64,000 bases of DNA from an uncultured Acidobacteriota bacterium (GTDB lineage: Bacteria > Acidobacteriota > UBA6911), in assembly GCA_963843575.1 (NCBI GenBank), contig CAWJKZ010000011.1:106341-170340 (forward strand). Reading direction: 5' to 3'. Shown here piece by piece: positions 1 through 64,000 of this stretch. How positions within the stretch are numbered: position 1 is the stretch's first letter; every line of letters begins with the position of its first letter. Below the pieces are notes generated by a model. The model was not told the origin of the DNA. It ran no database searches and worked only from the letters and a program-made list of their open reading frames with translations. Position numbers and translations under genes: made by a program.

Positions 1-5
1 CTGAC

Positions 6-1268
6 GTGAGCATCTGGCAATTGGCGACCAAGGAGATCCTCCGCAGGAAGGCGAACTTCGCCTCCGGCCTGATCGCCGTTACGTTGGCCGTTGCCGTCCT
101 GGCCGGGGCGATGACGATGCTCCGGCTCCACGACCTGCGCACCGAACGCATCGTGGCCCAGAAGGAGCAGGAGACCCGGCAGCGCATGGCGCTGCTCGAA
201 GACGACTACCGGAAGATCATGAAGAACCTGGGCTTCAACCTGCTGATCCTCCCGAGCACGCAGAAGTTGTCCGACTTCTATGCGGACGACGCTCTCTCCT
301 CCTACATGCCGGACACCTACGCGACGCGGTTGGCCGAGGCGAAAATAGTGACGATTCGCCACCTGCTGCCGAGCCTGCAGGAGAAGGTCAGGTGGCCCGA
401 AAGGAAACGCGCCATCATTCTCATCGGAACGCGCGGCGAAGTCCCGTCCATGTTCCGCGACGCGCGCGAGCCGATCCTGGTCGCGGTCCCCAAGGGGAGC
501 GCCGTCGTCGGGCACGAACTTGCCGAGAGCTGCGGCCTCAAGGCCGGCGACCGCATCGCCTTGTTCGGCCGGACGTTCACGGTCAGCCAGTGCAACGAGG
601 AACGCGGCTCCAGCGACGACATCTCCATTTGGATCGACCTGGCGCAGGCGCAGGAGATATTGAACAAACCCGGGAAGATCAACGCCATCCTGGCCCTGAA
701 GTGCATCTGCGCCGGGAACGAGCTGGCGCTGGTCCGGCGGGATGTGGCCGCGGTGTTGCCGGGCGTCCAGGTGATCGAGCAAGGCTCCAAGGTCCTGACC
801 CGCGCCGAGGCCAGGGACCGCGCCGCACGCGAGGCTGCCGACGCCCTCGCGGCCGAGGTGCGCAATCGCCGTCAGCTCCGCGAGGAGCAGGAGAAACTCT
901 CTTCGATCCTCGTGCCGCTGGTGCTGCTGGTCAGCGCGCTCTGGATCGGCCTGGTCTTCTACACGAATGTCCGGGAGCGCCGCAGCGAGATCGGCATTCT
1001 GCGGGCCCTTGGCGCCCGGGCAGGCACGATACTCCGATTGTTCCTGACCAAAGCCCTGCTGATGGGCATCGCCGGCGGCGTCGTGGGTTACGCCCTCGGG
1101 ACCCTGGCCGGCCTGAGCCGCCAGGCGGAATTCAGATCCGCATTCTTGCAGGCGCCCGTGTTCTTCCTGGCTACTTGCACCGCGATAGCCCTCTCCCTGG
1201 CCGCCAGCTGGGTCCCGGCGTATTACGCCGCGCAGCGGGATCCGGCTGAAGTCTTGAGGGAGGAGTAA
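6..1268 (+). CDS. ABC transporter permease, FtsX/MacB-LolE type
   Basis: 420-aa ORF; N-terminal TM helix, large periplasmic loop, C-terminal FtsX-like 3-TM block (ILVPLVLLVSALWIGLVFYTNVRERRSEIGILRALGA). Sits 5 bp upstream of its ATPase partner. GTG start 5 nt from window edge, so the true N-terminus may lie outside the window. Confidence 0.8.
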   Translation: MSIWQLATKEILRRKANFASGLIAVTLAVAVLAGAMTMLRLHDLRTERIVAQKEQETRQRMALLEDDYRKIMKNLGFNLLILPSTQKLSDFYADDALSSYMPDTYATRLAEAKIVTIRHLLPSLQEKVRWPERKRAIILIGTRGEVPSMFRDAREPILVAVPKGSAVVGHELAESCGLKAGDRIALFGRTFTVSQCNEERGSSDDISIWIDLAQAQEILNKPGKINAILALKCICAGNELALVRRDVAAVLPGVQVIEQGSKVLTRAEARDRAAREAADALAAEVRNRRQLREEQEKLSSILVPLVLLVSALWIGLVFYTNVRERRSEIGILRALGARAGTILRLFLTKALLMGIAGGVVGYALGTLAGLSRQAEFRSAFLQAPVFFLATCTAIALSLAASWVPAYYAAQRDPAEVLREE

Positions 1269-1273
1269 CCGGG

Positions 1274-1939
1274 ATGCTCCTGCTCGAGAAGGTTGCCAAG
1301 ATTTATTTCAAAGGAGACTCGCAGATCACGGCGCTGGCGGAGCTCGACCTGAGGGTCCGTCCGGCCGAGTTCGTCGCGCTGCAGGGGCCCAGCGGGAGCG
1401 GCAAGACCACCTGCCTCCTGGTCGCGGGCGGGCTGCTGCGCCCGGACCGGGGGAGGGCGCTCGTCGACGGCTGCGACCTCTATGCCATGACGCGCAACCG
1501 TCTCGCCGCCTTCCGCTCGCAGAACATCGGGTTTGTCTTTCAGCAGTACCACCTCATCCCATATCTGACCGTGCTGGAGAACATCCTCGCTCCCGAAGCC
1601 GCGGGCGGACGGAGCGTCGACGTCGGCCGCGGCCGCGAGCTCGCAGGGCGGTTCGGCCTCGAGCACCGGCTCGATCACACGCCGGCCGAGCTGAGCTCCG
1701 GCGAGAAGCAGCGCACGGCGTTGGCCCGGGCGCTGCTGTTTCAACCCAGGCTCCTGCTGGCAGACGAAATCACCGGGAACCTGGATCAGGCGAATGCCCA
1801 AATCGTCCTCGGTTACCTGACGGACTACGTCAAGTCCGGAGGTTCGGTCCTGCTGGTGACGCACGACCGCGAAATCGCGAGGCAGGCTCACCGCGCCGAG
1901 TATCTGGCTGACTCCGCAGGATTGGAGGTTCCGCGGTGA
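1274..1939 (+). CDS. ABC transporter ATP-binding protein (LolD/MacB-like)
   Basis: Walker A GPSGSGKTT, ABC signature LSSGEKQRTALARAL, Walker B LLLADE, H-loop VTHD. Translationally coupled to the permease. Confidence 0.9.
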   Translation: MLLLEKVAKIYFKGDSQITALAELDLRVRPAEFVALQGPSGSGKTTCLLVAGGLLRPDRGRALVDGCDLYAMTRNRLAAFRSQNIGFVFQQYHLIPYLTVLENILAPEAAGGRSVDVGRGRELAGRFGLEHRLDHTPAELSSGEKQRTALARALLFQPRLLLADEITGNLDQANAQIVLGYLTDYVKSGGSVLLVTHDREIARQAHRAEYLADSAGLEVPR

Positions 1940-4900
1940 AAGAGTTGGTTGCGCGCGTCGCGCTCGGATTCCTGTTGATCGCAGGCCTGCTGCTGCCTTC
2001 GGCCCTGGCCGGTGATTGGCCGATGTGGCGCCACGACGCCGGGCGGACGGCTGCGGCCCCGGAGGAACTGCCGGCGCAGCTCCATCCGCAATGGGTGCGC
2101 CAGTATTCCCCGCGGGAACCGGTCTGGGACGATCCCTTGAATCAGGACCTGATGCCCCTCGACGGCGTGTTCGAGCCGATCGTGCTGGGCGACACGTTGT
2201 ATGTCGGATTCAACGACCGCGACAAAGTGGTGGCCCTGGACACCCGAACCGGGGTGGAGAAGTGGTCCTTTTTCGCCGACGGGCCGGTTCGCCTGCCGCT
2301 GGCCGGCCGGGCCGGCCGGCTCTATTTCACCAGCGACGACGGTTATCTCTACTGCCTCTCCGCAGACACCGGAACCTTGCGGTGGAAATTCCGGGGCGGC
2401 CCCGCAGACCGGAAGATCCTGGGCAACAAGCGCCTGATTTCCACCTGGCCGGCACGGGGCGGGGTGGTCGTCTACGGCAACGTCGTGTATTTCGCCGCCA
2501 GCATCTGGCCGTTCATGGGAACGTTCATCTACGCCCTGGACGCCGAGACCGGCCGCGTCATCTGGCGCAACGAAGGCACCGGCGCGGATTACCAGAACCA
2601 GCCGCACAACTCCCCCGCATTTGCCGGGATCGCGCCCCAGGGCGCGCTCGTGGCCCTGGCCAACCGCCTGCTCGATACCGGGCGGACGGTCCGTGCCGGC
2701 TTGCTTCGACCGCCGCACGGGGAAGCTCCTGTACTATCACCTGGCCGAGTACAACAAGACCGGCGGCGCGTTCGTCGCCGCCGACGAGGCCCGCTTCTTC
2801 AATCACTACAGGGATCGCGACACGGACCTGTACGACGTGCTCAACGGCAAGGTCGTGGCGCGGAAGGTCGGCAGATACCCGGTCCTGTCCAGGTACGCCT
2901 ACTACATGTCCGGCGACTCGATCACCGTGCGCGACGCCCGGCAGCCCAAGGCCGCGCAATTCGCGCTGAAACTGGATGCGACGGGCGACCTCATCCGCTC
3001 CGGGTCCCGCTTGTACGCCGGCGGCGAAGGCCAGATCGCCGCCGTGGACATCGTGTGGAACGGCAAACTCCGCAAACGCAGTCTGAAAACCGCGTGGGTG
3101 CAAAAGGTGGAGGGCAAGGTCGGGCGGTTGGTGGCGGCCAACGGCATGCTCTTCGCCGTCACGCTCGACGGCAAGCTGATCGCCTTCGGGAAGGAAGACG
3201 TTTCCGGTCCGGACCCACCTGGAGAAGGCCGCGGCCCCGGAAATCACGCCGGACGAAGCGCGAACAGGCCCGCGCCATCCTCGACCACACGGGGGCGAAG
3301 GACGGGTACGCCCTGCTCTACGGTGTCGGGAACGGGGATTTGCTCGCCGCCCTGGCCGCAGCGTCGGACCTGCACATCGTGGCGGTGGAGCCAGGAGCAA
3401 CGGCGGTGGCCGATCTGCGCCGCCGCTTCGACGCCCTTGGCCTGCTGGGAAAGCGTGTCCACCTGCTCGAAGGAACTCCCGACACGTTCGAGGCGCCCCC
3501 CTACTTCGCCTCGCTGATCGTGCTCGCCTCCGGAGGCGAGCGCTTGCCCAGCGACGAGTCCCTGCGGAAAATGGTGAGGTCTGCGAGACCTTACGGGGGA
3601 AAATCTGGCTGCCGTCGGGCGCCGGGCAGCAGGCCAGCCTCGCCCGGCTGCTCGGGAAGTCCGATGGTGCGACGCTCTCCGTCCGGTCATTCGCGCGCGG
3701 TGCGGTGTTGAGCAAGGACGGGCCGCTCCCCGGAGGCGCCGCCAACTGGACGCACCAGTACGGCAACGTCGCCAACACGGTGAAATCGGACGACGGCCTG
3801 GTCAAACTGCCGCTGGGGGTGCTGTGGTTCGGGGGCGTTTCCAACCTCGACGTCCTGCCGCGCCACGGACACGGCCCGCCGGAACAGATCGTCGACGGCC
3901 GCCTGATCATCGAAGGCATCGACTCCATCAGCGCCCGCGACGTCTATACCGGCAGGGTGCTGTGGAAAACCCCCTTGGACAAGGCCGACACGTTCGGCCA
4001 GTATTACGACGAGACCTACCAGCAGGACATCCCGCTGACCGTTATCACCAATCAGCGGCACATCCCGGGCGCAAATGCCCGCGGGACGAATTTCGTCGCG
4101 ACCTCCGACCGTGTCTACGTCGTGCAGGGGAATCGCTGCTATGCCCTTGATCTCACGACGGGCGAGACGAAGAGCGTCTTCTCCCTCCCCGCCGAAAACG
4201 GCGCAGAGCCGGCCCGCTGGGGATACGTCGGCGTTTCCGGCGACAGTCTGATCGCGGGGAGCGACTTCGTTCCGTTCTCGAGCTCATCCCAGAGCGCGGC
4301 GAGCCCCGGGGAAACTGCGGCCCTGACCGAACGGGAACGAGCCAGGCTCAAGGTGTCCCCCGTGTTCGACCTCACGGCCAGCAAGTCGCTGGTGGTCATG
4401 GACCGCCACGACGGCTCGGTCAAATGGAAGATAGACGCGCGCCACGGCTTCATCCACAATGCCATCACCGCGAGCGACCGGGTGGTGTTCTGCCTCGACA
4501 AACTGCCGCCCTCGCTCGAGAAGAGGTTGCGGCGCCGCGGCCTCGAGCCGCCCACCGACTATCGCCTGCTGGCCCTGGACCTGGAGACGGGGCGGGTCCT
4601 GTGGGAACGGAATACGGGTGTCTTCGGCAGCTGGCTGAGCTACTCGCTGGAGCACGACCGGCTACTGCAGGCGACCCGGCCCTCCAGCGACATGATCGCG
4701 GACGAGACGGGCGAACGCATGGCGGTCTACGCCGCGTCGACCGGAACACTCGTGTGGGACAGGCCGATCAAGTACGGCAACCCTCCTATCCTGTACCGGG
4801 ACGAGATCATCACCGACCGTGCGGCCTACATGCTGGCCACCGGCGAACGGAAGCTTCGGGTGGATCCGGTGACGGGCGAAGAGATGCTCTGGAGCTATTC

Positions 4901-5702
4901 GCGCGCCTATGGCTGCAACTACAACATCGCCAGCGAACACCTGCTGTCTTTCCGGTCCGCTGCCGCCGGGTTCTATGACCTGTTCTCGGATGGCGGCACC
5001 GGGAACCTGGGCGGCTTCAAGTCGGGGTGCACCTCCAACCTCATCGCCGCCGGCGGCGTGCTGAATGCGCCCGATTACACCCGGACGTGCCAGTGCTCCT
5101 ATCAGAACCAGACGTCCCTGGCGTTCATCCACATGCCCGAGCTGGAGTACTGGACGACGAACGACTTCGTGTGGAACGCCAAGCGAGTCGGGAGGCTGGG
5201 CATCAACCTCAACGCGCCCGGCGACCGGGTCGCGTCTGACGGCACCCTCTGGCTGGACTTTCCCAGCGTGGGCGGGAAATCTCCCGACCTCCCCATCGTG
5301 TTCGATCCGGCGAAGACGCGCCCGATCCGCAGGCATGCCCTCACCCTGAAGCCGAACGGGTACGAGTGGGTGGCCGCCTCCGGGCTATCCGGACCGCTCA
5401 AACTGAAAATCACCCTGTCCGGCGAACCGTCGGACAAGGCGACTTACACCGTCAAACTGCACTTCGCCGAGCTGGAGAACAAGAAGCCCGGCGAACGCGT
5501 CTTCAACGTCAGGCTTCAGGATAGCGAGGTCCTGCACGGATTCGATATCGCGAAGGAAGCGGGCGGGGTCGACACCCCGGTGGTCCGGACCTTCGAAAAA
5601 ATCGCGGTGAAGGACGCCCTCACCGTCGAGTGCCTTCCCACCACGGCCGGGACCGGGGCCCCGCCGCTGCTGAGCGGCATCGAGGTCATCCTGGAAGAGT
5701 AG
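1936..5702 (+). pseudogene. Large secreted PQQ-like beta-propeller / SAM-methyltransferase-like / malectin-like protein, disrupted by >=3 frameshifts
   Basis: Signal peptide plus PQQ/BamB-like repeats in frame 1 (1936 to ~2690); continuation in frame 2 (~2690-3230); class-I MTase-like segment back in frame 1 (~3235-3600, GYALLYGVGNGDLL); then frame 0 ORF 3705-5702 with more propeller repeats and a C-terminal malectin-like domain. The frame switch at 3595-3604 lies on GGGGGAAAA. Confidence 0.6.
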
Positions 5703-5728
5703 CGCTCGAGGCTGATTTCTTGAATCCC

Positions 5729-6289
5729 ATGGCCAAAGATCTCCTCCAGCTCGAGGCCGGCAGCCGCCGGCAGTGGCGGACGTGGCTGGGGAAGCACCAC
5801 GCGTCGAGCCCGGGCGTCTGGCTGGTGTTCCACAAGGGGCACACGGGCGTGAAATCGATCGCGTACGAGGACTCGGTGCGCGAGGCGCTCTGCTTCGGCT
5901 GGGTCGACAGCCTGGTCAAGCGCCTCGACGACGAGCGCTACGCCCGCAAGTTCACGCCGCGCAAGCCCACGAGCAAGTGGTCGGACAGCAATCGGCGGCG
6001 CTGGCTGGAACTCGAAACGGCCGGCCTGCTCACCCCGGCCGGTCTTGCGGTGGCGCCGACGGACAAAGGCTACGCGCCGCCGCCAGCCATCCCTGAACTG
6101 CCCGCTTACATCGCCCGGGCCTTGCGGGCGAACCCGAAAGCGTGGACCTTCTTCCGGGAGCTGGCGCCGACGTACCGGCGTCACTTCGTGGGTTGGATTC
6201 ATTCGGCCAAACGAAGCGAAACGCGTGAGAAACGCACGCGTGAAGCGGTCGCGCTGCTGGAGGCGGGGAAGAAGCTGGGCCTGAAGTGA
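5729..6289 (+). CDS. YdeI/OmpD-associated (OmdA) family protein
   Basis: 186-aa product MAKDLLQLEAGSRRQWRTWL...; the fold and C-terminal KRSETREKR helix resemble YdeI/DUF1801-type proteins. Confidence 0.6.
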   Translation: MAKDLLQLEAGSRRQWRTWLGKHHASSPGVWLVFHKGHTGVKSIAYEDSVREALCFGWVDSLVKRLDDERYARKFTPRKPTSKWSDSNRRRWLELETAGLLTPAGLAVAPTDKGYAPPPAIPELPAYIARALRANPKAWTFFRELAPTYRRHFVGWIHSAKRSETREKRTREAVALLEAGKKLGLK

Positions 6290-6341
6290 CCGGATAGAGA
6301 GCCGCGCGTTTCTTGAAGTGATGGTACTGATATTGACAAAT

Positions 6342-6453
6342 ACGCCAACGTATTTGTCAGGACGCGGATGCGCGCGGATCCCCACAGATCGACCTGGCGA
6401 CAGGCGGCGGTCGATCCGCGTGAATCCGTTGGATCCGCGGAATCTGCGTTCTG
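6342..6453 (-). repeat. ATCCGCG/GATC REP-like repeat, copy 1 of a ~110-bp inverted pair
   Basis: Its reverse complement aligns almost base-for-base with 38905-38996. Both give the same spurious peptide MRADPHRSTWRQ.VDPRESVGS.ESAFC on opposite strands. Confidence 0.75.
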
Positions 6454-6533
6454 TTCTTGCTTTTGTCTTTCATCGCCCGGGTTGTTCTGCGTCCTGAAAA
6501 AATGCGTCAGCCCGGACCCACTACAATGGGGCG

Positions 6534-8438
6534 CTATTCCGGATCGATTACCGCCTCCGCATATTCCCCGATTCGTCTGCCGTTGATGGTGAGGTCGGCC
6601 GTGACCACCCGGCGTCCCTTGCCCACGCTGCGCAACTCGAACGGCAGCGCGATCCCGGATTTGGGCGGAATCGTCACGGTCCTGTCGGCCGAGGCGCACG
6701 TGACACCCTGCGGGCAGCTTGAGCCGGATCCGAACCAGCGCCGGCCTGAACAGGTGGTTGCGCACCCGCAGCTCCAGGTCGACCGCCCGGCCCGGTTCGG
6801 CGATCGTCCGGTACGGGTACAAGTGGCACCAGCGGTAATCGACGCCGAAGTTCGGGTCGGGTTGATCGACGAGCGACGTCATGACTTCCCTGAGCTGCCG
6901 CGCCCAGCCGAGGAAGCCCTGGAGGTCTTCGCGCGTCGGCGAGTACTCCTCGGTGTGGGCAGGGCAGACGAGGTCGGGCATGGTGTCGAGCATCGTCTGG
7001 GCGCACCGTATGAAGCCCCCGTCCAGGAAGTACTCGTTCTGCGGCACTAGCGGACCGTTGCGCACCTTGCCGGGGTACTTCTTGTTCCAGGTGTTGTCGC
7101 CGGTGAAGAGCACCTTCTTGCCGTCGATGGCGACCAGGAGCCCCTGGTGGAACTCGGTCTGGCCCGGCAGGTGGAGGAACTCCATCGAGTACTCGTGCCA
7201 GTGCAACCTTCTCGCGTCGCGCACGCACGCGGTCGGCTGGGATCGGAAACGGGATCAGGCAGGGCAGTCGGAATCGCGCCGGGATGCTCGAGGATGTCGC
7301 GCATGTTCTCGAACACCCAGACTCGCGTGTCCTCCGGCAGCAGTTCGTGCGTGCGGATGATGTGGTCGTCGTGGTAGTGGCTGAACGAGACCGCGTCGAT
7401 CCTCTTCACCCCGAAACCGGCTCTTCAGCTCGTCGATCCGCGAGCGGTCGACGTAGCCGTAGTCGTACAGGAAAGCGCTCCCGCTGTCCGACAGGATGGC
7501 GTAGCAGTTCGCGCCGCACGAAGACGAGGTGCGGCAGGATCTGCCGCACCTCCTGTTGCACCCGGTGGAGTTCATTCGGCACCAGCATGTCGCGGAGGAC
7601 GGCATAGACGCGCCGGTTTGCCGCCATGGCCGCGCGTGGATCCGCGATCGGGTCTCCCTGGCGCCGGCAGGAGCCAGTCCGGCTGCTCGCTTCTCGAGGG
7701 CCGCGAAGGCTCTTCTCGGACGCATCGATCCCCTGAGTGAACCCGTAGTAGTCCCAGTGCAGGTCGAACCAGTTGGGCACCTTGCCGGTCCCGGAGATCA
7801 GGTTTCCCGTGAAGGCGGTCTTCCGGCCGTCGACCTGAACGACAAACGAAATCGCGTGCTCCGTCGGGCCGGGCGTTTCGACGACCTTCAACTCGATAGC
7901 CTCGCCACGACACCACGTCCCCCGCGTTCAGCCTGCGGTCCACCCGGACGCTCTTCCGGAGCGTGTTCCAGTGCGAACGGCAGTTGTAGTTGATGTAGAG
8001 CTTGAGATTGTCCCAGAACTGCTCGACTTTCTCGAAGTGTCCCGCCTCCTGCGCCGGGACGGCCACCTGGAATGCATAGTCCTGCAGGTCGCAGAGTCCC
8101 TGCGCCTGATCGCGGTGGTGGTGGGTGAGAAGGACCTGCTCCACCCGGTCAACGCCGAGGGCAGGGAGCTTCTTCAGGACGTCCCCGGACCCGAAGCCGA
8201 CCAGGAGCGCGGTGCGCCCGTCGCGCAGCACATAGACGTTGCAGGTATCCTCGTAGACGGCCAGGTGCTCGCTCAGGTTCTTCACGGCCCCGGATGGGCG
8301 GAAGTCGCGCTCGTGTCTGCGTGCGGGGTCCGCGGGGAAGGGTGGAAGCGGCCGAGGGGCAAGATCGCGGCGCGTCTGGGCGAACGCGACGAATGAGACG
8401 CACAAGATGAGAACGGCCGGGAATGTCCGTCGCTTCAT
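6534..8438 (-). pseudogene. MBL-fold metallo-hydrolase region (one or two tandem genes) with multiple frameshifts
   Basis: N-terminus MKRRTFPAVLILCVSFVAFA (signal peptide) with THHHRDQ (HxHxD) motif; a second MBL motif SHYHDDH further downstream; TPGHT-like TPGPTEHAISF. Protein-like sequence hops between at least 5 reading frames before the true C-terminus ...GEYAEAVIDPE* at 6534. Confidence 0.55.
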
Positions 8439-8497
8439 GGTAGGTTCTCCGCTTTTTGCTGGACCTGTATAGATCGGACGCGGCTTGTCACCAACTG

Positions 8498-10977
8498 TCA
8501 TTCTCTGTTTTTTAGTCCGCGTGGATCGGCGTGAATCTGCATCCGACCTGCCCTGTCGTGATCGTACCGGAGTGCGAACACCTCCGCCCTGCCCAGGTCG
8601 GAACGCGTTCCGCCGAGCACCATGAGCACGAGGTCGTGTCCGGGATCGTACGTCCAGGCCCGGTTCTGGCTCACCAGGTCGGACGCCTGCCTGCCCGGCG
8701 GCGCGGCAATCCCGAGCTTGTGCCAGCGGTTTTCGCCCACGTGGTACGCATACAGCGCCGGAGCCTGCCTGCCCGCGGGGGAACCCGCGGTGAGCATCAC
8801 GTCCCACTTCGGGAGGTAGACCGCTTCCCGGAAGCAGACGGGAGGTTTACCGCCGGCACCTTCGGCGAACCGGGGCAGGATCTTCTCCCACCTGCTACCG
8901 GGCAACCTGTAAACCCAAAGCTCGTCCTGCTGCGGCCCGCCGCCGTGCAGTATCAGCTGGTCGCGCCTGGAGTCGTAGACGAGCGCCGTCATCTCGTAGA
9001 GGTTCTGCGGCCACGGCCCGGGATTCGCCAGCTTGCGCCACTCCCGGCGAGCGACATCCAGCAGGTACACGGAATTGGGCGCGTTCGTCTTCACCTTCGC
9101 TTCGACCATGTCCCAGTAGTGATCGACGCCCATCACACCGTGAGGCGTAGTGACGGTCAGGTCGAGTCCTGGCACGCCGGAGCACAGCACCTCGGTTCGT
9201 TCGGTCGACGGGTCGTAGGTGGTCGTGACCCACTTCCGGTAGGACGATCTCGTGAAAGCCTCGCCGGCGCCCAGATCCGGGTTCCGGGGCTCGATTCCGC
9301 GCAACGGCTCCGGTTCGTAGCCGGCGGTCAGCAGGATGGTCTTGGTGTTTACGATGAGTTTGCTCACGGGATCGTAGGCGTAGACTTTGCGGCCGTGGCG
9401 CACGAACGGCACCCCGCCGAACGTCACCCCCGCCGCATTGATGCCGCGGTCCCACGCCCGCTCCGGGTACTCGGCGACGACCGGGCTGGCGATCCAGGTG
9501 TTCTGCTCCACGTCGTAGAGGTCGTAATCGGACCCGCCATATCCGCAGTGTCCGCCGCCCCAGTAGACAATCCGGCCCTTGTCCGTGTCGAACGCACACG
9601 AGCCCCAAGTCCGCAGCACGCCCGGCCGGCCCGCCCCGTCGAAATGAACCCATTGGTTCAGGGGCATGTTCCGGATACGCTCGGCCTGCCGTCGCGCACG
9701 CTCCGGGTCCGGTTGCGTGCCCGCGGTAGCCTCCTCCACGGTGCGCTTCGGCATGTCTTGCCGCGGTTGCGGCTGGACGCTTGCGTCCAGGAGCCCCTCG
9801 CGCCGGACTCTGAATCCCCAGGTCGTACGCACGGGGTAGATCTCGTTGCAGGACATCCGGTCGCCTCTGGACTTCTCGGCGGTCGTCAGGATGATGAGGC
9901 TCTCTTGCTCCCGCGGCATGAGATCGGCAGCGACATGCCACCCGGTGGGGACTTCGCCTTTGAGTTTCATCCAGCGGTCCGCCGGGGCGTCGTACGCCCA
10001 CATGTCGGCGAGGTCCTCGCGGTTGTATCCGCCGCCGATGATCACCCACCCGGTGCCGGGGTCGTATACGGCGAAATGACCGGCACGCGGTGGCGGGCTT
10101 CCAGCCGCCCTGGACTGCCTCCACCGCCGGCCGCGCATGTCGTAGATCCAGGTGTCGGCCAGGTAGCGGCTCTGGCCGTCCCCCCCGAACATCACCATGA
10201 CTTCGTTTTTCGTGTCGCAGACCAGCCGCGTGCTCATCCGCGGGGGAGGCTCGATCCCCGAATCCAGGGCGCGCCAGCGCGAGCTCGAACACTCGAACAG
10301 CCAGGTGCCTGTGTACCCCACCAGCCCGCCCCCCGGGCCCTTTTCGGCCACGTGCCCCCCAGCGGCGAGCACCATTTCGTCGTTCAGCGCGTCGTAGGCG
10401 AGCGTCGCCGCACTCACCGGGGGCGGACCCTGGGCGTTTGGGGCCGCATCGGCCCACTTGCGGGCGCGCACGTCATAGGAGAACGTCCTGCCGCCGGTGA
10501 AATAGATCATTCGGGCGCGCCTGGAGTCGTAGGCCACCTGGTCGAACACGATGTTCAAGTCCGGGCGCAGCACGCCCTCGCGCATTTTGAGCTGCGGGCG
10601 ATAGCTGCCCGTGGTGATTCCCTGGTAGGCGCTGCACTCGTGGACCGGCGGCGGCTGGCTGCGCCATTCGTCCCGCTTCTCGAACGGATACTGGCTGACC
10701 CACCTGCCCACGTTCGGGTCGAACGCCACCACGTCGTACTCCTTGTTGCCGCTCCAGGGCTCTTCGGGGTTGCCGTAAAACTCCGTCACGTGACCCATGT
10801 AGCCCCAGAGCAGGAAATAGCCGCCGCCGTCGTCGACGAAGCGGAAGGCGCTGCCGCGCCGCGCGCCTTGCGGGTCCTGGGCGATCCGCGTCCAGGTGTT
10901 CACGGCGATGTCAGCCGGCCCGCCCGTGCTCAGAAGCACGGCAACGAAGGGAAGAAACCAGCAGAGATATCGGGGCA
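8498..10977 (-). CDS. Kelch/galactose-oxidase-like beta-propeller protein, secreted
   Basis: 826 aa from MPRYLCWFLPFVAVLLSTGG (signal peptide). Repeated Kelch-like blades (VYDPGTGWVIIGGG, WTYDPGHDLVLMVLGG). Confidence 0.65.
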
Positions 10978-11094
10978 TAGGTTCCGTCCATTTCCGTTGA
11001 TTACGTGTGAAAGATTCACCTAGCCTGAGTCCGGTTTCGATCCGTGTCAAGACCTGGTCGATAATCGTGGGTGGGCGAGTAGGTATCCAGGACG

Positions 11095-11164
11095 CTGATG
11101 CACGCGGATGCACGCAGATTGTGACTGATCTGCGTGCATCCGCGTCCATCCGCGTCCTCAACAA
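11095..11164. repeat. ATCCGCG REP-like hairpin
   Basis: GCACGCGGATGCACGCAGAT-(9 nt)-ATCTGCGTGCATCCGCGTCC inverted repeat followed by CATCCGCGTCCTCAACAATG. Confidence 0.7.
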
Positions 11165-11261
11165 TGTAGTTTTGCAGCATTCGGGATTAACGCTCGCCCC
11201 CGGGCCGGGGCTACAATCGTTGTGCCCTGTTTTCCCGTCTGCCAATTCGGAAGGAGCCTCT

Positions 11262-12692
11262 ATGTTCAAGACGATTGAGCGAAGAGAATTCCTGAGCCTG
11301 TCGATTGCGGGGTGTGCGTCGTGCCTGGCCGCGAGACGAGGATTCCCGGCCATCCAGGCTCCCGGAGCACCGCTGCTCGTAAGCCCCGGCTGCCGCAGGA
11401 CGAAAGTCCGCGTCGCGAAGATCTATCTCGGCATCCCTCAAGCACTCTGGCCACACCCCAAGATGGATTTGCAGGACGAAATCCAAAGGTACGAGTCGGA
11501 GTTCACCCGCATGAAGCAGGAGTTCTCCGATATCGACTTCGTGGTGAACGACCTTGTGACGCAAAAGGGCCAGATCGGCCGGATGGCAGACCGGCTCAAA
11601 GACGTCGACGGTATTCTCGCCATCCACCTCTCCATGGGGGTGAGGGAGATCCTGGCGGAGGTCCTGGCACTCAAGCGACCTGTGATGCTGTTCGCCGCTC
11701 CCTATTCCGGCCACGAATGGACATCTCTCGGAGCGCTGCGCAACGAGGAAGCCGGAGCGCTCCTGGAGTGCATCCTCAGCAGCAACTTCAACGACCTTGC
11801 CGTCGCCGTGCGGCCCTTCCGTGCGATTCACCACCTCCGGGAAGCGAAGGTCGTCAACGTTTCGACGCGCGCTCCCGAGGCGGGCTACTTGAAGTGGGTC
11901 TCGGAGCGGTTCGGCACCGAGATCAAGACGATCGGCCTGCAGCCGGTGATGGCCGCCTACAATTCGATCGCCGATGCGGACGCCGAAGCCGAGGCCGGGC
12001 GATGGATCAGCCGGGCGGAGAAGGTCGTGGAACCTCCCCGCGACGAGATCTTCCGCTCCAGCAAGCTGGCGCTTGCCTTTGAAAAGCTGCTCAACGACGA
12101 GAACGCCACTGTCATCACCGTGGACTGCTACGGATCGATGTATCGCCGGCTCCCGGCGTTCCCGTGCGTCGGCTTTGTCAGGCTGAACGACATCGGGCTG
12201 GGAGGCATCTGCGAGTCCGATCTGAATTGTGCGATGACCCACATACTTCTCCAGGGACTCTCCGGGCGTCCGGGTTTCATCAGCGATCCGACGATGGACG
12301 AATCCGTCCAGGGGATCATCCTGGCGCACTGCCTGGGGAGCACGAGAATGGACGGGCCGGACAAGCCCGCCGCCCCGTTCAAGCTGCGGACCATCATGGA
12401 ACGCCAGGAAGGGTGCGTGCCGCAGGTGAGGATGCGCGTCGGGCAGAAAGTCACGCAGGCCCAGCTCGTCCAGGACGACAAGCTCCTGTACTTCACCGGG
12501 GACATCATCGAAACGCCGGATGTTGAAAAAGGCTGTCGCACCAAGATCACGGTGAAGATCGATGGCGACGCCGAAAAACTGTGGCAGCACTGGTCGCACG
12601 GCCTGCACCGGGTAACCGTCTATGGGGACTTGACCAGGGACTTGAAGCGTCTCTGCCGTTTCAAGGGCATCAACATGGTCAACGAGGCCTGA
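11262..12692 (+). CDS. Hypothetical TAT-exported protein
   Basis: RBS GGAAGGAG; twin-arginine leader MFKTIERREFLSLSIAGCASCLAA; 476 aa. A possible sugar-isomerase-like C-terminal region is not confidently assigned. Confidence 0.55.
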   Translation: MFKTIERREFLSLSIAGCASCLAARRGFPAIQAPGAPLLVSPGCRRTKVRVAKIYLGIPQALWPHPKMDLQDEIQRYESEFTRMKQEFSDIDFVVNDLVTQKGQIGRMADRLKDVDGILAIHLSMGVREILAEVLALKRPVMLFAAPYSGHEWTSLGALRNEEAGALLECILSSNFNDLAVAVRPFRAIHHLREAKVVNVSTRAPEAGYLKWVSERFGTEIKTIGLQPVMAAYNSIADADAEAEAGRWISRAEKVVEPPRDEIFRSSKLALAFEKLLNDENATVITVDCYGSMYRRLPAFPCVGFVRLNDIGLGGICESDLNCAMTHILLQGLSGRPGFISDPTMDESVQGIILAHCLGSTRMDGPDKPAAPFKLRTIMERQEGCVPQVRMRVGQKVTQAQLVQDDKLLYFTGDIIETPDVEKGCRTKITVKIDGDAEKLWQHWSHGLHRVTVYGDLTRDLKRLCRFKGINMVNEA

Positions 12693-12847
12693 AGCGGTCA
12701 CGCGAGCGCACACAAACCTAGTGGGCCGCGTCGGCTCGACGCGGCTCCGGAACGTGTCGAACCTCCCAAGTGCCCTCCTTTCATGGAAGGATGCCGCCGA
12801 AGCCTGTCACCCGAACTATAATGACGGCTCCTATCTCCGGAAGAAAT

Positions 12848-13030
12848 ATGAAGGCGATCCAGGCGGTGCGGTTTGTCCGCGGAGCGTTGACGGGGCACAC
12901 GGCCCGGGCAGGGCCGTTCTTCGTCAACCTGGATGTAACGGACCGCTGCAACCTCCGTTGTCGCGGTTGCCGCACCCATTCCCTGGACGCCGCTGGCGCC
13001 GCAGCTCGGGCTGGAGGTGGGGAGCGATGA
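12848..13030 (+). pseudogene. Radical SAM enzyme N-terminal remnant
   Basis: MKAIQAVRF...FFVNLDVTDRCNLRCRGC carries the CX3CX2C motif but hits a stop 20 codons later; the downstream frames are not radical-SAM-like. Confidence 0.4.
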
Positions 13031-13219
13031 AGTGTCCTTTTCGCCGCTTCTTGTCCACCGCGGGAGATTCAGCGCGGACGCACTCGAACCCGGGCAGGAG
13101 GCGACGCTCCGCCTGTTGCTGAACCGCCTGCGGAGGGACCTGCGCCGCGCGCCGCATACGATCGTTACGGGCCGTTTCTGCCGGGGTCGTACTGTTCGGA
13201 TACGGCGTTTCACCGGCGG

Positions 13220-13558
13220 ATGGCCCGCGACGGCCAGAAGGTCCTGATCGTCCCTGAATTGCTGATCTTTCACACGGTGCGGTACGGCCTGGGCGGGTTC
13301 CTGCGGCATATTGTCGGCCATCGGCGCAGCTATGCCCTCGTGAATGCGAGGGAGAAGGGTCTTACCGGGGGACGGAGGATCGCAGCGTCCGTTGCGGCCG
13401 GTCTCTCGCCGCCGCTCCTCCTGGGCGCCATTGCCTGGCGCGTGTTCAAGTCGCGGAAGCACTGGGGCCAATTCGTCATGGCGTGCCCCGTCGTTCTGCT
13501 CGGCATCCTCGCCCGTGCCTGGGGTGAGGTGCTCGGCTATGCGCAGGGGCGTGCGTGA
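13220..13558 (+). pseudogene. C-terminal fragment of a membrane glycosyltransferase-like protein
   Basis: 112-aa ORF with hydrophobic tail (LSPPLLLGAIAWRVFKSR...VVLLGILARAWG) and no plausible N-terminal domain; lies in a gene-fragment zone between 12.7 and 13.6 kb. Confidence 0.3.
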
Positions 13559-13599
13559 CGCCTGCGGACCGGCTGAGGATATATACTGTGCGGGAGAGT

Positions 13600-16245
13600 A
13601 TGCACGACCATGACGACCCCCGAATCGGAGGCGAACCGGGGACGCTCCTCGATCTCCTCGCCTTTGATGCTGCGGAGGGCACACGTGCGGCGATCCTGGG
13701 GCCCGGCCGAAAGGACCTGGCACGCGACCGCCTGCTGCCGCAGGTCGGGGCCGTCGTCGAACGCCTGTATGCCCTGGGCGTCGGCCGAGGCGACCGGGTT
13801 GCAGTCGTGCTCCCCAACGGGCCGGACATGGCCGTGGCGTTCCTGGGCGTGGCCGCCGGCGCCGTCTGCGCCCCGCTGAATCCCGCCTACCGCGAACCTG
13901 AGTTCGACTTCTACCTGTCCGACCTCAATGCACGGGCCGTGATCCTGCCGGCCGGAACGGGATCTGCCGCCCGCGCCGCGGCACGAACCCGTTCGATCCC
14001 CGTGCTCGAGCTCTGCCTGGGCTCCGAGGCCGGCGTCTTCTCCCTCGACGGGGGCCCGACAGCACGGAAGGTGTCGACCGGCCCCGCCGCCCCAGGCGAC
14101 GTAGCGCTCGTCCTGCACACGTCCGGCACGACGTCGCGTCCGAAGATCGTCCCCCTCACCCACGCCAATCTCTGCGCCTCCGCCCGCAACATAGCGGTCT
14201 CCCTCGAACTGACCGCGACGGACCGCTGCCTGAACATCATGCCGTTGTTCCACGTGCACGGGCTGGTGGCCGCGTTGCTCGGGGCGCTGGGGGCAGGCGG
14301 CAGCGTCGTCTGCACGCCGGGCTTTGACGGCGAACGCTTCTCCGCGTGGCTGGACGAGTTCCAGCCCACCTGGTACACGGCCGTCCCGACCATGCACCAG
14401 GCCATCCTGGCCCGCGCGGGGGCGTTGGCCGACGCGCCGCCGCGATCATCCCTGCGGTTCATCCGTTCCTGCTCGTCGGCCCTGCCGCCGCAGGTCATGG
14501 CAAGGCTCGAGGACCTGTTTGGCGTGCCTGTGGTCGAGGCCTACGGCATGACGGAAGCCGCGCACCAGATTGCCTGCAACCCGCTGCCGCCCCGGCCGCG
14601 CAAGGCCCGTTCCGTCGGCGTCGCGGCCGGACCCGACGTGGCGATCATGGACGCAGGCGGGAACCTGCTCGGACCGGAATCCACCGGCGAAATCGTTATC
14701 CGCGGCCCCAACGTGACCCCGGGCTACGAGAACAACCCGACGGCGAACGAGCGCGCCTTCACCTCCGGCTGGTTCCGCACCGGCGACGAAGGGACGATCG
14801 ACGCCGGCGGCTACGTCTTCATCACCGACCGCATCAAGGAGATAATCAACCGCGGGGGCGAGAAGATATCGCCGCGCGAGGTCGACGAGGCGCTCATGGA
14901 TCACCCCGCCGTGCAGCAGGCGGTCGCCTTCGCCGTGCCGCACCCGCAGCTCGGCGAGGACGTCGTCGCCGCCGTGGTGCTCCGGCCAGGGGTGTCAGCT
15001 ACGGCCGCCGAGCTGCGGGAGTTCACGGCCGACCGCCTGGCAGCCCACAAGGTCCCGCGGCAGGTTTTAATGGTCGGCGAGATCCCGAAGGGACCGACCG
15101 GAAAGCTCCAGCGGATCAAACTGAACGACCTGCTCGGCGACCGCCTCAAGCCCGCCTACGTGGCGCCCCGGGACGCCGTCGAGGCACGACTGGAGGCGCT
15201 CTGGGGCGAAATACTTGGCGTCGAGCGCGTCGGCGTGCAGGACAACTTCTTCCTGCTGGGCGGCAGCTCACTCCCCGCAGCGCAGATGCTCGCTGGCGCC
15301 GCGGAAGAGTTCCACGTCGCCTTGCCTCTGGACCACTTCTTCCGGCATTCGACCCTGGGGGACCTGGCCGATGCCATTCGTTACGGACAAGGCGCCGGCC
15401 ATGAGCCCGGCGGCGGCCTGGACGCGCTGCTCGGGCAACCGGTCGTTGTGCCCGTGCAGCCGAACGGGTCACGCCCACCGCTGTTCCTCGCCGTGACCGG
15501 ACTCGGGTGGGAAGCCCGGCACGTGGCCAAGTACCTTGGCCCGGACCAGCCGGTCTTCGGCCTGCGCCCGACCGCCCTACTCGCCGACGCGCGCGGCGCG
15601 GCCGGCGCCCGGAACATTGCGGCGCACTATGTCGAGGCCATCCGCGGCGTTCGCCCGCACGGCCCCTACTTTCTCGCCGGAGGGTGTGCCGCCGGCATCG
15701 TCGCGTTCGAAATGGGGCGGCAGCTCATGGAGTTGGGCGAGGACGTCCCGCTGGTCGTGCTCGTGGACGTCGATTACCCGCTCCCGGCCTGGGTGCCGAC
15801 CGCCCTGGCCGTCAAACTCATGCGCCTGCCGCGCGAGTGGGCCAGGGTGCGGCGGCTGCGGCTGCGTCAGCAGTGGGAAAGCGTGACCCAGCATCTGAAG
15901 CGGTTCGCCGCCTGGATCGCCGACACCATACGGCCGGCGCCTTCGACTCCCGACCTGCAGAAGGAACTCTGGCGCCTGCGCGACTCCGTGTGGCGCTACA
16001 CCCCGGCGGCCTACCCCGGACGCCTCGCCCTCCTGCTCCCGGAACAGACCGGTGTGTGGTTCCACCACGACCGCCGCCGGTACTGGCGGCGCATCGCGGG
16101 CGGCGGGAGCGAGATCCAGCCGATCCCGGGCGAGCACAGCGCTGCCCTGCAGGAACCCCACGCTGCCGCCGCCGCCCGGGTCATCCGGGCCTGCATGGAC
16201 AGGGCCCTCGCGGGTTCTTCGAGATCCACCGAGCCGTCGCGGTGA
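13600..16245 (+). CDS. NRPS-like adenylation-thiolation-thioesterase (A-T-TE) protein
   Basis: AMP-binding motifs LHTSGTTSRPK and GYGMTEAA..., TGD, KIxxRGG; carrier-protein motif FFLLGGSSL; C-terminal alpha/beta-hydrolase/TE region LAGGCAAGIVAFEM with Cys at the nucleophile position. ATG 13600 has RBS GGGAGAG; an upstream GTG 13555 is also possible. Confidence 0.8.
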   Translation: MHDHDDPRIGGEPGTLLDLLAFDAAEGTRAAILGPGRKDLARDRLLPQVGAVVERLYALGVGRGDRVAVVLPNGPDMAVAFLGVAAGAVCAPLNPAYREPEFDFYLSDLNARAVILPAGTGSAARAAARTRSIPVLELCLGSEAGVFSLDGGPTARKVSTGPAAPGDVALVLHTSGTTSRPKIVPLTHANLCASARNIAVSLELTATDRCLNIMPLFHVHGLVAALLGALGAGGSVVCTPGFDGERFSAWLDEFQPTWYTAVPTMHQAILARAGALADAPPRSSLRFIRSCSSALPPQVMARLEDLFGVPVVEAYGMTEAAHQIACNPLPPRPRKARSVGVAAGPDVAIMDAGGNLLGPESTGEIVIRGPNVTPGYENNPTANERAFTSGWFRTGDEGTIDAGGYVFITDRIKEIINRGGEKISPREVDEALMDHPAVQQAVAFAVPHPQLGEDVVAAVVLRPGVSATAAELREFTADRLAAHKVPRQVLMVGEIPKGPTGKLQRIKLNDLLGDRLKPAYVAPRDAVEARLEALWGEILGVERVGVQDNFFLLGGSSLPAAQMLAGAAEEFHVALPLDHFFRHSTLGDLADAIRYGQGAGHEPGGGLDALLGQPVVVPVQPNGSRPPLFLAVTGLGWEARHVAKYLGPDQPVFGLRPTALLADARGAAGARNIAAHYVEAIRGVRPHGPYFLAGGCAAGIVAFEMGRQLMELGEDVPLVVLVDVDYPLPAWVPTALAVKLMRLPREWARVRRLRLRQQWESVTQHLKRFAAWIADTIRPAPSTPDLQKELWRLRDSVWRYTPAAYPGRLALLLPEQTGVWFHHDRRRYWRRIAGGGSEIQPIPGEHSAALQEPHAAAAARVIRACMDRALAGSSRSTEPSR

Positions 16246-16374
16246 ATCCTGCAGAATCGTCGACCTTGGGCCGGCGGGAAGCGCTTATCACGCGAAAACA
16301 GGGCCAAAAAGTGGAAATAAGACCTGTTTTGGGGTGGCTAAAACGAGTTAAATTGCCTATTCGCAGCAATTATC

Positions 16375-17163
16375 GTGGTCCGTCCCCTAAAGTTGCGGGC
16401 GCACCGTACCGATCTGAGTTGGGGGGGTGCGGTTTTGGAACCTGCCACTTTGAATTGCCCGAACTGCGGGGCGGCGGCGTCGCCGGACAGCACGAGGTGC
16501 GCCTATTGCCTCTCCACGCTCGCGGTGCTGGTCTGCGCGAAGTGTTTCGGCGCCATCTTCTCGGGCATGAAGCACTGTCCCTGGTGCGGGGAGGAGGGCG
16601 GGGCCGCGCGGCCCAAGGCGGATGGTGGGCTGAAATGCCCGCGTTGCGCGAAGCCGCTGGCTCACATCCAGCTCAACGAACACGGGCTCGCCGAGTGCCT
16701 GAGGTGCGGCGGGTTGTGGGTCGACAGCGAAACGCTGCAGAAGGTCTGCGCCACGGCCGAAGATCAGGAGGCGGTGCTCGCAATGGATCGGAGTGCCCTT
16801 CCCGTCGCACCTGAGGGAGCGAAACCCGGCCGAACCTATGTTCCGTGCCCCATGTGTGCGAAGCTGATGAACCGAACGAACTTTGCCGGCTGTTCGGGCG
16901 TGGTCGTCGATTGGTGCAAGCCGCACGGCAGCTGGTTCGACAAGGACGAGCTCCGCCGCATCGTCGAATTCGTGCGCAACGGAGGCCTCAGGAAAGCGCG
17001 GGAACGCGAGAAAGAGCGGCTGAAACAGGAGAGTGACCGTCTGAAGGAGCAGCAGCGACAAGTCGCCCGGCTCGGCAGCGTCGACATTGCCGCTGCCAGG
17101 CAGGCGAACTCGGGCATGGACACGTTTTTCGAAGCCGTTACCCGAATGCTGGCCGACCGTTGA
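16375..17163 (+). CDS. Tandem zinc-ribbon (zf-TFIIB-like) domain protein
   Basis: Two modules CPxC...C..C followed by GLWVDSETL and GSWFDKDELRRI, then a coiled-coil Lys/Glu/Arg-rich tail; start codon uncertain (no in-frame ATG near 5' end; TTG 16435 possible). Confidence 0.6.
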   Translation: MVRPLKLRAHRTDLSWGGAVLEPATLNCPNCGAAASPDSTRCAYCLSTLAVLVCAKCFGAIFSGMKHCPWCGEEGGAARPKADGGLKCPRCAKPLAHIQLNEHGLAECLRCGGLWVDSETLQKVCATAEDQEAVLAMDRSALPVAPEGAKPGRTYVPCPMCAKLMNRTNFAGCSGVVVDWCKPHGSWFDKDELRRIVEFVRNGGLRKAREREKERLKQESDRLKEQQRQVARLGSVDIAAARQANSGMDTFFEAVTRMLADR

Positions 17164-17181
17164 CCGGCGGCCTCCCTCACC

Positions 17182-18495
17182 TCATCCTCGCAGCAAGCGA
17201 TCCAGTGAAAGGATGCTCAGCATCAGCTGGCGCGGGGGATGGTAGTTGTCCTGCCGCGCCACGTGGGGCTGCTGCACCATCTTGCGGCCTGAAAAGAGCA
17301 TGTAACCGGCCTGCCCGAGCTTCCTGCGCGAGAATTTCTCGTCGATTACCCCCTGCGCCATGCCGAAGAAGCGCGCCGCCCACTCGCTGCGCGTGCGCTC
17401 GAAGACCTTCACGCAGGCTACCAGGATTTCGTTGAGCGACCACAACGTCTTCATGTACTGGTACTCGCCGCGGAACCGGAACTCGAGGTCCGTGCCCACC
17501 GGCCGCTCAACAGGCCAGGCGTAGTCCCCCTGGTCGACGTTGACCCATTGCGACAGGCCTCCGTATACCCAGTCCCAACCCACTTCGATGTGGCGGCGGA
17601 TGCGGTCCGCGCCGAGCTCCCACAGCTTGAGGTCGTTGGTGCGTGAGGCTTCGTCCATCACCATCCAGAGCGTTTCGATGGAATGGCCCGGAATACACTT
17701 CGTCTCCTCTCCAGGCGGCCTGCTGAAGTCGTGGTTCAGGTTTTCGTTGTTCAGCCCGATGTCGGGATTGTAGTGCCTGTTGATGACCGCGTCGACGGAC
17801 TGTTGCGCTACCCGCTCGATCTCGGGGTCGCGCCACCGTTTGAGGAACTGGGTGGCGATGTTGAGGTTGACCATCCAGATCCCCTGCGGACGGCAACCCG
17901 GCCCCGGCGTGCCGGGCAGGACCACCGTGGGATCCTCGATGTGCCGGTGGAGCTTCCTGATCAGCTCCACCGCCGTGCGGCGGGATTCTTCGTGCTTTGC
18001 GGCCCAGGCGTACTCGAGCAGCCCTTCGGCCACGAAATACATGCCGTAGACGTCGCCTTCGAATCCCCGGCGCACCTGCCCGTCGCGCGCCAGCATCTCC
18101 GCCCACCAGCCGTCGGCCTGCGGGGCGTGGCGCAGCACGAACCCCCGCGTCCGGGCCGCGATCTCCAGGTGGCGTGGGTTTCTGCCGAAGTTGTTGTACA
18201 GGAAGCTGTAGACCCAGATCGCCCGTCCCTGGAACCAGAGCAGCTTGTCGGAGTGCACGACCGTGCCGTCGTAGTCGAGGCCGTGCATGACGCCCCCGAA
18301 CTCGTGGTCGACGCCGTGCCCGTCCCAAAACGGCAGCACCACCCCGAAGAGCTCGTCATGGTAGCGCTTGCGCAGTTGCGCGAGCGGCAGGCCCGCCAAT
18401 CTGGCGCCTGCCTCGGCCGCGCCTGCAGCTCCGCCCCAGCTGAGCGGTCCCAGCAACCCTGCCCCCGCAGACCCGATGAATGTGCGGCGTTTCAT
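17182..18495 (-). CDS. N-acyl-D-glucosamine 2-epimerase (AGE) family protein, TAT-exported
   Basis: MKRRTFIGSAGAGLLGPL twin-arginine leader; (alpha/alpha)6-barrel AGE-like sequence along the length. Confidence 0.8.
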   Translation of the reverse strand: MKRRTFIGSAGAGLLGPLSWGGAAGAAEAGARLAGLPLAQLRKRYHDELFGVVLPFWDGHGVDHEFGGVMHGLDYDGTVVHSDKLLWFQGRAIWVYSFLYNNFGRNPRHLEIAARTRGFVLRHAPQADGWWAEMLARDGQVRRGFEGDVYGMYFVAEGLLEYAWAAKHEESRRTAVELIRKLHRHIEDPTVVLPGTPGPGCRPQGIWMVNLNIATQFLKRWRDPEIERVAQQSVDAVINRHYNPDIGLNNENLNHDFSRPPGEETKCIPGHSIETLWMVMDEASRTNDLKLWELGADRIRRHIEVGWDWVYGGLSQWVNVDQGDYAWPVERPVGTDLEFRFRGEYQYMKTLWSLNEILVACVKVFERTRSEWAARFFGMAQGVIDEKFSRRKLGQAGYMLFSGRKMVQQPHVARQDNYHPPRQLMLSILSLDRLLRG

Positions 18496-18539
18496 TTCGG
18501 CGCCCCTCCAAAAGCGGCCGACTCTGCTCAATCAAGTGG

Positions 18540-18567
18540 GTCCGGGCTTCAGCCCGGACGTTTTTTA
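18540..18567 (+). terminator. Rho-independent terminator-like hairpin (unit 1)
   Basis: GTCCGGGC-TTCA-GCCCGGAC perfect 8-bp GC-rich stem followed by GTTTTTTAAT. Confidence 0.5.
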
Positions 18568-18675
18568 ATCTGATTTATGTGGCGACGGGCGCACGTTATA
18601 GCGACCGCAAACAGCGTCCGGGCTGAAGAGGCTGTTCAACGGTTGAACCGCCCGCCCTGCCCGTAAGACAAGTGG

Positions 18676-18703
18676 GTCCGGGCTTCAGCCCGGACGTTTT
18701 TTG
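18676..18703 (+). terminator. Rho-independent terminator-like hairpin (unit 2)
   Basis: Same 8-bp stem followed by GTTTTTTGAT. The palindromic reverse module at 18749-18768 could terminate the minus-strand gene ending at 18797. Confidence 0.5.
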
Positions 18704-18796
18704 ATCTGACTTATGCGGCGACGGGCGCACGCTATAGCGACCGCAAACAGCGTCCGGGCTGAAGCCCGGACCCACTTGTATCTTGTCCTCTTCCAG

Positions 18797-19752
18797 CTAT
18801 CTGGTCTCCACGTTTCCCTTTGCGTCGACGGCTGCAATCCACTGGTCTTTCGCAATCTGGTGGAGATCCACGTGGTGCATGGCGTCGGCGTTCCAGCCCT
18901 TCGATGTGGCGCGGACCAGCGGCGCAGCCAGCATCTGTTCCCTGTATTTGGTGGTGCTTATCTCGCCCACTCGGAAAGCAAAGGCCTGGTTGCCGTACGT
19001 GGGGTAGCAGTCCTGGCCGATCCGGTAGAGGACCCCGTCGATGACGACGGGTCTCCCCGCCGGTCGCGCGGTGTTCAGGTCTTTGACGACGGGGCTGAGC
19101 GGGTGCTCTCTCCACTTGCCTTTCAAGTCTTCCGCGAAAAACAGGCGCAATGTGTCGTTCCCGAGGCCTCCCGCGAACATCCACCAGAGGTCGGCGTACC
19201 GGACGACGGAGGGGCTGATGAAGACGTCGCCGGTGAGCAGGTCTCGTTCGTAGGTCCATTCATTGGGGAACGATCTGGCCCTGTACAGCCGGACGAACTT
19301 CTCGGTGTACGACTCCGGTATCATGTAGTAGTCGTTCTGCCATTTGAACACGTACGGGTAGGACAGTACGAAGGGCTCCTTCAAGACTATCCGTTTGTAC
19401 TCCCACCTGAAGCCGTCTTTGCTTTCGGCCAATCCTATGCCCGATTGTTCTTTGCCCAGATCGTTCTTGGCCGTGAAGAACATGTAGTACTTGGAGCCGG
19501 AGATCACCATGAACGGATGGGCGACGATGTTCACCTTCCAGTCGGTGACAGCCGCCGGCGTCAGCACCGGGTTTGCCACGCCAGCCGGCGCTGCAAGCTG
19601 AAACGGCGACGTGCCGGTGTAGATCCCTATGGACCAGATGTTCTCTGAGGCCGTCCGGGCTGTTTGGCTGCGGATCGGCGTGCCGGCCCAGGCGCACAGC
19701 CCGGCCAGCAAGGCGGAAACGGCAAGGAACCGGATCTTCACGAAGCACCTCC
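18797..19752 (-). CDS. Secreted 5-bladed beta-propeller glycoside hydrolase-like protein (GH43/GH130-like)
   Basis: GTG start with RBS GGAGGTG; signal peptide VKIRFLAVSALLAGLCAWAG; propeller-type motifs (HPFMVISGSKYYMFFTA, WEYKRIV). Confidence 0.55.
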
Positions 19753-19799
19753 AGTGATATGTCCTCCACCGCCCCGGACCCGAAGACTGCAAAGCCTCC

Positions 19800-21917
19800 T
19801 TAAAAGAGGTTCGGGAGGTATTCCAGCTCATCGGAGAACGGCTTTGCGGCCCCCGAAGCGACCTCGTAGGCTGCCTCGTGACTTGCGATGGCCGCCGAGC
19901 CCAGCTCTTCGTAGGGACGGTTGCACACGTCGAGGAAGCCGATGTTGTAGTTCTCCCCGTCGAAGCGGCCCAGGGCGGACTCGTCGTAGAGCGTGAACCA
20001 GTGAGCCCCCACGCACACGGGATTCGCCGCGGCGTCCTCGAGATACACGCGGTACGCTTTCCCCCGATCCACCTGGTTCTTGAGATGCCCGATTCCCGAG
20101 GAGGGCAACCCCACGTCCAATGCGCCGAAGTGCCACTCGCCGATCATTATGGGCATTTTCAGCATCGCGTGGATTTCTTCGGTCTGGGCCCGCGGCACCT
20201 TCTTCTGATAACAGTTTATGCTGAAGACGTCAAAAGAGCGCATCCCCTCGACGGCCCAACGGGGCGGCACGCCCGCCCAGCGCATCCCGAGGTTGAGGTG
20301 GGCGGGATCGATCTTCCTGCAGGCCTCCGACAGGGCACGGAAGTAGGTATCCGCCATCCTCACGCTGAATTCCTGCAGGTCCGCCCTGGCTCCAGGCGTG
20401 AAGATGCCCTCCCATCGTCCCGACGCGACCCGCTGGAAGCTCGTCCTGACGCCCCATGCCGCCGACAGCTTCGCGGCGTCGCCGTGCTTCTTGCGCAACC
20501 AGTCCGCGAGTACCTTGCGGGCCGGGCAGTCCGGGGTGTTGTAGAGCATGCCCGCGGCCGGCAATTCCGAGGAGAAACCCCATTCGGGCTCGTTCATCAG
20601 GAAGTAACCGACAAATGCGGGGTCGTCCTTCGTGTCGGCAAGCTGGCCGGCATATTCCGCCACGTCCCGCGCGAAGGCGGGATGAAAAACATCGGGAAAA
20701 TCCCGATACACGTATGGCACCCTCGTTCCGCGAAAATCCAGCGGGCGGACGTAAGGGAAGCGGGCGTCGCGCGCAAAGTTCCACTCCGACCAGTTCCCGA
20801 CCGTGTTGAAGCGCAGCCGTTTCATCTGCGCCAACGCAATCCGGGCCCACTTGTCCCTCCAGCCCAAGGCGCCGAAAGCCCGGATGAAATTGGCCGCCAG
20901 GTAGTTGACGGACTTCTCGTTCCTGCGCCCCTCCCCGCGAAGCGGGCCGAAAATGTCGGCAAATTCAGCTCGGCCTTCCGGGAGCCAGGCCAGGGCCGTT
21001 TCCAGGCCCGCGTAGCTGGCCGCGGTATCGACCCGGACGCAGTCCAGGCCCGCGGACCAGAAGGCATAGCCGTCCGGATCGACGAGCCACCAGCGCCGCC
21101 CGTCGTTGTGCGTGCGGAAGAAGCCTGCGCCGTCGGTAAGCTTGCGCGCCTGCCATCCGCCCCACCGCGTGAACGAGGCGGGCCAGGCCAGCGTGGGCGC
21201 TTCCTCCAGTTGCGATTGAAGCCGCCCTTTCAGGGCGTTGATCGTGCGCGTCTTCCCAGGCCATTCGTGCAGCGTGCTCTGACCCAGCTCATCCAGGAGC
21301 ACCCCCCTGGTGAGAACCGGTTTATCGATCCGCGGCGCTTCTGTCTCGACGGCGGCAAACGGTGTCATACACCAGCGCGCCGCCTTGGGCCCTTTGCGCT
21401 GGACCACGAACTTCATGCGGTCCACCTTGGAGAGCTCGATGCGGTCTCCGCCGCAGCGCGGCTTCAGGAACGCACCTTCGCGTTCGATGCCCCAACGATT
21501 CTGGTCGACGAGGCTCAGCGGCATCCGCACCCGGAACGAACACTGATTCAGGCCGCCAAACTGGAATGTGAACCTGCGGCCATCGTCCCCTTCCTGGAGC
21601 CAGAGCTGAAACATGACCATGCTGTTGCCGTCGAGGAGCATGTCTGCGGTGAGATACTTCGAACGGGCCAACGCGCCGCGATCGAACCGGCATTGAAAGC
21701 CGTCGCCGGCGGACTGTGCCGTGAACCAGACGGCACCTTCCAGCGGAGCGCCGCCCGCCTCCCTGGTGATGCCGCCGATCATGGATTGGGGATCCAGACG
21801 AATGCCGCCAGGCGACGGCGGCCGCGAGCGCGCGGCCAGCGCGGCCCCCGCGGAGATCGCGGTCACCCAGAGAAACTCCCGTCGATCGAGCCGGCAAAAC
21901 GAGTGTTTTGAGCGCAT
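19800..21917 (-). CDS. TAT-exported TIM-barrel glycoside hydrolase (GH5/GH42-like)
   Basis: Leader RLDRREFLWVTAISAGAALAA; catalytic-type motifs FLMNEPEW and MIGEWHFGALD; 705 aa. Likely co-transcribed with the 18797-19752 gene. Confidence 0.65.
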   Translation of the reverse strand: MRSKHSFCRLDRREFLWVTAISAGAALAARSRPPSPGGIRLDPQSMIGGITREAGGAPLEGAVWFTAQSAGDGFQCRFDRGALARSKYLTADMLLDGNSMVMFQLWLQEGDDGRRFTFQFGGLNQCSFRVRMPLSLVDQNRWGIEREGAFLKPRCGGDRIELSKVDRMKFVVQRKGPKAARWCMTPFAAVETEAPRIDKPVLTRGVLLDELGQSTLHEWPGKTRTINALKGRLQSQLEEAPTLAWPASFTRWGGWQARKLTDGAGFFRTHNDGRRWWLVDPDGYAFWSAGLDCVRVDTAASYAGLETALAWLPEGRAEFADIFGPLRGEGRRNEKSVNYLAANFIRAFGALGWRDKWARIALAQMKRLRFNTVGNWSEWNFARDARFPYVRPLDFRGTRVPYVYRDFPDVFHPAFARDVAEYAGQLADTKDDPAFVGYFLMNEPEWGFSSELPAAGMLYNTPDCPARKVLADWLRKKHGDAAKLSAAWGVRTSFQRVASGRWEGIFTPGARADLQEFSVRMADTYFRALSEACRKIDPAHLNLGMRWAGVPPRWAVEGMRSFDVFSINCYQKKVPRAQTEEIHAMLKMPIMIGEWHFGALDVGLPSSGIGHLKNQVDRGKAYRVYLEDAAANPVCVGAHWFTLYDESALGRFDGENYNIGFLDVCNRPYEELGSAAIASHEAAYEVASGAAKPFSDELEYLPNLF

Positions 21918-21967
21918 CGCGTCCTCCCGCGGCCCCCATCATAATGCCGGAGTCAAGCGCCGGCGGT

Positions 21968-22010
21968 CTTTGATCTGCGTTGATCCGCGTCCATCCGCGT
22001 CCGAAAACGT
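21968..22010. repeat. ATCCGCG REP-like element
   Basis: TGATCTGCGTTGATCCGCGTCCATCCGCGTCCGAAAACG downstream of the GH gene. Confidence 0.6.
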
Positions 22011-22038
22011 CATCGTATTCATGTAATTGCTGGTGTAA

Positions 22039-23782
22039 GGTGGTTACGATGAGCTGGTCCGCCTCTCCACCCAGGGGTTTTCTGTTTCTGGTGCTTTTGC
22101 TGCTGCCTTGCTGCTTCGCCTTGACGCAGAAAAAGGAAAACCAGGAACCCGATTTCAAAGTCCCGGTCGACGTCATCGTCGTCAGTGCCGTTGTCACGGA
22201 TCGGGAGGGCGAGCCTGTGCTGGGCCTGGCGGTCGACGATTTCAAAGTATTCGAGGACGGCAAGCCGCAACCGATCCACACGTTTGCCCTCGAGTCCTAC
22301 AAAGCGACACAGTCGATCGATCGAAACGGCCAGAAGGCGCCCGTCGCCGCCGACAGGGAAGAAGCTTCGGAGCCGGCCCAGCCGCGGCTCTTCTCCATCG
22401 TGATCGACGACCTTTCCACGGAACGGGAGCTCTACTACCCGATCACCGAGGCGGTGCAGAAGTTCGTCGACGAGGACCTGCTGCCGGGCGACCAGGTTGC
22501 GATCCTCTCCGCGTCCGGGCGCATCCAGCATCCTTTCACAACCGACAGGCAGCTGCTCCGGGCGGAACTCGGGGAACTCAACAAGAAGCTCAACATGAGC
22601 TCTGTCACCAGGTCGACCTGTCCCATCCTTACGGATCTGCAGGCGCAGAGGATCGCCACCGGCCGGGCGGATCCGGACTCGCTTACCGTGGCGAAGGAGG
22701 AAGCAAAACGCTGCATGGGCGCGCTCGCCGATGCCGCCACCGACCCGGAAAGCGGCAGCCAACTGAAGTTGGGTCTGGCCCTGGATTCCTTCGTCCGCGG
22801 GGCGGCCGTAGGACAATACTATGAGATGCAGGACCGCAACCGCTCCCTGCTTCTCAACCTCCGGCAATACGTCCGGTCCCTGAGGCACTTCGAAGCGAGG
22901 AAGAACGTCGTCCTTTTCTCGGACGGGTTCCTCTTTGAAGAGCTCACTTACGAACTGCAGGACGTCGTCGACCAGGCCCTTAGGGCCGGGGTCGTCCTCA
23001 ACACGGTGGATGCCCGCGGCCTTTACGTCGACATGTTCAAAGCGAGCGACAATCTGAGCAACGTTCCGTGGGAGCTGCTCATCGCCAAAGACCGGTTGCG
23101 CTCGGCCGACACCCGGGAGGCTGCGCAACCCCTCAACATGCTGGCGCACGACACGGGCGGGATCTTCCACGAAAACAGCAACGACCTGCGCGCCGGGCTG
23201 CAGAAGGTCTCGGAGCGGCAGACCCACTTCTACGTCCTGACCTACGCGGCCCCCTCGTCGAGGGCCGACGGCCGCTACCACAAGATCAAGCTCGAGGTCG
23301 CGCGCCCCGGACTGAAGCTCTCGTATCGCCAGGGGTATTACGCCCCGAAGGAGCAGCTGACCTTCGAGAAGCGGAGAAAAGAAGACATTCTCGAGGCCCT
23401 CCACGCCCCCGGAAACGCCAACGAGATACCGATCCGTACCGGCTATGCATCCTACAAGGTCGATGATGTGCGTTACGAGGTCGAACTCGTGACCCAGGTC
23501 GACATCCGGCGCATGAAGTTCGTCGAGGAGGATTCGAGGCGCCGGAACCTGATCAGCGTCGTGGTTGTCGCCTTCGATGAATACGATCGCTATGTCGACG
23601 GCCTACAGAAGGATGTCACCTTCAACCTCACGCCCTCAGGCTACTCCGAGATCCTCGGCCGCGGCTTCGCGTCCAAGGTTGTGTTTCGGGTGCCTCCCGG
23701 CAGATACAAGATCAAGACCGTCGTTCGGGAAAGCGGGGACAGCAAGATAGGATCGCTGACCAAGGGCATCGAGGTCCCGTAG
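22039..23782 (+). CDS. VWFA-related Acidobacterial-domain protein (von Willebrand factor A family)
   Basis: RBS AAGGTGG; signal peptide MSWSASPPRGFLFLVLLLLPCC. N-terminal VxVxVxV..D..G.PV.GL...DF.V.EDGK.Q.I..F architecture typical of the acidobacterial VWFA family, followed by a VWA-like region. Confidence 0.8.
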
Positions 23783-23814
23783 GACGAGGCAGTCAGGAGT
23801 TGGCAGGAGGTCTT

Positions 23815-26265
23815 ATGTCGAACTCAACAATCCGGTTTTGGTTTGCCCGGCCTTTCTGGTGTGTGCTGACGGTTCTCGGGGTCGTTCTGTGCTCGTCGTG
23901 GACTCCCGGGGCATCCTCGCAGGGCGCACCCGCGCAGTCCGATCGCGTCAGCCTTCGGGTCGATGTGGAGCTGATCACGGTCGAGGTCATTGTCCTCGAC
24001 AAAAAGGGACGCCCCATACCGAACCTCAAGCAGGAGGATTTCCAGCTCTTCGAGGACGGAAAGCGGCAGGAGATCGTCACCTTCGCCGAAATCTCCGACG
24101 AGCAGAACCGGGAGGTTCCCACCAGCCTCGCGGACCTCGACGAGGGGGGGCCAAACCGGGGCAAGGTGGTGCTGATTCTCTTCGACGACAGCCACATCAC
24201 CAACGCGCAGCTCTATAACTCGAGGGAATCGGCCGAGAAGTACGTGAAAGAACAGATGCGGCCGAGGGACCTGTTCGCCGTCGCTTCTTACGGCATGTCC
24301 CTGAAGCTACTACAGAACTTCACGCACGACGCCGCCAAGGTGACGGAGGCCATTCGTCGGCCGACCACCTCCTTCGCCAACCAGGCTGCCGAAATGCGGG
24401 GTGGCGGTGCGATGATGCCCGGCCAGGAGTCGATGGGCCGAGGGTCGATGGACCGGGGATCCATGAACCGGTCGAGACCCGACGTGTCGAGCCCGGAGAT
24501 CCGGATGCGGGTCATGTCGTTTTTCCGGGCGCTCAACGTCCTCAGTTCCGCGGTCTCCCCGGTAAGAGGCCGGAAAGCCGTCATCATCTTCTCCGAGGAC
24601 TTCTCGGCAAGCTCCGAGATCCAGACCGAGTTGATGAACACGATAAACTCCGCGAAAAAGGCAAATGTTTCCTTCTACACCGTCGACGTGAGAGGGCTCA
24701 ATACCGGTCCGTCGGTCGGTATTCCCGACCAACGCGGCCGGTCCGGCGCCGACGCGTTGCGGACCGCGTTCTCCCCGGCGCGCTCCATCTTTAGTCGGCT
24801 CGGGTCCGGCATGGTCCTGCCGGGTGCGGGAACCGGGAGCCTCGCGGCATTCTCGTTCGGCCAGCAGGGAGGCGGCCAGACCGGAGGATCGGGCGGGTCC
24901 GGAGGGTCTGGCGGGTCCGGTGGATCTGGCGGGTCCGGTGGATCGGGGGGCTCCGGAGGCTCCGGGACGGGCGGGAGCGGCAGCGGCGGCACAACCCCTG
25001 GCGGGGGGTCCACGGGAGCGAATCCGGGCGGAAACGCCGGGAACAATCCCGGTACCAACACGAACCCCGTGTCGCCCAACTTCAACCCGAACAATGGCGG
25101 CCGGGACTTCAATCGGGAGCAGCAGGACTTCGCCCGATTCTCGCAGCAGACCATCGACAACATGTTGAGGAGCCTGGCGGGCCAGACCGGCGGGGTGGCG
25201 ATATACAACACCAGCGATTTCAACGGGCGGCTCAACGAGGTCACCCGGGAGCTGAACAACTACTACGTTCTCGGATTTCAGTCGAGCAACCCGAAGCGGG
25301 ACGGCGCGTTCCGCAAGCTCAAGGTCAAAACCGAGGTGAAAGCGGAAGTGCGGCACCGGGACGGTTACGTCGACCCGCGTCCCCTTGACGTGCTCGCCGG
25401 GTCCAAAGGGGAAAAGTCGATGCTGAGCGCGATTGCGTCGCCTGCCCTCGCCGTCACGCTTCCGGTAACATTCAGCGCCGCCTACTTCTATGACTCGCCG
25501 GCATTGGCCCGGATACCGGTTACCGCCAGGATCGCCACCTCGGCCCTCGAGCTCAAGAAAAAGGGAGGGCAGCTCGTGGGCGATCTCAACGTGATGGGCG
25601 TCGCCTACGGCGAGGACGGCGGCATCTCGGCCCGCTTCAGCGAGACGCTGCACGTAGCCATAGACAAGGACAACGAGCCCGCCTTCCGTCAGAGACCCCT
25701 CGATTACCGAAACTACTTCAAGCTGCGGCCGGGAAAGTACCAGCTCAAGATCGCGACCGCGGACGAGAAGGGTAAGGTCGGTTCGGCGGAGCAGGCGCTC
25801 GTCGTCCCACCCTCGAACCCGGGCGAATTGGCGGCGAGCAGCCTGGTGCTTGTGCAGCAGGTCGCGCAACTTCCGGCACTGATCCAGGATCTGCAGGTCA
25901 AACTGCTGGATGACAGCGATCCCCTGATCTACAAAGGGGTGCAGATCACCCCCGCGGCGGAGAGCCAGGTGCCCGTGGGGAGTCCCATCAACATCGTCTT
26001 CAAGCTCTACAACCTGAGCGACAACGCGCAGGAACGGAAGCTGACGGCCGAGGCCCGCCTGACCGATGAGAAGGGCTCAATCCACACCCTGCCGCCGATA
26101 CCTCTGGAACCTTACCTGTATCCGACCGGGAAAACCGAGGCCATGGTCGGCCTCCGCCTGACCTTCGCGGAGGCGCTTGCCGGAACATACAAACTGGAGA
26201 TCGCGACTTCAGAGGGCACGTCCAGCCGCTCCATCTCCCTCCACACCACCCTCCTGTACAAATAG
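23815..26265 (+). CDS. VWFA-related Acidobacterial-domain protein with Gly/Ser-rich linker (paralogue)
   Basis: RBS GGCAGGAGG. Same N-terminal module (VDVELITVEVIVLDKKGRPIPNLKQEDFQLFEDGKRQEIVTF). Internal low-complexity linker (GGS)n..GTGGSGSGG..PGGNAGNNPGTNTNP at ~24870-25110, encoded by a 9-bp-period DNA repeat. Confidence 0.8.
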   Translation: MSNSTIRFWFARPFWCVLTVLGVVLCSSWTPGASSQGAPAQSDRVSLRVDVELITVEVIVLDKKGRPIPNLKQEDFQLFEDGKRQEIVTFAEISDEQNREVPTSLADLDEGGPNRGKVVLILFDDSHITNAQLYNSRESAEKYVKEQMRPRDLFAVASYGMSLKLLQNFTHDAAKVTEAIRRPTTSFANQAAEMRGGGAMMPGQESMGRGSMDRGSMNRSRPDVSSPEIRMRVMSFFRALNVLSSAVSPVRGRKAVIIFSEDFSASSEIQTELMNTINSAKKANVSFYTVDVRGLNTGPSVGIPDQRGRSGADALRTAFSPARSIFSRLGSGMVLPGAGTGSLAAFSFGQQGGGQTGGSGGSGGSGGSGGSGGSGGSGGSGGSGTGGSGSGGTTPGGGSTGANPGGNAGNNPGTNTNPVSPNFNPNNGGRDFNREQQDFARFSQQTIDNMLRSLAGQTGGVAIYNTSDFNGRLNEVTRELNNYYVLGFQSSNPKRDGAFRKLKVKTEVKAEVRHRDGYVDPRPLDVLAGSKGEKSMLSAIASPALAVTLPVTFSAAYFYDSPALARIPVTARIATSALELKKKGGQLVGDLNVMGVAYGEDGGISARFSETLHVAIDKDNEPAFRQRPLDYRNYFKLRPGKYQLKIATADEKGKVGSAEQALVVPPSNPGELAASSLVLVQQVAQLPALIQDLQVKLLDDSDPLIYKGVQITPAAESQVPVGSPINIVFKLYNLSDNAQERKLTAEARLTDEKGSIHTLPPIPLEPYLYPTGKTEAMVGLRLTFAEALAGTYKLEIATSEGTSSRSISLHTTLLYK

Positions 26266-26370
26266 GGGACGGACCAGGAGAAGCGCTTTATTGTCAATTG
26301 TTTATAGATAATTCAGGCTCCAAATTGGCCCTTATTTGAGGTTTTTGGGCCTGTTTTTCTCAATTAAGCC
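26265..26370 (+). repeat. Novel ~108-bp element, copy A (head GGGGACGGACC, tail hairpin)
   Basis: Starts on the stop codon of the VWA gene; tail CTTATTTGAG-GTTTTTGGGCCTGTTTTTCT-CAATTAAG. Confidence 0.7.
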
Positions 26371-26400
26371 ACCAGGCAGTGGCACCGGCGGTGATTCGTT

Positions 26401-26507
26401 GCCTTATCTTAAAAAAAGAGGCCCAAAAATCCGAAATAAGGCTCTCTTTTCGCAGGAATATTCTCGTAAAGAGTTACAATAGTTAGCTTTGTTTAGGTCC
26501 GTCCCCT
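26401..26507 (-). repeat. Novel ~108-bp element, copy D (inverted)
   Basis: Reverse complement: GGGGACGGACC...GCCTTATTTCGGATTTTTGGGCCTCTTTTTTTAAGATAAGGC. Confidence 0.7.
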
Positions 26508-26555
26508 TTTTGAGATTTTCTGGGGTGTTTTTTGTCAATTAAGGTGCTGGGATTT
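26508..26555 (+). repeat. Tail-only fragment of the element
   Basis: TTTTTGAGATTTTCTGGGGTGTTTTTTGTCAATTAAGGTGCTGG resembles the tail of copy A. Confidence 0.5.
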
Positions 26556-26573
26556 GGCGAAGGTCGGTGACGT

Positions 26574-26681
26574 GGTGCTTATTTCAAGAAAATGAGGCCG
26601 AAAATTCAAAATAAGGCACTATTTTGGCCCAAAAAAAGTCGTAAGCTATTGAAAGCTATATGTTTGCTTTGGTCCGTCCCC
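26574..26681 (-). repeat. Novel ~108-bp element, copy E (inverted)
   Basis: Reverse complement: GGGGACGGACC...GTGCCTTATTTTGAATTTTCGGCCTCATTTTCTTGAAATAAGCACC; its head abuts ATG 26682. Confidence 0.7.
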
Positions 26682-27419
26682 ATGGCGTTGGGGCAGCAGG
26701 CGGATCAGGGCAGTTTTGGGTCTAAGTTTTTCGATCAGCTGCAGGCCATTTTCGGCCGGTTCCAGAATTCCGAACTCGACCGGGTCTTCGCACAGTCCAG
26801 GCCGATTCAGTGCTCCGAACTCGTCGCAGGCAAGGGAGAGTGGCGCCCGGTTGCCTTCTTCAATGAAAACCGCAAACTGGGGGACTGGTGCAAGGAGAGC
26901 CTGGAGGAAGTGAAAGCCGACCTGGCCGTGTACACCTTCAAGGGGGAGTGCAGCGGGGAGCAGGGGACCGTGCAACTGAGCACGGAGTTCCCGACCACCG
27001 CAGGAATTGAGGAATACAACCAGCAGAGAATCGACCTCGGCAAGGTCGACGTCACCGTTAACGACCCGGTCCCGGTCGTTTTCAACTCCAGGACATCAAC
27101 CTACACGTTCAATCTCCCCTACCTCTTTAAGTCCGGCCAAGAGGGGAGCATGAATCTCTACAGCTTCGCTGCGCCGGATAGAAACGCGGCCTATGCCAGA
27201 GAGGTGACAAGCCGGTGGGAATGCAAGGCAGTCTCCTCGAGCGACGTGACCTATCGATTTCTGATCTGCCGGGCCAACACGGTCCCGCGCAGCACTATCC
27301 GGAAGAACGAACGGTGGGAGCCATCCTTCGGGGCATCCGCCTATTTCATCCTCTCCGACGGCACGGAGGCTCAGACGAGCGTGAAACTGTCGTTTGAAGA
27401 CGCCGACACCCCGAAATGA
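26682..27419 (+). CDS. Hypothetical protein
   Basis: 245-aa ORF from MALGQQADQG; the longer ORF from 26592 would read through repeat E. No recognisable domain, and the start is uncertain. Confidence 0.4.
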   Translation: MALGQQADQGSFGSKFFDQLQAIFGRFQNSELDRVFAQSRPIQCSELVAGKGEWRPVAFFNENRKLGDWCKESLEEVKADLAVYTFKGECSGEQGTVQLSTEFPTTAGIEEYNQQRIDLGKVDVTVNDPVPVVFNSRTSTYTFNLPYLFKSGQEGSMNLYSFAAPDRNAAYAREVTSRWECKAVSSSDVTYRFLICRANTVPRSTIRKNERWEPSFGASAYFILSDGTEAQTSVKLSFEDADTPK

Positions 27420-27518
27420 AGTAATCCTCGCATCACCCTGGCCGAAAAAAAACGCAAGAGCCTTGCCTGCGCGCGTCTCTCTACTGAAACAGCTGATCCC
27501 TGAAACAGGAGGTAGAAA

Positions 27519-28304
27519 ATGAGAGTCGCCCTGATCCTCGGAATGTCTCTGTTGACGATTGGCTATGTGGCCGCGCACGGCCCTCAGCCCGGGGTGGAGG
27601 TCCTGGTCGATGGTAACCCGGTGCCGAATTATTTCCACCGGGGCACAACCTACCTGGAAGCCGCAAAAGGAAAGGAATACGCGATACGCATCACGAATCC
27701 GATCGGAACCCGGGTCGCCGTGGCCCTCTCGGTGGACGGATTGAACACGATCGATGCGCGTCACACCGAGGCCCGGCTGGGCCGCAAGTGGGTCCTGGCG
27801 CCTTACGAATCCATCGTTATCAGCGGGTGGCAGACAAACGCAAAGCAGGCCAGGCGTTTCTTCTTCACGAACGAGGAGCGGTCCTACGGCGCGTGGCTGG
27901 GTCAGACGGAGGATCTCGGGGTCATCAGCGCGGCCTTTTTCCGTGAAAGAACCCAGCGGTTCTATGCCCAGGATGGTTCCCTCTCGGCGCCGGAAGAACC
28001 GGCGCGGAAGGATTCCGGGACCGCCGCCCCCGCGCGGGCCAAACAGAACGAGTCCGGCGTTGCCGCACCGGCGGACGAGGCCGGTTACGCCGCTACCGGG
28101 ATCGGGCAACGCGTGGACCATGAGGTCCGGCAGGTCCACATGGACCTCGAGGACAAGCCCTTTGCCCTGGTCAATCTCCGCTACGAGTTCAGGCCTGCTC
28201 TGGTCAGGCTCGGCGTTGTTCCGCCGCCGAGCATCGATGATCCGCTGGCTCGTCGTGAAAGGGCCAAAGGATTTCGCGGGACCGGCTTCTGTCCTGAACC
28301 GTAA
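27519..28304 (+). CDS. Hypothetical secreted protein
   Basis: RBS AGGAGGTAGAAAATG; signal peptide MRVALILGMSLLTIGYVAAHG; 261 aa; no known domain. Confidence 0.6.
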   Translation: MRVALILGMSLLTIGYVAAHGPQPGVEVLVDGNPVPNYFHRGTTYLEAAKGKEYAIRITNPIGTRVAVALSVDGLNTIDARHTEARLGRKWVLAPYESIVISGWQTNAKQARRFFFTNEERSYGAWLGQTEDLGVISAAFFRERTQRFYAQDGSLSAPEEPARKDSGTAAPARAKQNESGVAAPADEAGYAATGIGQRVDHEVRQVHMDLEDKPFALVNLRYEFRPALVRLGVVPPPSIDDPLARRERAKGFRGTGFCPEP

Positions 28305-28370
28305 TTGGTCGTTTCCGGGCGGCTTCTCCCGAATCCGGGCCTGAGATCGACGGCTAGATGCTGGACGCGT

Positions 28371-29321
28371 CTACGGCCCTCTATCTTCTCGCCCTCTGGT
28401 TCCGGTTTCGAGGATGGCTCCTCGGCCCTGGAACGCGCAGCCCAGCAGGGGGGCGTCCTCGCCGAGAGTGCTGCGGACGATGCGCACGCCCGAGCTGACG
28501 GAGTGAAACGAGTAGCGGGGCAGGATGCGGCGGGCCGGCTCGAGCAGCAGGTCGCCGGCCTTCGCCACGCTTCCGCCGACGACGTAGAGGTCGATGTTGA
28601 GGATCATCGCCATGGTCGCGACGGCCAGGCCCAGCGCTTCCCCGGCTTCCCGCAGCACCTGCCGGGCGCGCTCGTCGCCTTCCCGTGCCAGCTGCGTGAT
28701 GTGTTCGCCCGACAACGCCCGGCCGGTTTCCCGGTAGCGCCGCTCCAGTCCCGGCCCGCCCAGGTACGTCTCAACGCAGCCCCGGGAACCGCAGGGGCAG
28801 GGTGCGCCGGAGCGATCGAGCGTGATGTGGCCGACTTCCCCGGCGAGGTCCCGCACCCCGCGAAAGACCTGCCCATCGACCACGATGGCCGCGCCGACGC
28901 CGGTCCCCGCGACGATGTAGACCAGCGCGGGAGCGCCGTGCCCGGCCCCGTAGTAGAATTCCCCCAGGGCCGCCGATTTTGCGTCGTGGTCGAGGCTGAC
29001 GGGCAGGCGGAGGCGGTCGGCCAGCATCTGGCGCAGCGGGGTGTTGTGCAGCCCCTGGAGTTCGTGGGGTTCCAGCACCGTGCCCGCGGCGTGATCGACG
29101 GGCCCGGGCGCGCATATGCCGAGCGCGCTGACCCGCTCGCCGCCGGGAAGTTCCGTCTCGAGCTCCGCCACGCAGAGGGCGATCCGTTCAACCACGGACT
29201 CCGCGCCCAGGTGCGCGTCGGTGGAGAGGCGCCGCCGCGCCACGATGCGGTTTTCCGGATCGATCAGCCCGAGCGCAGTCTTGGTGCGCCCCAGGTCGAC
29301 GCCGACGACCCAGCTGCTCAT
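28371..29321 (-). CDS. ROK family sugar kinase (glucokinase-like)
   Basis: MSSWVVGVDLGRTKTALGL N-terminal ATPase motif; ROK zinc motif CPCGSRGCVETY; GxGxGxA motifs. Confidence 0.85.
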   Translation of the reverse strand: MSSWVVGVDLGRTKTALGLIDPENRIVARRRLSTDAHLGAESVVERIALCVAELETELPGGERVSALGICAPGPVDHAAGTVLEPHELQGLHNTPLRQMLADRLRLPVSLDHDAKSAALGEFYYGAGHGAPALVYIVAGTGVGAAIVVDGQVFRGVRDLAGEVGHITLDRSGAPCPCGSRGCVETYLGGPGLERRYRETGRALSGEHITQLAREGDERARQVLREAGEALGLAVATMAMILNIDLYVVGGSVAKAGDLLLEPARRILPRYSFHSVSSGVRIVRSTLGEDAPLLGCAFQGRGAILETGTRGREDRGP

Positions 29322-29348
29322 AGAGTTCCCCATCCCCGGCCGGCAGCG

Positions 29349-29759
29349 TCAGCGCGCGAAGGCGTCGGCGCCGAGCCGGGCGAGGACCATGTCCTCCCTC
29401 TCGGGGAGCCCGCTCACCCCGACGGCGCCGATCACCTGGCCCTCGAAAACGATCGGGACGCCGCCGCCCCATGCGGTGTAGCGCAGGTCGCCGTAGTTGG
29501 TCATCGGGTACCTGTCCGCGCGCCACGTGTCGCCGATTGCCGCCGTCTCCTTCTGTTCGCGCGCGGCCGTGAACGCCTTGTTGATCGCGACCGTGATCGA
29601 CGGCAGGCGGCACCCGTCGGTGCGCAGGAACGCGAGCAGTTCGCCCTGGGCGTCGGCCACGGCGATCGCCGCGCCCTTGCCGGCCCGCTCGAGCTCGTCC
29701 CGGATGGCCTCGACGATGCGCTGCGCGTCGCTGTGGGAAAGATGATTGCGCTGGTACAT
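29349..29759 (-). CDS. GlcG/HbpS-like heme-binding protein (DUF336)
   Basis: MYQRNHLSHSDAQRIVEAI...GGGVPIVFEGQVIGAVGVSG, characteristic of DUF336. Confidence 0.75.
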   Translation of the reverse strand: MYQRNHLSHSDAQRIVEAIRDELERAGKGAAIAVADAQGELLAFLRTDGCRLPSITVAINKAFTAAREQKETAAIGDTWRADRYPMTNYGDLRYTAWGGGVPIVFEGQVIGAVGVSGLPEREDMVLARLGADAFAR

Positions 29760-29838
29760 GCTCACCCCCTCGGTTGACTTGCCTTGCGGATCCGCCTGCG
29801 GCCCCATGGCAGGGCTTTTCCGGGGAAGAACGACCCGC

Positions 29839-30988
29839 TCAGGCGCCTCGCACCTCCGCGACCCGCACCCAGCGCCGCTCGCCGGAGGAACGCTGGGCGG
29901 CCTCCATGATCTCCTGCACCCGCAGCCCGTCCAGAAACCCGGGGGACGCGGGCCCGTCTTCGGCGACGGCCTTCAGAGAACGAATGTTGCGCCTCGACGA
30001 ACGTACCGACGAATCCCGGCGCCATGGTCCAGTCGGGGACCTTCTGGCCCGCGTAGCGCCCGACGGTCTGCACCTTGCGGAAGCCGCTCAAGCCGCCCAG
30101 CGGCTGGTCGGGGTCGCGCGTGTCGAAAACGTGCAGCCAGCTCGGCTCGTCCGCCCTGAAGCGCAGCGCCCCCTTTTCGCCGTAGATCTCGACCGCGAGG
30201 TCGTTCGTGGCGCCGGTCCCCATGCGCGACACCTCCACGCTCCCGAGCGCGCCGCTCGCCATCCTCAGCTGCAGGATCGCCAGGTCGTCCACGTCCACCT
30301 CGCCGACGTCGTGTGCGCCCGCCTGCACCGGCCGCTGCTTGATCAGCGTCTCCATCGTCGCCAGCACCGCGTCGAAATCGCCGAGCAGGCAGTACAGGAG
30401 GTCGAGCACGTGCGAACCGAGGTCGAACAGCGCCCCGCCGCCGGCGCCTTCCTTGCGCAGCCGCCAGGAGAGCGGCTTGTCGGGCTTTATGTAACTCGAA
30501 CGGTAGAAGCACGCCCGAAACGAAAACACGCGGCCAAGGAAGCCCTCGGAGACGAGCTGCCGGGCGCGGGTGATCGCCGGGAAGAAACGGAAGTTGAAGC
30601 CGAGCTGCGCCTTCACCCCGGCCTGTTCCACGGCGCGGACGATCTCGCGGCCCTCGGCGACGGTCAGGGCGAGCGGCTTCTCGCAGTAGATGTGCTTGCC
30701 CGCCGCGGCCGCGGCGGCGATCGCCTCCGCGTGCAGGGCGTTCGGCAGGCAGATGTCGACGACGTCGACATCGTTGCGGGCGAGCAGGTCGCGGTAGTCG
30801 GCGGCCCCGACGGGGCAGCCGGCTTCGCGCGCGGCCAGTGCGGCGGCCTCGGGGCGGCGCCTGGACACGCCGACGAGCCTCACGAGGTCGGAAGGGAACC
30901 CGTAGTGAAAGGGGATGGCGCGGTAGGCGAGCGCGTGCACGCGGCCCACACCGCCGTAGCCCACGATCGCGACGCCGAGCTTCCTCAT
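29839..30988 (-). CDS. Gfo/Idh/MocA family oxidoreductase (C-terminal frameshift)
   Basis: MRKLGVAIVGYGGVGRVH Rossmann N-terminus and EKPLALT motif. After ...FVGTFVEAQHSF the family-typical C-terminus (GFLDGLRVQEIMEAAQRSSGERRWVRVAEVRGA*) continues in the +1 frame near 29995. The 4-bp ATGA overlap with the next gene suggests an operon. Confidence 0.7.
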
Positions 30989-31833
30989 GGCCGGTTCCCC
31001 TGGGGCTTGAGTCCGCGCTCGTCGCGCCAGCGCTCGCTCGCCTCGTCCATTACCCCCCGGAGCTTTTTCACGGCGGCCTGGATGTCCCCCGTGCCGGGGA
31101 CGAGCTTTCCTTCCGGACCCTTCAGCAGCGGCGACGAGAACTCGCCGACGGTCATGCCCGCCTCGATGAATTCGGCGACGTTGCCCGCGTTGAGGCCGCC
31201 GTCTTCCATCAACTCGATCCGGCCCTCCATGCCGGCTGCCGCGATCATTTCGTGGAGCCGGCGGACGCTGGCGAGGACGATCGGGTCGATCGTGTGGGGG
31301 CTTTTCCCCGCCTGCGGCTTTACCCAGAACGGGGCGCGGCTTTCGTACTCGATGATGTCCACGTAGGGATGGATGTACTGCTCGAAAAAAACCACCGGGC
31401 AACCCTGCCAGGCCCAAACCCCGACCTTCAGCTCGAGCTTCTCCTTGACGTACGTGATGTTCTGCATCAGGGTCTCGCCGGTGGTCTCGATCGGCAGGCT
31501 GATCAGGTCGACCCCCAGGTCGGCGAGCTGATTGAAGACGTCGAAGCTGGGACGGACCATCTGGAGCTGCGCCTCGATCTCGAGCGACGTGCTCTTGCGC
31601 ACCCCTTCGAGGATGTCGAAACCGCCGCGCGGCATGCCGAAGTCCATGTACTTGCCGTCCCGGACCTCGACGTGGAGCCAGTCGACGCCGGCCTCCTCCA
31701 GGTCGCGCACCTGCGCCCCCAGCACCGAGTAATCGGCCCAGAACAGCCCCGCCGCGATCTTCGCCCGCCGCCCAATCTTCCCTATCGTGTCGCTCACGCC
31801 GCCAATTACAGCCCCCCCCTCCCCCCCTGTCAA
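30985..31833 (-). CDS. Ribulose-phosphate 3-epimerase family protein (divergent)
   Basis: VDWLHVEVRDGKYMDFGMP and C-terminal EDGGLNAGNVAEFIEAGMTVGEFSS match RPE/allulose-6-phosphate-epimerase core motifs. The ORF is longer than typical RPE, so the true start is probably internal. Confidence 0.5.
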   Translation of the reverse strand: MTGGEGGAVIGGVSDTIGKIGRRAKIAAGLFWADYSVLGAQVRDLEEAGVDWLHVEVRDGKYMDFGMPRGGFDILEGVRKSTSLEIEAQLQMVRPSFDVFNQLADLGVDLISLPIETTGETLMQNITYVKEKLELKVGVWAWQGCPVVFFEQYIHPYVDIIEYESRAPFWVKPQAGKSPHTIDPIVLASVRRLHEMIAAAGMEGRIELMEDGGLNAGNVAEFIEAGMTVGEFSSPLLKGPEGKLVPGTGDIQAAVKKLRGVMDEASERWRDERGLKPQGNRP

Positions 31834-31840
31834 GCAGTAA

Positions 31841-31946
31841 TGGGGACGGACCAGGACAACCCACGCTTTTGCAGTGAATTGTAGGGAATTTCGACCCTAA
31901 AAACGGGCTTATTTCACGTTTTTGGGCCTGTTTTCTGCAAATAAGC
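31841..31946 (+). repeat. Novel ~108-bp element, copy B
   Basis: GGGGACGGACCAGGACAACC...GGGCTTATTTCACGTTTTTGGGCCTGTTTTCTGCAAATAAGCGG. Confidence 0.7.
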
Positions 31947-32296
31947 GGTAAGACGCGTTCCGCCTCGGACGGGGCAGATTCGGGAGGGTCGGTGCAGATG
32001 TCGCGCGGGACGAACGACCGGATCGCGAAGCCGCGTCAGCCTGACAGGAGTAAGATGAATCCCGGTACCTGTCTACTCTATCCAATCGGCCAAGGCCATC
32101 CGGTCTTCGGATTGCAGCTCACCAGGACAGCGTTGGAGCCGCTGCTTCTGAAGACACTCAGCGCGCACCGGAATCCAGGCGATGGCGCGGCTTTGGCGGG
32201 CCGCACGGCGCAGGTATGCGGAGCGCCTCACACAAAATGGGAAATTGCCGGAGTGGTAATATTCCCGGAGATCTGCAGCACAGATGGAGGTCTGGT

Positions 32297-33355
32297 ATGG
32301 GTGGAACATATCGCATGTCGATTGCCGTTGCCGTCTTGATCCTCACGATAGCGCCTTCGACCAGGTCACGAACCGCGGAAGCTCCGTATCACTTCCTTGC
32401 CAAGATCGACGTCGGCGGCGAAGGGGGGTGGGATTACGCTTCGGTTGATGCGGCCGCGCGCAGGCTCTATGTCACGCATGCGACCAAGGTCGTTGTGATC
32501 GACCTCGACAGTCACAGGGTGATCGGCGAGGTGGTCGACACTCCCGGGGTCCACGGTTTTGCGCTGGCGCCGGACCTCGGGCTGGGGTTTGCGAGCAACG
32601 GCCGGGAGAACAAGGCCAGCATCGTGGATCTAAAGACGCTCGCGACCCGGATGAAGGTCGACACGGGGGCGAACCCCGACGCGATTCTGTACGTCCCCGG
32701 CGTGCAGGAGGTGTACACGTTCAACGGGACCGGCAAGTCCGCGACGGTATTCGAGGCAAAATCGGGCCAAGTGATCGCCACGATTCCTCTGCCGGGGAAG
32801 CCTGAATTTGCCCAGTTGGACGTGAAGGCCGGGCGGATCTACAACAACATCGAGGACACGAACGAAGTCGTGGCGATCGACATCCGAAAGCACGAGGTGG
32901 TCGCCAGATGGCCGATCGCGCCGGGCGAAGGCGCATCCGGCATGGCCATCGACCTCGCCAATCACCGGCTGTTCCTCGGGGCCGACAAGCTCATGGTCGT
33001 GCTGGACAGCACATCGGGCAGGGTCGTCACCACGGTTCCCATCGGTCCCGGCGTCGATGCCAATGCCTATGACCCCGCGACCAGGCTGGTCTTCGCCTCC
33101 TGCGGCGGCGACGGCACCGTGACCGTCGCTCGCGAGGACGGCCCGGACAAGCTGACGGTCGTCCAGGTGCTTCAGACCGCGAGGGGCGCCCGCACCATGA
33201 CGCTCGACCCCAAAACGCACAATATCTACCTTGCGGCGGTCGACTACGAAGCTCCCGCCGCGCCGGCGGCCCAGCCCGCTCCAGGTCAGAGGCCCCGGCC
33301 GAAGCCGGTGCCGAATTCCTTCAAGGTCCTCGTCTATGGAACCGAGGCGCAGTAA
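32297..33355 (+). CDS. YVTN-family beta-propeller repeat protein, secreted
   Basis: Signal peptide MGGTYRMSIAVAVLILTIAPS; repeated ~40-aa YVTN/YncE-like units (RLYVTHATKVVVIDLDSHRVIG, RIYNNIEDTNEVVAIDIRKHEVV, etc.). Confidence 0.75.
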   Translation: MGGTYRMSIAVAVLILTIAPSTRSRTAEAPYHFLAKIDVGGEGGWDYASVDAAARRLYVTHATKVVVIDLDSHRVIGEVVDTPGVHGFALAPDLGLGFASNGRENKASIVDLKTLATRMKVDTGANPDAILYVPGVQEVYTFNGTGKSATVFEAKSGQVIATIPLPGKPEFAQLDVKAGRIYNNIEDTNEVVAIDIRKHEVVARWPIAPGEGASGMAIDLANHRLFLGADKLMVVLDSTSGRVVTTVPIGPGVDANAYDPATRLVFASCGGDGTVTVAREDGPDKLTVVQVLQTARGARTMTLDPKTHNIYLAAVDYEAPAAPAAQPAPGQRPRPKPVPNSFKVLVYGTEAQ

Positions 33356-33411
33356 GAGAGACCGGGGGAAGTACTCGAAGCGGAGTCCCTGCCTTTCTTG
33401 AAGAGGTCAGG

Positions 33412-34428
33412 ATGAACGGATTCCAGCGAATCCGGGCTGCACTGCGCGGTGAGGCGCCGGACTGCACGCCTGTGATGCTGCACAGCTTCATGCTTGCCGC
33501 CGCGGAATCCGGCATTCCGATGTGGCGCTATCGACGGGACCCGGCGGAGATCGTCCGCTGCCTGATCGAATTTGTGGAGCGGTACGGCACCGACGGGGTA
33601 TTGCTCGACATCGACACCGCAACGCTCGCGGGCGCACTCGGGATCCCGGTCGAGTACCCCGACGACCAGCCGGCTGTCTGCCGGCGGCCGAAACTGGCCG
33701 ATGTGTCCGAGGTCGACCGGTTGGAACCGGTCGATGTCCTCGCCTTTCCGGGCGTGCAGGTGTGGCTCGAGGCGGCGAGGCTGTTGAGCCGCTACTTTCG
33801 GGGCGAAATATACGTGCGCGCGAACTGCGACCAGTGCCCGTTCTCTCTTGCCTCCATGATGTGCGGCTCGGAACCCTGGATGCTTGCGTTGGTCGACCCG
33901 TCCAGGCACGTGCACGTGCGCCGCCTGCTCGCGTACTGCACTCGGGCAACGGTCCAGTTTGTCCGGCTCATGTCCCAAACGGGTGCCGACATGCTCTCCA
34001 ACGGCGATAGCCCCGCGGGCCCCGAACTGATCTCTCCGCGATTGTACCGGGAATTCGCGCTGCCGTACGAAACGCAGGTCGCAGCCGCGGCCCACGAGAC
34101 GGGGCTGCCGTACGCCCTTCACATATGCGGATCGACCGAGCAGATCCTGCAGGACATGGTCTCGACCGGCGCCGAGGCGCTCGAACTGGATTACCGGACC
34201 GACTGCCGCATGGCCTGCTCCCTTCTGAAGGGAAGGGCTGCCTTCATCGGGAACATCGACCCCACGGGCGTCCTGGCCTTGGGTGATCCGCGGCTGGTCG
34301 AGGCGAAGACGCGCGAGCTGGTTGCTGCCTTCGAAGGCAATCCCCGCTTCATCCTGAACGCGGGCTGCGCAATCCCCCCCTCGACTCCACCCGCCAATGT
34401 GCGGGCCCTGATCCGGGGACGGACCTAG
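33412..34428 (+). CDS. Uroporphyrinogen decarboxylase (URO-D) family protein / MtaA-CmuA-like methyltransferase
   Basis: URO-D-like TIM-barrel sequence over the full length (MNGFQRIRAALRGEAPD..., ALHICGSTEQILQDMVSTGAEALELD). Confidence 0.7.
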   Translation: MNGFQRIRAALRGEAPDCTPVMLHSFMLAAAESGIPMWRYRRDPAEIVRCLIEFVERYGTDGVLLDIDTATLAGALGIPVEYPDDQPAVCRRPKLADVSEVDRLEPVDVLAFPGVQVWLEAARLLSRYFRGEIYVRANCDQCPFSLASMMCGSEPWMLALVDPSRHVHVRRLLAYCTRATVQFVRLMSQTGADMLSNGDSPAGPELISPRLYREFALPYETQVAAAAHETGLPYALHICGSTEQILQDMVSTGAEALELDYRTDCRMACSLLKGRAAFIGNIDPTGVLALGDPRLVEAKTRELVAAFEGNPRFILNAGCAIPPSTPPANVRALIRGRT

Positions 34429-34583
34429 AAAAGAAGGACGCAGATGAACGCGGAGAAACGCGGATCAGCACTGACGATTCGCTCTGCCAGCGTTTGTCCG
34501 CGTCCCACTACGCTTGCGGTTGATTGGGAACGTCATCAGGCTCTAGTATGAGCCGGGATCAAACACGTATTGAGGAGGGGCGT

Positions 34584-35834
34584 ATGACGGGCCTTGATTT
34601 GACCGGTGAACACCTCCAGGTGACGCGGCGCCATTTTTTCCAGCTTGGGGGCGCAGCAGTGGCAGCCTGGAACGTCTCCGGGCTCGCCGCCGGCCAAGCC
34701 GCCATTGATCCTCAACTGGAGGAGGCCGTTGCCAAACTGCAGTACCTGACTCCGCCCGACCGGGTTGGCACCATCCTGGACAAAGGGAAGGCAGGCGTGG
34801 CGAAACTTCCGCCGGAGAGGCTTCATGAAATCGGGCTGGTCCCGGAAACCTGGTCACTTGACGTCGTCGGCGACCCCACGAGCAACTGCGTCGTGGAGCA
34901 GCCCCTCTCGCGTGCACTCGGCAACGCCCTGGACTGGAAGGGCCTGATGAGGTTGGCCGATAAGCATGCGACCCGCTTCATGCAGGTCTGCTCGTGCACA
35001 AACGGCGCCGATCCTTTTCACATGAGCCTTTGGGAAGGGGTCCCGCTCCGTGAAGTCATCTGGCTAGTCCGTCCCAAAGACAATGTCCGACGGGTCTATT
35101 ATCAAAGCTATCACCCCGAGAACCTGCCCCCGTTTCAAAGCTCTCTGCCGCTGGGTCAGATTCTGGAAAACCCGCCAGGGCAGATGCCGGTCATTCTTGC
35201 CTACAAGCGGAATGAGCAGGTTATCCCCGCCTCTCATGGCGGCCCCGTTCGGATGATCGTTCCGGGTGCGTACGGCAGCAAGTGCATTAAATGGGTTCAG
35301 CGCGTTGTCCTGACCAACGAATTCAAGGCGAACGATTCAGACGCGGATCTGAACAACGACCCGGAAAACGCGCTGAAGACAAGGGCCAGGTTTGTCAATG
35401 CTCCGAAGGAGGCCGCGTCCGGAACGCCCTTTGCCTTGACCGGCATGGCGCAGGTCGGCGTTTCGGGTCTCAGCAAGGTTCAGTTCTGCGTGCATTCTCA
35501 GCAGGGCCCATGGCCGGCCGATGACCCGTATCGCGCCAAGGCGGACTGGAAGGACTGCACCATCCTGCCGCCCCCCAACAACTGGGGAGGAGGGCTTCCG
35601 CAGGGGAAACTGCCCGCCACAGCCCAGACCGATCCGACGACCGGCAAGCCTTTCCAATGGCCCATGCGGTACGCGATCGTCCACTGGGCGAAATTGGTCG
35701 CCGGCCTGGCTCCCGGCACATACGAACTGTGCTGCCGCACGATCGACGATAACGGCATCGCGCAGCCGATGCCCCGTACGTTACCGAGGACAGGCTTCAA
35801 CGAGATTCAGCGTGCCTCGCTTGTCGTGAAGTGA
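34584..35834 (+). CDS. Sulfite-oxidase-family molybdopterin oxidoreductase, TAT-exported
   Basis: RBS GAGGAGGGG; leader TRRHFFQLGGAAVAAWNVSGLAAG; Moco-domain-like core (PVRMIVPGAYGSKCIKWVQRVVLTNE) plus a C-terminal Ig-like dimerisation-type region. Confidence 0.7.
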   Translation: MTGLDLTGEHLQVTRRHFFQLGGAAVAAWNVSGLAAGQAAIDPQLEEAVAKLQYLTPPDRVGTILDKGKAGVAKLPPERLHEIGLVPETWSLDVVGDPTSNCVVEQPLSRALGNALDWKGLMRLADKHATRFMQVCSCTNGADPFHMSLWEGVPLREVIWLVRPKDNVRRVYYQSYHPENLPPFQSSLPLGQILENPPGQMPVILAYKRNEQVIPASHGGPVRMIVPGAYGSKCIKWVQRVVLTNEFKANDSDADLNNDPENALKTRARFVNAPKEAASGTPFALTGMAQVGVSGLSKVQFCVHSQQGPWPADDPYRAKADWKDCTILPPPNNWGGGLPQGKLPATAQTDPTTGKPFQWPMRYAIVHWAKLVAGLAPGTYELCCRTIDDNGIAQPMPRTLPRTGFNEIQRASLVVK

Positions 35835-35870
35835 TTGAACCCACTGTAAACCGCCCTCCAGCGCGGTCGT

Positions 35871-35980
35871 GGGGACGGACCACGGCAAGCCATTATCTCA
35901 CTATCAATTAGCAGATTTCAGGACCAGGAAACAGGCCTTATTTCGTGTTTTTGGGGGCGGTTTTCTTGAGATAACGGCGG
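35871..35980 (+). repeat. Novel ~108-bp element, copy C
   Basis: GGGGACGGACCACGGCAAGCC...GGCCTTATTTCGTGTTTTTGGGGGCGGTTTTCTTGAGATAACGG, 37 bp after the stop of the molybdoenzyme gene. Confidence 0.7.
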
Positions 35981-36352
35981 GGGACATGTCTGTCGCGGCC
36001 ATGCTGATGAGCGGAACGCCGCCGGCAGTGCTGCGCAAAGGCCCGCCCTCGCCGCTCGTGGAAGAGAGCGACGAGGAGAAGAACCCAGCGACAGAGATCT
36101 AGCCCAAGGGCGGGCGGCCCGGACCGGGAAACGCCGAATCGGTGATCATTGACTTCGAAGGCGTGCAGAACCGCATCGTGGCCGTTTCCATTCCGTCCGG
36201 CGATCACTCGAACCTGCGCGCGGCTGCTTCCGCAACCCTTGCCTTGGTTTTGCTTTTACCTTTTTTTCTTATCTTCCGTTGCTTTTTCTGGCCTATGCTG
36301 GGGGACATCAGCCTTCACAATCCTGATATTTGTCATCAAACGGGAGACCGCA

Positions 36353-37819
36353 ATGCAGAGAGAGGACACCAGCAATTCAGAAAGAAACACGACGACGCGC
36401 CGACGTTTTCTCACCCAGACCGCGGCAGCACTGGCGGGCGCTTCCACGCTGACGGGTCTCGAGGCGGCGGGGAAGCAGGCGACCAGAGCGGTAGGAAGGG
36501 TGTTGGGGGCCAACGACCGCATCAATCTGGCATTTATCGGAAACGGGATGCAGTGGCAGGGGCTGCTTCGGGGGTTCCAGGCACGCAAGGACCGGCAGGG
36601 AGACATCGAGTTCGTGGCTTGTTGCGACGTCTGGGAGCCGCGGCTGAAGAATGCCCAGGAAAAGACCAAGGCGGAGAAGACCTATCGCGATTACCGCGAG
36701 GTACTGCAGCGGCCGGACATCGACGGCGTCGTGGTGGCCGTGCCCGATCACTGGCACTTTGCGATCGCCAGGGACGCATGCCTGGCAGGCAAGGACGTCT
36801 ACCTCGAGAAACCCATGGTCCGCACCATCGAGCAGGGCGCCCAGCTCAACGAAATCGTCAACCAGACCAAGCGCATCCTCCAGGTGGGCGGCTCCGGTCC
36901 TGCAAGCGGGTTGAACTGGAAGATCAACGAATACATCAAGGCCGGCAGAATGGGCAAGATCCTGTGGGGCCTGATCAGCTACAACCGGAACACGGACGCC
37001 GGCATGTGGGATTACCCGATCCCCGGGATCGGTGAAACGCCTTGGCCGGACGCCGATTTCAGCGCCAAGAGCTGCGACTGGAACATGTGGCTCGGTTCGA
37101 CGCGCAAGCGGTCGCTCAGCGCGGAGCGTTACTTCCGTTGGAGGAAGTACTGGGACTACGCGACCGGCAACGCGGGCGACCTTCTCTACCATCAACTTGG
37201 CACCATGTCGACGATGATAGGGTTCGATTTCCCGACTCAGGTCGTGGGCGCAGGCGGCATTTTCATCCAGAAGGACCGCGAGGTCCCCGACACCTACATG
37301 ACCATGGTCGAGTACCCCGGCGAGTACTGCGTGAACATGATTTCCTGCATGGGGAACGCCGACTCCGTGCCGATCACGGTTTATGGGAACTGGGCCACGT
37401 TGCGGCTCGGCGGCCCGGGCGCCGCCGCGGGACAGGGCCAGGGGGCCATGGGAGATCAGGCCCGCGGCGCAGATCAGGCCGGGGCCGGACGATCCGGGGG
37501 CGCCCGCCCACGCGCGGTCGCCAGCGTCACCGCGCAACCGCAGTTCCTCAACAAGTTCAAAGAGGCCAACGACGGAAAAACCGAGGTGACCATCGAGGCC
37601 CCCGCGCAGAGCGAAAGCCTCGGAGAGAACTGGCTCAACTGCATGCGTTCCCGGCAAAGCCCTGTGTACGACGTGTTGAGGGGCTACCAGGTGCTGGTCG
37701 CGATCATGCTGGGCGTGGATTCCTACCGGGAGGGGAAGGCGCTGGCCTTCGACCCCGTCGGCCGCAAGGTGCTGCCCAAGCCGCCGGCCAGGAAGATGTA
37801 CCCGCCCGCCGAAACATAA
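36353..37819 (+). CDS. Gfo/Idh/MocA family oxidoreductase, TAT-exported
   Basis: Leader TTRRRFLTQTAAALAGAST; Rossmann INLAFIGNGMQ, EKPMVRT motif. Includes an unusual Gly/Ala/Gln-rich insert (GPGAAAGQGQGAMGDQARGADQAGAG) at ~37410-37500. Confidence 0.75.
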   Translation: MQREDTSNSERNTTTRRRFLTQTAAALAGASTLTGLEAAGKQATRAVGRVLGANDRINLAFIGNGMQWQGLLRGFQARKDRQGDIEFVACCDVWEPRLKNAQEKTKAEKTYRDYREVLQRPDIDGVVVAVPDHWHFAIARDACLAGKDVYLEKPMVRTIEQGAQLNEIVNQTKRILQVGGSGPASGLNWKINEYIKAGRMGKILWGLISYNRNTDAGMWDYPIPGIGETPWPDADFSAKSCDWNMWLGSTRKRSLSAERYFRWRKYWDYATGNAGDLLYHQLGTMSTMIGFDFPTQVVGAGGIFIQKDREVPDTYMTMVEYPGEYCVNMISCMGNADSVPITVYGNWATLRLGGPGAAAGQGQGAMGDQARGADQAGAGRSGGARPRAVASVTAQPQFLNKFKEANDGKTEVTIEAPAQSESLGENWLNCMRSRQSPVYDVLRGYQVLVAIMLGVDSYREGKALAFDPVGRKVLPKPPARKMYPPAET

Positions 37820-38009
37820 GGTCCGCGAGGGAAGACTCACCGCCCCGATGCAGAGGCCGCCGAGATCTGGTTCCTCTCTCGGCGGCCCGTGCGCGACGTT
37901 CGGCGCGGTCGTTCTGGACCGGCGCAAGGGCAGGAGCGGCTGGTAAGCCGGCGCCGCCGCGCGGCCGACGACCCACACAACGAGGACGAGGAAAGCAAGG
38001 AGCACGACT

Positions 38010-38846
38010 ATGATTGACAGGCAGCGCTTCAGCCTGAACCGGATCATTTCGCCATCGCTGACCTTGGGAGAGTTCCTCGAACTCACGGCCCGCTTGGGTC
38101 TGAGCAAGGTGGAGCTCAGGAACGATCTTGATGCCCGCGACCCCGTGGACGACATGAAACCTGCCGCCTTCGCCCGTATGGCGGCGGATCACGGTGTCGG
38201 AGTCATTTCCATCAACGCGTTGCAGAAGTTCAACCTCGCGGCAGCTCGGGCCAAGGCCTCCGACGAGCTCAAGAGGCTGCTCGACCTTTCCGCCGCGATC
38301 GGCTGCAAGGCCGTGGTTCTGTGCCCGAACAATGATGCGGCGGATGCCCGAAGCCACGCACGGCGGATCGGGGAAACGATCGACGCCCTTGCAGCTTTCG
38401 GCCCTCTGTTCCGATCCGCCGGCATCCTCGGGTACGTGGAGCCCCTGGGATTCGCGATCTCCTCGCTCGCTTCCCTCGTCGTTGCACAGGACGCGATCCG
38501 GGAATCCGGCCAATCCTGCTTCAAGGTCGTGCACGACACATTTCATCACTTCATCGGGCCTGACGACCAAAGCGTCCTGGGCACGACGTACGGCATCTCC
38601 ATGACGGGTCTCGTTCACGTCTCGGGCGTCGAGGCGAACATCCCCAGAGACGCCTGCCGGGACGAGCACAGGGTGCTCGTCGGGCCCGCCGATACGATGA
38701 AGAGCAAGGAACAGATCCTTCACTTGGAAAAGCTCGGCTATGCCGGCGACTATTCGTTCGAACCCTTCTCGCCCGAAATCCAGAAACTCGGGAAGAGCGA
38801 ATTGGCCGCTGCCTTGCGGCAGAGCCTCGACTACCTCCTCGCCTGA
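38010..38846 (+). CDS. Sugar phosphate isomerase/epimerase (xylose-isomerase-like TIM barrel)
   Basis: 278 aa with typical AP-endonuclease-2/TIM-barrel pattern (GCKAVVLCPNN, GYVEPLG, HDTFHHF). Confidence 0.75.
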   Translation: MIDRQRFSLNRIISPSLTLGEFLELTARLGLSKVELRNDLDARDPVDDMKPAAFARMAADHGVGVISINALQKFNLAAARAKASDELKRLLDLSAAIGCKAVVLCPNNDAADARSHARRIGETIDALAAFGPLFRSAGILGYVEPLGFAISSLASLVVAQDAIRESGQSCFKVVHDTFHHFIGPDDQSVLGTTYGISMTGLVHVSGVEANIPRDACRDEHRVLVGPADTMKSKEQILHLEKLGYAGDYSFEPFSPEIQKLGKSELAAALRQSLDYLLA

Positions 38847-38904
38847 CAGGGCTGCCCTGGGTGGTCAGGGCTCGCGCAAGAATAAATGAAAAACAAATGC
38901 CAAA

Positions 38905-39075
38905 CAGAACGCAGATTCCTCGGATCCAACGGATTCACGCGGATCGACCGCGTCCTGTCGCCAGGTCGATCTGTGGGGATCCGCGCGCATCCGCGTCCTG
39001 AAAAATACGTTGGCGTGGTCACGCGGATGTACGCAGATCCGCGCCAATCCGTGAACCCGTCAAATCCGCGTTCTG
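38905..39075 (+). repeat. ATCCGCG/GATC REP-like repeat, copy 2 of the inverted pair plus extra REP modules
   Basis: 38905-38996 is the reverse complement of 6342-6453; it continues with CACGCGGATGTACGCAGATCCGCGCCAATCCGTGAACCCGTCAAATCCGCGTTCTGCTC. Confidence 0.75.
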
Positions 39076-39084
39076 CTCATTCGG

Positions 39085-39954
39085 CTAATTGATGCCGGGT
39101 GCCTTTGCCGCGACGACAGGGATGGCGGTGAACAGGCCACGGTCCTGCAGCAGGGCGACCACGGCGAACGTCCCGCTGCCTTGGGCAATGAGCACCATCG
39201 ACCCTTTGAACTGCAGGTTGGCATTGTTCAGGTCCTGGTACAGGAATCGTGCGACGTGAGCTCCGGGAGCAAGCGGGTTGAGCAGCGGCGGATTCAGGGT
39301 CTGGGACGGGCTTCCGTCGGGATTGACAACGACGATCCTGATGTTGACATTCTGATTCCCGGAATTGGCGATCGCGTAGCCCGTGAAGCGATTGGCAGCG
39401 CTGTCGTCGTCAACGGGTATGGTTGCCACGGAGACGGGCTGAGAGGCGAGGACGCCGGCGACCGTGGCCAAACTCGATCCGCTGCTCAGCCGGAAAGTGC
39501 CAACCCCGTTGGGCGAGCCGCCCGAGCTCATGATGCTGGCCCAGCCGGCCTTCGTCGAGTCGTTTGGGGTAACCGGATCGGCGGTGATGATCTGGGCACC
39601 CCCGGCCGGCACGTTGACAGCGGCGGAGGCCGCCACTGCGGGCTGGTTCTGGACTGACCCGGCGGAAGATAGCGAGGCGTTGAGGGGCCGCCCGTCGTCG
39701 GCGACCAGGAAAAGATCACCCGCCAGCGCGTCACTGCCCGTGTTCAGGATAGTGAACGTGGTGTTAAACCCGCCGCCAATGGCAATCTGTGCGAACAGGG
39801 CCGTGGTCGTCGCCGCGCCAACCGGACCCGGATCGACGAGGTTCATCCTGATCGTCGGCACCCCCTGACCGGGTGCCGCTGAGGCGGTATTCACTGTCAG
39901 GAAGACAAGAAAACAGAATACGGCGACAACGCTCCAGCGCGATTGAATTTGCAT
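39085..39954 (-). CDS. Hypothetical secreted protein (Ala/Gly/Ser/Thr-rich)
   Basis: Signal peptide MQIQSRWSVVAVFCFLVFLTVNTASA; 289 aa; low-complexity beta-rich composition; no known domain. Confidence 0.55.
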   Translation of the reverse strand: MQIQSRWSVVAVFCFLVFLTVNTASAAPGQGVPTIRMNLVDPGPVGAATTTALFAQIAIGGGFNTTFTILNTGSDALAGDLFLVADDGRPLNASLSSAGSVQNQPAVAASAAVNVPAGGAQIITADPVTPNDSTKAGWASIMSSGGSPNGVGTFRLSSGSSLATVAGVLASQPVSVATIPVDDDSAANRFTGYAIANSGNQNVNIRIVVVNPDGSPSQTLNPPLLNPLAPGAHVARFLYQDLNNANLQFKGSMVLIAQGSGTFAVVALLQDRGLFTAIPVVAAKAPGIN

Positions 39955-40063
39955 AGGGCCCACCCGAGAAGCTGAGAAGTTAACCGGGGACACCCACCAA
40001 ACCCCGGCCATTTTTTAAATGCTACTACGGCCAAGGCCAGGGTTCAATACCATCACCGCCGGA

Positions 40064-41977
40064 TCATTGGGGCCGAACGTTCGGGCCGGTGGTCAGTTGG
40101 CGGCCGGCACGAAGTGAACCGATGCGCTCGCGCAATTCCCTGATCCGATCACGGTAAATCCCGGCAGCGTCCCTCGACTCCAGCGACCGCAATTCCCTTT
40201 CGGCCTCTGCGAACCTGTCCAATTCGATCAGCGCATGAGTTGTCAGGAGGGGTGTCTCAAGCAGTGCAGGCGCGAGTGCCCTCAGGCGGTCGAGGGTCGC
40301 CAAGCCAGCCGCGGCGTTGCCCCGTTGGATCTGCAGCGTTGCCAGGCTCTGGTAGGCTGGCCAGTAATCCGATCTGTAGGTGACGACCTGTCTGTAATGT
40401 GCCTCCGCCTCCTCGAATCTGCCTTGTATTACGAGGACGTTACCCAGGTTCTGATGAGCCTGCCAGAAAGCGGGGTCGAGCTTCAGGGTTCTGATGTAGT
40501 AGGAGCGGGCGTCATCGAATCTGCCGGCCGTCTGCTCCATCCAGCCCATGTTGTACAGCGCGCCGACGTGATCCGCCTGCAGTTCCAGAGTTTTCAGGAA
40601 CTCCGTTTTGGCTGCGTCGCGGTCGACCCCCAATGTGGCCACGGCGAGATTGTAGTGGGCCCTCGGGCTCCAGGGAGCCTTGTCAACGGCGTCCTTCCAC
40701 AGCCGGATGTCATCCCCCCATATGAAGGTTCGGCGATGGGAAAGCCCGGCATACCCCGCCAGCAAGATTACGACTGCAGCCGCCCACGCCGTGATAAGCG
40801 CAGGTCGGCGTGCGGCCCATGGTGCACAAATACGCCATCCGGCCCAGGCGAGCAGGGTGGAACCGGCCATCATCGGGAGATACAGTCGGTGCTCGAACAT
40901 CAGATCGACGCTGGGAATGAACGAGGACGTCGGCAGCAGCAGTATCAGAAAAGCCGCAGCCAGAAAGGCAGCCAGAGGATCTTTCGACCTGAGCCTGACG
41001 ATACCCACCACAACCGCCACCAGCAGGAGAGCGCTCGCGACGCCATAGACCGACAGCGGAGGGGCCGGCCGATAGGCGTGGTCGATCGAGAGCCCCCACG
41101 GCCAGGCGAGGAACCGCAAATAGAGCGCAAACACCTGGATCTGCGCAAGTACGTAGCTCCAAGCCTTCGTCATCAGTCGAAAGCCCACCGTCGATTCGCC
41201 ACCCCGGTAGAGAATGAGCAGCATCCATGCCGCGGCGGCAGTTGCTGCAGTGGTGGACAGCACGATCGCGCGGTGCCTGCGGGTGAATGACCCCTGAAAT
41301 GTCCGCCGACCCGCCAGGGAAGACCAGCCAAACGCGACCGCGACCAGCGGGAGTACAACTGCAGACTCCTTCGAGGCGACGGCCAGCAGGAAACTCACGG
41401 CCGCGACCGATACCAGAATCCTGCGCTTCCAGCCTTCGGCCGGCTCGAAGAGGGCCGCTGCGCAGATGAGCGCAAAGAAGCCGGCAAGGAGGACGGATCG
41501 CTGATACACGTAGTTCACGGCTTCGGATTGGATTGGGTGGAGGGCGAATATGCCGGCGGCTGCCAGCGACGGCCACCGCCCCGTCGGCTCGGAGGATGCC
41601 TGCGGGCGCTTAGCAAAGAGAAGCCGCGCCACCAGGTAAAGCAGAAGCACGTTGACGAGGTGAATTCCCAGGTTTGCGGCGTGGTATCCGGCCGGCTCCG
41701 TTCCGCCCAGCCGGTAGTTCCAGTGGAATGTCAAGTAGGTGAACTGGCGAAGTTGCGTTGGGTCGAGATCCTTGATCCAGGCCCGGGGATCGGTCACGCG
41801 CGCGCTCTGCAAGAACAGGCTGTCGTCAAAATGAAATGGAGCGGTCAGGGATCCCCAGTACGTCCACGCGGTGATGGCCGCCAGAGCGGCCAGGCCGAAG
41901 TAAGAACCGACACTGTTGAGAGTTGCGCGTTTCGACGGTTGCGCGGATGTGCGGGTCAGTAATTGTGAGCGCACCAC
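40064..41977 (-). CDS. Polytopic membrane protein with C-terminal TPR repeats (DUF1736/TMTC-like O-glycosyltransferase-like)
   Basis: N-terminal ~11 TM segments with HFDD motif; C-terminal TPR repeats (AHYNLAVATLG, ALYNMGWMEQTAGRFDDARSYYIRTLKLDP, AHQNLGNVLVIQGRFEEAEAHY). Confidence 0.7.
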   Translation of the reverse strand: MVRSQLLTRTSAQPSKRATLNSVGSYFGLAALAAITAWTYWGSLTAPFHFDDSLFLQSARVTDPRAWIKDLDPTQLRQFTYLTFHWNYRLGGTEPAGYHAANLGIHLVNVLLLYLVARLLFAKRPQASSEPTGRWPSLAAAGIFALHPIQSEAVNYVYQRSVLLAGFFALICAAALFEPAEGWKRRILVSVAAVSFLLAVASKESAVVLPLVAVAFGWSSLAGRRTFQGSFTRRHRAIVLSTTAATAAAAWMLLILYRGGESTVGFRLMTKAWSYVLAQIQVFALYLRFLAWPWGLSIDHAYRPAPPLSVYGVASALLLVAVVVGIVRLRSKDPLAAFLAAAFLILLLPTSSFIPSVDLMFEHRLYLPMMAGSTLLAWAGWRICAPWAARRPALITAWAAAVVILLAGYAGLSHRRTFIWGDDIRLWKDAVDKAPWSPRAHYNLAVATLGVDRDAAKTEFLKTLELQADHVGALYNMGWMEQTAGRFDDARSYYIRTLKLDPAFWQAHQNLGNVLVIQGRFEEAEAHYRQVVTYRSDYWPAYQSLATLQIQRGNAAAGLATLDRLRALAPALLETPLLTTHALIELDRFAEAERELRSLESRDAAGIYRDRIRELRERIGSLRAGRQLTTGPNVRPQ

Positions 41978-42339
41978 GTCCCCTTTCCTGCATCAGCTCG
42001 GCCCGCACCGCCTCCGATGGGAGCACACCGTAGCGCGGCCGTTCCACCCGTACTTTTCCGACCAAGAGCAGCTGGGGGCTCCACCCCGAGGCCCCGTGCG
42101 CTGGTGGGATCGCCTGCTCACGAAGAATCACGCTTGTTGTAGGAAATCGCAGACGGATGGAAAAAACAAGCTGCAATTCTTTGAATCCGGCTCGAGTTTC
42201 CGGGGATCCTGCCTTCCGTCTTTCGACCAGACTGCTGTTCGATCGTCTTGGTGCCGTCCTCTTCGGATTTGGGGAATAAGGTGGATACATCGCAAGCGCC
42301 GTGGCATCCTTAACGCCTACACCTTTTAAGGAGGTACTT

Positions 42340-42438
42340 TATGGCGAAGGGATTGATTCAGAAAAAGGCGGTCAAGAAGAAACCAGCCAAGACGGTAAAG
42401 CAAAAACGCGCTGCCAAGGTAGCCAAGAAGAAAGGTTA
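42340..42438 (+). CDS. Small Lys-rich basic protein (32 aa)
   Basis: Strong RBS TAAGGAGGT 7 nt upstream; MAKGLIQKKAVKKKPAKTVKQKRAAKVAKKKG. Below the ORF-track size cutoff. Confidence 0.4.
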
Positions 42439-42460
42439 ATGCCGGCTGCCTCAAGGACCC

Positions 42461-42500
42461 GGATAACACGGATGAACGCGGACAGATGACAGATCCGCGT
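42461..42500. repeat. ATCCGCG REP-like hairpin
   Basis: TGAACGCGGA-CAGATGACAGA-TCCGCGTTCA. Confidence 0.6.
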
Positions 42501-42650
42501 TCAAATCCGCCCGGTGGCCTGCTTGCGTCATTTCCATGGCTCCGGCCTGTTGCAGCCGAAAAAGAAGGCCGGGGCCGGAATTTTGTGATAATCCGCGTTT
42601 TTGAGCCGGAAAAGTGCCGGATGGCGCTCTCGATTGGCTGGACCCATGGC

Positions 42651-43917
42651 TCAGGTCCTGACTGCACTGCATGCGGTGTCTGATCGTTGGGGCCCTATGC
42701 AACGGGTGGGATCGATTTTCAGCCAAAGCACTGCGCCCAGGCCGAGGACTGACGCCACGACAATCAGCGGCAGATTGAAACCACCGGAGAGTGCTGCCAG
42801 GTAACCAAATGAGATCGAGAGAAGGAATGAACCTAGCTGCGCGGCCGTATTCATGGAGCCCGAGACTGTTCCCGCGTGCTTTCCGCCGACGTCCAGGCAG
42901 ACCGCCCAGACGGCCGGTTGCTGGAAGGCAATGCCCGCGTAGCTCAATCCCAGCAGCGCCAGGGCCAACAGGTTGTTGGGTGTGAATGCAGCCGCCAACA
43001 TGAAAAGAGCTGCGGCGGACAGACTCGCCATACCCGTCGCACGCCGGCCCCACTTCAATCCCAGCCTCTTCACCGTCAGGTCGCTCGCATATCCTCCGAC
43101 AACCGTTGGCCAGGGCACCGAGCACGAAGGGCACTGTGGAAAGCAGGAGTTCGCTCTCCCCGAAGCCCCGGCCTTTGGCCAGATAAGTCGGAAGCCAGGA
43201 GATGAAGAAGTACATGCCATAGCAGTAGGTTAGTGCCAGTGTCATGAGCGCCCAGAGATTTCCATCCCGGAACAAGCCCCCCCATGGCAGCCGATCTCCA
43301 TGCGGCATCGGGGCGATGCCGATCTCGTCCAGTTCCTGCCTCGTGATGGCAGGCTTGTCTCCGGGATTGTCCCGATACCAGAGATACCATACCGCGCACC
43401 ATCCCATGCCAATCAAGCCGAAGAGGAAAAATGAGGTTCGCCAGCCGTAACGCATCTGGATCGGGACGACCAGCAGGGGGGAAAGGGCGGCTCCCGCTTG
43501 GCTCGCCATCCAGACAATACCAAAGGCGCCGCCGCGCTCTGCCTGGGGAAACCAGCGTGAGATGCTCGTAGCGGTGGTGGGATAGGCTCCTGCCTCGCCC
43601 ATGCCGAAACAGAAGCGGGTCAGGAGAAGGGAGTAGTAGTTCGAAACCGTCCCTGTGAGGCAGGTGAAGGCCGACCACCAGCAAACAATTCGCGTCAGCA
43701 CTCGCCGGGCGCCGATCCGATCTCCCAGCGAACCACTCGGAATCTCAAATGCCCCATAGGCGATTGCGAATACGCCGACCACCCAACCCCAGGCCTGCAG
43801 ACTGATGTTCAATTCCTCCTGCATTCGAGGACCTGCGACTGAGATGCAGACCCGATCGAGGTAGGTGATCGCGGAAAGCATCGAAAGGAGCACAAGGACG
43901 CGATGCCGCAATTTCAT
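42651..43917 (-). CDS. MFS transporter (ACS/anion-cation symporter-like), frameshifted
   Basis: MFS TM pattern, D-R-x-G-R-R-like DRIGARRVL. N-terminal 265 aa in the 43917 frame; the C-terminal half (VVGGYASDLTVKRLGLKWGRR...) continues in another frame (ORF 42651-43220). The break is near 43080-43130. Confidence 0.7.
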
Positions 43918-44005
43918 GTGGCGATGATAGATTCAACGGGTTGCGCAAGTGAAGAGGATTCACCCCTCGCTGTACGGTATACAATATTGCGTGCTGGAGT
44001 GTGGC

Positions 44006-45880
44006 ATGACAAATCCCCTTCCTATCCGGCCCGGCGGCAGTTTCATTGCCTTTGACAAGATTGAGATCAATGGTTCGATCCCCGAGCGCTTCGAACGACA
44101 GGTGCAGGTTTATTCCGGGAGACTCGCGATCCAGTTCGGGAATCATGCGCTGACATACGCGGACTTGAATGAGGCCGCTAACCGGATAGCACAAGCCCTC
44201 CTGTACCTATCCTCGCGGGAGCGGGAGACCATCGCGTTGCTGATTGAGCAGGGGGGTCTACTCATAGCCGCGATCCTGGGAATCCTCAAGGCGGGCAGGA
44301 TCTACGTCCCACTGGATCCGCAGCACCCCCGATCACGACTCGAATATATGCTCTCCGATGCCGAGCCAACCTGGATTTTGACGCACGACACCCATCTGGC
44401 ATTGGCCGACGGATTGGCCCCGGAGGGTTGTAGAGTGCTCAATGTCGAGCGGCTCGACGCATCGGGAATTGCCCGAAATCCTTCCCCTCAAGCCGGCCCG
44501 GATTCTCTCGCCTGCCTCTATTACACATCGGGATCCACCGGCCGGCCCAAAGGCGTCGTTGACAGCCACCGGAATGTCCTTCACAACATCATGCGATACA
44601 CGAACGGGTTGTCTTTTTCCCCGGAGGACAGGTTTTCGCTCATTCAATCCTGCGGTTTCAGTGGTTGTGTCTCGACCATGTTCGGCGCACTGCTCAATGG
44701 GGCCTCGGTCTTTCCTTACGACCTGCAGAAAGCCGGATCCGCCGGGCTCAGCGATTGGGCGCGGCAAAGCGGAATAACGATCTATCACTCGGTCCCGGCC
44801 CTGTTCCGTGAGCTGGCGTGCGGCACGAGCCAGTTTCCCAGTGTTCGACTTATCCGCCTTGAAGGTGACCAGGCCTCGCGCAAGGACGTTGAGCTGTATC
44901 GCAGGCATTTCAGTCCGGAGTGTCTGCTTGTCAATGGGCTGGGTACCACCGAGACCGGAATTGTCCGCCGCTTTGTTATCGACCACCGGACGACGGTGCC
45001 GGAGGGGCCTCTGCCGGTGGGATATGCCGTTGATGACATGATTGTCCTCGTTTTGGATGAAGAGGGCCGCCCGCTGGTGGACTGTGAAATAGGGGAAATT
45101 GCCGTCCAGAGCGAATATCTTGCCTCGGGCTATTGGCGCCGACCGGATCTGACTGCGGCATGTTTCCGGCGAGATCCAGAAAATTCACGCGCGCGCATCT
45201 ATCGGACGGGTGACCTGGGTCGCATGCGTTCGGATGGCTGCCTCGAGCACCTCGGTCGCAAGGACTTCCACGGAAAAATAAGGGGACAATGGGTTGAAAT
45301 CGAGGCAGTCGAATCCGCGCTGCTCGACATGGGCGCCTTTAAGGACATAGCGGTTGTCACACGTCAGGACCCGGCCGAAGAAACGCGCCTCGTGGCTTAC
45401 CTCGTGCCTGCCACCGATTTGCCCCCGACGGTGAGCGCCCTGCGGCGGGTTCTCGAACAGAAGCTACCCAGGCAGTCGATTCCCTCTTCCTACGTCTTGC
45501 TCGATGCCCTGCCGTTGAACGAACACCGGAAGCTGGACCGGAGCGCCCTTCCTCCGCCCGAGAGGACTCGGCCGTGCCTGAGCCAGCCATATGAAGCGCC
45601 TCACACTCCCCTGGAGCAGGTCGTTGCGGACATTTGGGTTGAGGTACTGCAACTGGACCGGGTGGGCATTCATGACAGTTTCTTTGACTTGGGCGGGGAT
45701 TCACTGACGGCGGGACGAGTGCTGTCGCGGGTGCGCCTTTCGTTTTCTGTCGAATTGAGCCTGCGCCAGTTTTTCGATGCCCCGACCGTCCATCAAATGG
45801 CACTCGAGATTCAGGAAGTTCTTGTTGCGCCCGCCATCGTGCCACGGGCGCAAGGACCCCAAGATACCCCACCAAGTTGA
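44006..45880 (+). CDS. Non-ribosomal peptide synthetase-type adenylation-thiolation (A-T) didomain protein
   Basis: A-domain cores LTYADLNEAANRIA, YTSGSTGRPKGV, GLGTTETG, YRTGDLGR, GRKDFHGKIRG; PCP core FFDLGGDSLTAGR. Confidence 0.8.
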   Translation: MTNPLPIRPGGSFIAFDKIEINGSIPERFERQVQVYSGRLAIQFGNHALTYADLNEAANRIAQALLYLSSRERETIALLIEQGGLLIAAILGILKAGRIYVPLDPQHPRSRLEYMLSDAEPTWILTHDTHLALADGLAPEGCRVLNVERLDASGIARNPSPQAGPDSLACLYYTSGSTGRPKGVVDSHRNVLHNIMRYTNGLSFSPEDRFSLIQSCGFSGCVSTMFGALLNGASVFPYDLQKAGSAGLSDWARQSGITIYHSVPALFRELACGTSQFPSVRLIRLEGDQASRKDVELYRRHFSPECLLVNGLGTTETGIVRRFVIDHRTTVPEGPLPVGYAVDDMIVLVLDEEGRPLVDCEIGEIAVQSEYLASGYWRRPDLTAACFRRDPENSRARIYRTGDLGRMRSDGCLEHLGRKDFHGKIRGQWVEIEAVESALLDMGAFKDIAVVTRQDPAEETRLVAYLVPATDLPPTVSALRRVLEQKLPRQSIPSSYVLLDALPLNEHRKLDRSALPPPERTRPCLSQPYEAPHTPLEQVVADIWVEVLQLDRVGIHDSFFDLGGDSLTAGRVLSRVRLSFSVELSLRQFFDAPTVHQMALEIQEVLVAPAIVPRAQGPQDTPPS

Positions 45881-46073
45881 ACCGCGGCGGCGGCACAAGG
45901 GCCGCCAGCCAGGCCACGAGCGTCCACAGCCGGTTGAGGAAGTATGGGAAGTCTGCCGCCAGACCCCCGAAGGACCGGGGAGCTGCTCATGAGAGAGGCA
46001 ACATCCACCGTGACCTGAAACCTGCCAACCTGTGCCTGTTCTGAGTTCTCTCCCGAGCTGTTGCCGGCTGCTT

Positions 46074-47336
46074 TCAAATCGTGCGCGCCAGACGTCGAAT
46101 GACTTCGAGACAGGCCCGCGAAGCGTGGTAGGGGCCTCGCCAGGGACCGGCCTTTGTGCCGTCGATTTTTCCCTCGGGATCTATTGCCGCGTACCATTCA
46201 CCGCACTCACGGTCCACGAAGTCATCGAGAATGAACTGTGCCTCGTGCTCGAACGCCTGCCAATATTTCAGCCGCCCCGTCAACTGGTAGGCGTTTAGAG
46301 TTCCGACAAGAGCCTCGGCCTGTTGCCACCATTCTTTGCGCTTCCTGTCGGCGGGGCCTGACGCCGGCCCTTCCAGGAAGAGTCCGCCGCGCTGGTTGTC
46401 AAAGCCGTCGCGCAGCGCGTGATCCACCAACGCCAGGCAGGTTCGCTCGACCCTGGAATCCCGGCCACGCCCGACAAGCGCCGCGGCTTCAGGGACGAGC
46501 CAGCTCATCTCCATGTCGAGACCGTACACACACCGGATCGAATCGCCGTCTCGGTCGGCGGGCTGCCAATCGTCCGTGAAGTACAACCGGGCGTAGCCCT
46601 GCTCCAAGTCCACAACCCTTTCCACGAAGATATCCACCAATTCCTCAACGCGGGCGCGAACGTCGGCTTCCCCGGTCACATCGTAAAGCGTGGCCAACGC
46701 CTCAAGGAGGCCGAGGTGCCAATCCGATGACTTTCGGCCGTGGGAGGCAACCAGGACCGGGTGAACCTCCTCGTCCGGCGCGACACATGACGAGGCGGTG
46801 GTTCCTGAATCGCGTTGGTAGTCCCGAATCGGCTGCCAGTCCTCGGTGAAGGCGACGTGGTAGCCCCCGTACACGCCATCGTGGGCGCGGCGGTCCATGA
46901 CCTCAAACAGGTCCAGCGCTTCCTGGCGGGCCTGCGCGTCGTGGAACGCAAGCGCATACTCGGCCAGTCCCTCGAGCACATAGGACATCGGATTCAGAAG
47001 CTTCGTGCCGTCGAGCAGCCGACCTTGGCGGTCAACCAACCAGCAGTAGCCGCCCCGCTTCGCGTCCCACATCTTGGCGCGCAGGAACTTCAGGAGGTGC
47101 GTGGCCGCTTCCGCGTAAATGGGCTCGGGGTAGCGCCGGTAGACTTCGGCGAACGTCCACAATAGTCGCCCCTGCTGCGCCACGGATTTGGTACCGGGAG
47201 GAACCGGGTTGCCTTGTCGGTCGAGCCAGCCCATGGCGCCGCCGTATTGACGGTCGATGCCGTGGTCAATCCAGAATTGCAGGACGCCGTGCAAGAGATT
47301 GTCGCGAAATTCCACCATCCAGTCGCGCTTCGGCAT
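46074..47336 (-). CDS. N-acyl-D-glucosamine 2-epimerase (AGE) family protein (cellobiose-2-epimerase-like), cytoplasmic
   Basis: MPKRDWMVEFRDNLLHGVLQFW... AGE-type (alpha/alpha)6 barrel; no signal peptide. Confidence 0.8.
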   Translation of the reverse strand: MPKRDWMVEFRDNLLHGVLQFWIDHGIDRQYGGAMGWLDRQGNPVPPGTKSVAQQGRLLWTFAEVYRRYPEPIYAEAATHLLKFLRAKMWDAKRGGYCWLVDRQGRLLDGTKLLNPMSYVLEGLAEYALAFHDAQARQEALDLFEVMDRRAHDGVYGGYHVAFTEDWQPIRDYQRDSGTTASSCVAPDEEVHPVLVASHGRKSSDWHLGLLEALATLYDVTGEADVRARVEELVDIFVERVVDLEQGYARLYFTDDWQPADRDGDSIRCVYGLDMEMSWLVPEAAALVGRGRDSRVERTCLALVDHALRDGFDNQRGGLFLEGPASGPADRKRKEWWQQAEALVGTLNAYQLTGRLKYWQAFEHEAQFILDDFVDRECGEWYAAIDPEGKIDGTKAGPWRGPYHASRACLEVIRRLARTI

Positions 47337-47387
47337 ATGCCCTCGTGACTTGTGCCGGCAATTGTACCACTCGCGTGAATCCGTCAA

Positions 47388-47666
47388 GCAGAACGCGGAT
47401 CTTCGCGGATTTTACGGATTCACGCGGATCGGCCGCGCCCGGCATTCCTCCCCGAGGGCCGGCGCTTCGCGCCGAGGCATCAAAGCCCGGCTCCCGCAGG
47501 AAAGCGCGCGGTTGGAAGGATGCCGCTTCGATTCAAGGTCCACGTTTTCCTGCGGGAGCCGGGCTTTGATGCGTGCCAAAGGCAGCCCTCGGGGAGGAAT
47601 GCCGGGCGCGGCCTGCCACCAGGCAGCAATCCGCGTGTATCCGCGTAGATCTGCGTCCTGGAAACG
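47388..47666. repeat. MITE-like palindromic element with REP-type ends
   Basis: Internal inverted repeat: left arm 47431-47503 and right arm 47545-47613 share two perfect blocks (29 bp GGCCGCGCCCGGCATTCCTCCCCGAGGGC; 27 bp CATCAAAGCCCGGCTCCCGCAGGAAA) in inverted orientation. The arms are flanked by CGCGGATC-rich ends, CAGAACGCGGATCTTCGCGGATTTTACGGATTCACGCGGATC and ATCCGCGTGTATCCGCGTAGATCTGCGTCCTGGAAACG. Confidence 0.75.
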
Positions 47667-47717
47667 TTAGCGTGTTTCTGAACACGAGTACTTAGTGATG
47701 GTGCCGTGTCAGCGGTT

Positions 47718-47752
47718 GACAGTAAACCAGCCGGGCCTTAGGATACAGCCCA
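47718..47752 (+). promoter_or_regulatory. Candidate sigma70-type promoter (TTGACA-17-TAGGAT) ahead of a ~430-nt leader
   Basis: GCGGTTGACAGTAAACCAGCCGGGCCTTAGGATACAG, ~430 nt upstream of the sulfotransferase start; no convincing ORF in between. Confidence 0.3.
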
Positions 47753-48177
47753 GTACCACGTGTGCCGCAATTTCGCATGCGCCGGGTCCTGGAGGATGCC
47801 CCTTCAGGAGGAATCCACGGTTGGTCGGGCCGCCATCCGAAGGATCATAGAGTGCCATAAGGGGTCGGTTGCACGACATCGAATACCGGCGCCGGGCAGA
47901 TGCTCGAAAATGGTTTCTTTGGCTGGCTCGCCAGGCAGGTTCGCGGCGCGGTGCGATGTAACGAGATTTCCGTTTCGCTTCTCTCCACCCCAACCTCATA
48001 TCCCCTGAACGCTGCAGAGCGATCTCTCGCAGCTACTGGAGCTGCATGACGTATGCGGGACTGCGAGCTGAGAGACGATGACACCATCGTCTTTGGGCAA
48101 GTGCCCGAAGGTATCTGCGCACCTCGTCCCCGCCAAGTAAGGGCGGCAGGCGAAGTTACTCCGGGTTCATTAAGAAC

Positions 48178-49419
48178 ATGAGCGAACGAGAAGCGTCCTG
48201 TGAAACGGCCCAGGGAAAAATCGTGAAGCCCTTGTCCCCGACTCCGCGGCCTATCTTTATCATTGGTTCACCCCGGTCGGGAACCAGCATTCTCACATGG
48301 TGCCTGGGGCAGCACCCTGACATCCTACCTTTGGAGGAGGGCAACTGGCTGGACAAGTTTGCATTGGAGTTGGGATCGACCTACGAGTGTGGCACCAGGC
48401 GAGGGGAGCGGGCCCAACTCGCAGCGCTGGGAATCAGCCGCGATGAGTTTTACGAATCGTTCGGTTCCGCCATCAATGCTCTCATCCTGAGTTGCCGTGA
48501 CCGATTGTATGAACGTGCGCATGCAAGCGCCGTGCTCGACCCGACCCAGATACACCCTTCATTCAAGCTGACGCGAGAGACAGGCGAACCGAAACTCCGA
48601 TGGACGGATGGGACGCCCGAATATTCCCTTTGCGTCTACGGGCTGCTCAAGCTTTTTCCAGAAGCCCGGTTCATTCACGTCGTTCGAGACGTCAAATCCG
48701 TGGTCAGATCGTTGGTGAGGTTTTCGTCGCAGGGGCAATCCATAGTCCGTAACGAGCGTGAAGCTTACGAATACTGGCTCAGGACGACCCGTGCGTGTGT
48801 AACCGCCGAGCAAGCACTTGGCCCAGGCCGGATTCGTCGGGTTCGCCACGTTGACCTGATGAAAGATCCGGTGCGTACGTTTACAGGTCTCCTCGACTTT
48901 CTGGGCGAGCCATTCTGCCCGCGGTGTCTCGAACCGCTGGAAGTTCGCATCAACAGCTCGAAGGTTCCGCCGGAGTTCGATAGCCGTGACGGAACATCTC
49001 CGACAACTGTCCTGGAGGAGGCCGAGATTCTCAGCGACCGGCTCCAGCGAATGGAACAACCGTCTCTTCCAGATTTGCGTAAGATGGCGGAGGTGGAAGA
49101 CGCGTTCTGGGATCGGGTGCGGTACGTCGGAAGTCTGGATGCCGAACTCGACAGGAGTATCGCGAACTACGTTGCCCTTGAGGAAGCCCTAGCCGACCGG
49201 ACCGAGTGGGCACAGAAACTGGTCAGGGAAATAGCTGACCGTGACGAAACGATCCGCCGGTACCAGCATGAATTAGGGAAACGCACCATCAGATACGGCC
49301 TGTGGCGGTTTGGCCAGCTTCTGTCACGAAGACTTCGGCTCAGGCCCGATCCCGAGGGGGGTTCTCCGAACCATCCCTCCCGCCAATATTCGGAGAGTAG
49401 AGACACCCGGCCGCACTGA
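48178..49419 (+). CDS. Sulfotransferase family protein with C-terminal coiled-coil extension
   Basis: PAPS-binding P-loop IFIIGSPRSGTSIL (5'-PSB) and an RxxxxxS-type 3'-PB region (ARFIHVVRDVKSVVRS). C-terminal ~150 aa are predicted helical. Confidence 0.75.
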   Translation: MSEREASCETAQGKIVKPLSPTPRPIFIIGSPRSGTSILTWCLGQHPDILPLEEGNWLDKFALELGSTYECGTRRGERAQLAALGISRDEFYESFGSAINALILSCRDRLYERAHASAVLDPTQIHPSFKLTRETGEPKLRWTDGTPEYSLCVYGLLKLFPEARFIHVVRDVKSVVRSLVRFSSQGQSIVRNEREAYEYWLRTTRACVTAEQALGPGRIRRVRHVDLMKDPVRTFTGLLDFLGEPFCPRCLEPLEVRINSSKVPPEFDSRDGTSPTTVLEEAEILSDRLQRMEQPSLPDLRKMAEVEDAFWDRVRYVGSLDAELDRSIANYVALEEALADRTEWAQKLVREIADRDETIRRYQHELGKRTIRYGLWRFGQLLSRRLRLRPDPEGGSPNHPSRQYSESRDTRPH

Positions 49420-49685
49420 TGCTCTGAATGCCCGGGGACGAATCTGCACAATTACAGCTGCAAACTACGTCCGGGCCGAAGAGGCTGTCCAACGGTTGAT
49501 TGTGGAGTGCGGCGGCTCGACGGCTCGACGCCGCTTTGGTGGTGGCGCCTCGGCGCCACCAAAGGCCGAGGTCGCAGGGTCGCCTCTCGCAATTCGGCGT
49601 GGCGCCGAGGCGCCGGGCATTCCTGCCGTAGGACGAGTGAAAGCGACGCCGAGGCGCCGCACTCCAGATTCGTACGAGGTGATCC

Positions 49686-51437
49686 GTGCAGAAGACCCTT
49701 GTTACACCACACGGCGGAACGCTCGTCGACCTCTTCGTCTCGAATGAGCGAGCTGCGGATACCGCGAGGGAATCGAAGTGTCTGCCCTCCTGGGTCCTGA
49801 CGCCGCGGCAGCGGTGCGACCTCGAGTTGCTCATGAGCGGAGGGTTCTCGCCGCTGAAAGGATTCCTCAACCGGGAGGATTACCATTCGGTGCTCGAGAC
49901 GATGCGCCTGGCGGATGGAACGCTCTGGCCGGTCCCTGTAGTGCTCGATATGCCAGAAGAGCACGCCTCGAGGCTCAGCAAGGGGGATCGGCTCGCCCTG
50001 CGCGACGACGAAGGCGTGATGCTCGGTATCCTCCACGTCGAGGAAGTGTGGCGCGCGGATCGCCAATTGGAGGCGGAGAAAGTCTACGGCACGATAGATC
50101 CAGCCCACCCAGGTGTGCGGCACCTGCTGGAGAGTACGCACCCCGTATACGCGGGCGGCCGCGTCGAGGGGATCCACCCTCCTGCGCACTACGATTTCCG
50201 GACGCTCCGGCGCACGCCCGCCGAGATGCGCAGCGAATTCCAGCGGCTCGGCTGGCGGCGCGTCGTGGCCTTCCAGACGCGGAATCCTCTCCACCGGGCG
50301 CATTTCGAGCTGACATTGAGAGCCGCCAGGGAGTGCAACGCAAACCTCCTTATCCACCCGGTAGTGGGAATGACGAAACCGGGCGACCTCGATCACTACA
50401 CGCGGGTCCGCTGCTACGAGGCGCTGATGCACCGTTATCCCCCGGGGACGGTGATGCTTTCGCTCCTGCCGCTCGCCATGCGGATGGCAGGCCCCCGGGA
50501 GGCAGTCTGGCACGCGATCATCCGCAAGAACTACGGCTGTACCCACTTCATCGTGGGACGCGACCACGCAGGACCCGGCGTCGACGGGGGCGGCAACAGG
50601 TTCTATGGCCACTACGATGCCCAGGAGCTGCTTCGAGCGCACGAAGCGGAGCTCGAGGTGCAGATGGTGCCGTTCCGCTCGATGGTCTACCTTGAAACCG
50701 AGGACCGGTACGTCTCCGAGGACGAAGTGCCCGAGGGCGCGCATGCCTCCAACATGTCGGGGACGGACCTCAAGCGCCGCCTCGCCGAGGGGCGCGACAT
50801 CCCGGCATGGTTCACGTTCCCGGAGGTGGCGGCGGAACTCCAGAAGAGCCATCCTCCCCGCAGCCGCAGTGGGTTTACCGTGTTCTTCACCGGGCTGTCA
50901 GGCGCGGGCAAATCGACAATAGCTAACGTGCTCCTCGTGAAGTTGCTGGAAATGGGCGGCCGCCCGGTGACGCTCCTGGACGGCGACATCGTCAGGAAGA
51001 ATCTCTCCTCCGAGCTCGGGTTCTCAAAGGAGCACCGCGACATCAACATCCGCCGGGTCGGATTCGTCGCGTCCGAGATCACGAAGAACGGCGGCATAGC
51101 AATCTGTGCCCCAATTGCCCCCTACGACAGGACGCGGCGCGACGTGAGGGCCGCCATCGAGCCGCTCGGCTGCTTCGTCCTCGTTTACGTGTCGACCCCG
51201 ATCGAGGTATGTGAGCAGCGCGATCGCAAGGGGCTCTATGCGAAGGCGCACGCGGGCCTCATCCCCGAGTTCACGGGGGTCTCGGATCCGTATGAGGCGC
51301 CGGCTGATGCGGACGTCGTCATCGACACGACCGACCTCACTCCCGAACAGGCTGCCGAGGAAGTGCTGCTGCACCTCAGGAATATAGGGTGTATAGGCAC
51401 AATCACCCCGGCGGATCCGCGCGCATCCGCGTCCTGA
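49686..51437 (+). CDS. Bifunctional sulfate adenylyltransferase / adenylylsulfate kinase (PAPS synthase)
   Basis: ATP-sulfurylase motifs QTRNPLHRAH and GRDHAGPG in the N-terminal two-thirds; APS-kinase P-loop FTGLSGAGKSTIA and LDGDIVRKNL in the C-terminal third. GTG start. Confidence 0.85.
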   Translation: MQKTLVTPHGGTLVDLFVSNERAADTARESKCLPSWVLTPRQRCDLELLMSGGFSPLKGFLNREDYHSVLETMRLADGTLWPVPVVLDMPEEHASRLSKGDRLALRDDEGVMLGILHVEEVWRADRQLEAEKVYGTIDPAHPGVRHLLESTHPVYAGGRVEGIHPPAHYDFRTLRRTPAEMRSEFQRLGWRRVVAFQTRNPLHRAHFELTLRAARECNANLLIHPVVGMTKPGDLDHYTRVRCYEALMHRYPPGTVMLSLLPLAMRMAGPREAVWHAIIRKNYGCTHFIVGRDHAGPGVDGGGNRFYGHYDAQELLRAHEAELEVQMVPFRSMVYLETEDRYVSEDEVPEGAHASNMSGTDLKRRLAEGRDIPAWFTFPEVAAELQKSHPPRSRSGFTVFFTGLSGAGKSTIANVLLVKLLEMGGRPVTLLDGDIVRKNLSSELGFSKEHRDINIRRVGFVASEITKNGGIAICAPIAPYDRTRRDVRAAIEPLGCFVLVYVSTPIEVCEQRDRKGLYAKAHAGLIPEFTGVSDPYEAPADADVVIDTTDLTPEQAAEEVLLHLRNIGCIGTITPADPRASAS

Positions 51438-51445
51438 AAAACAGG
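51408..51445. repeat. ATCCGCG REP-like element overlapping the PAPS synthase 3' end
   Basis: GCGGATCCGCGCGCATCCGCGTCCTGAAAAACAGG; the stop codon of the gene lies inside it. Confidence 0.6.
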
Positions 51446-51475
51446 TTGTACTTGCGCTGCAATAGCGCGCAGGAA

Positions 51476-52891
51476 TTATTTCCTTCTCAGGAACCGGAAG
51501 GATAGAACGGCCGTGCTCGTCACGTTACGATCCCCGAATCTGGCCGGGACGAAAGTGCTTTGGCGCGCCGCGCTGATCGCGATGCTTGAGAGGTGGCGGA
51601 GCAGGGCATTTCCCGAAGCCAATGATTCGGCGCTCGTGACCGCGCCAAAGGCGTTAATCTTCACCCTGACATTGATCTGAACGGAATCAACGGTGAACGG
51701 ATATAAGCTGTAGTAGAGGTCCGGCTGAATCAGACGGATCGGGCGCGGTGGAACCCCATCAAAGCCGGATACCTCTCCCCCCTGTGCCGGGCTAGGCCGG
51801 TCTCGCCAGCTCTCTTCGGTGAAGCCAACTGTCATTCCCTCCACGCCCCTTTTCGGACGTTTCATGCGCAACGGTGCGGCGGGTGAGGCGGCGCTGGTTC
51901 GTGAATTATCCCTCTGGAATTTGTCTTTGGCGCGCAGCAGGTTCTCTTTGCTAGTAGTCATGCGATCCGGCTTGGAGAGTGCTGCCGTGGGGGCGAGTGG
52001 CTGTGAACCCATGGCCGGATCAGATCGTGGCACCAATTCGCTAATCTCTTCGGTGAGTGCGAGCGGCCTCGGTTTTTGTTGGACAGAACTCTTCTGCGAA
52101 GATTGCGGACGGGATTGCCTGGTCGAGATCAGGCGCCAGCAAGGGACTGCCGCGATGCAGAGTGCAAGTGCCCAGACCAGGGGCGAACGGCAGGCAGTTT
52201 GAATAGCCGCGCGTGGCATCTGTCTGAATCGGTTCTTTCCGGCTGCCGGACGGGAAGGGTCCTGAAGCATTCGAGGGCCAAGTTTTTCGGTGTCCAGCAC
52301 GTCTGGATCGGAGGTTTGCTCCGGTTCGGACTGTTCAACGTTATCTGGAGGCTGCAATGCATGTTCCGGGGAGTTAATGTAATCTCGGGATGCGGTTTCG
52401 GCGCCCGGACGGTTGGGAAATTGCACTTTTGTTTCGCTGGCTAGCAGTAGCTGTCGATCCATTTCCCCCCATACAAAGACAGATCCGGTATTGCTCCCCT
52501 GAGATGTGCCTATCAAGAGAAGCATCGAGGCAGACTCGGGCAGGAATTCCCTCATGACCCGCAGATCGCGCTCGTCCGGCACCGGTTCTGCGCTGGAGGC
52601 GAGGCGATAATAGCCCAGAATTTCGAGTTGACCGGCTCGCCTTTGCAGCGAGGACGCGAACGGTTTCCAAAATTGATCTCTATCCCGCACGAGCTTTCGG
52701 CCGAGTTGCGGAGCGTAGCTGAATACGATCGCAGCTCCCCCGTTACTCTGGCCCAGCAAGAGACCGCTTGGTTCCGACGGTCCCGGCGGGATCAATGCGC
52801 GCGAAATCTCCTTCTGCAAGGCCTCAATGAGGGCGAGATGCATGAACACCGTGAATTCCCGACCGGCGAAATGCAATTCGCAATACTGCAT
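51476..52891 (-). CDS. Membrane protein with TonB-C-like C-terminal domain (hypothetical)
   Basis: Single TM VWALALCIAAVPCW; Pro/Ser/Gln-rich linker; C-terminus PIRLIQPDLYYSLYPF...SFRF resembles TonB/energy-transducer C-terminal domains; N-terminal ~130-aa globular domain of unknown type. Confidence 0.5.
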   Translation of the reverse strand: MQYCELHFAGREFTVFMHLALIEALQKEISRALIPPGPSEPSGLLLGQSNGGAAIVFSYAPQLGRKLVRDRDQFWKPFASSLQRRAGQLEILGYYRLASSAEPVPDERDLRVMREFLPESASMLLLIGTSQGSNTGSVFVWGEMDRQLLLASETKVQFPNRPGAETASRDYINSPEHALQPPDNVEQSEPEQTSDPDVLDTEKLGPRMLQDPSRPAAGKNRFRQMPRAAIQTACRSPLVWALALCIAAVPCWRLISTRQSRPQSSQKSSVQQKPRPLALTEEISELVPRSDPAMGSQPLAPTAALSKPDRMTTSKENLLRAKDKFQRDNSRTSAASPAAPLRMKRPKRGVEGMTVGFTEESWRDRPSPAQGGEVSGFDGVPPRPIRLIQPDLYYSLYPFTVDSVQINVRVKINAFGAVTSAESLASGNALLRHLSSIAISAARQSTFVPARFGDRNVTSTAVLSFRFLRRK

Positions 52892-53278
52892 ATTTGGTGC
52901 TCCCGAGGCAAAGTCCTGGAGGGGGAATTGATACTACATGTTACCACAGCCAGAGCGACCCGTATGCCGCCGCGTAGCCAACAGCCCGAGGGACCGAGCT
53001 ATGCAACTGATGCCAACGATCCTGTCCGGCAGAGCCGGTTGGACGCCAACACCACGGAATCTGGCAATTCGGCTCTCGGGAGACGAGCGGGCGAGGGCAA
53101 CACAGTGGGCAGCAACAATACGTTTCCGGGGTATTGGACCGGCAGGTACAACACGACCGGGAGTACCCACGTGTTTGTAGATTGCATGGACAGGCAAACA
53201 CCTTCTTGCCAACACGTTCGCGACGACAGCGGGTCCAATTATCCGGAGGTGGTATGCTTTACGAGAAAGGAGCAGCCC

Positions 53279-53758
53279 ATGTCAGCGACAACTAAGGTGA
53301 ATCCTTCTGAAGAGACCATCACCATTGGTCCACTCAGCATCCGCTTCCTCCTCACCGGAGAGGACACCAACGGCAGCGTGTCTGTCTTCGAAGTCATGGT
53401 GCCCGCGGGACAGAAGTTGGCTGCCCCCGCCCACAAGAACGACGCCTACGAGGAGACCCTTTATGGCATCCAGGGCGTGGTGACCTGGACCATCGATGGC
53501 AACCCCATCGAGGTTGGCCCCGGTCAGGCTGTCTGCATTCCGCGGGGCGCCGTCCATCGGTTCGACAACTTCGGCACCCAAGACGCCAAGCAGCTTTCTA
53601 TCATATCGCCGGCCATTATGAGTCCGGCCTATTTCCGCGAAGCGAGCGCAGTGTTGAATGACTCGGCGGGTGGCCCGCCAGGCGTTGCTAAGATGGTCGA
53701 GGTCTTCCGCCGTCACGGGATGACAATTGCTGCCCCACCGCCTGCGCCTGGCATCTGA
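53279..53758 (+). CDS. Cupin domain protein
   Basis: RBS GAAAGGAG; small beta-barrel-type sequence (GSVSVFEVMVPAGQKLAAPAHKNDAYEETLYGIQGVVTWTIDGNPIEVGPGQAVCIPRGAVHRF). Confidence 0.7.
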   Translation: MSATTKVNPSEETITIGPLSIRFLLTGEDTNGSVSVFEVMVPAGQKLAAPAHKNDAYEETLYGIQGVVTWTIDGNPIEVGPGQAVCIPRGAVHRFDNFGTQDAKQLSIISPAIMSPAYFREASAVLNDSAGGPPGVAKMVEVFRRHGMTIAAPPPAPGI

Positions 53759-54527
53759 GTTCACCCGAGACCTTCGGTCGAACCGGCGGGCCCGCTCTTT
53801 GAGCCCGAGTCCGAACCGGTGCTGCAGGTTCCGCGATCAGCCGGCCCTGCTCCAGGGCACTGTCGCCGTCGGAGGTGCGTAACGAGTGGCCCAGCACGAG
53901 AGCCTCGGCCTCGTTCATCTGCCAGACCGCCGCGCACACCGTGTCTCGGCCCAGCGCAGATATCCCCCTAAATGTCTCGAATCGACTTTCAGAGCCGATT
54001 CGCCGGCCTTCCCTCTGGTCGCGGGGGGCCGCGCAAGGCTATTCCGGTCTTGAACAGCATCTGAATCGATATGGCAACCTCTACGGCAAGGTCAGATTGC
54101 GCCCCTTGTTTTCAACAAGTTAGCGCGGCACCATTTTCTCACTTCTGGGACAGGTTACGAGGGTATGACATTGCAGTGAATCGTTTTCCGCAGAACAATT
54201 TCCTATTGCTCCGGGAACCCGACGGGTGTATCGTGCCGGGTTATAAGTATTGAGCTTTAGCGCCGAAACCAGAGCGCAACTCGCGCAAGACCTCGCAGCA
54301 CTCTCTTTCCGACGGAACACTTGGCAAAAACACACCTACGGTAGGTGTACAAGTGAATTCCACAAGGGCATTCTGTACGTCGACAACCATCAAAAGCATC
54401 GCACCTCACCTGTCCTGGTGTGCTGACCCAGGAACTCCACTGTGCCAAGCCGGCGATCGCGGCTGTGAAAAGTCGTGGAGCTCCTCTAGGAAATCCGAAA
54501 CCATCAGATGCGCTAGGGAGAAAACAC

Positions 54528-54857
54528 ATGGCGCACAACCACGGACATGAAGGTAATGAATATCAGATCAGAATTGTTCATAGGGACGGAACTGAGGAAC
54601 TGAGCGGATGGATGAACAGCACAGAGCAGGTTGCTCAGGCGATGGCTGCGGCCCAAAGGCTACAAGGTAGAGCTTACTGGCTTCTGGAACGAAACGTCCT
54701 GTGTCCCAACTGCTTAGACAGGGGACTCGGTCTGGAATATCCCATTATGGGTATCCCGTCTCCGCGATGCATGCCACACGACTCCCGTTATCTGCTGGTA
54801 TCGGGGTCGAGGAACCGGTCCGCGTTGGGCTTTTCAACGTTATGGCACACACTGTAA
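54528..54857 (+). CDS. Hypothetical protein (His-rich N-terminus, CxxC pair)
   Basis: RBS AGGGAG; MAHNHGHEGNEYQIRIVHRDGTEEL...CPNC...; lies in a lower-GC stretch; no known domain. Confidence 0.4.
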   Translation: MAHNHGHEGNEYQIRIVHRDGTEELSGWMNSTEQVAQAMAAAQRLQGRAYWLLERNVLCPNCLDRGLGLEYPIMGIPSPRCMPHDSRYLLVSGSRNRSALGFSTLWHTL

Positions 54858-55073
54858 GCTAGCGCACGCACGGAATCGGCATTCAGCTGCCCTGGCGGGG
54901 AGTCCGGCGCCGGCGTGATAGTAGCGGTCGCCCGGTCAGAACATCTCCGGCGCTTTCGTACCGTCCGATACTTGGGTGGAATTCAACAAACTGGGTATCC
55001 CGTTGACTCAGGTGCCCACTATTTCTTGTCTCCACGCACTTTGGACACCGATAGACCAGTTCCTGAAGCAGTG

Positions 55074-55688
55074 TCAGGCTCCAGGGAGGATTCGCAGAAT
55101 GAGGAGTGTGATGTCGTCGTAGCGCGCGGCGGTGCCGACGCCGGCGACGTCGGCCACAACCAACAGCAGGTGCTCCGTCGCGGGCTGTCCCGGCGGCGCC
55201 GGCCGGAGAAAGGCGTCATAGTAGTCGCCGGAAACGGTATTGGCCGGCAGAGTCACGAAGGCGATGTCGGTGCCCGTCACCGGCGGAGGTGCTTTTGGCA
55301 CCAGCCACCCCTGTATTTCGCGCGCAATTTCCAGGTCCCGCTTCATCGTCACACGGTCGGCGAGCTCGAGACCCAGGACCAAAAGCACGAGCAACGCTCC
55401 GAGGATCATAGGCCCCTGGTCCTGTTCCTGCCTCCCGCCTGCCAGCAACAGAAGTCCCAGGATCAGGCAGACGCGTCGCGCAGCGGACAATTCCCAGAAC
55501 AAGGCCGCTGCAATTCGCGCAAACTGCTTCCACCGCGGCATGCGTCGGAAAGTTTCGGACTCCATTTTCCTGGAATACAGCCCATAGCTGGAACTTGCTT
55601 CGGACCGGAGCTGGCGCCAGAGGTCCTGCAGCGCTATGCCGTCCGTCAGCCGCTTCCATAAGCTCGGGCCTCTTCGCAATAGGCCCAT
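55074..55688 (-). pseudogene. PP2C-type (SpoIIE/RsbU) phosphatase remnant with internal deletion
   Basis: N-terminal TM segment, then GDYYD...LLLVVADVAGVG running directly into the domain-terminal YDDITLLILRI; ~130 aa of the catalytic domain are missing. Confidence 0.45.
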
Positions 55689-55839
55689 CGAGATCTCCTC
55701 CCGCTATGCTCCGTGTTAGGGCAGCTTACCACGCATGATGAGCTGGCGAGCGGATGCTCCTGCCGCCGCCTTCGCCCCAATGAAATCACAGTTCGGGAGT
55801 CTCCGTGGCGAGATTCCACATCTGGGAGGAGAGAGCCGC

Positions 55840-56102
55840 ATGACTAACAAATCCAAAACATCCGCTGCACACTCGAAGTGTGACCTCAGTCGCCTGTCGG
55901 ATCTGTTTAGAAAAACAAAACTTTAGTCGGTTGTTGCTTCATCGAAGTAGAGGTTGAGGCGGTGGGCGCGTCCGGATGGCGGACAACCTCATCGGCGAAC
56001 TGGCTCGGGCCGCCCTCAGGTGAAGCTCACGGTTATATCCCAACAGGGCAAGGAAGCAATCGTCGCCATTCTGGACGCCGATATTTCCCTCTTCCGTTCG
56101 TA
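55840..56102 (+). pseudogene. Crp/Fnr-family regulator remnant (fragments)
   Basis: MTNKSKTSAAHSKCDLSRLSDLFRKTKL* followed in another frame by ...LTVISQQGKEAIVAILDADISLFRS*; weak cNMP-binding-domain resemblance. Confidence 0.3.
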
Positions 56103-56235
56103 AAGAGCGTATAGTCATCTCAACTGTCTAGCGCCTTTATATCTTCTACCGAAGTGAGGCATTGACGCTACCCAGCTCAGGAGGTAGCCGGATAATGCCC
56201 GCCAAAGCGCAGGTTTACGAGGCCACCCCGCAAAT

Positions 56236-56402
56236 CAAAAATCGAATCTTAGTCGCGCATCTGGGGATGACGTCTTCATCCCGCAATAAAGGCCACCGGT
56301 TACATGTCGCTCAGTGAAGGAGACACGGTTGAATTCACCGTGGCGAGAGACCCGAAAGGTCTCCAGGCGCAAGACGTGGTGAAGATTCCAAGGATGACCT
56401 AA
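56236..56402 (+). pseudogene. Cold-shock protein (CspA family) 3' remnant
   Basis: ...GDDVFIP then frame change to ...AIKATGYMSLSEGDTVEFTVARDPKGLQAQDVVKI matches Csp C-terminal strands; no N-terminal KGxVKWFN segment upstream. Confidence 0.4.
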
Positions 56403-56426
56403 CTGAATGCTGAAAGGGAGGGGAAG

Positions 56427-56843
56427 ATGGCAGATACGGTTCGCAAAGTCGATTACTTCTACATTGAAACCCAGGATAAACCAGGGGAGGGGGCCAAGGT
56501 GCTCGCAGCGCTCCGGGATGCGGGCGTAAACCTTATTGGCTTTACTGCGTTTCCACGAGGGCGTTGGAGGGCTCAGATTGATTTTATCCCGGAGGATGCG
56601 GTTGCGTTTAAGACCGCTGCGAGGAAGGCTGGACTCAAGCTCAGCGCCAAGAAGACGGGCTTCTTGATCCAGGGGGAAGACCGACCGGGTGCGTTTGCCG
56701 ACATACTGCGTAAGCTCGCTGCGGTCAACGTCAATGTTACGGCGAGCGACGCCGCATGTGCCGGGGGAGGTCGCTACGGAGCGATGCTCTGGGTAAAACC
56801 CACTGACGTGCGGAAGGCGGCGAAGGCTCTTGGCGCTACATAG
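56427..56843 (+). CDS. ACT-domain-like small protein (hypothetical)
   Basis: RBS AGGGAGGGGAAG; 138 aa MADTVRKVDYFYIETQDKPGEGAKVLAALRDAGVNLIGF... with two beta-alpha-beta-beta-alpha-beta-like halves. Confidence 0.55.
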   Translation: MADTVRKVDYFYIETQDKPGEGAKVLAALRDAGVNLIGFTAFPRGRWRAQIDFIPEDAVAFKTAARKAGLKLSAKKTGFLIQGEDRPGAFADILRKLAAVNVNVTASDAACAGGGRYGAMLWVKPTDVRKAAKALGAT

Positions 56844-57105
56844 CGCAGGGCGAAGCCCGACCCCAGGGCGGCGTGGCGAGGTGCCGGGAGAGGCCCCCAC
56901 CGGCCGCCCTTTCTTGGTCTAGCAGCAGTGGTGGTGATGCCCGTCGGGGTGGGCACATCCTCAGGCAGGGGCCACGTAGCGCTCGGGCTCCTTGTCGAAT
57001 TCCTTCTTGCAGCTCGGGGAGCAGAACACATAGGTTTGCCCGGCGTGCGTACTCCTGTGCGGGGAGTTGTCGTCACGGTCATGCCGCAAACAAGGTCCTT
57101 GGCCC

Positions 57106-57776
57106 GCGTGCGGCTCTTTCGGCTGAGTTGTTGGAAATTCGCCCGTTTTTCTTTTGTGCCAGAACAGAATTGACCGAACGGTGTGTCCCCGGCGCGAAAG
57201 CGGTCGGCCTGGCGCTGCTGTATTCGGACCTCCGTATCGGCCCGAGTCAGGCTACGGCACAAATTCCGATTCTCGCTCCGGCGGGAATGCCAGCTACCGG
57301 CCCTTGTTCTCATGCGTGTGCACGGCCCTTTCGGGGTGGTCGGCGGCATCCTCGAGACCGTCCACGACCCCGGCCTCGTATGCCTGGTCCGTCTCGGCGA
57401 GTTCTCCAACGCTCTCCTCGTCAGCGTCCGCAATTTGCGAAAGCCCCTGGGCATCACCCGATTGCCCCGCGCTGTCAGAACTTGCTTCCTCCGGGTCCCT
57501 CCCAAGCTCATCGATCTGAGCCTCGTCATTCCGCAGTTTACGTGTCACCATGGACACCTCCCCAGAGCGCCAGAATCGAGTGCCGAATAGTGGCTGCTCA
57601 TTGGATGAATTTCGCCAACACTTGCATGGGGCTTCTTGGTCGCGGCGATGCTCTTCAATTTCGCGCGGTCCGTCACCATCGCCCGACGGAACCGGGTATC
57701 ACGCTGTACGTCGACGAGATCGGCCCTTCAGTGCTCTGGCACTTCGCGCCAGGCTCTTCGCGTCCCTGCTTGCGGA
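57106..57776. repeat. 671-bp direct repeat, copy 1
   Basis: Near-identical to 62426-63096 (a handful of substitutions and two 1-nt indels by eye); both copies yield identical ORF-track peptides. Confidence 0.9.
57294..57557 (-). CDS. Small acidic protein encoded inside the direct repeat (87 aa)
   Basis: GTG start; MSMVTRKLRNDEAQIDELGRDPEEASSDSAGQSGDAQGLSQIADADEESVGELAETDQAYEAGVVDGLEDAADHPERAVHTHENKGR. This is the only frame in the repeat with non-biased composition. Confidence 0.4.
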   Translation of the reverse strand: MSMVTRKLRNDEAQIDELGRDPEEASSDSAGQSGDAQGLSQIADADEESVGELAETDQAYEAGVVDGLEDAADHPERAVHTHENKGR

Positions 57777-58549
57777 CCCATCGCACACCTCCCGTCGGTG
57801 TGCATTGCCAAGTATTCCGTTGGAAGAGAGTGCTGCGGGCGGTAATTGGGTGAGTTGCGCTCTAATTTTCGGCGATGACATTCAACGCTCACGGCAAGCT
57901 ACACCCGTCGGATTCCCCGATCTATGGGAAATTGTCCACGGGAAATTGTTCTGCAGATCCGCAGACGATAATTCACTGCGATACCATGAGCTTATAACCC
58001 GTGGTTGCCGCTCCTGAAGTCGGATGAGCAATTCTGAACACGCAGTTGAGCAAGATTAAACTGACGCGTGAATTCCCCCGGAGTACAAAGAGTCAGGCCA
58101 CAAGCGAGAATCTGGCAGGAGGCCAGGAGCCAGAGGGGCGTAATAGGAGGCTTTCAGGCTGAAAAGAAGGGGTGCGAGCGGCATCACGGCCTGTTGCGGT
58201 TGAGGGTGGGAAATTGATTGGCTGAAAGCATCGAGGGTTTCGATGAAACCCTCAGCTTGTTTCGCCTGTCCACCGCGGTTGTCCTCTCATCGCTGGGGCT
58301 TCGTGGAAGGGGGGGGCGTCTTTCCTGAGCCCTATTGGAAACAGCAAAGGCGATGGCCAGCCTCAGCGGAGGTACTCCAGCGGCAGGCCATCGCTCGTTT
58401 GGTGCTTGCACGACTACGCGCGGTGGGGAGGTGCAGTAGCAATCTGGAACAAGGCGCCTATCGCGTGGTTTGATGAATCGCAGAATGCCTTAACCCTCAA
58501 CAGTGCATACACGAGATCGAAGCCAGTCCTGAGCTGAAAGGAGATTCCC

Positions 58550-58717
58550 ATGTTACTGATCTTGTTGATTATTGTCCTGCTGCTCGCGTTCGGCGGCGGC
58601 GGTGGGTATTACGGATATAAGAGATGGGGGACGGGCGGAGGCGTCGGGATCGTCGGGCTTGTCCTGATCATTCTGGTGCTCTTGTACCTGTTCGGTGGAT
58701 TGCCTCTGCCCCGTTGA
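58550..58717 (+). CDS. Small hydrophobic membrane protein (DUF3309-like, 55 aa)
   Basis: RBS AAAGGAGA; MLLILLIIVLLLAFGGGGGYYGYKRWGTGGGVGIVGLVLIILVLLYLFGGLPLPR. Confidence 0.55.
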   Translation: MLLILLIIVLLLAFGGGGGYYGYKRWGTGGGVGIVGLVLIILVLLYLFGGLPLPR

Positions 58718-58811
58718 AGTTCAGAGGGGGTTATGGGCTTGAACGGCCCAAGGCACCGAGGAATAGGGTCATCTTTGTGGACTAAATGCTATGCCTCATC
58801 AAAGGAGAAAT

Positions 58812-59360
58812 ATGAAAACGCTGAAACTGTGCTTAACCTTGCTCGCGCTACTCCTAGTCGGGATCCTCGTAAGTTGCTCAGGGACGGCCACGCGATCCCC
58901 CGACATTTCTGACAGCATCCGCAAGTCGCTCGATCAAGCCGGCCTCAAGGATGTCTCCGTAAGTCAGGATCGCGACAAGGGTGTAGTGACCCTTGGCGGA
59001 CACGTCGCAGCTGACGCGGACAAGTCACAAGCCGAATCCATTGCGAAATCAATCGCAACTGGGCAGGTTGTCGCGAACCAGATTGCCGTGCTTCCTCCCG
59101 GTGGTGAGAGCGATGCAAAAGCGGTGAACTCTGCTCTCGACAAGGGTGTCGAGAACAACCTGGACGCTGCTCTCATCCAAAACGGGCTTCAGGAGAGTGT
59201 CAAATATGATGTTAAAAATGGTGTGGTCACGCTAACTGGAGACGTCAACTCACAATCCAAGCGTGCGCAGGCCGAGAAGATCGCTGCTTCAGTTCCGAAT
59301 GTTCAGCAGGTGGTGAACAACCTGCAGATTAAGAACCAGAAGGCCACCACGTCGAAATAA
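58812..59360 (+). CDS. BON-domain lipoprotein (OsmY-like)
   Basis: RBS AAAGGAGAAATATG; lipobox LVSCSG; two BON-like modules (IRKSLDQAGLKDVSVSQDRDKGVVTLGGHV...; LIQNGLQESVKYDVKNGVVTLTGDV...). Confidence 0.8.
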   Translation: MKTLKLCLTLLALLLVGILVSCSGTATRSPDISDSIRKSLDQAGLKDVSVSQDRDKGVVTLGGHVAADADKSQAESIAKSIATGQVVANQIAVLPPGGESDAKAVNSALDKGVENNLDAALIQNGLQESVKYDVKNGVVTLTGDVNSQSKRAQAEKIAASVPNVQQVVNNLQIKNQKATTSK

Positions 59361-59534
59361 GAGTTACCGTAGTCGTCGGTGTCCTGGATCAAAACGTCAG
59401 GCTGGCTGGCTCGAACCACGTGCACGGCGGCGAGGCTGTGCTTCGGCTCGCCTCAAATTGCTCCAGGAATCACAGAGGCGCCGCCGCATTCCCGCCCGGG
59501 CCCGGGCCGGAACGCCAAAGACGCCGTGGTCGCC

Positions 59535-60308
59535 CTACTCGTCCCAGTCGCGGGGCTGGCCATAGTGGCCGTATAGTTGTGTCTCGTAGGTGCGCTCGAC
59601 AGGTCGGGCTGGATCGTACTCTGGACAGTTCTTGATCTGCGCGCGCGTGACGGTCACGTGCAATTCCGAATGGTCCCAGTCCACCCGCTTGATCCAGGCG
59701 GTCGCCACCAACACCTTCTTGCCTAGCCACCAGTTGCTTGTGTCCGCGATCATGTAGCGGATCGCCCAGGAGTAATCGTCCACAAGAAAGTCCGCCACAT
59801 GGCCGACGTCGCCGTCCTTCGCCTGGATGTGGTAGCCGGTCACTGCGCGCGAACTCCGGAGGTGCGGGTCGCCGCGCTCCTTGGTCTCCCAGTTCCAACG
59901 CCGCTCGTGCTCGAGGTCCGCGGCACTCGGGGCCGGCCCGGACCCAGAATAGGGATAGGAATACGCGCCCCAGAGATAGGACCCCTCCCAGTACGGGTTG
60001 TAGCCATAGTAGCCATAGTAAACGGCCTCGTGCTGCCGCGAGACCGGCTTATCCGTGTCGATATCTGGACTCTTCTCCACCTGGGCCTTCGTCAGCGCGG
60101 CCGTGATGCGCTTGTGCTCCCAGTCCATTGCTCGGAAGGCGATTGGCGAGAGGAGCACCTTACGTTCTGAAAGCCATCCCAACGTGTCGACCACGACGTA
60201 GCGCACCGTGTGGCTCACGTCGTCGAAATAGGCCTCTTTGACCGTGCCGATGTCCCCGTCGGTGGCCCCGATCGTGAACCCGTAGAGATCGTTCATGCTC
60301 CTAAGCAT
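59535..60308 (-). CDS. PRC-barrel domain protein (tandem PRC barrels)
   Basis: RBS AAGGAGG; MLRSMNDLYGFTIGATDGDIGTVKEAYFDDVSHTVRYVVVDT and HIQAKDGDVGHVADFLVDDYSWAIRYMIADT PRC-barrel motifs, with a Tyr/Gly-rich linker. Confidence 0.7.
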   Translation of the reverse strand: MLRSMNDLYGFTIGATDGDIGTVKEAYFDDVSHTVRYVVVDTLGWLSERKVLLSPIAFRAMDWEHKRITAALTKAQVEKSPDIDTDKPVSRQHEAVYYGYYGYNPYWEGSYLWGAYSYPYSGSGPAPSAADLEHERRWNWETKERGDPHLRSSRAVTGYHIQAKDGDVGHVADFLVDDYSWAIRYMIADTSNWWLGKKVLVATAWIKRVDWDHSELHVTVTRAQIKNCPEYDPARPVERTYETQLYGHYGQPRDWDE

Positions 60309-61054
60309 CGCATCCTCCTTTGTGGATTGTTGCTGTCCCCACCGTAACTCTGGCCTCTGACGCCCGCCCGGCCGGACGGACCGGGTCGGACCGAGTGCAA
60401 AAGAGCATGCCTGTTGAGGCCTGTGAGGCTTGGAGTAGACCAACGCCGATCATACAGGGCGGACTATCCGGCTGGTGGTCACCAATCCCACTTTAACCAT
60501 ACCTTTGTGGGACTCACTTTTCAGCGCACTATTGCTCACACGTTTGGTCGCGATTGCTCATCCCATTCACAATGACGGCCCCCGTCCTTTGCCCCAACTT
60601 GACCGGCTTTTCATGTCACCTCCGGCACGACCCGACCGGTAAGGGTCGCTCCGACTCACCGGAAACCGCAAGCTCGAGCCTTCCTGCGCTACTGCTGCGC
60701 TAACTGCCAACCCCAATAGGGCAGCCGATCCCGGCTGTTGTCCCTCGCCCATATCCCGGTGTCGGCGTCAGGGTTTCGCCGCGACTTTGGGGGTGGAGGC
60801 TTGATCCCCTCGAGCCGCAGGTAGCCTGCAGCGGCGCGAACGCGCACGGCTTCGGTCTTGTCATCAAACACTGGGACCAGATCGGCTGCCAGAGCAGGAT
60901 CGTTGCGCAGTGCGATGGTAACTCGGGTCCAGTCTGGGGGCACGGGTGCTCCTTCCAACTTCGTTCCAGCCATTGTAGTCGGGTCGGATTCTGGCTGATA
61001 GCGGAATGCACCCTCCGGAATTCAGTTCGATCTTGGTTGCAGTTTGTTGTGCTT

Positions 61055-61102
61055 GGATTCTCGCGGGCACAGCTCGGGACAGAACTGGGGTATTTTGAGG
61101 CA
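61055..61102 (+). repeat. Conserved ~48-bp intergenic motif, copy 1
   Basis: GGATTCTCGCGGGCACAGCTCGGGACAGAACTGGGGTATTTTGAGGCAT matches 63495-63543 with ~6 substitutions. Confidence 0.6.
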
Positions 61103-61575
61103 TTTGGAGTGGGGTTCTGGTAGCTGTTTATGCCCGAAGAACCTTGACGGACGGCAATACCGGCGGCTGCCCGATTCAGCGCCGCGATTGGCGAGCGCGC
61201 CGCCGCCCAGATGATGGTGTTCAGTGACCGTTCGACTGCATGGGTATACCGTTGTGTGCCGCCAAAACCCGCTGCTGTCGACAGGGAAAGTGTGCAAAAA
61301 TTCCATTCCCGGGTACATCGATCTGGCGCATAATCCCGTTCGTGACTGGTCTTAAGCTCGGCTCAGCGGCGGCAGACGGGGCGGAATTGACGTAATACCC
61401 CAGATCGGAAGCAGGATCCATACCGGAACCTCCGACAATGCAGCTTGTTTTTCCTGTCGGGGGGCTCCTCCGTTCCGATGTAGGTGAGCGGAGTGGCCTT
61501 CGGGGTGGCAGGCGGGGTGGCGCTCGTGCTATGGCGAGAGGGGCGCCGGTAAGCGGCTATTCAAGGAGGGGCACC

Positions 61576-61752
61576 AATGTCATTCGGCATTTACATTGTG
61601 GGGTACATCATACTGATCGTCGGCCTGGCCATGGGTGCGCACTTGCTCCACATACCACAAAGGTGGATCGTGGTGGGCGTTATTTGCCTGGTCGGCCTGG
61701 CCATCCTCCATGGCGTGACGGCAACCCGACAAAAGGATCCGCCATCCAAGTG
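61576..61752 (+). CDS. Small membrane protein (58 aa, two TM)
   Basis: RBS AAGGAGGGG; MSFGIYIVGYIILIVGLAMGAHLLHIPQRWIVVGVICLVGLAILHGVTATRQKDPPSK. Confidence 0.55.
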
Positions 61753-62000
61753 ACAAGGAGGCGCGAATATCGGTAGATCGATAGGGATTTCTATCTCGGG
61801 ATGGTTGGAGAGGCAGGTCGAAGCCCGTGTCACCAACTCCATGACAAAGAGCAGGTAAACGGTGGCCAACCCGCAGACCATTCGCGCCCTTCTATGGCGG
61901 CCTATCAAAACTGGATGGCGGAGGCACCCGGCATCGGGAACGAAACCGTACGCGGTAGGAGCGGTGAGGTCGACGCGACGGGTGCTGGGTGCTGCGACAT

Positions 62001-62207
62001 CTACTTCTTGGCCTTCTTCTTCGCTGTACGCTTCTTGTCTTTCTTCGAGAGCCCGGCTTCAGAGAGCGCGATAGCAATGGCCTGTTTCCGATCCGTTACC
62101 TTCGGCCCCTTCTTGGAACCAGAACGCAATGTGCCCTCCTTGAACTTGTGCAACTCGTCCTTGACGCGTTTCTGCTTTGCTTTCTTAGGTGTACTCGGTT
62201 TCGGCAT
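62001..62207 (-). CDS. Small basic Lys-rich protein (68 aa, stress-protein-like)
   Basis: MPKPSTPKKAKQKRVKDELHKFKEGTLRSGSKKGPKVTDRKQAIAIALSEAGLSKKDKKRTAKKKAKK; codon usage is consistent with coding. Confidence 0.55.
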   Translation of the reverse strand: MPKPSTPKKAKQKRVKDELHKFKEGTLRSGSKKGPKVTDRKQAIAIALSEAGLSKKDKKRTAKKKAKK

Positions 62208-62425
62208 AACTCCCTCATAGGGTCGTCAGACAATGGGTAAAAGACGTTAGGCAGCTGCGGATTGGCCGGGTTGAGGTCGACACATTTCACCTATGCAACG
62301 ACGTACAGTTGCGTACCGAGCGCCGAAATCAGCGCATCAGATTCGCGGTCGAACTTGAGGACCTCTCCAGAACTGAGCGCACCGTGCTCCGCCAGATCAC
62401 GGTCAGCAAAGGGAAATCTGATGGC

Positions 62426-63096
62426 GCGTGCGGCTCTTTCGGCTGAGTTGTTGGAGATTCGTCGTTTTTCTTTTATGCCAGAACAGAATTGATCGAACAG
62501 TGTGTCCCCGGCGCGAAAGCGGTCGGCCTGGCGCTGCTGTATTCGGACCTCCGTATCGGCCCGAGTCAGGCTACGGCACAAATTCCGATTCTCGCTCCGG
62601 CGGGAATGCCAGCTACCGGCCCTTGTTCTCATGCGTGTGCACGGCCCTTTCGGGGTGGTCGGCGGCATCCTCGAGACCGTCCACGACCCCGGCCTCGTAT
62701 GCCTGGTCCGTCTCGGCGAGTTCTCCAACGCTCTCCTCGTCAGCGTCCGCAATTTGCGAAAGCCCCTGGGCATCACCCGATTGCCCCGCGCTGTCAGAAC
62801 TTGCTTCCTCCGGGTCCCTTCCAAGCTCATCGATCTGAGCCTCGTCATTCCGCAGTTTACGTGTCACCATGGACACCTCCCCAGAGCGCCAGAATCGAGT
62901 GCCGAATAGTGGCTGCTCATTGGATGAATTTCGCCAACACTTGCATGGGGCTTCTTGGTCGCGGCGATGCTCTTCAATTTCGCGCGGTCCGTCACCATCG
63001 CCCGACGGAACCGGGTATCACGCTGTACGTCGACGAGATCGGCCCTTCAGTGCTCTGGCACTTCGCGCCAGGCTCTTCGCGTCCCTGCTTGCGGAG
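62426..63096. repeat. 671-bp direct repeat, copy 2
   Basis: See copy 1 (57106-57776); offset 5320 bp. Confidence 0.9.
62613..62876 (-). CDS. Small acidic protein, second identical copy
   Basis: Identical 87-aa product to 57294-57557. Confidence 0.4.
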   Translation of the reverse strand: MSMVTRKLRNDEAQIDELGRDPEEASSDSAGQSGDAQGLSQIADADEESVGELAETDQAYEAGVVDGLEDAADHPERAVHTHENKGR

Positions 63097-63494
63097 TGCT
63101 GCTTTGTTTTCGACACCAGCTTCTGAGACTGCTGAACGGTTTCCGCTTCCTTCGCATTCACGCGTGCAGTGATCTCTCGTCTTTCACCTGTGTTTGGCAT
63201 ATCTTTTATGGTCTCTCATTTCTGCTATGCAAGACGTTCAGTTTTTGCACAGATCCGCTACCCTCTCCAGGAACAGTACATCTGATGATGGCATATGACG
63301 CATTGCACGGTCTGTTCACAATTGCTCACGGTCTCCTTTCGCCTATTCCGTCAATCCACGATATATCGTGCTTTCGCCCGGCATGAGTCGTTCGCAGAGG
63401 TGGCACATTTCTGCTGGTGAGAACGACCCTATCCGAGAACAGTGTTCGATTCGGCCTGATCCTTGGCCTGAGTTGGTTGTGCTGGGATACGATC

Positions 63495-63543
63495 AGATTC
63501 TCGCGGGCACAGTTTGGGACACAGCTGGGGTGTTTTGAGGCGT
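63495..63543 (+). repeat. Conserved ~48-bp intergenic motif, copy 2
   Basis: AGATTCTCGCGGGCACAGTTTGGGACACAGCTGGGGTGTTTTGAGGCGT. Both copies are followed ~80-520 bp later by GAGGG(G)CACCAATG (RBS plus ATG). Confidence 0.6.
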
Positions 63544-64000
63544 TATCGAGATTGCTTTAAAGGGGATTTGCTGCCCGTGAGTCCTTGACGGATGGGCGCG
63601 TGGTGCGCGAGGGCACCAATGGCGCTACCGACAAGCGGCCTGACCCGCCGGTTCAGAAGGGACGTCGGGCCCTGTGCCTCGTCGCGGCATGAGGTGTGCG
63701 CGGGTGACCACCTGCGTCCTCGCGATCAGGCGAAGAACCGGGCATCGGGCCCCGCTTCCGCATATGCTCAGGTTTCCACTCCCTTGATTTCGGCCGAGAT
63801 TCCTATCGTTTCCCGGCTCCAACCGACCATGTTTGGCCTCGTTGCCTGTCGGTCGACTATCTTCACCTAACGATCGATTCCTGAGATCTTAACGCGCGGC
63901 CGAGCGCCCCATCTGCGCGTACAACTCGCCGGCGTACTGCTTTACCATCCGTCGAGCGGAGAATTGAGGCGCCACTGTCCGTATCGCCTGCTTCACGATC

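Follow-up and report, generated by a model that had tools for sequence, protein, structure and literature searches.

Near-identical direct repeats in an Acidobacteriota contig carry paralogous acidic-protein genes, probably homogenised by gene conversion

Two long direct repeats flank a few kilobases of stress-type genes in the 64-kb window (the whole stretch of DNA analysed here), and the question is whether they are the product of a recent duplication that bounds an excisable or amplifiable cassette, as the original prediction proposed. The repeat was confirmed by repeat search, by MAFFT and by a blastn self-comparison of the window, and it occupies 57105–57776 (672 nt, copy A) and 62425–63095 (671 nt, copy B), one base away from the boundaries first given; both copies read on the minus strand, and the blastn self-comparison revealed no third copy in the 64 kb. 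Over the full repeat the copies are 98.96% identical (E = 0), with seven differences in total, six substitutions and one 1-nt indel, in line with the few changes first noted. Six of these lie at 57136–57180, and the seventh, at 57501, is a synonymous change in codon 17 of the acidic ORF. Past the repeat ends no significant similarity was found, nor was any short duplication shared between the flanks of A and B. Besides the acidic ORF, the repeat comprises about 189 nt downstream of it, which agrees with the ~190 bp predicted, and 225 nt upstream. The flanking parts had been described as non-coding; in fact the upstream part consists of a conserved spacer and the 3′ end of a genuine gene for a 60-aa basic protein, missed at first. 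The two repeats are two copies of one small, uncharacterised acidic-protein gene.

The acidic ORF is intact in both copies and the encoded proteins are identical, as had been anticipated, while the predicted length of 87 aa required revision. This length is obtained from an alternative GTG start, equally present in both copies (57294–57557 and 62613–62876); since the homologues are 85 aa long, the start is likely the ATG at 57551/62870, which is preceded by GGAGG, and the ORF then spans 57294–57551 in copy A and 62613–62870 in copy B (minus strand). The protein has a pI of 4.15, a net charge of −16, a GRAVY of −1.02 and 9.4% Gly, and it is predicted to be disordered, its AF2 model having a mean pLDDT of 60.8 and no secondary structure. 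Profile searches against Pfam, NCBIfam, PHROGs and PDB returned neither a family nor a fold, and every one of about 500 homologues (74–96% identity) is annotated as hypothetical. The ORF has a dN/dS of 0.26, a 55-residue core motif is highly conserved and the family comprises 614 clusters at 50% identity. In distant homologues the acidic domain and a Lys-rich tail form one polypeptide; across the 614 distant relatives such tails are the only fusion partners, apart from one GNAT fusion that is probably mis-joined.

Copy B is the 3′ part of an intact, syntenic module on the minus strand, which consists of a conserved upstream region (Bup, 63201–63603), an unannotated 60-aa basic ORF with a pI of 11.8 (ORF60, 63018–63200), a conserved 147-nt spacer (62871–63017) and, just downstream, the 85-aa acidic ORF. 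The module was seen at about 50 related Terriglobia loci and is widespread among Terriglobia of peat and soil. Both flanks of copy B are homologous to related loci, L001 and L003 covering 62332–63268 and L025 covering 62507–63603 and 61458–61033, and the copy sits in a conserved context, orthologous to these loci. Bup, which in the window is found at copy B only, is 92.6% identical to L025 up to 63603 and 80–95% identical in many loci up to about 63360–63440. ORF60 is intact at about 50 related loci (62–98% aa identity, no indels), with a dN/dS of 0.43 overall and 0.29 across the first 37 codons, and it had no matches in Pfam, NCBIfam and further family searches. Of 91 loci examined, 50 have it beside the acidic gene, all of them in the close clade, and it is absent from all distant relatives; at L029 and L034 the acidic gene stands without it. 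The repeat boundary splits ORF60 after codon 35.

The spacer, duplicated in copy A at 57552–57698, is represented by 34 distinct sequences whose indels are not multiples of three. We considered whether the duplicated non-coding parts encode a structured RNA and rejected the idea: RNAalifold on the 34 spacers gave no compensatory pairs, single-sequence folding yielded MFE z-scores of +0.7 (spacer) and +1.0 (3′ region), and no Rfam match in the repeats had an E below 1. Likewise, a 44-aa ORF overlapping the acidic gene start (ORF44) was discarded, as it displays no codon-position bias and contains frame-breaking indels. A sigma-70 consensus scan found a promoter-like site for neither copy, and shuffled sequence contained terminator-like sites at least as often.

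In order to be a mobile element, the unit should carry signs of mobility, and these were sought in several ways. Of the ORFs in the repeat unit, only the acidic gene and the ORF60 fragment have support; neither transposase nor recombinase was found in or next to it, the unit had no Pfam or NCBIfam matches, and the prediction that it is not an IS stands. No mobile-element genes occur at 44–56 kb, the ORFs scanned include no integrase, and there were no plasmid or phage matches. The repeat search detected no inverted repeats at the ends of the unit, and target-site duplications are missing too. Two direct repeats flanking a few kilobases of accessory-looking genes do recall a composite transposon or IS-bounded cassette, but the repeat is an ordinary gene fragment, with one copy in conserved context and none of the transposase, terminal inverted repeats or target-site duplication of such elements. 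An integron cassette does not fit either, the boundaries, read by eye, falling between CAC and TCCGCAAG at one end and directly after CACGCG at the other, and not at GTTRRRY. The location of copy B inside a conserved operon was also counted against an integron cassette. We further rejected a discrete mobile module whose homology ends exactly at the repeat ends: the flanks of copy B remain homologous to the related loci, and the apparent boundary arises because copy A served as query. The repeats are not a mobile element.

What lies between the repeats was identified largely as predicted, with Pfam matches to DUF3309 (E = 1.5e-6), to a two-BON-domain protein with a lipobox-like LVSC (4e-23), to PRC-barrel (1.8e-8) and to DUF6496 (2.3e-12), and with a 2-TM peptide of no Pfam family; an ACT protein (Pfam) and a frameshifted Csp remnant are located upstream. 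By domain names, then, the stress flavour of the neighbourhood holds. The original prediction took these genes for a cassette, and in its stronger form the 5.3-kb unit (repeat plus intervening genes) would cycle between excised, single and tandem-amplified states as its biological role. Direct repeats sharing about 600 identical bases offer ample homology for deletion or amplification by RecA, the intervening genes have stress-type domains, and the gene conversion proposed below would mean that the copies interact; excision or amplification by homologous recombination between the repeats is plausible on general grounds. Yet neither the deletion junction (the region upstream of B joined to the YHS-domain flank of A) nor the tandem junction was present in any of 112 loci, no recombinase is nearby, and the strain contig L107 (99% identical) shares 58218–60918 with the window and diverges inside the supposed cassette. 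Across 105 related loci the intervening genes occur singly, in varying order and orientation, rather than moving as a unit, and none of these loci has two acidic-gene copies within 6–10 kb. The genes between the repeats are ordinary, individually shuffled stress-type neighbours and not cargo, and we regard such cycling as very unlikely.

Copy A differs from copy B in its surroundings. It is a chimeric, 5′-truncated copy without Bup and without the first 35 codons of ORF60, of which the last 25 codons and the stop remain (ORF60′, 57699–57776, minus strand), and its flanks have no homology to B-type loci. Upstream, it is fused at the microhomology TCCRCAAGCA (10 nt, TCCGCAAGCA / TCCACAAGCA) to a duplicate of the orf145 upstream element (57785–57945, minus strand). 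The original element (54185–54348, plus strand) precedes the 107-aa gene orf145 (54528–54857) and is conserved in L024 at 17616–17738; 57785–57945 is 76% identical to 54195–54348 in inverted orientation (local alignment z = 44). Bup and the orf145-type element were considered as one family and found to be unrelated (z = 0.2). To judge from its position, the orf145-type element may place copy A under different transcriptional control. On the other side copy A adjoins a YHS-domain pseudogene (56961–57104, minus strand) with no start codon and a 1-nt frameshift, which matches Pfam YHS in its 3′ frame (E = 4e-11) and has a KDLVCGMTV motif, in a different frame, immediately at the edge of the repeat.

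The A locus is collinear with two metagenomic contigs, L024 and L045, which carry the acidic gene there, the comparison covering the contigs themselves. Positions 17738–17111, 16428–16368 and 8874–8558 of L024 correspond, in the same order and orientation, to 54193–54850, 56018–56078 and 57270–57588 of the window. In L045, which is only 2 kb long and could be chimeric, 340–612 corresponds to 58216–57949, 779–1373 to 57778–57183, starting at the same TCCGCAAGC junction, and 1619–2062 to 54884–54391. L045 has a piece of the Bup-type region in place of the orf145-type element of the window, so at least one additional event is needed to explain how the A junction arose.

Could the two copies nevertheless result from one very recent duplication, in which microhomology-mediated illegitimate recombination (or template switching) brought a 672-nt piece of B to the A site, error-prone repair synthesis at the junction left the differences clustered at one end and no conversion followed? 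The sharp homology boundaries without residual similarity beyond them, the 10-nt microhomology at the upstream junction, the truncated YHS gene at the downstream junction and the lack of a close second copy in the 105 related loci are all in agreement with such an event. The distribution of the differences, however, is a mosaic: divergence is 0.17% over 596 nt (one difference) versus 7.9% over the last 76 nt (57105–57180, counterpart 62425–62499, minus strand). Six of seven differences in 76 of 672 nt have a binomial P of 1.3e-5, or 1e-4 if the tail evolves 1.5-fold faster; with only six differences in the tail, any dating is crude. Relative to L001 and L003, derived states are found in the tails of both copies, two of them in copy B, the presumed source, which one-sided error-prone synthesis does not predict. 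Moreover, the gene is already present at the collinear A position in L024 and L045, and L045 shares the identical ORF60′ junction while being 9% diverged (only 91% identical). The mosaic divergence, the derived states in both tails and the A-locus counterparts together point to an older pair of paralogues that gene conversion has kept alike; from sequence comparison this is the likely explanation, rather than a fresh duplication, an IS or a composite transposon. The recent duplication we had started from is unlikely, though it keeps some weight.

Homogenisation is also consistent with how the copies relate to their positional counterparts. Copy A is 99.7% identical to copy B versus 93% to L024 and about 90–91% to L045, and copy B is 94% identical to L027, so the copies of one genome are closer to each other than to positional orthologues, these being metagenomic contigs; a homogenised tract lies beside diverged homologous sequence, and in an NJ tree A-type and B-type copies are interspersed. 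As a contrast, the two paralogues of a related MAG (GCA_052145155.1) are only 83.5% identical, which indicates that near-identity is not the default. An assembly artefact, with a single genomic copy or the copies of two strains placed twice in the contig, would also yield near-identical repeats, the source being evidently a metagenome-assembled contig and the related assembly L107 breaking at 58218, near copy A. Against this, the copies differ at seven positions and each has unique flanks on both sides, independently matched by other contigs (L024/L045 for A, L025/L001 for B), whereas an artefactual duplication is normally exact or lacks one set of flanks; we consider an artefact highly improbable.

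Under gene conversion, the following course would account for the pair. A paralogue of the module would have come to lie at a second locus (A), a position also occupied in other organisms, and there, at the 10-nt microhomology, a duplicate of the orf145 upstream element would have become joined to copy A in place of Bup and the first 35 codons of ORF60. A recent non-reciprocal homologous recombination, probably from B to A, would then have overwritten one copy with the other, and the 99.8% identity over 596 nt would exist because of this recent event; the last 76 nt would have escaped the latest conversion, with ~8% divergence accumulated since. Both the conversion and its direction are what we infer from the pattern of differences. 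The dispersed bacterial paralogues tufA and tufB are homogenised by gene conversion, and rRNA operons are a further example. The present pair resembles these in that same-genome copies are far closer than positional counterparts, a tract boundary is visible and a few hundred bases are homogenised. Whereas the classical cases involve highly expressed, essential genes, the gene here encodes an uncharacterised acidic protein that is small and predicted to be disordered; one of its copies is chimeric, being truncated and joined to a foreign upstream element, and the conversion itself is deduced. Prokaryotic cases of concerted evolution by gene conversion are surveyed in PMC6053082.

The adjacent small ORFs of opposite charge, their varied contexts and the occurrence of more than one copy per genome suggested a type II toxin-antitoxin module. 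We rejected this candidate: the basic ORF is missing from many loci, so pairing is not obligate, a 147-nt conserved spacer replaces overlap or coupling, distant homologues combine the acidic domain with a Lys-rich tail in one chain, and neither protein matched a toxin or antitoxin family in the family searches. The acidic protein may have a stress or hydrophilin-type role, for which the pointers are the domain names of its neighbours only (BON/OsmY, Csp, CsbD, PRC). Hydrophilins, as delimited by Garay-Arroyo and colleagues in 2000, reportedly have more than 6% Gly and a hydrophilicity index above 1; by such thresholds the acidic protein has a hydrophilin composition (Gly, hydrophilicity and disorder). 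Like hydrophilins and LEA-like proteins (e.g. E. coli YciG or the CsbD/YjbJ type), it is small, very hydrophilic, Gly-rich and predicted to be disordered, with OsmY/BON-, CsbD-, Csp- and PRC-barrel-type neighbours; in contrast to them, it has no sequence relationship to a described family in the databases searched, and its strong acidity and conserved core are atypical of pure ‘filler’ disorder. A bolder and rather doubtful idea is that the basic 60-aa and acidic 85-aa proteins form an undescribed two-part stress module, in which the acidic partner would neutralise or chaperone a basic, nucleic-acid-binding partner, or both would form charge-driven condensates, dosage and regulation being tuned by a second, promoter-swapped, conversion-kept and repeat-amplifiable copy. 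On this view, distant lineages would carry the same combination as one polypeptide, with a histone-H1-like Lys-rich tail. ORF60 has no sequence similarity to these tails.

Altogether, the feature is largely ordinary, a routine case of dispersed paralogues probably homogenised by gene conversion, and it warns against dating a duplication by the near-identity of its repeats. As by-products, of modest value, the analysis yielded a widespread, uncharacterised family of acidic disordered proteins whose core motif is strongly conserved, a basic partner ORF so far lacking annotation, with unusually conserved non-coding DNA nearby, in peat and soil Acidobacteria, and a gene copy that gained a different upstream element. 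Should the acidic protein turn out to be a major factor in stress or desiccation in these soil bacteria, which are abundant and hard to culture, experiments on the module would be worthwhile.

The window holds a single long direct repeat, copy A at 57105-57776 and copy B at 62425-63095 (672 and 671 nt, 98.96% identity), present as originally predicted apart from coordinates that were one base off, and no third copy exists within the 64 kb. Both copies carry the same minus-strand ORF, which most likely starts at the ATG at 57551 (copy A) or 62870 (copy B), because its homologues are 85 aa long; GGAGG lies five bases ahead of this ATG, and the 87-aa version proposed earlier results from a GTG two codons upstream. 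The predicted protein is strongly acidic (pI 4.15, net charge -16). Read in gene order, the repeat consists of a small basic ORF (ORF60) from codon 36 onwards, a spacer, the acidic gene and a 3' region. This 189-nt 3' part displays no structural signal, and its conservation is limited to a subset of relatives. To call the 225 nt upstream of the acidic ORF non-coding would be too simple, as they contain the 3' part of ORF60 and the spacer.

ORF60 (63018-63200, minus strand, 60 codons, MPNTGERREITARVNAKEAETV..., pI 11.8) crosses the boundary of the copy B repeat. It is intact and indel-free in about 50 related loci, with 62-98% amino acid identity by tblastn and a dN/dS of 0.43 over the whole ORF and 0.29 over the first 37 codons; on these grounds we regard it as a genuine small basic protein that lacks annotation. 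The 147-nt spacer between ORF60 and the acidic gene is strongly conserved and contains frame-breaking indels. It displays neither covariation nor excess folding energy, a 44-aa ORF overlapping it has no codon-position bias, and it is probably regulatory sequence and not a structured RNA. In most relatives an extra small ORF, encoding a 58-64-aa coiled-coil protein, lies between the upstream region and ORF60 (e.g. 9332-9526 in the related locus L001). There it is carried with a good Shine-Dalgarno sequence on a 314-nt segment (L001 9291-9604), with an imperfect repeat GGAGAGG/GGTGAGG at its edges, and this segment is missing at ~63262-63268 in the window as well as from the window's closest relatives. 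Besides, a short dispersed element with the core GATTCTCGCGGGCACAG occurs at 61033-61104 and 63473-63544 in copies 76-88% identical, and also in three comparison contigs (four places in L025, L027 2022-2099 and L045 443-455). In gene orientation it precedes the orf94-PRC pair as well as the ORF60-acidic module, and it could serve as a regulatory site common to the two or represent a small repeat element.

Blastn with copy A as query suggested a discrete mobile unit, the homology in other genomes seeming to stop exactly at the repeat ends. This impression is an artefact, and we rejected it because related loci are homologous to both flanks of copy B: the matches of L001 and L003 cover 62332-63268 and then, past the 314-nt segment missing from the window, 63262-63361, and L025 matches 62507-63603 and then 61458-61033. 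Given this two-sided homology, copy B is read as an intact module in a conserved setting.

Of ORF60, copy A retains no more than the final 25 codons. Directly upstream of it in gene orientation (57785-57945, minus strand) lies a copy of the upstream element of orf145, 76% identical, inverted, to 54195-54348; the original conserved element (54185-54348, plus strand) precedes orf145, a 107-aa gene at 54528-54857. The sequence TCCRCAAGCA is common to the orf145-type element and ORF60 exactly at the copy A junction, which fits a microhomology-mediated join, and copy A reads as a truncated, presumably promoter-swapped chimera. Downstream it is abutted by the remnant of a YHS-domain gene (56961-57104) in which the start codon is missing and the frame is shifted by 1 nt. 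The decayed cluster at 55074-57104 further contains a Crp-like fragment (55954-56103), an apparent PP2C/SpoIIE-like phosphatase fragment judged by eye from a GDYYD motif and with no Pfam match, and a Csp remnant (~56150-56402); the latter and an upstream ACT protein had both been predicted and are confirmed, the Csp gene being frameshifted. By its gene content, 55.0-57.1 kb is a decaying, rearranged region. The inverted pair of orf145-type elements brackets a 3.4-kb stretch rich in gene remnants. Over 52000-64000, G+C is 0.55-0.60, compared with 0.61-0.71 across most of the window, and very small genes are packed in with long conserved intergenic stretches between them.

The differences between the copies are unevenly spread. 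Six of the seven fall in the last 76 nt (57105-57180), and the other 596 nt contain one synonymous change; this clustering has a binomial P of 1.3e-5, or 1e-4 after allowing for a 1.5x faster tail, a rate measured against L001 and L003. Relative to the same two loci, derived states in the tail are found in both copy A and copy B, so both lineages had time to change there. Positional counterparts of the A locus already hold the acidic gene in two metagenomic contigs. The 24-kb L024 is collinear with the window at orf145 (54193-54850 = 17738-17111), the Crp remnant (56018-56078 = 16428-16368) and the acidic gene (57270-57588 = 8874-8558), with an intact Csp gene between these points. The 2-kb L045 is collinear on both sides (340-612 = 58216-57949; 1619-2062 = 54884-54391), and its copy starts where copy A does, at the TCCGCAAGC truncation of ORF60. 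Across the 319 nt in common, copy A is 99.7% identical to copy B but only 93% to L024 and 90% to L045, and in a neighbour-joining tree A-type and B-type copies are interspersed, not separated. A mosaic tract boundary, and copies within one genome that resemble each other more than they resemble their positional orthologues, form the standard signature of concerted evolution by gene conversion (see PMC6053082). Near-identity is not the default for the family, since two paralogues on different contigs of the MAG GCA_052145155.1 are only 83.5% identical. Two copies within 6-10 kb were found in none of 105 related loci, so having A and B this near to each other is specific to the window's genome. 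The uneven differences, the derived tail states in both copies and the A-locus counterparts that already carry the gene all speak against the recent duplication of the original prediction. A better explanation than a recent duplication on either side of a cassette is that the pair represents two long-standing paralogous loci of one small-gene module, which gene conversion would recently have homogenised. In L045 the place of the orf145-type element is taken by 160 nt of the B-type upstream region, so that one or more extra events at the A junction are left over by the conversion account. In the A-type acidic gene of L045 (1005-1259), residues that are otherwise invariant are replaced (SAGQSGDAQGLS to SAAQSGDGQGLW) and the ribosome-binding site is weaker, which suggests that this copy is decaying where conversion did not rescue it.

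The genes between the repeats had been taken as a stress-gene cassette, and Pfam bears out their domain assignments: DUF3309, a two-BON-domain OsmY-like lipoprotein, a PRC-barrel protein, a 2-TM peptide of no family and DUF6496. In relatives, PRC recurs near the acidic gene in 8 loci and BON in 4, and TM2, DUF6496 and orf145 also recur, each singly and in an order and orientation that vary between loci. Furthermore, a contig of a 99%-identical strain (L107; ENA ERZ25039554 contig_72788, 4709 nt) starts at 58218 and matches to 60918, past which identity falls to 85% beside an IS-like transposase fragment; this divergence inside the supposed cassette shows strain-level rearrangement within the interval. 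With neighbours single and reordered in relatives and L107 diverging inside the interval, the cassette does not hold up, and these genes are best described as a loosely conserved stress-type neighbourhood, not cargo. The repeat unit has no transposase or recombinase, terminal inverted repeats or target-site duplication, in agreement with the original view that an IS is not involved. Nor do the unit's boundaries resemble those of integron cassettes; searches for plasmid or phage relatives gave no match, and the genes of the neighbouring 44-56 kb are ordinary metabolic ones. About 600 identical bases in direct orientation certainly suffice for the 5.3-kb interval to be deleted or amplified through RecA. 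Recombination between the two copies is plausible, and the inferred conversion, if correct, shows that they interact; however, none of the fetched contigs contained a deletion or tandem junction. Altogether, the repeat, its non-IS character and the plausibility of recombination stand, and a recent duplication flanking a cassette gives way to the mosaic divergence and the shuffled neighbours.

Terriglobia metagenomes contain some 500 close homologues of the acidic protein, and with an E cutoff of 1e-3 the family extends to 614 clusters at 50% identity. Conservation is high over the core motif SAGQSGDxQGLS...ESVxELxExxQAxEAxxVxGxEDAxDHPE, and Pfam, NCBIfam, PHROGs and PDB gave no match to the protein. 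AlphaFold2 on a 48-sequence alignment gives a mean pLDDT of 61 and no secondary structure, and in composition the protein (GRAVY -1.02, glycine 9.4%) is like the hydrophilins. In distant relatives a ~100-residue Lys/Ala/Pro-rich, histone-H1-like N-terminal tail is fused to the acidic domain; no library searched names this tailed family. Six tailed homologues (P0257, P0220, P0244, P0254, P0230 and P0237) have a conserved C-terminal EVPEDDVPxEY motif after the acidic domain. The Lys-rich fusions echo the separate basic ORF60 of the window, which lies beside the acidic gene in the close clade only and has no sequence relationship to the tails. From composition and neighbours, we infer that the acidic protein has a stress-related, charge-based role, possibly with a basic partner. 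The repeat pair itself is a new instance of an already known phenomenon, and its interest, which is modest, lies in an uncharacterised family of acidic disordered proteins with an unannotated basic partner and unusually conserved flanking DNA.
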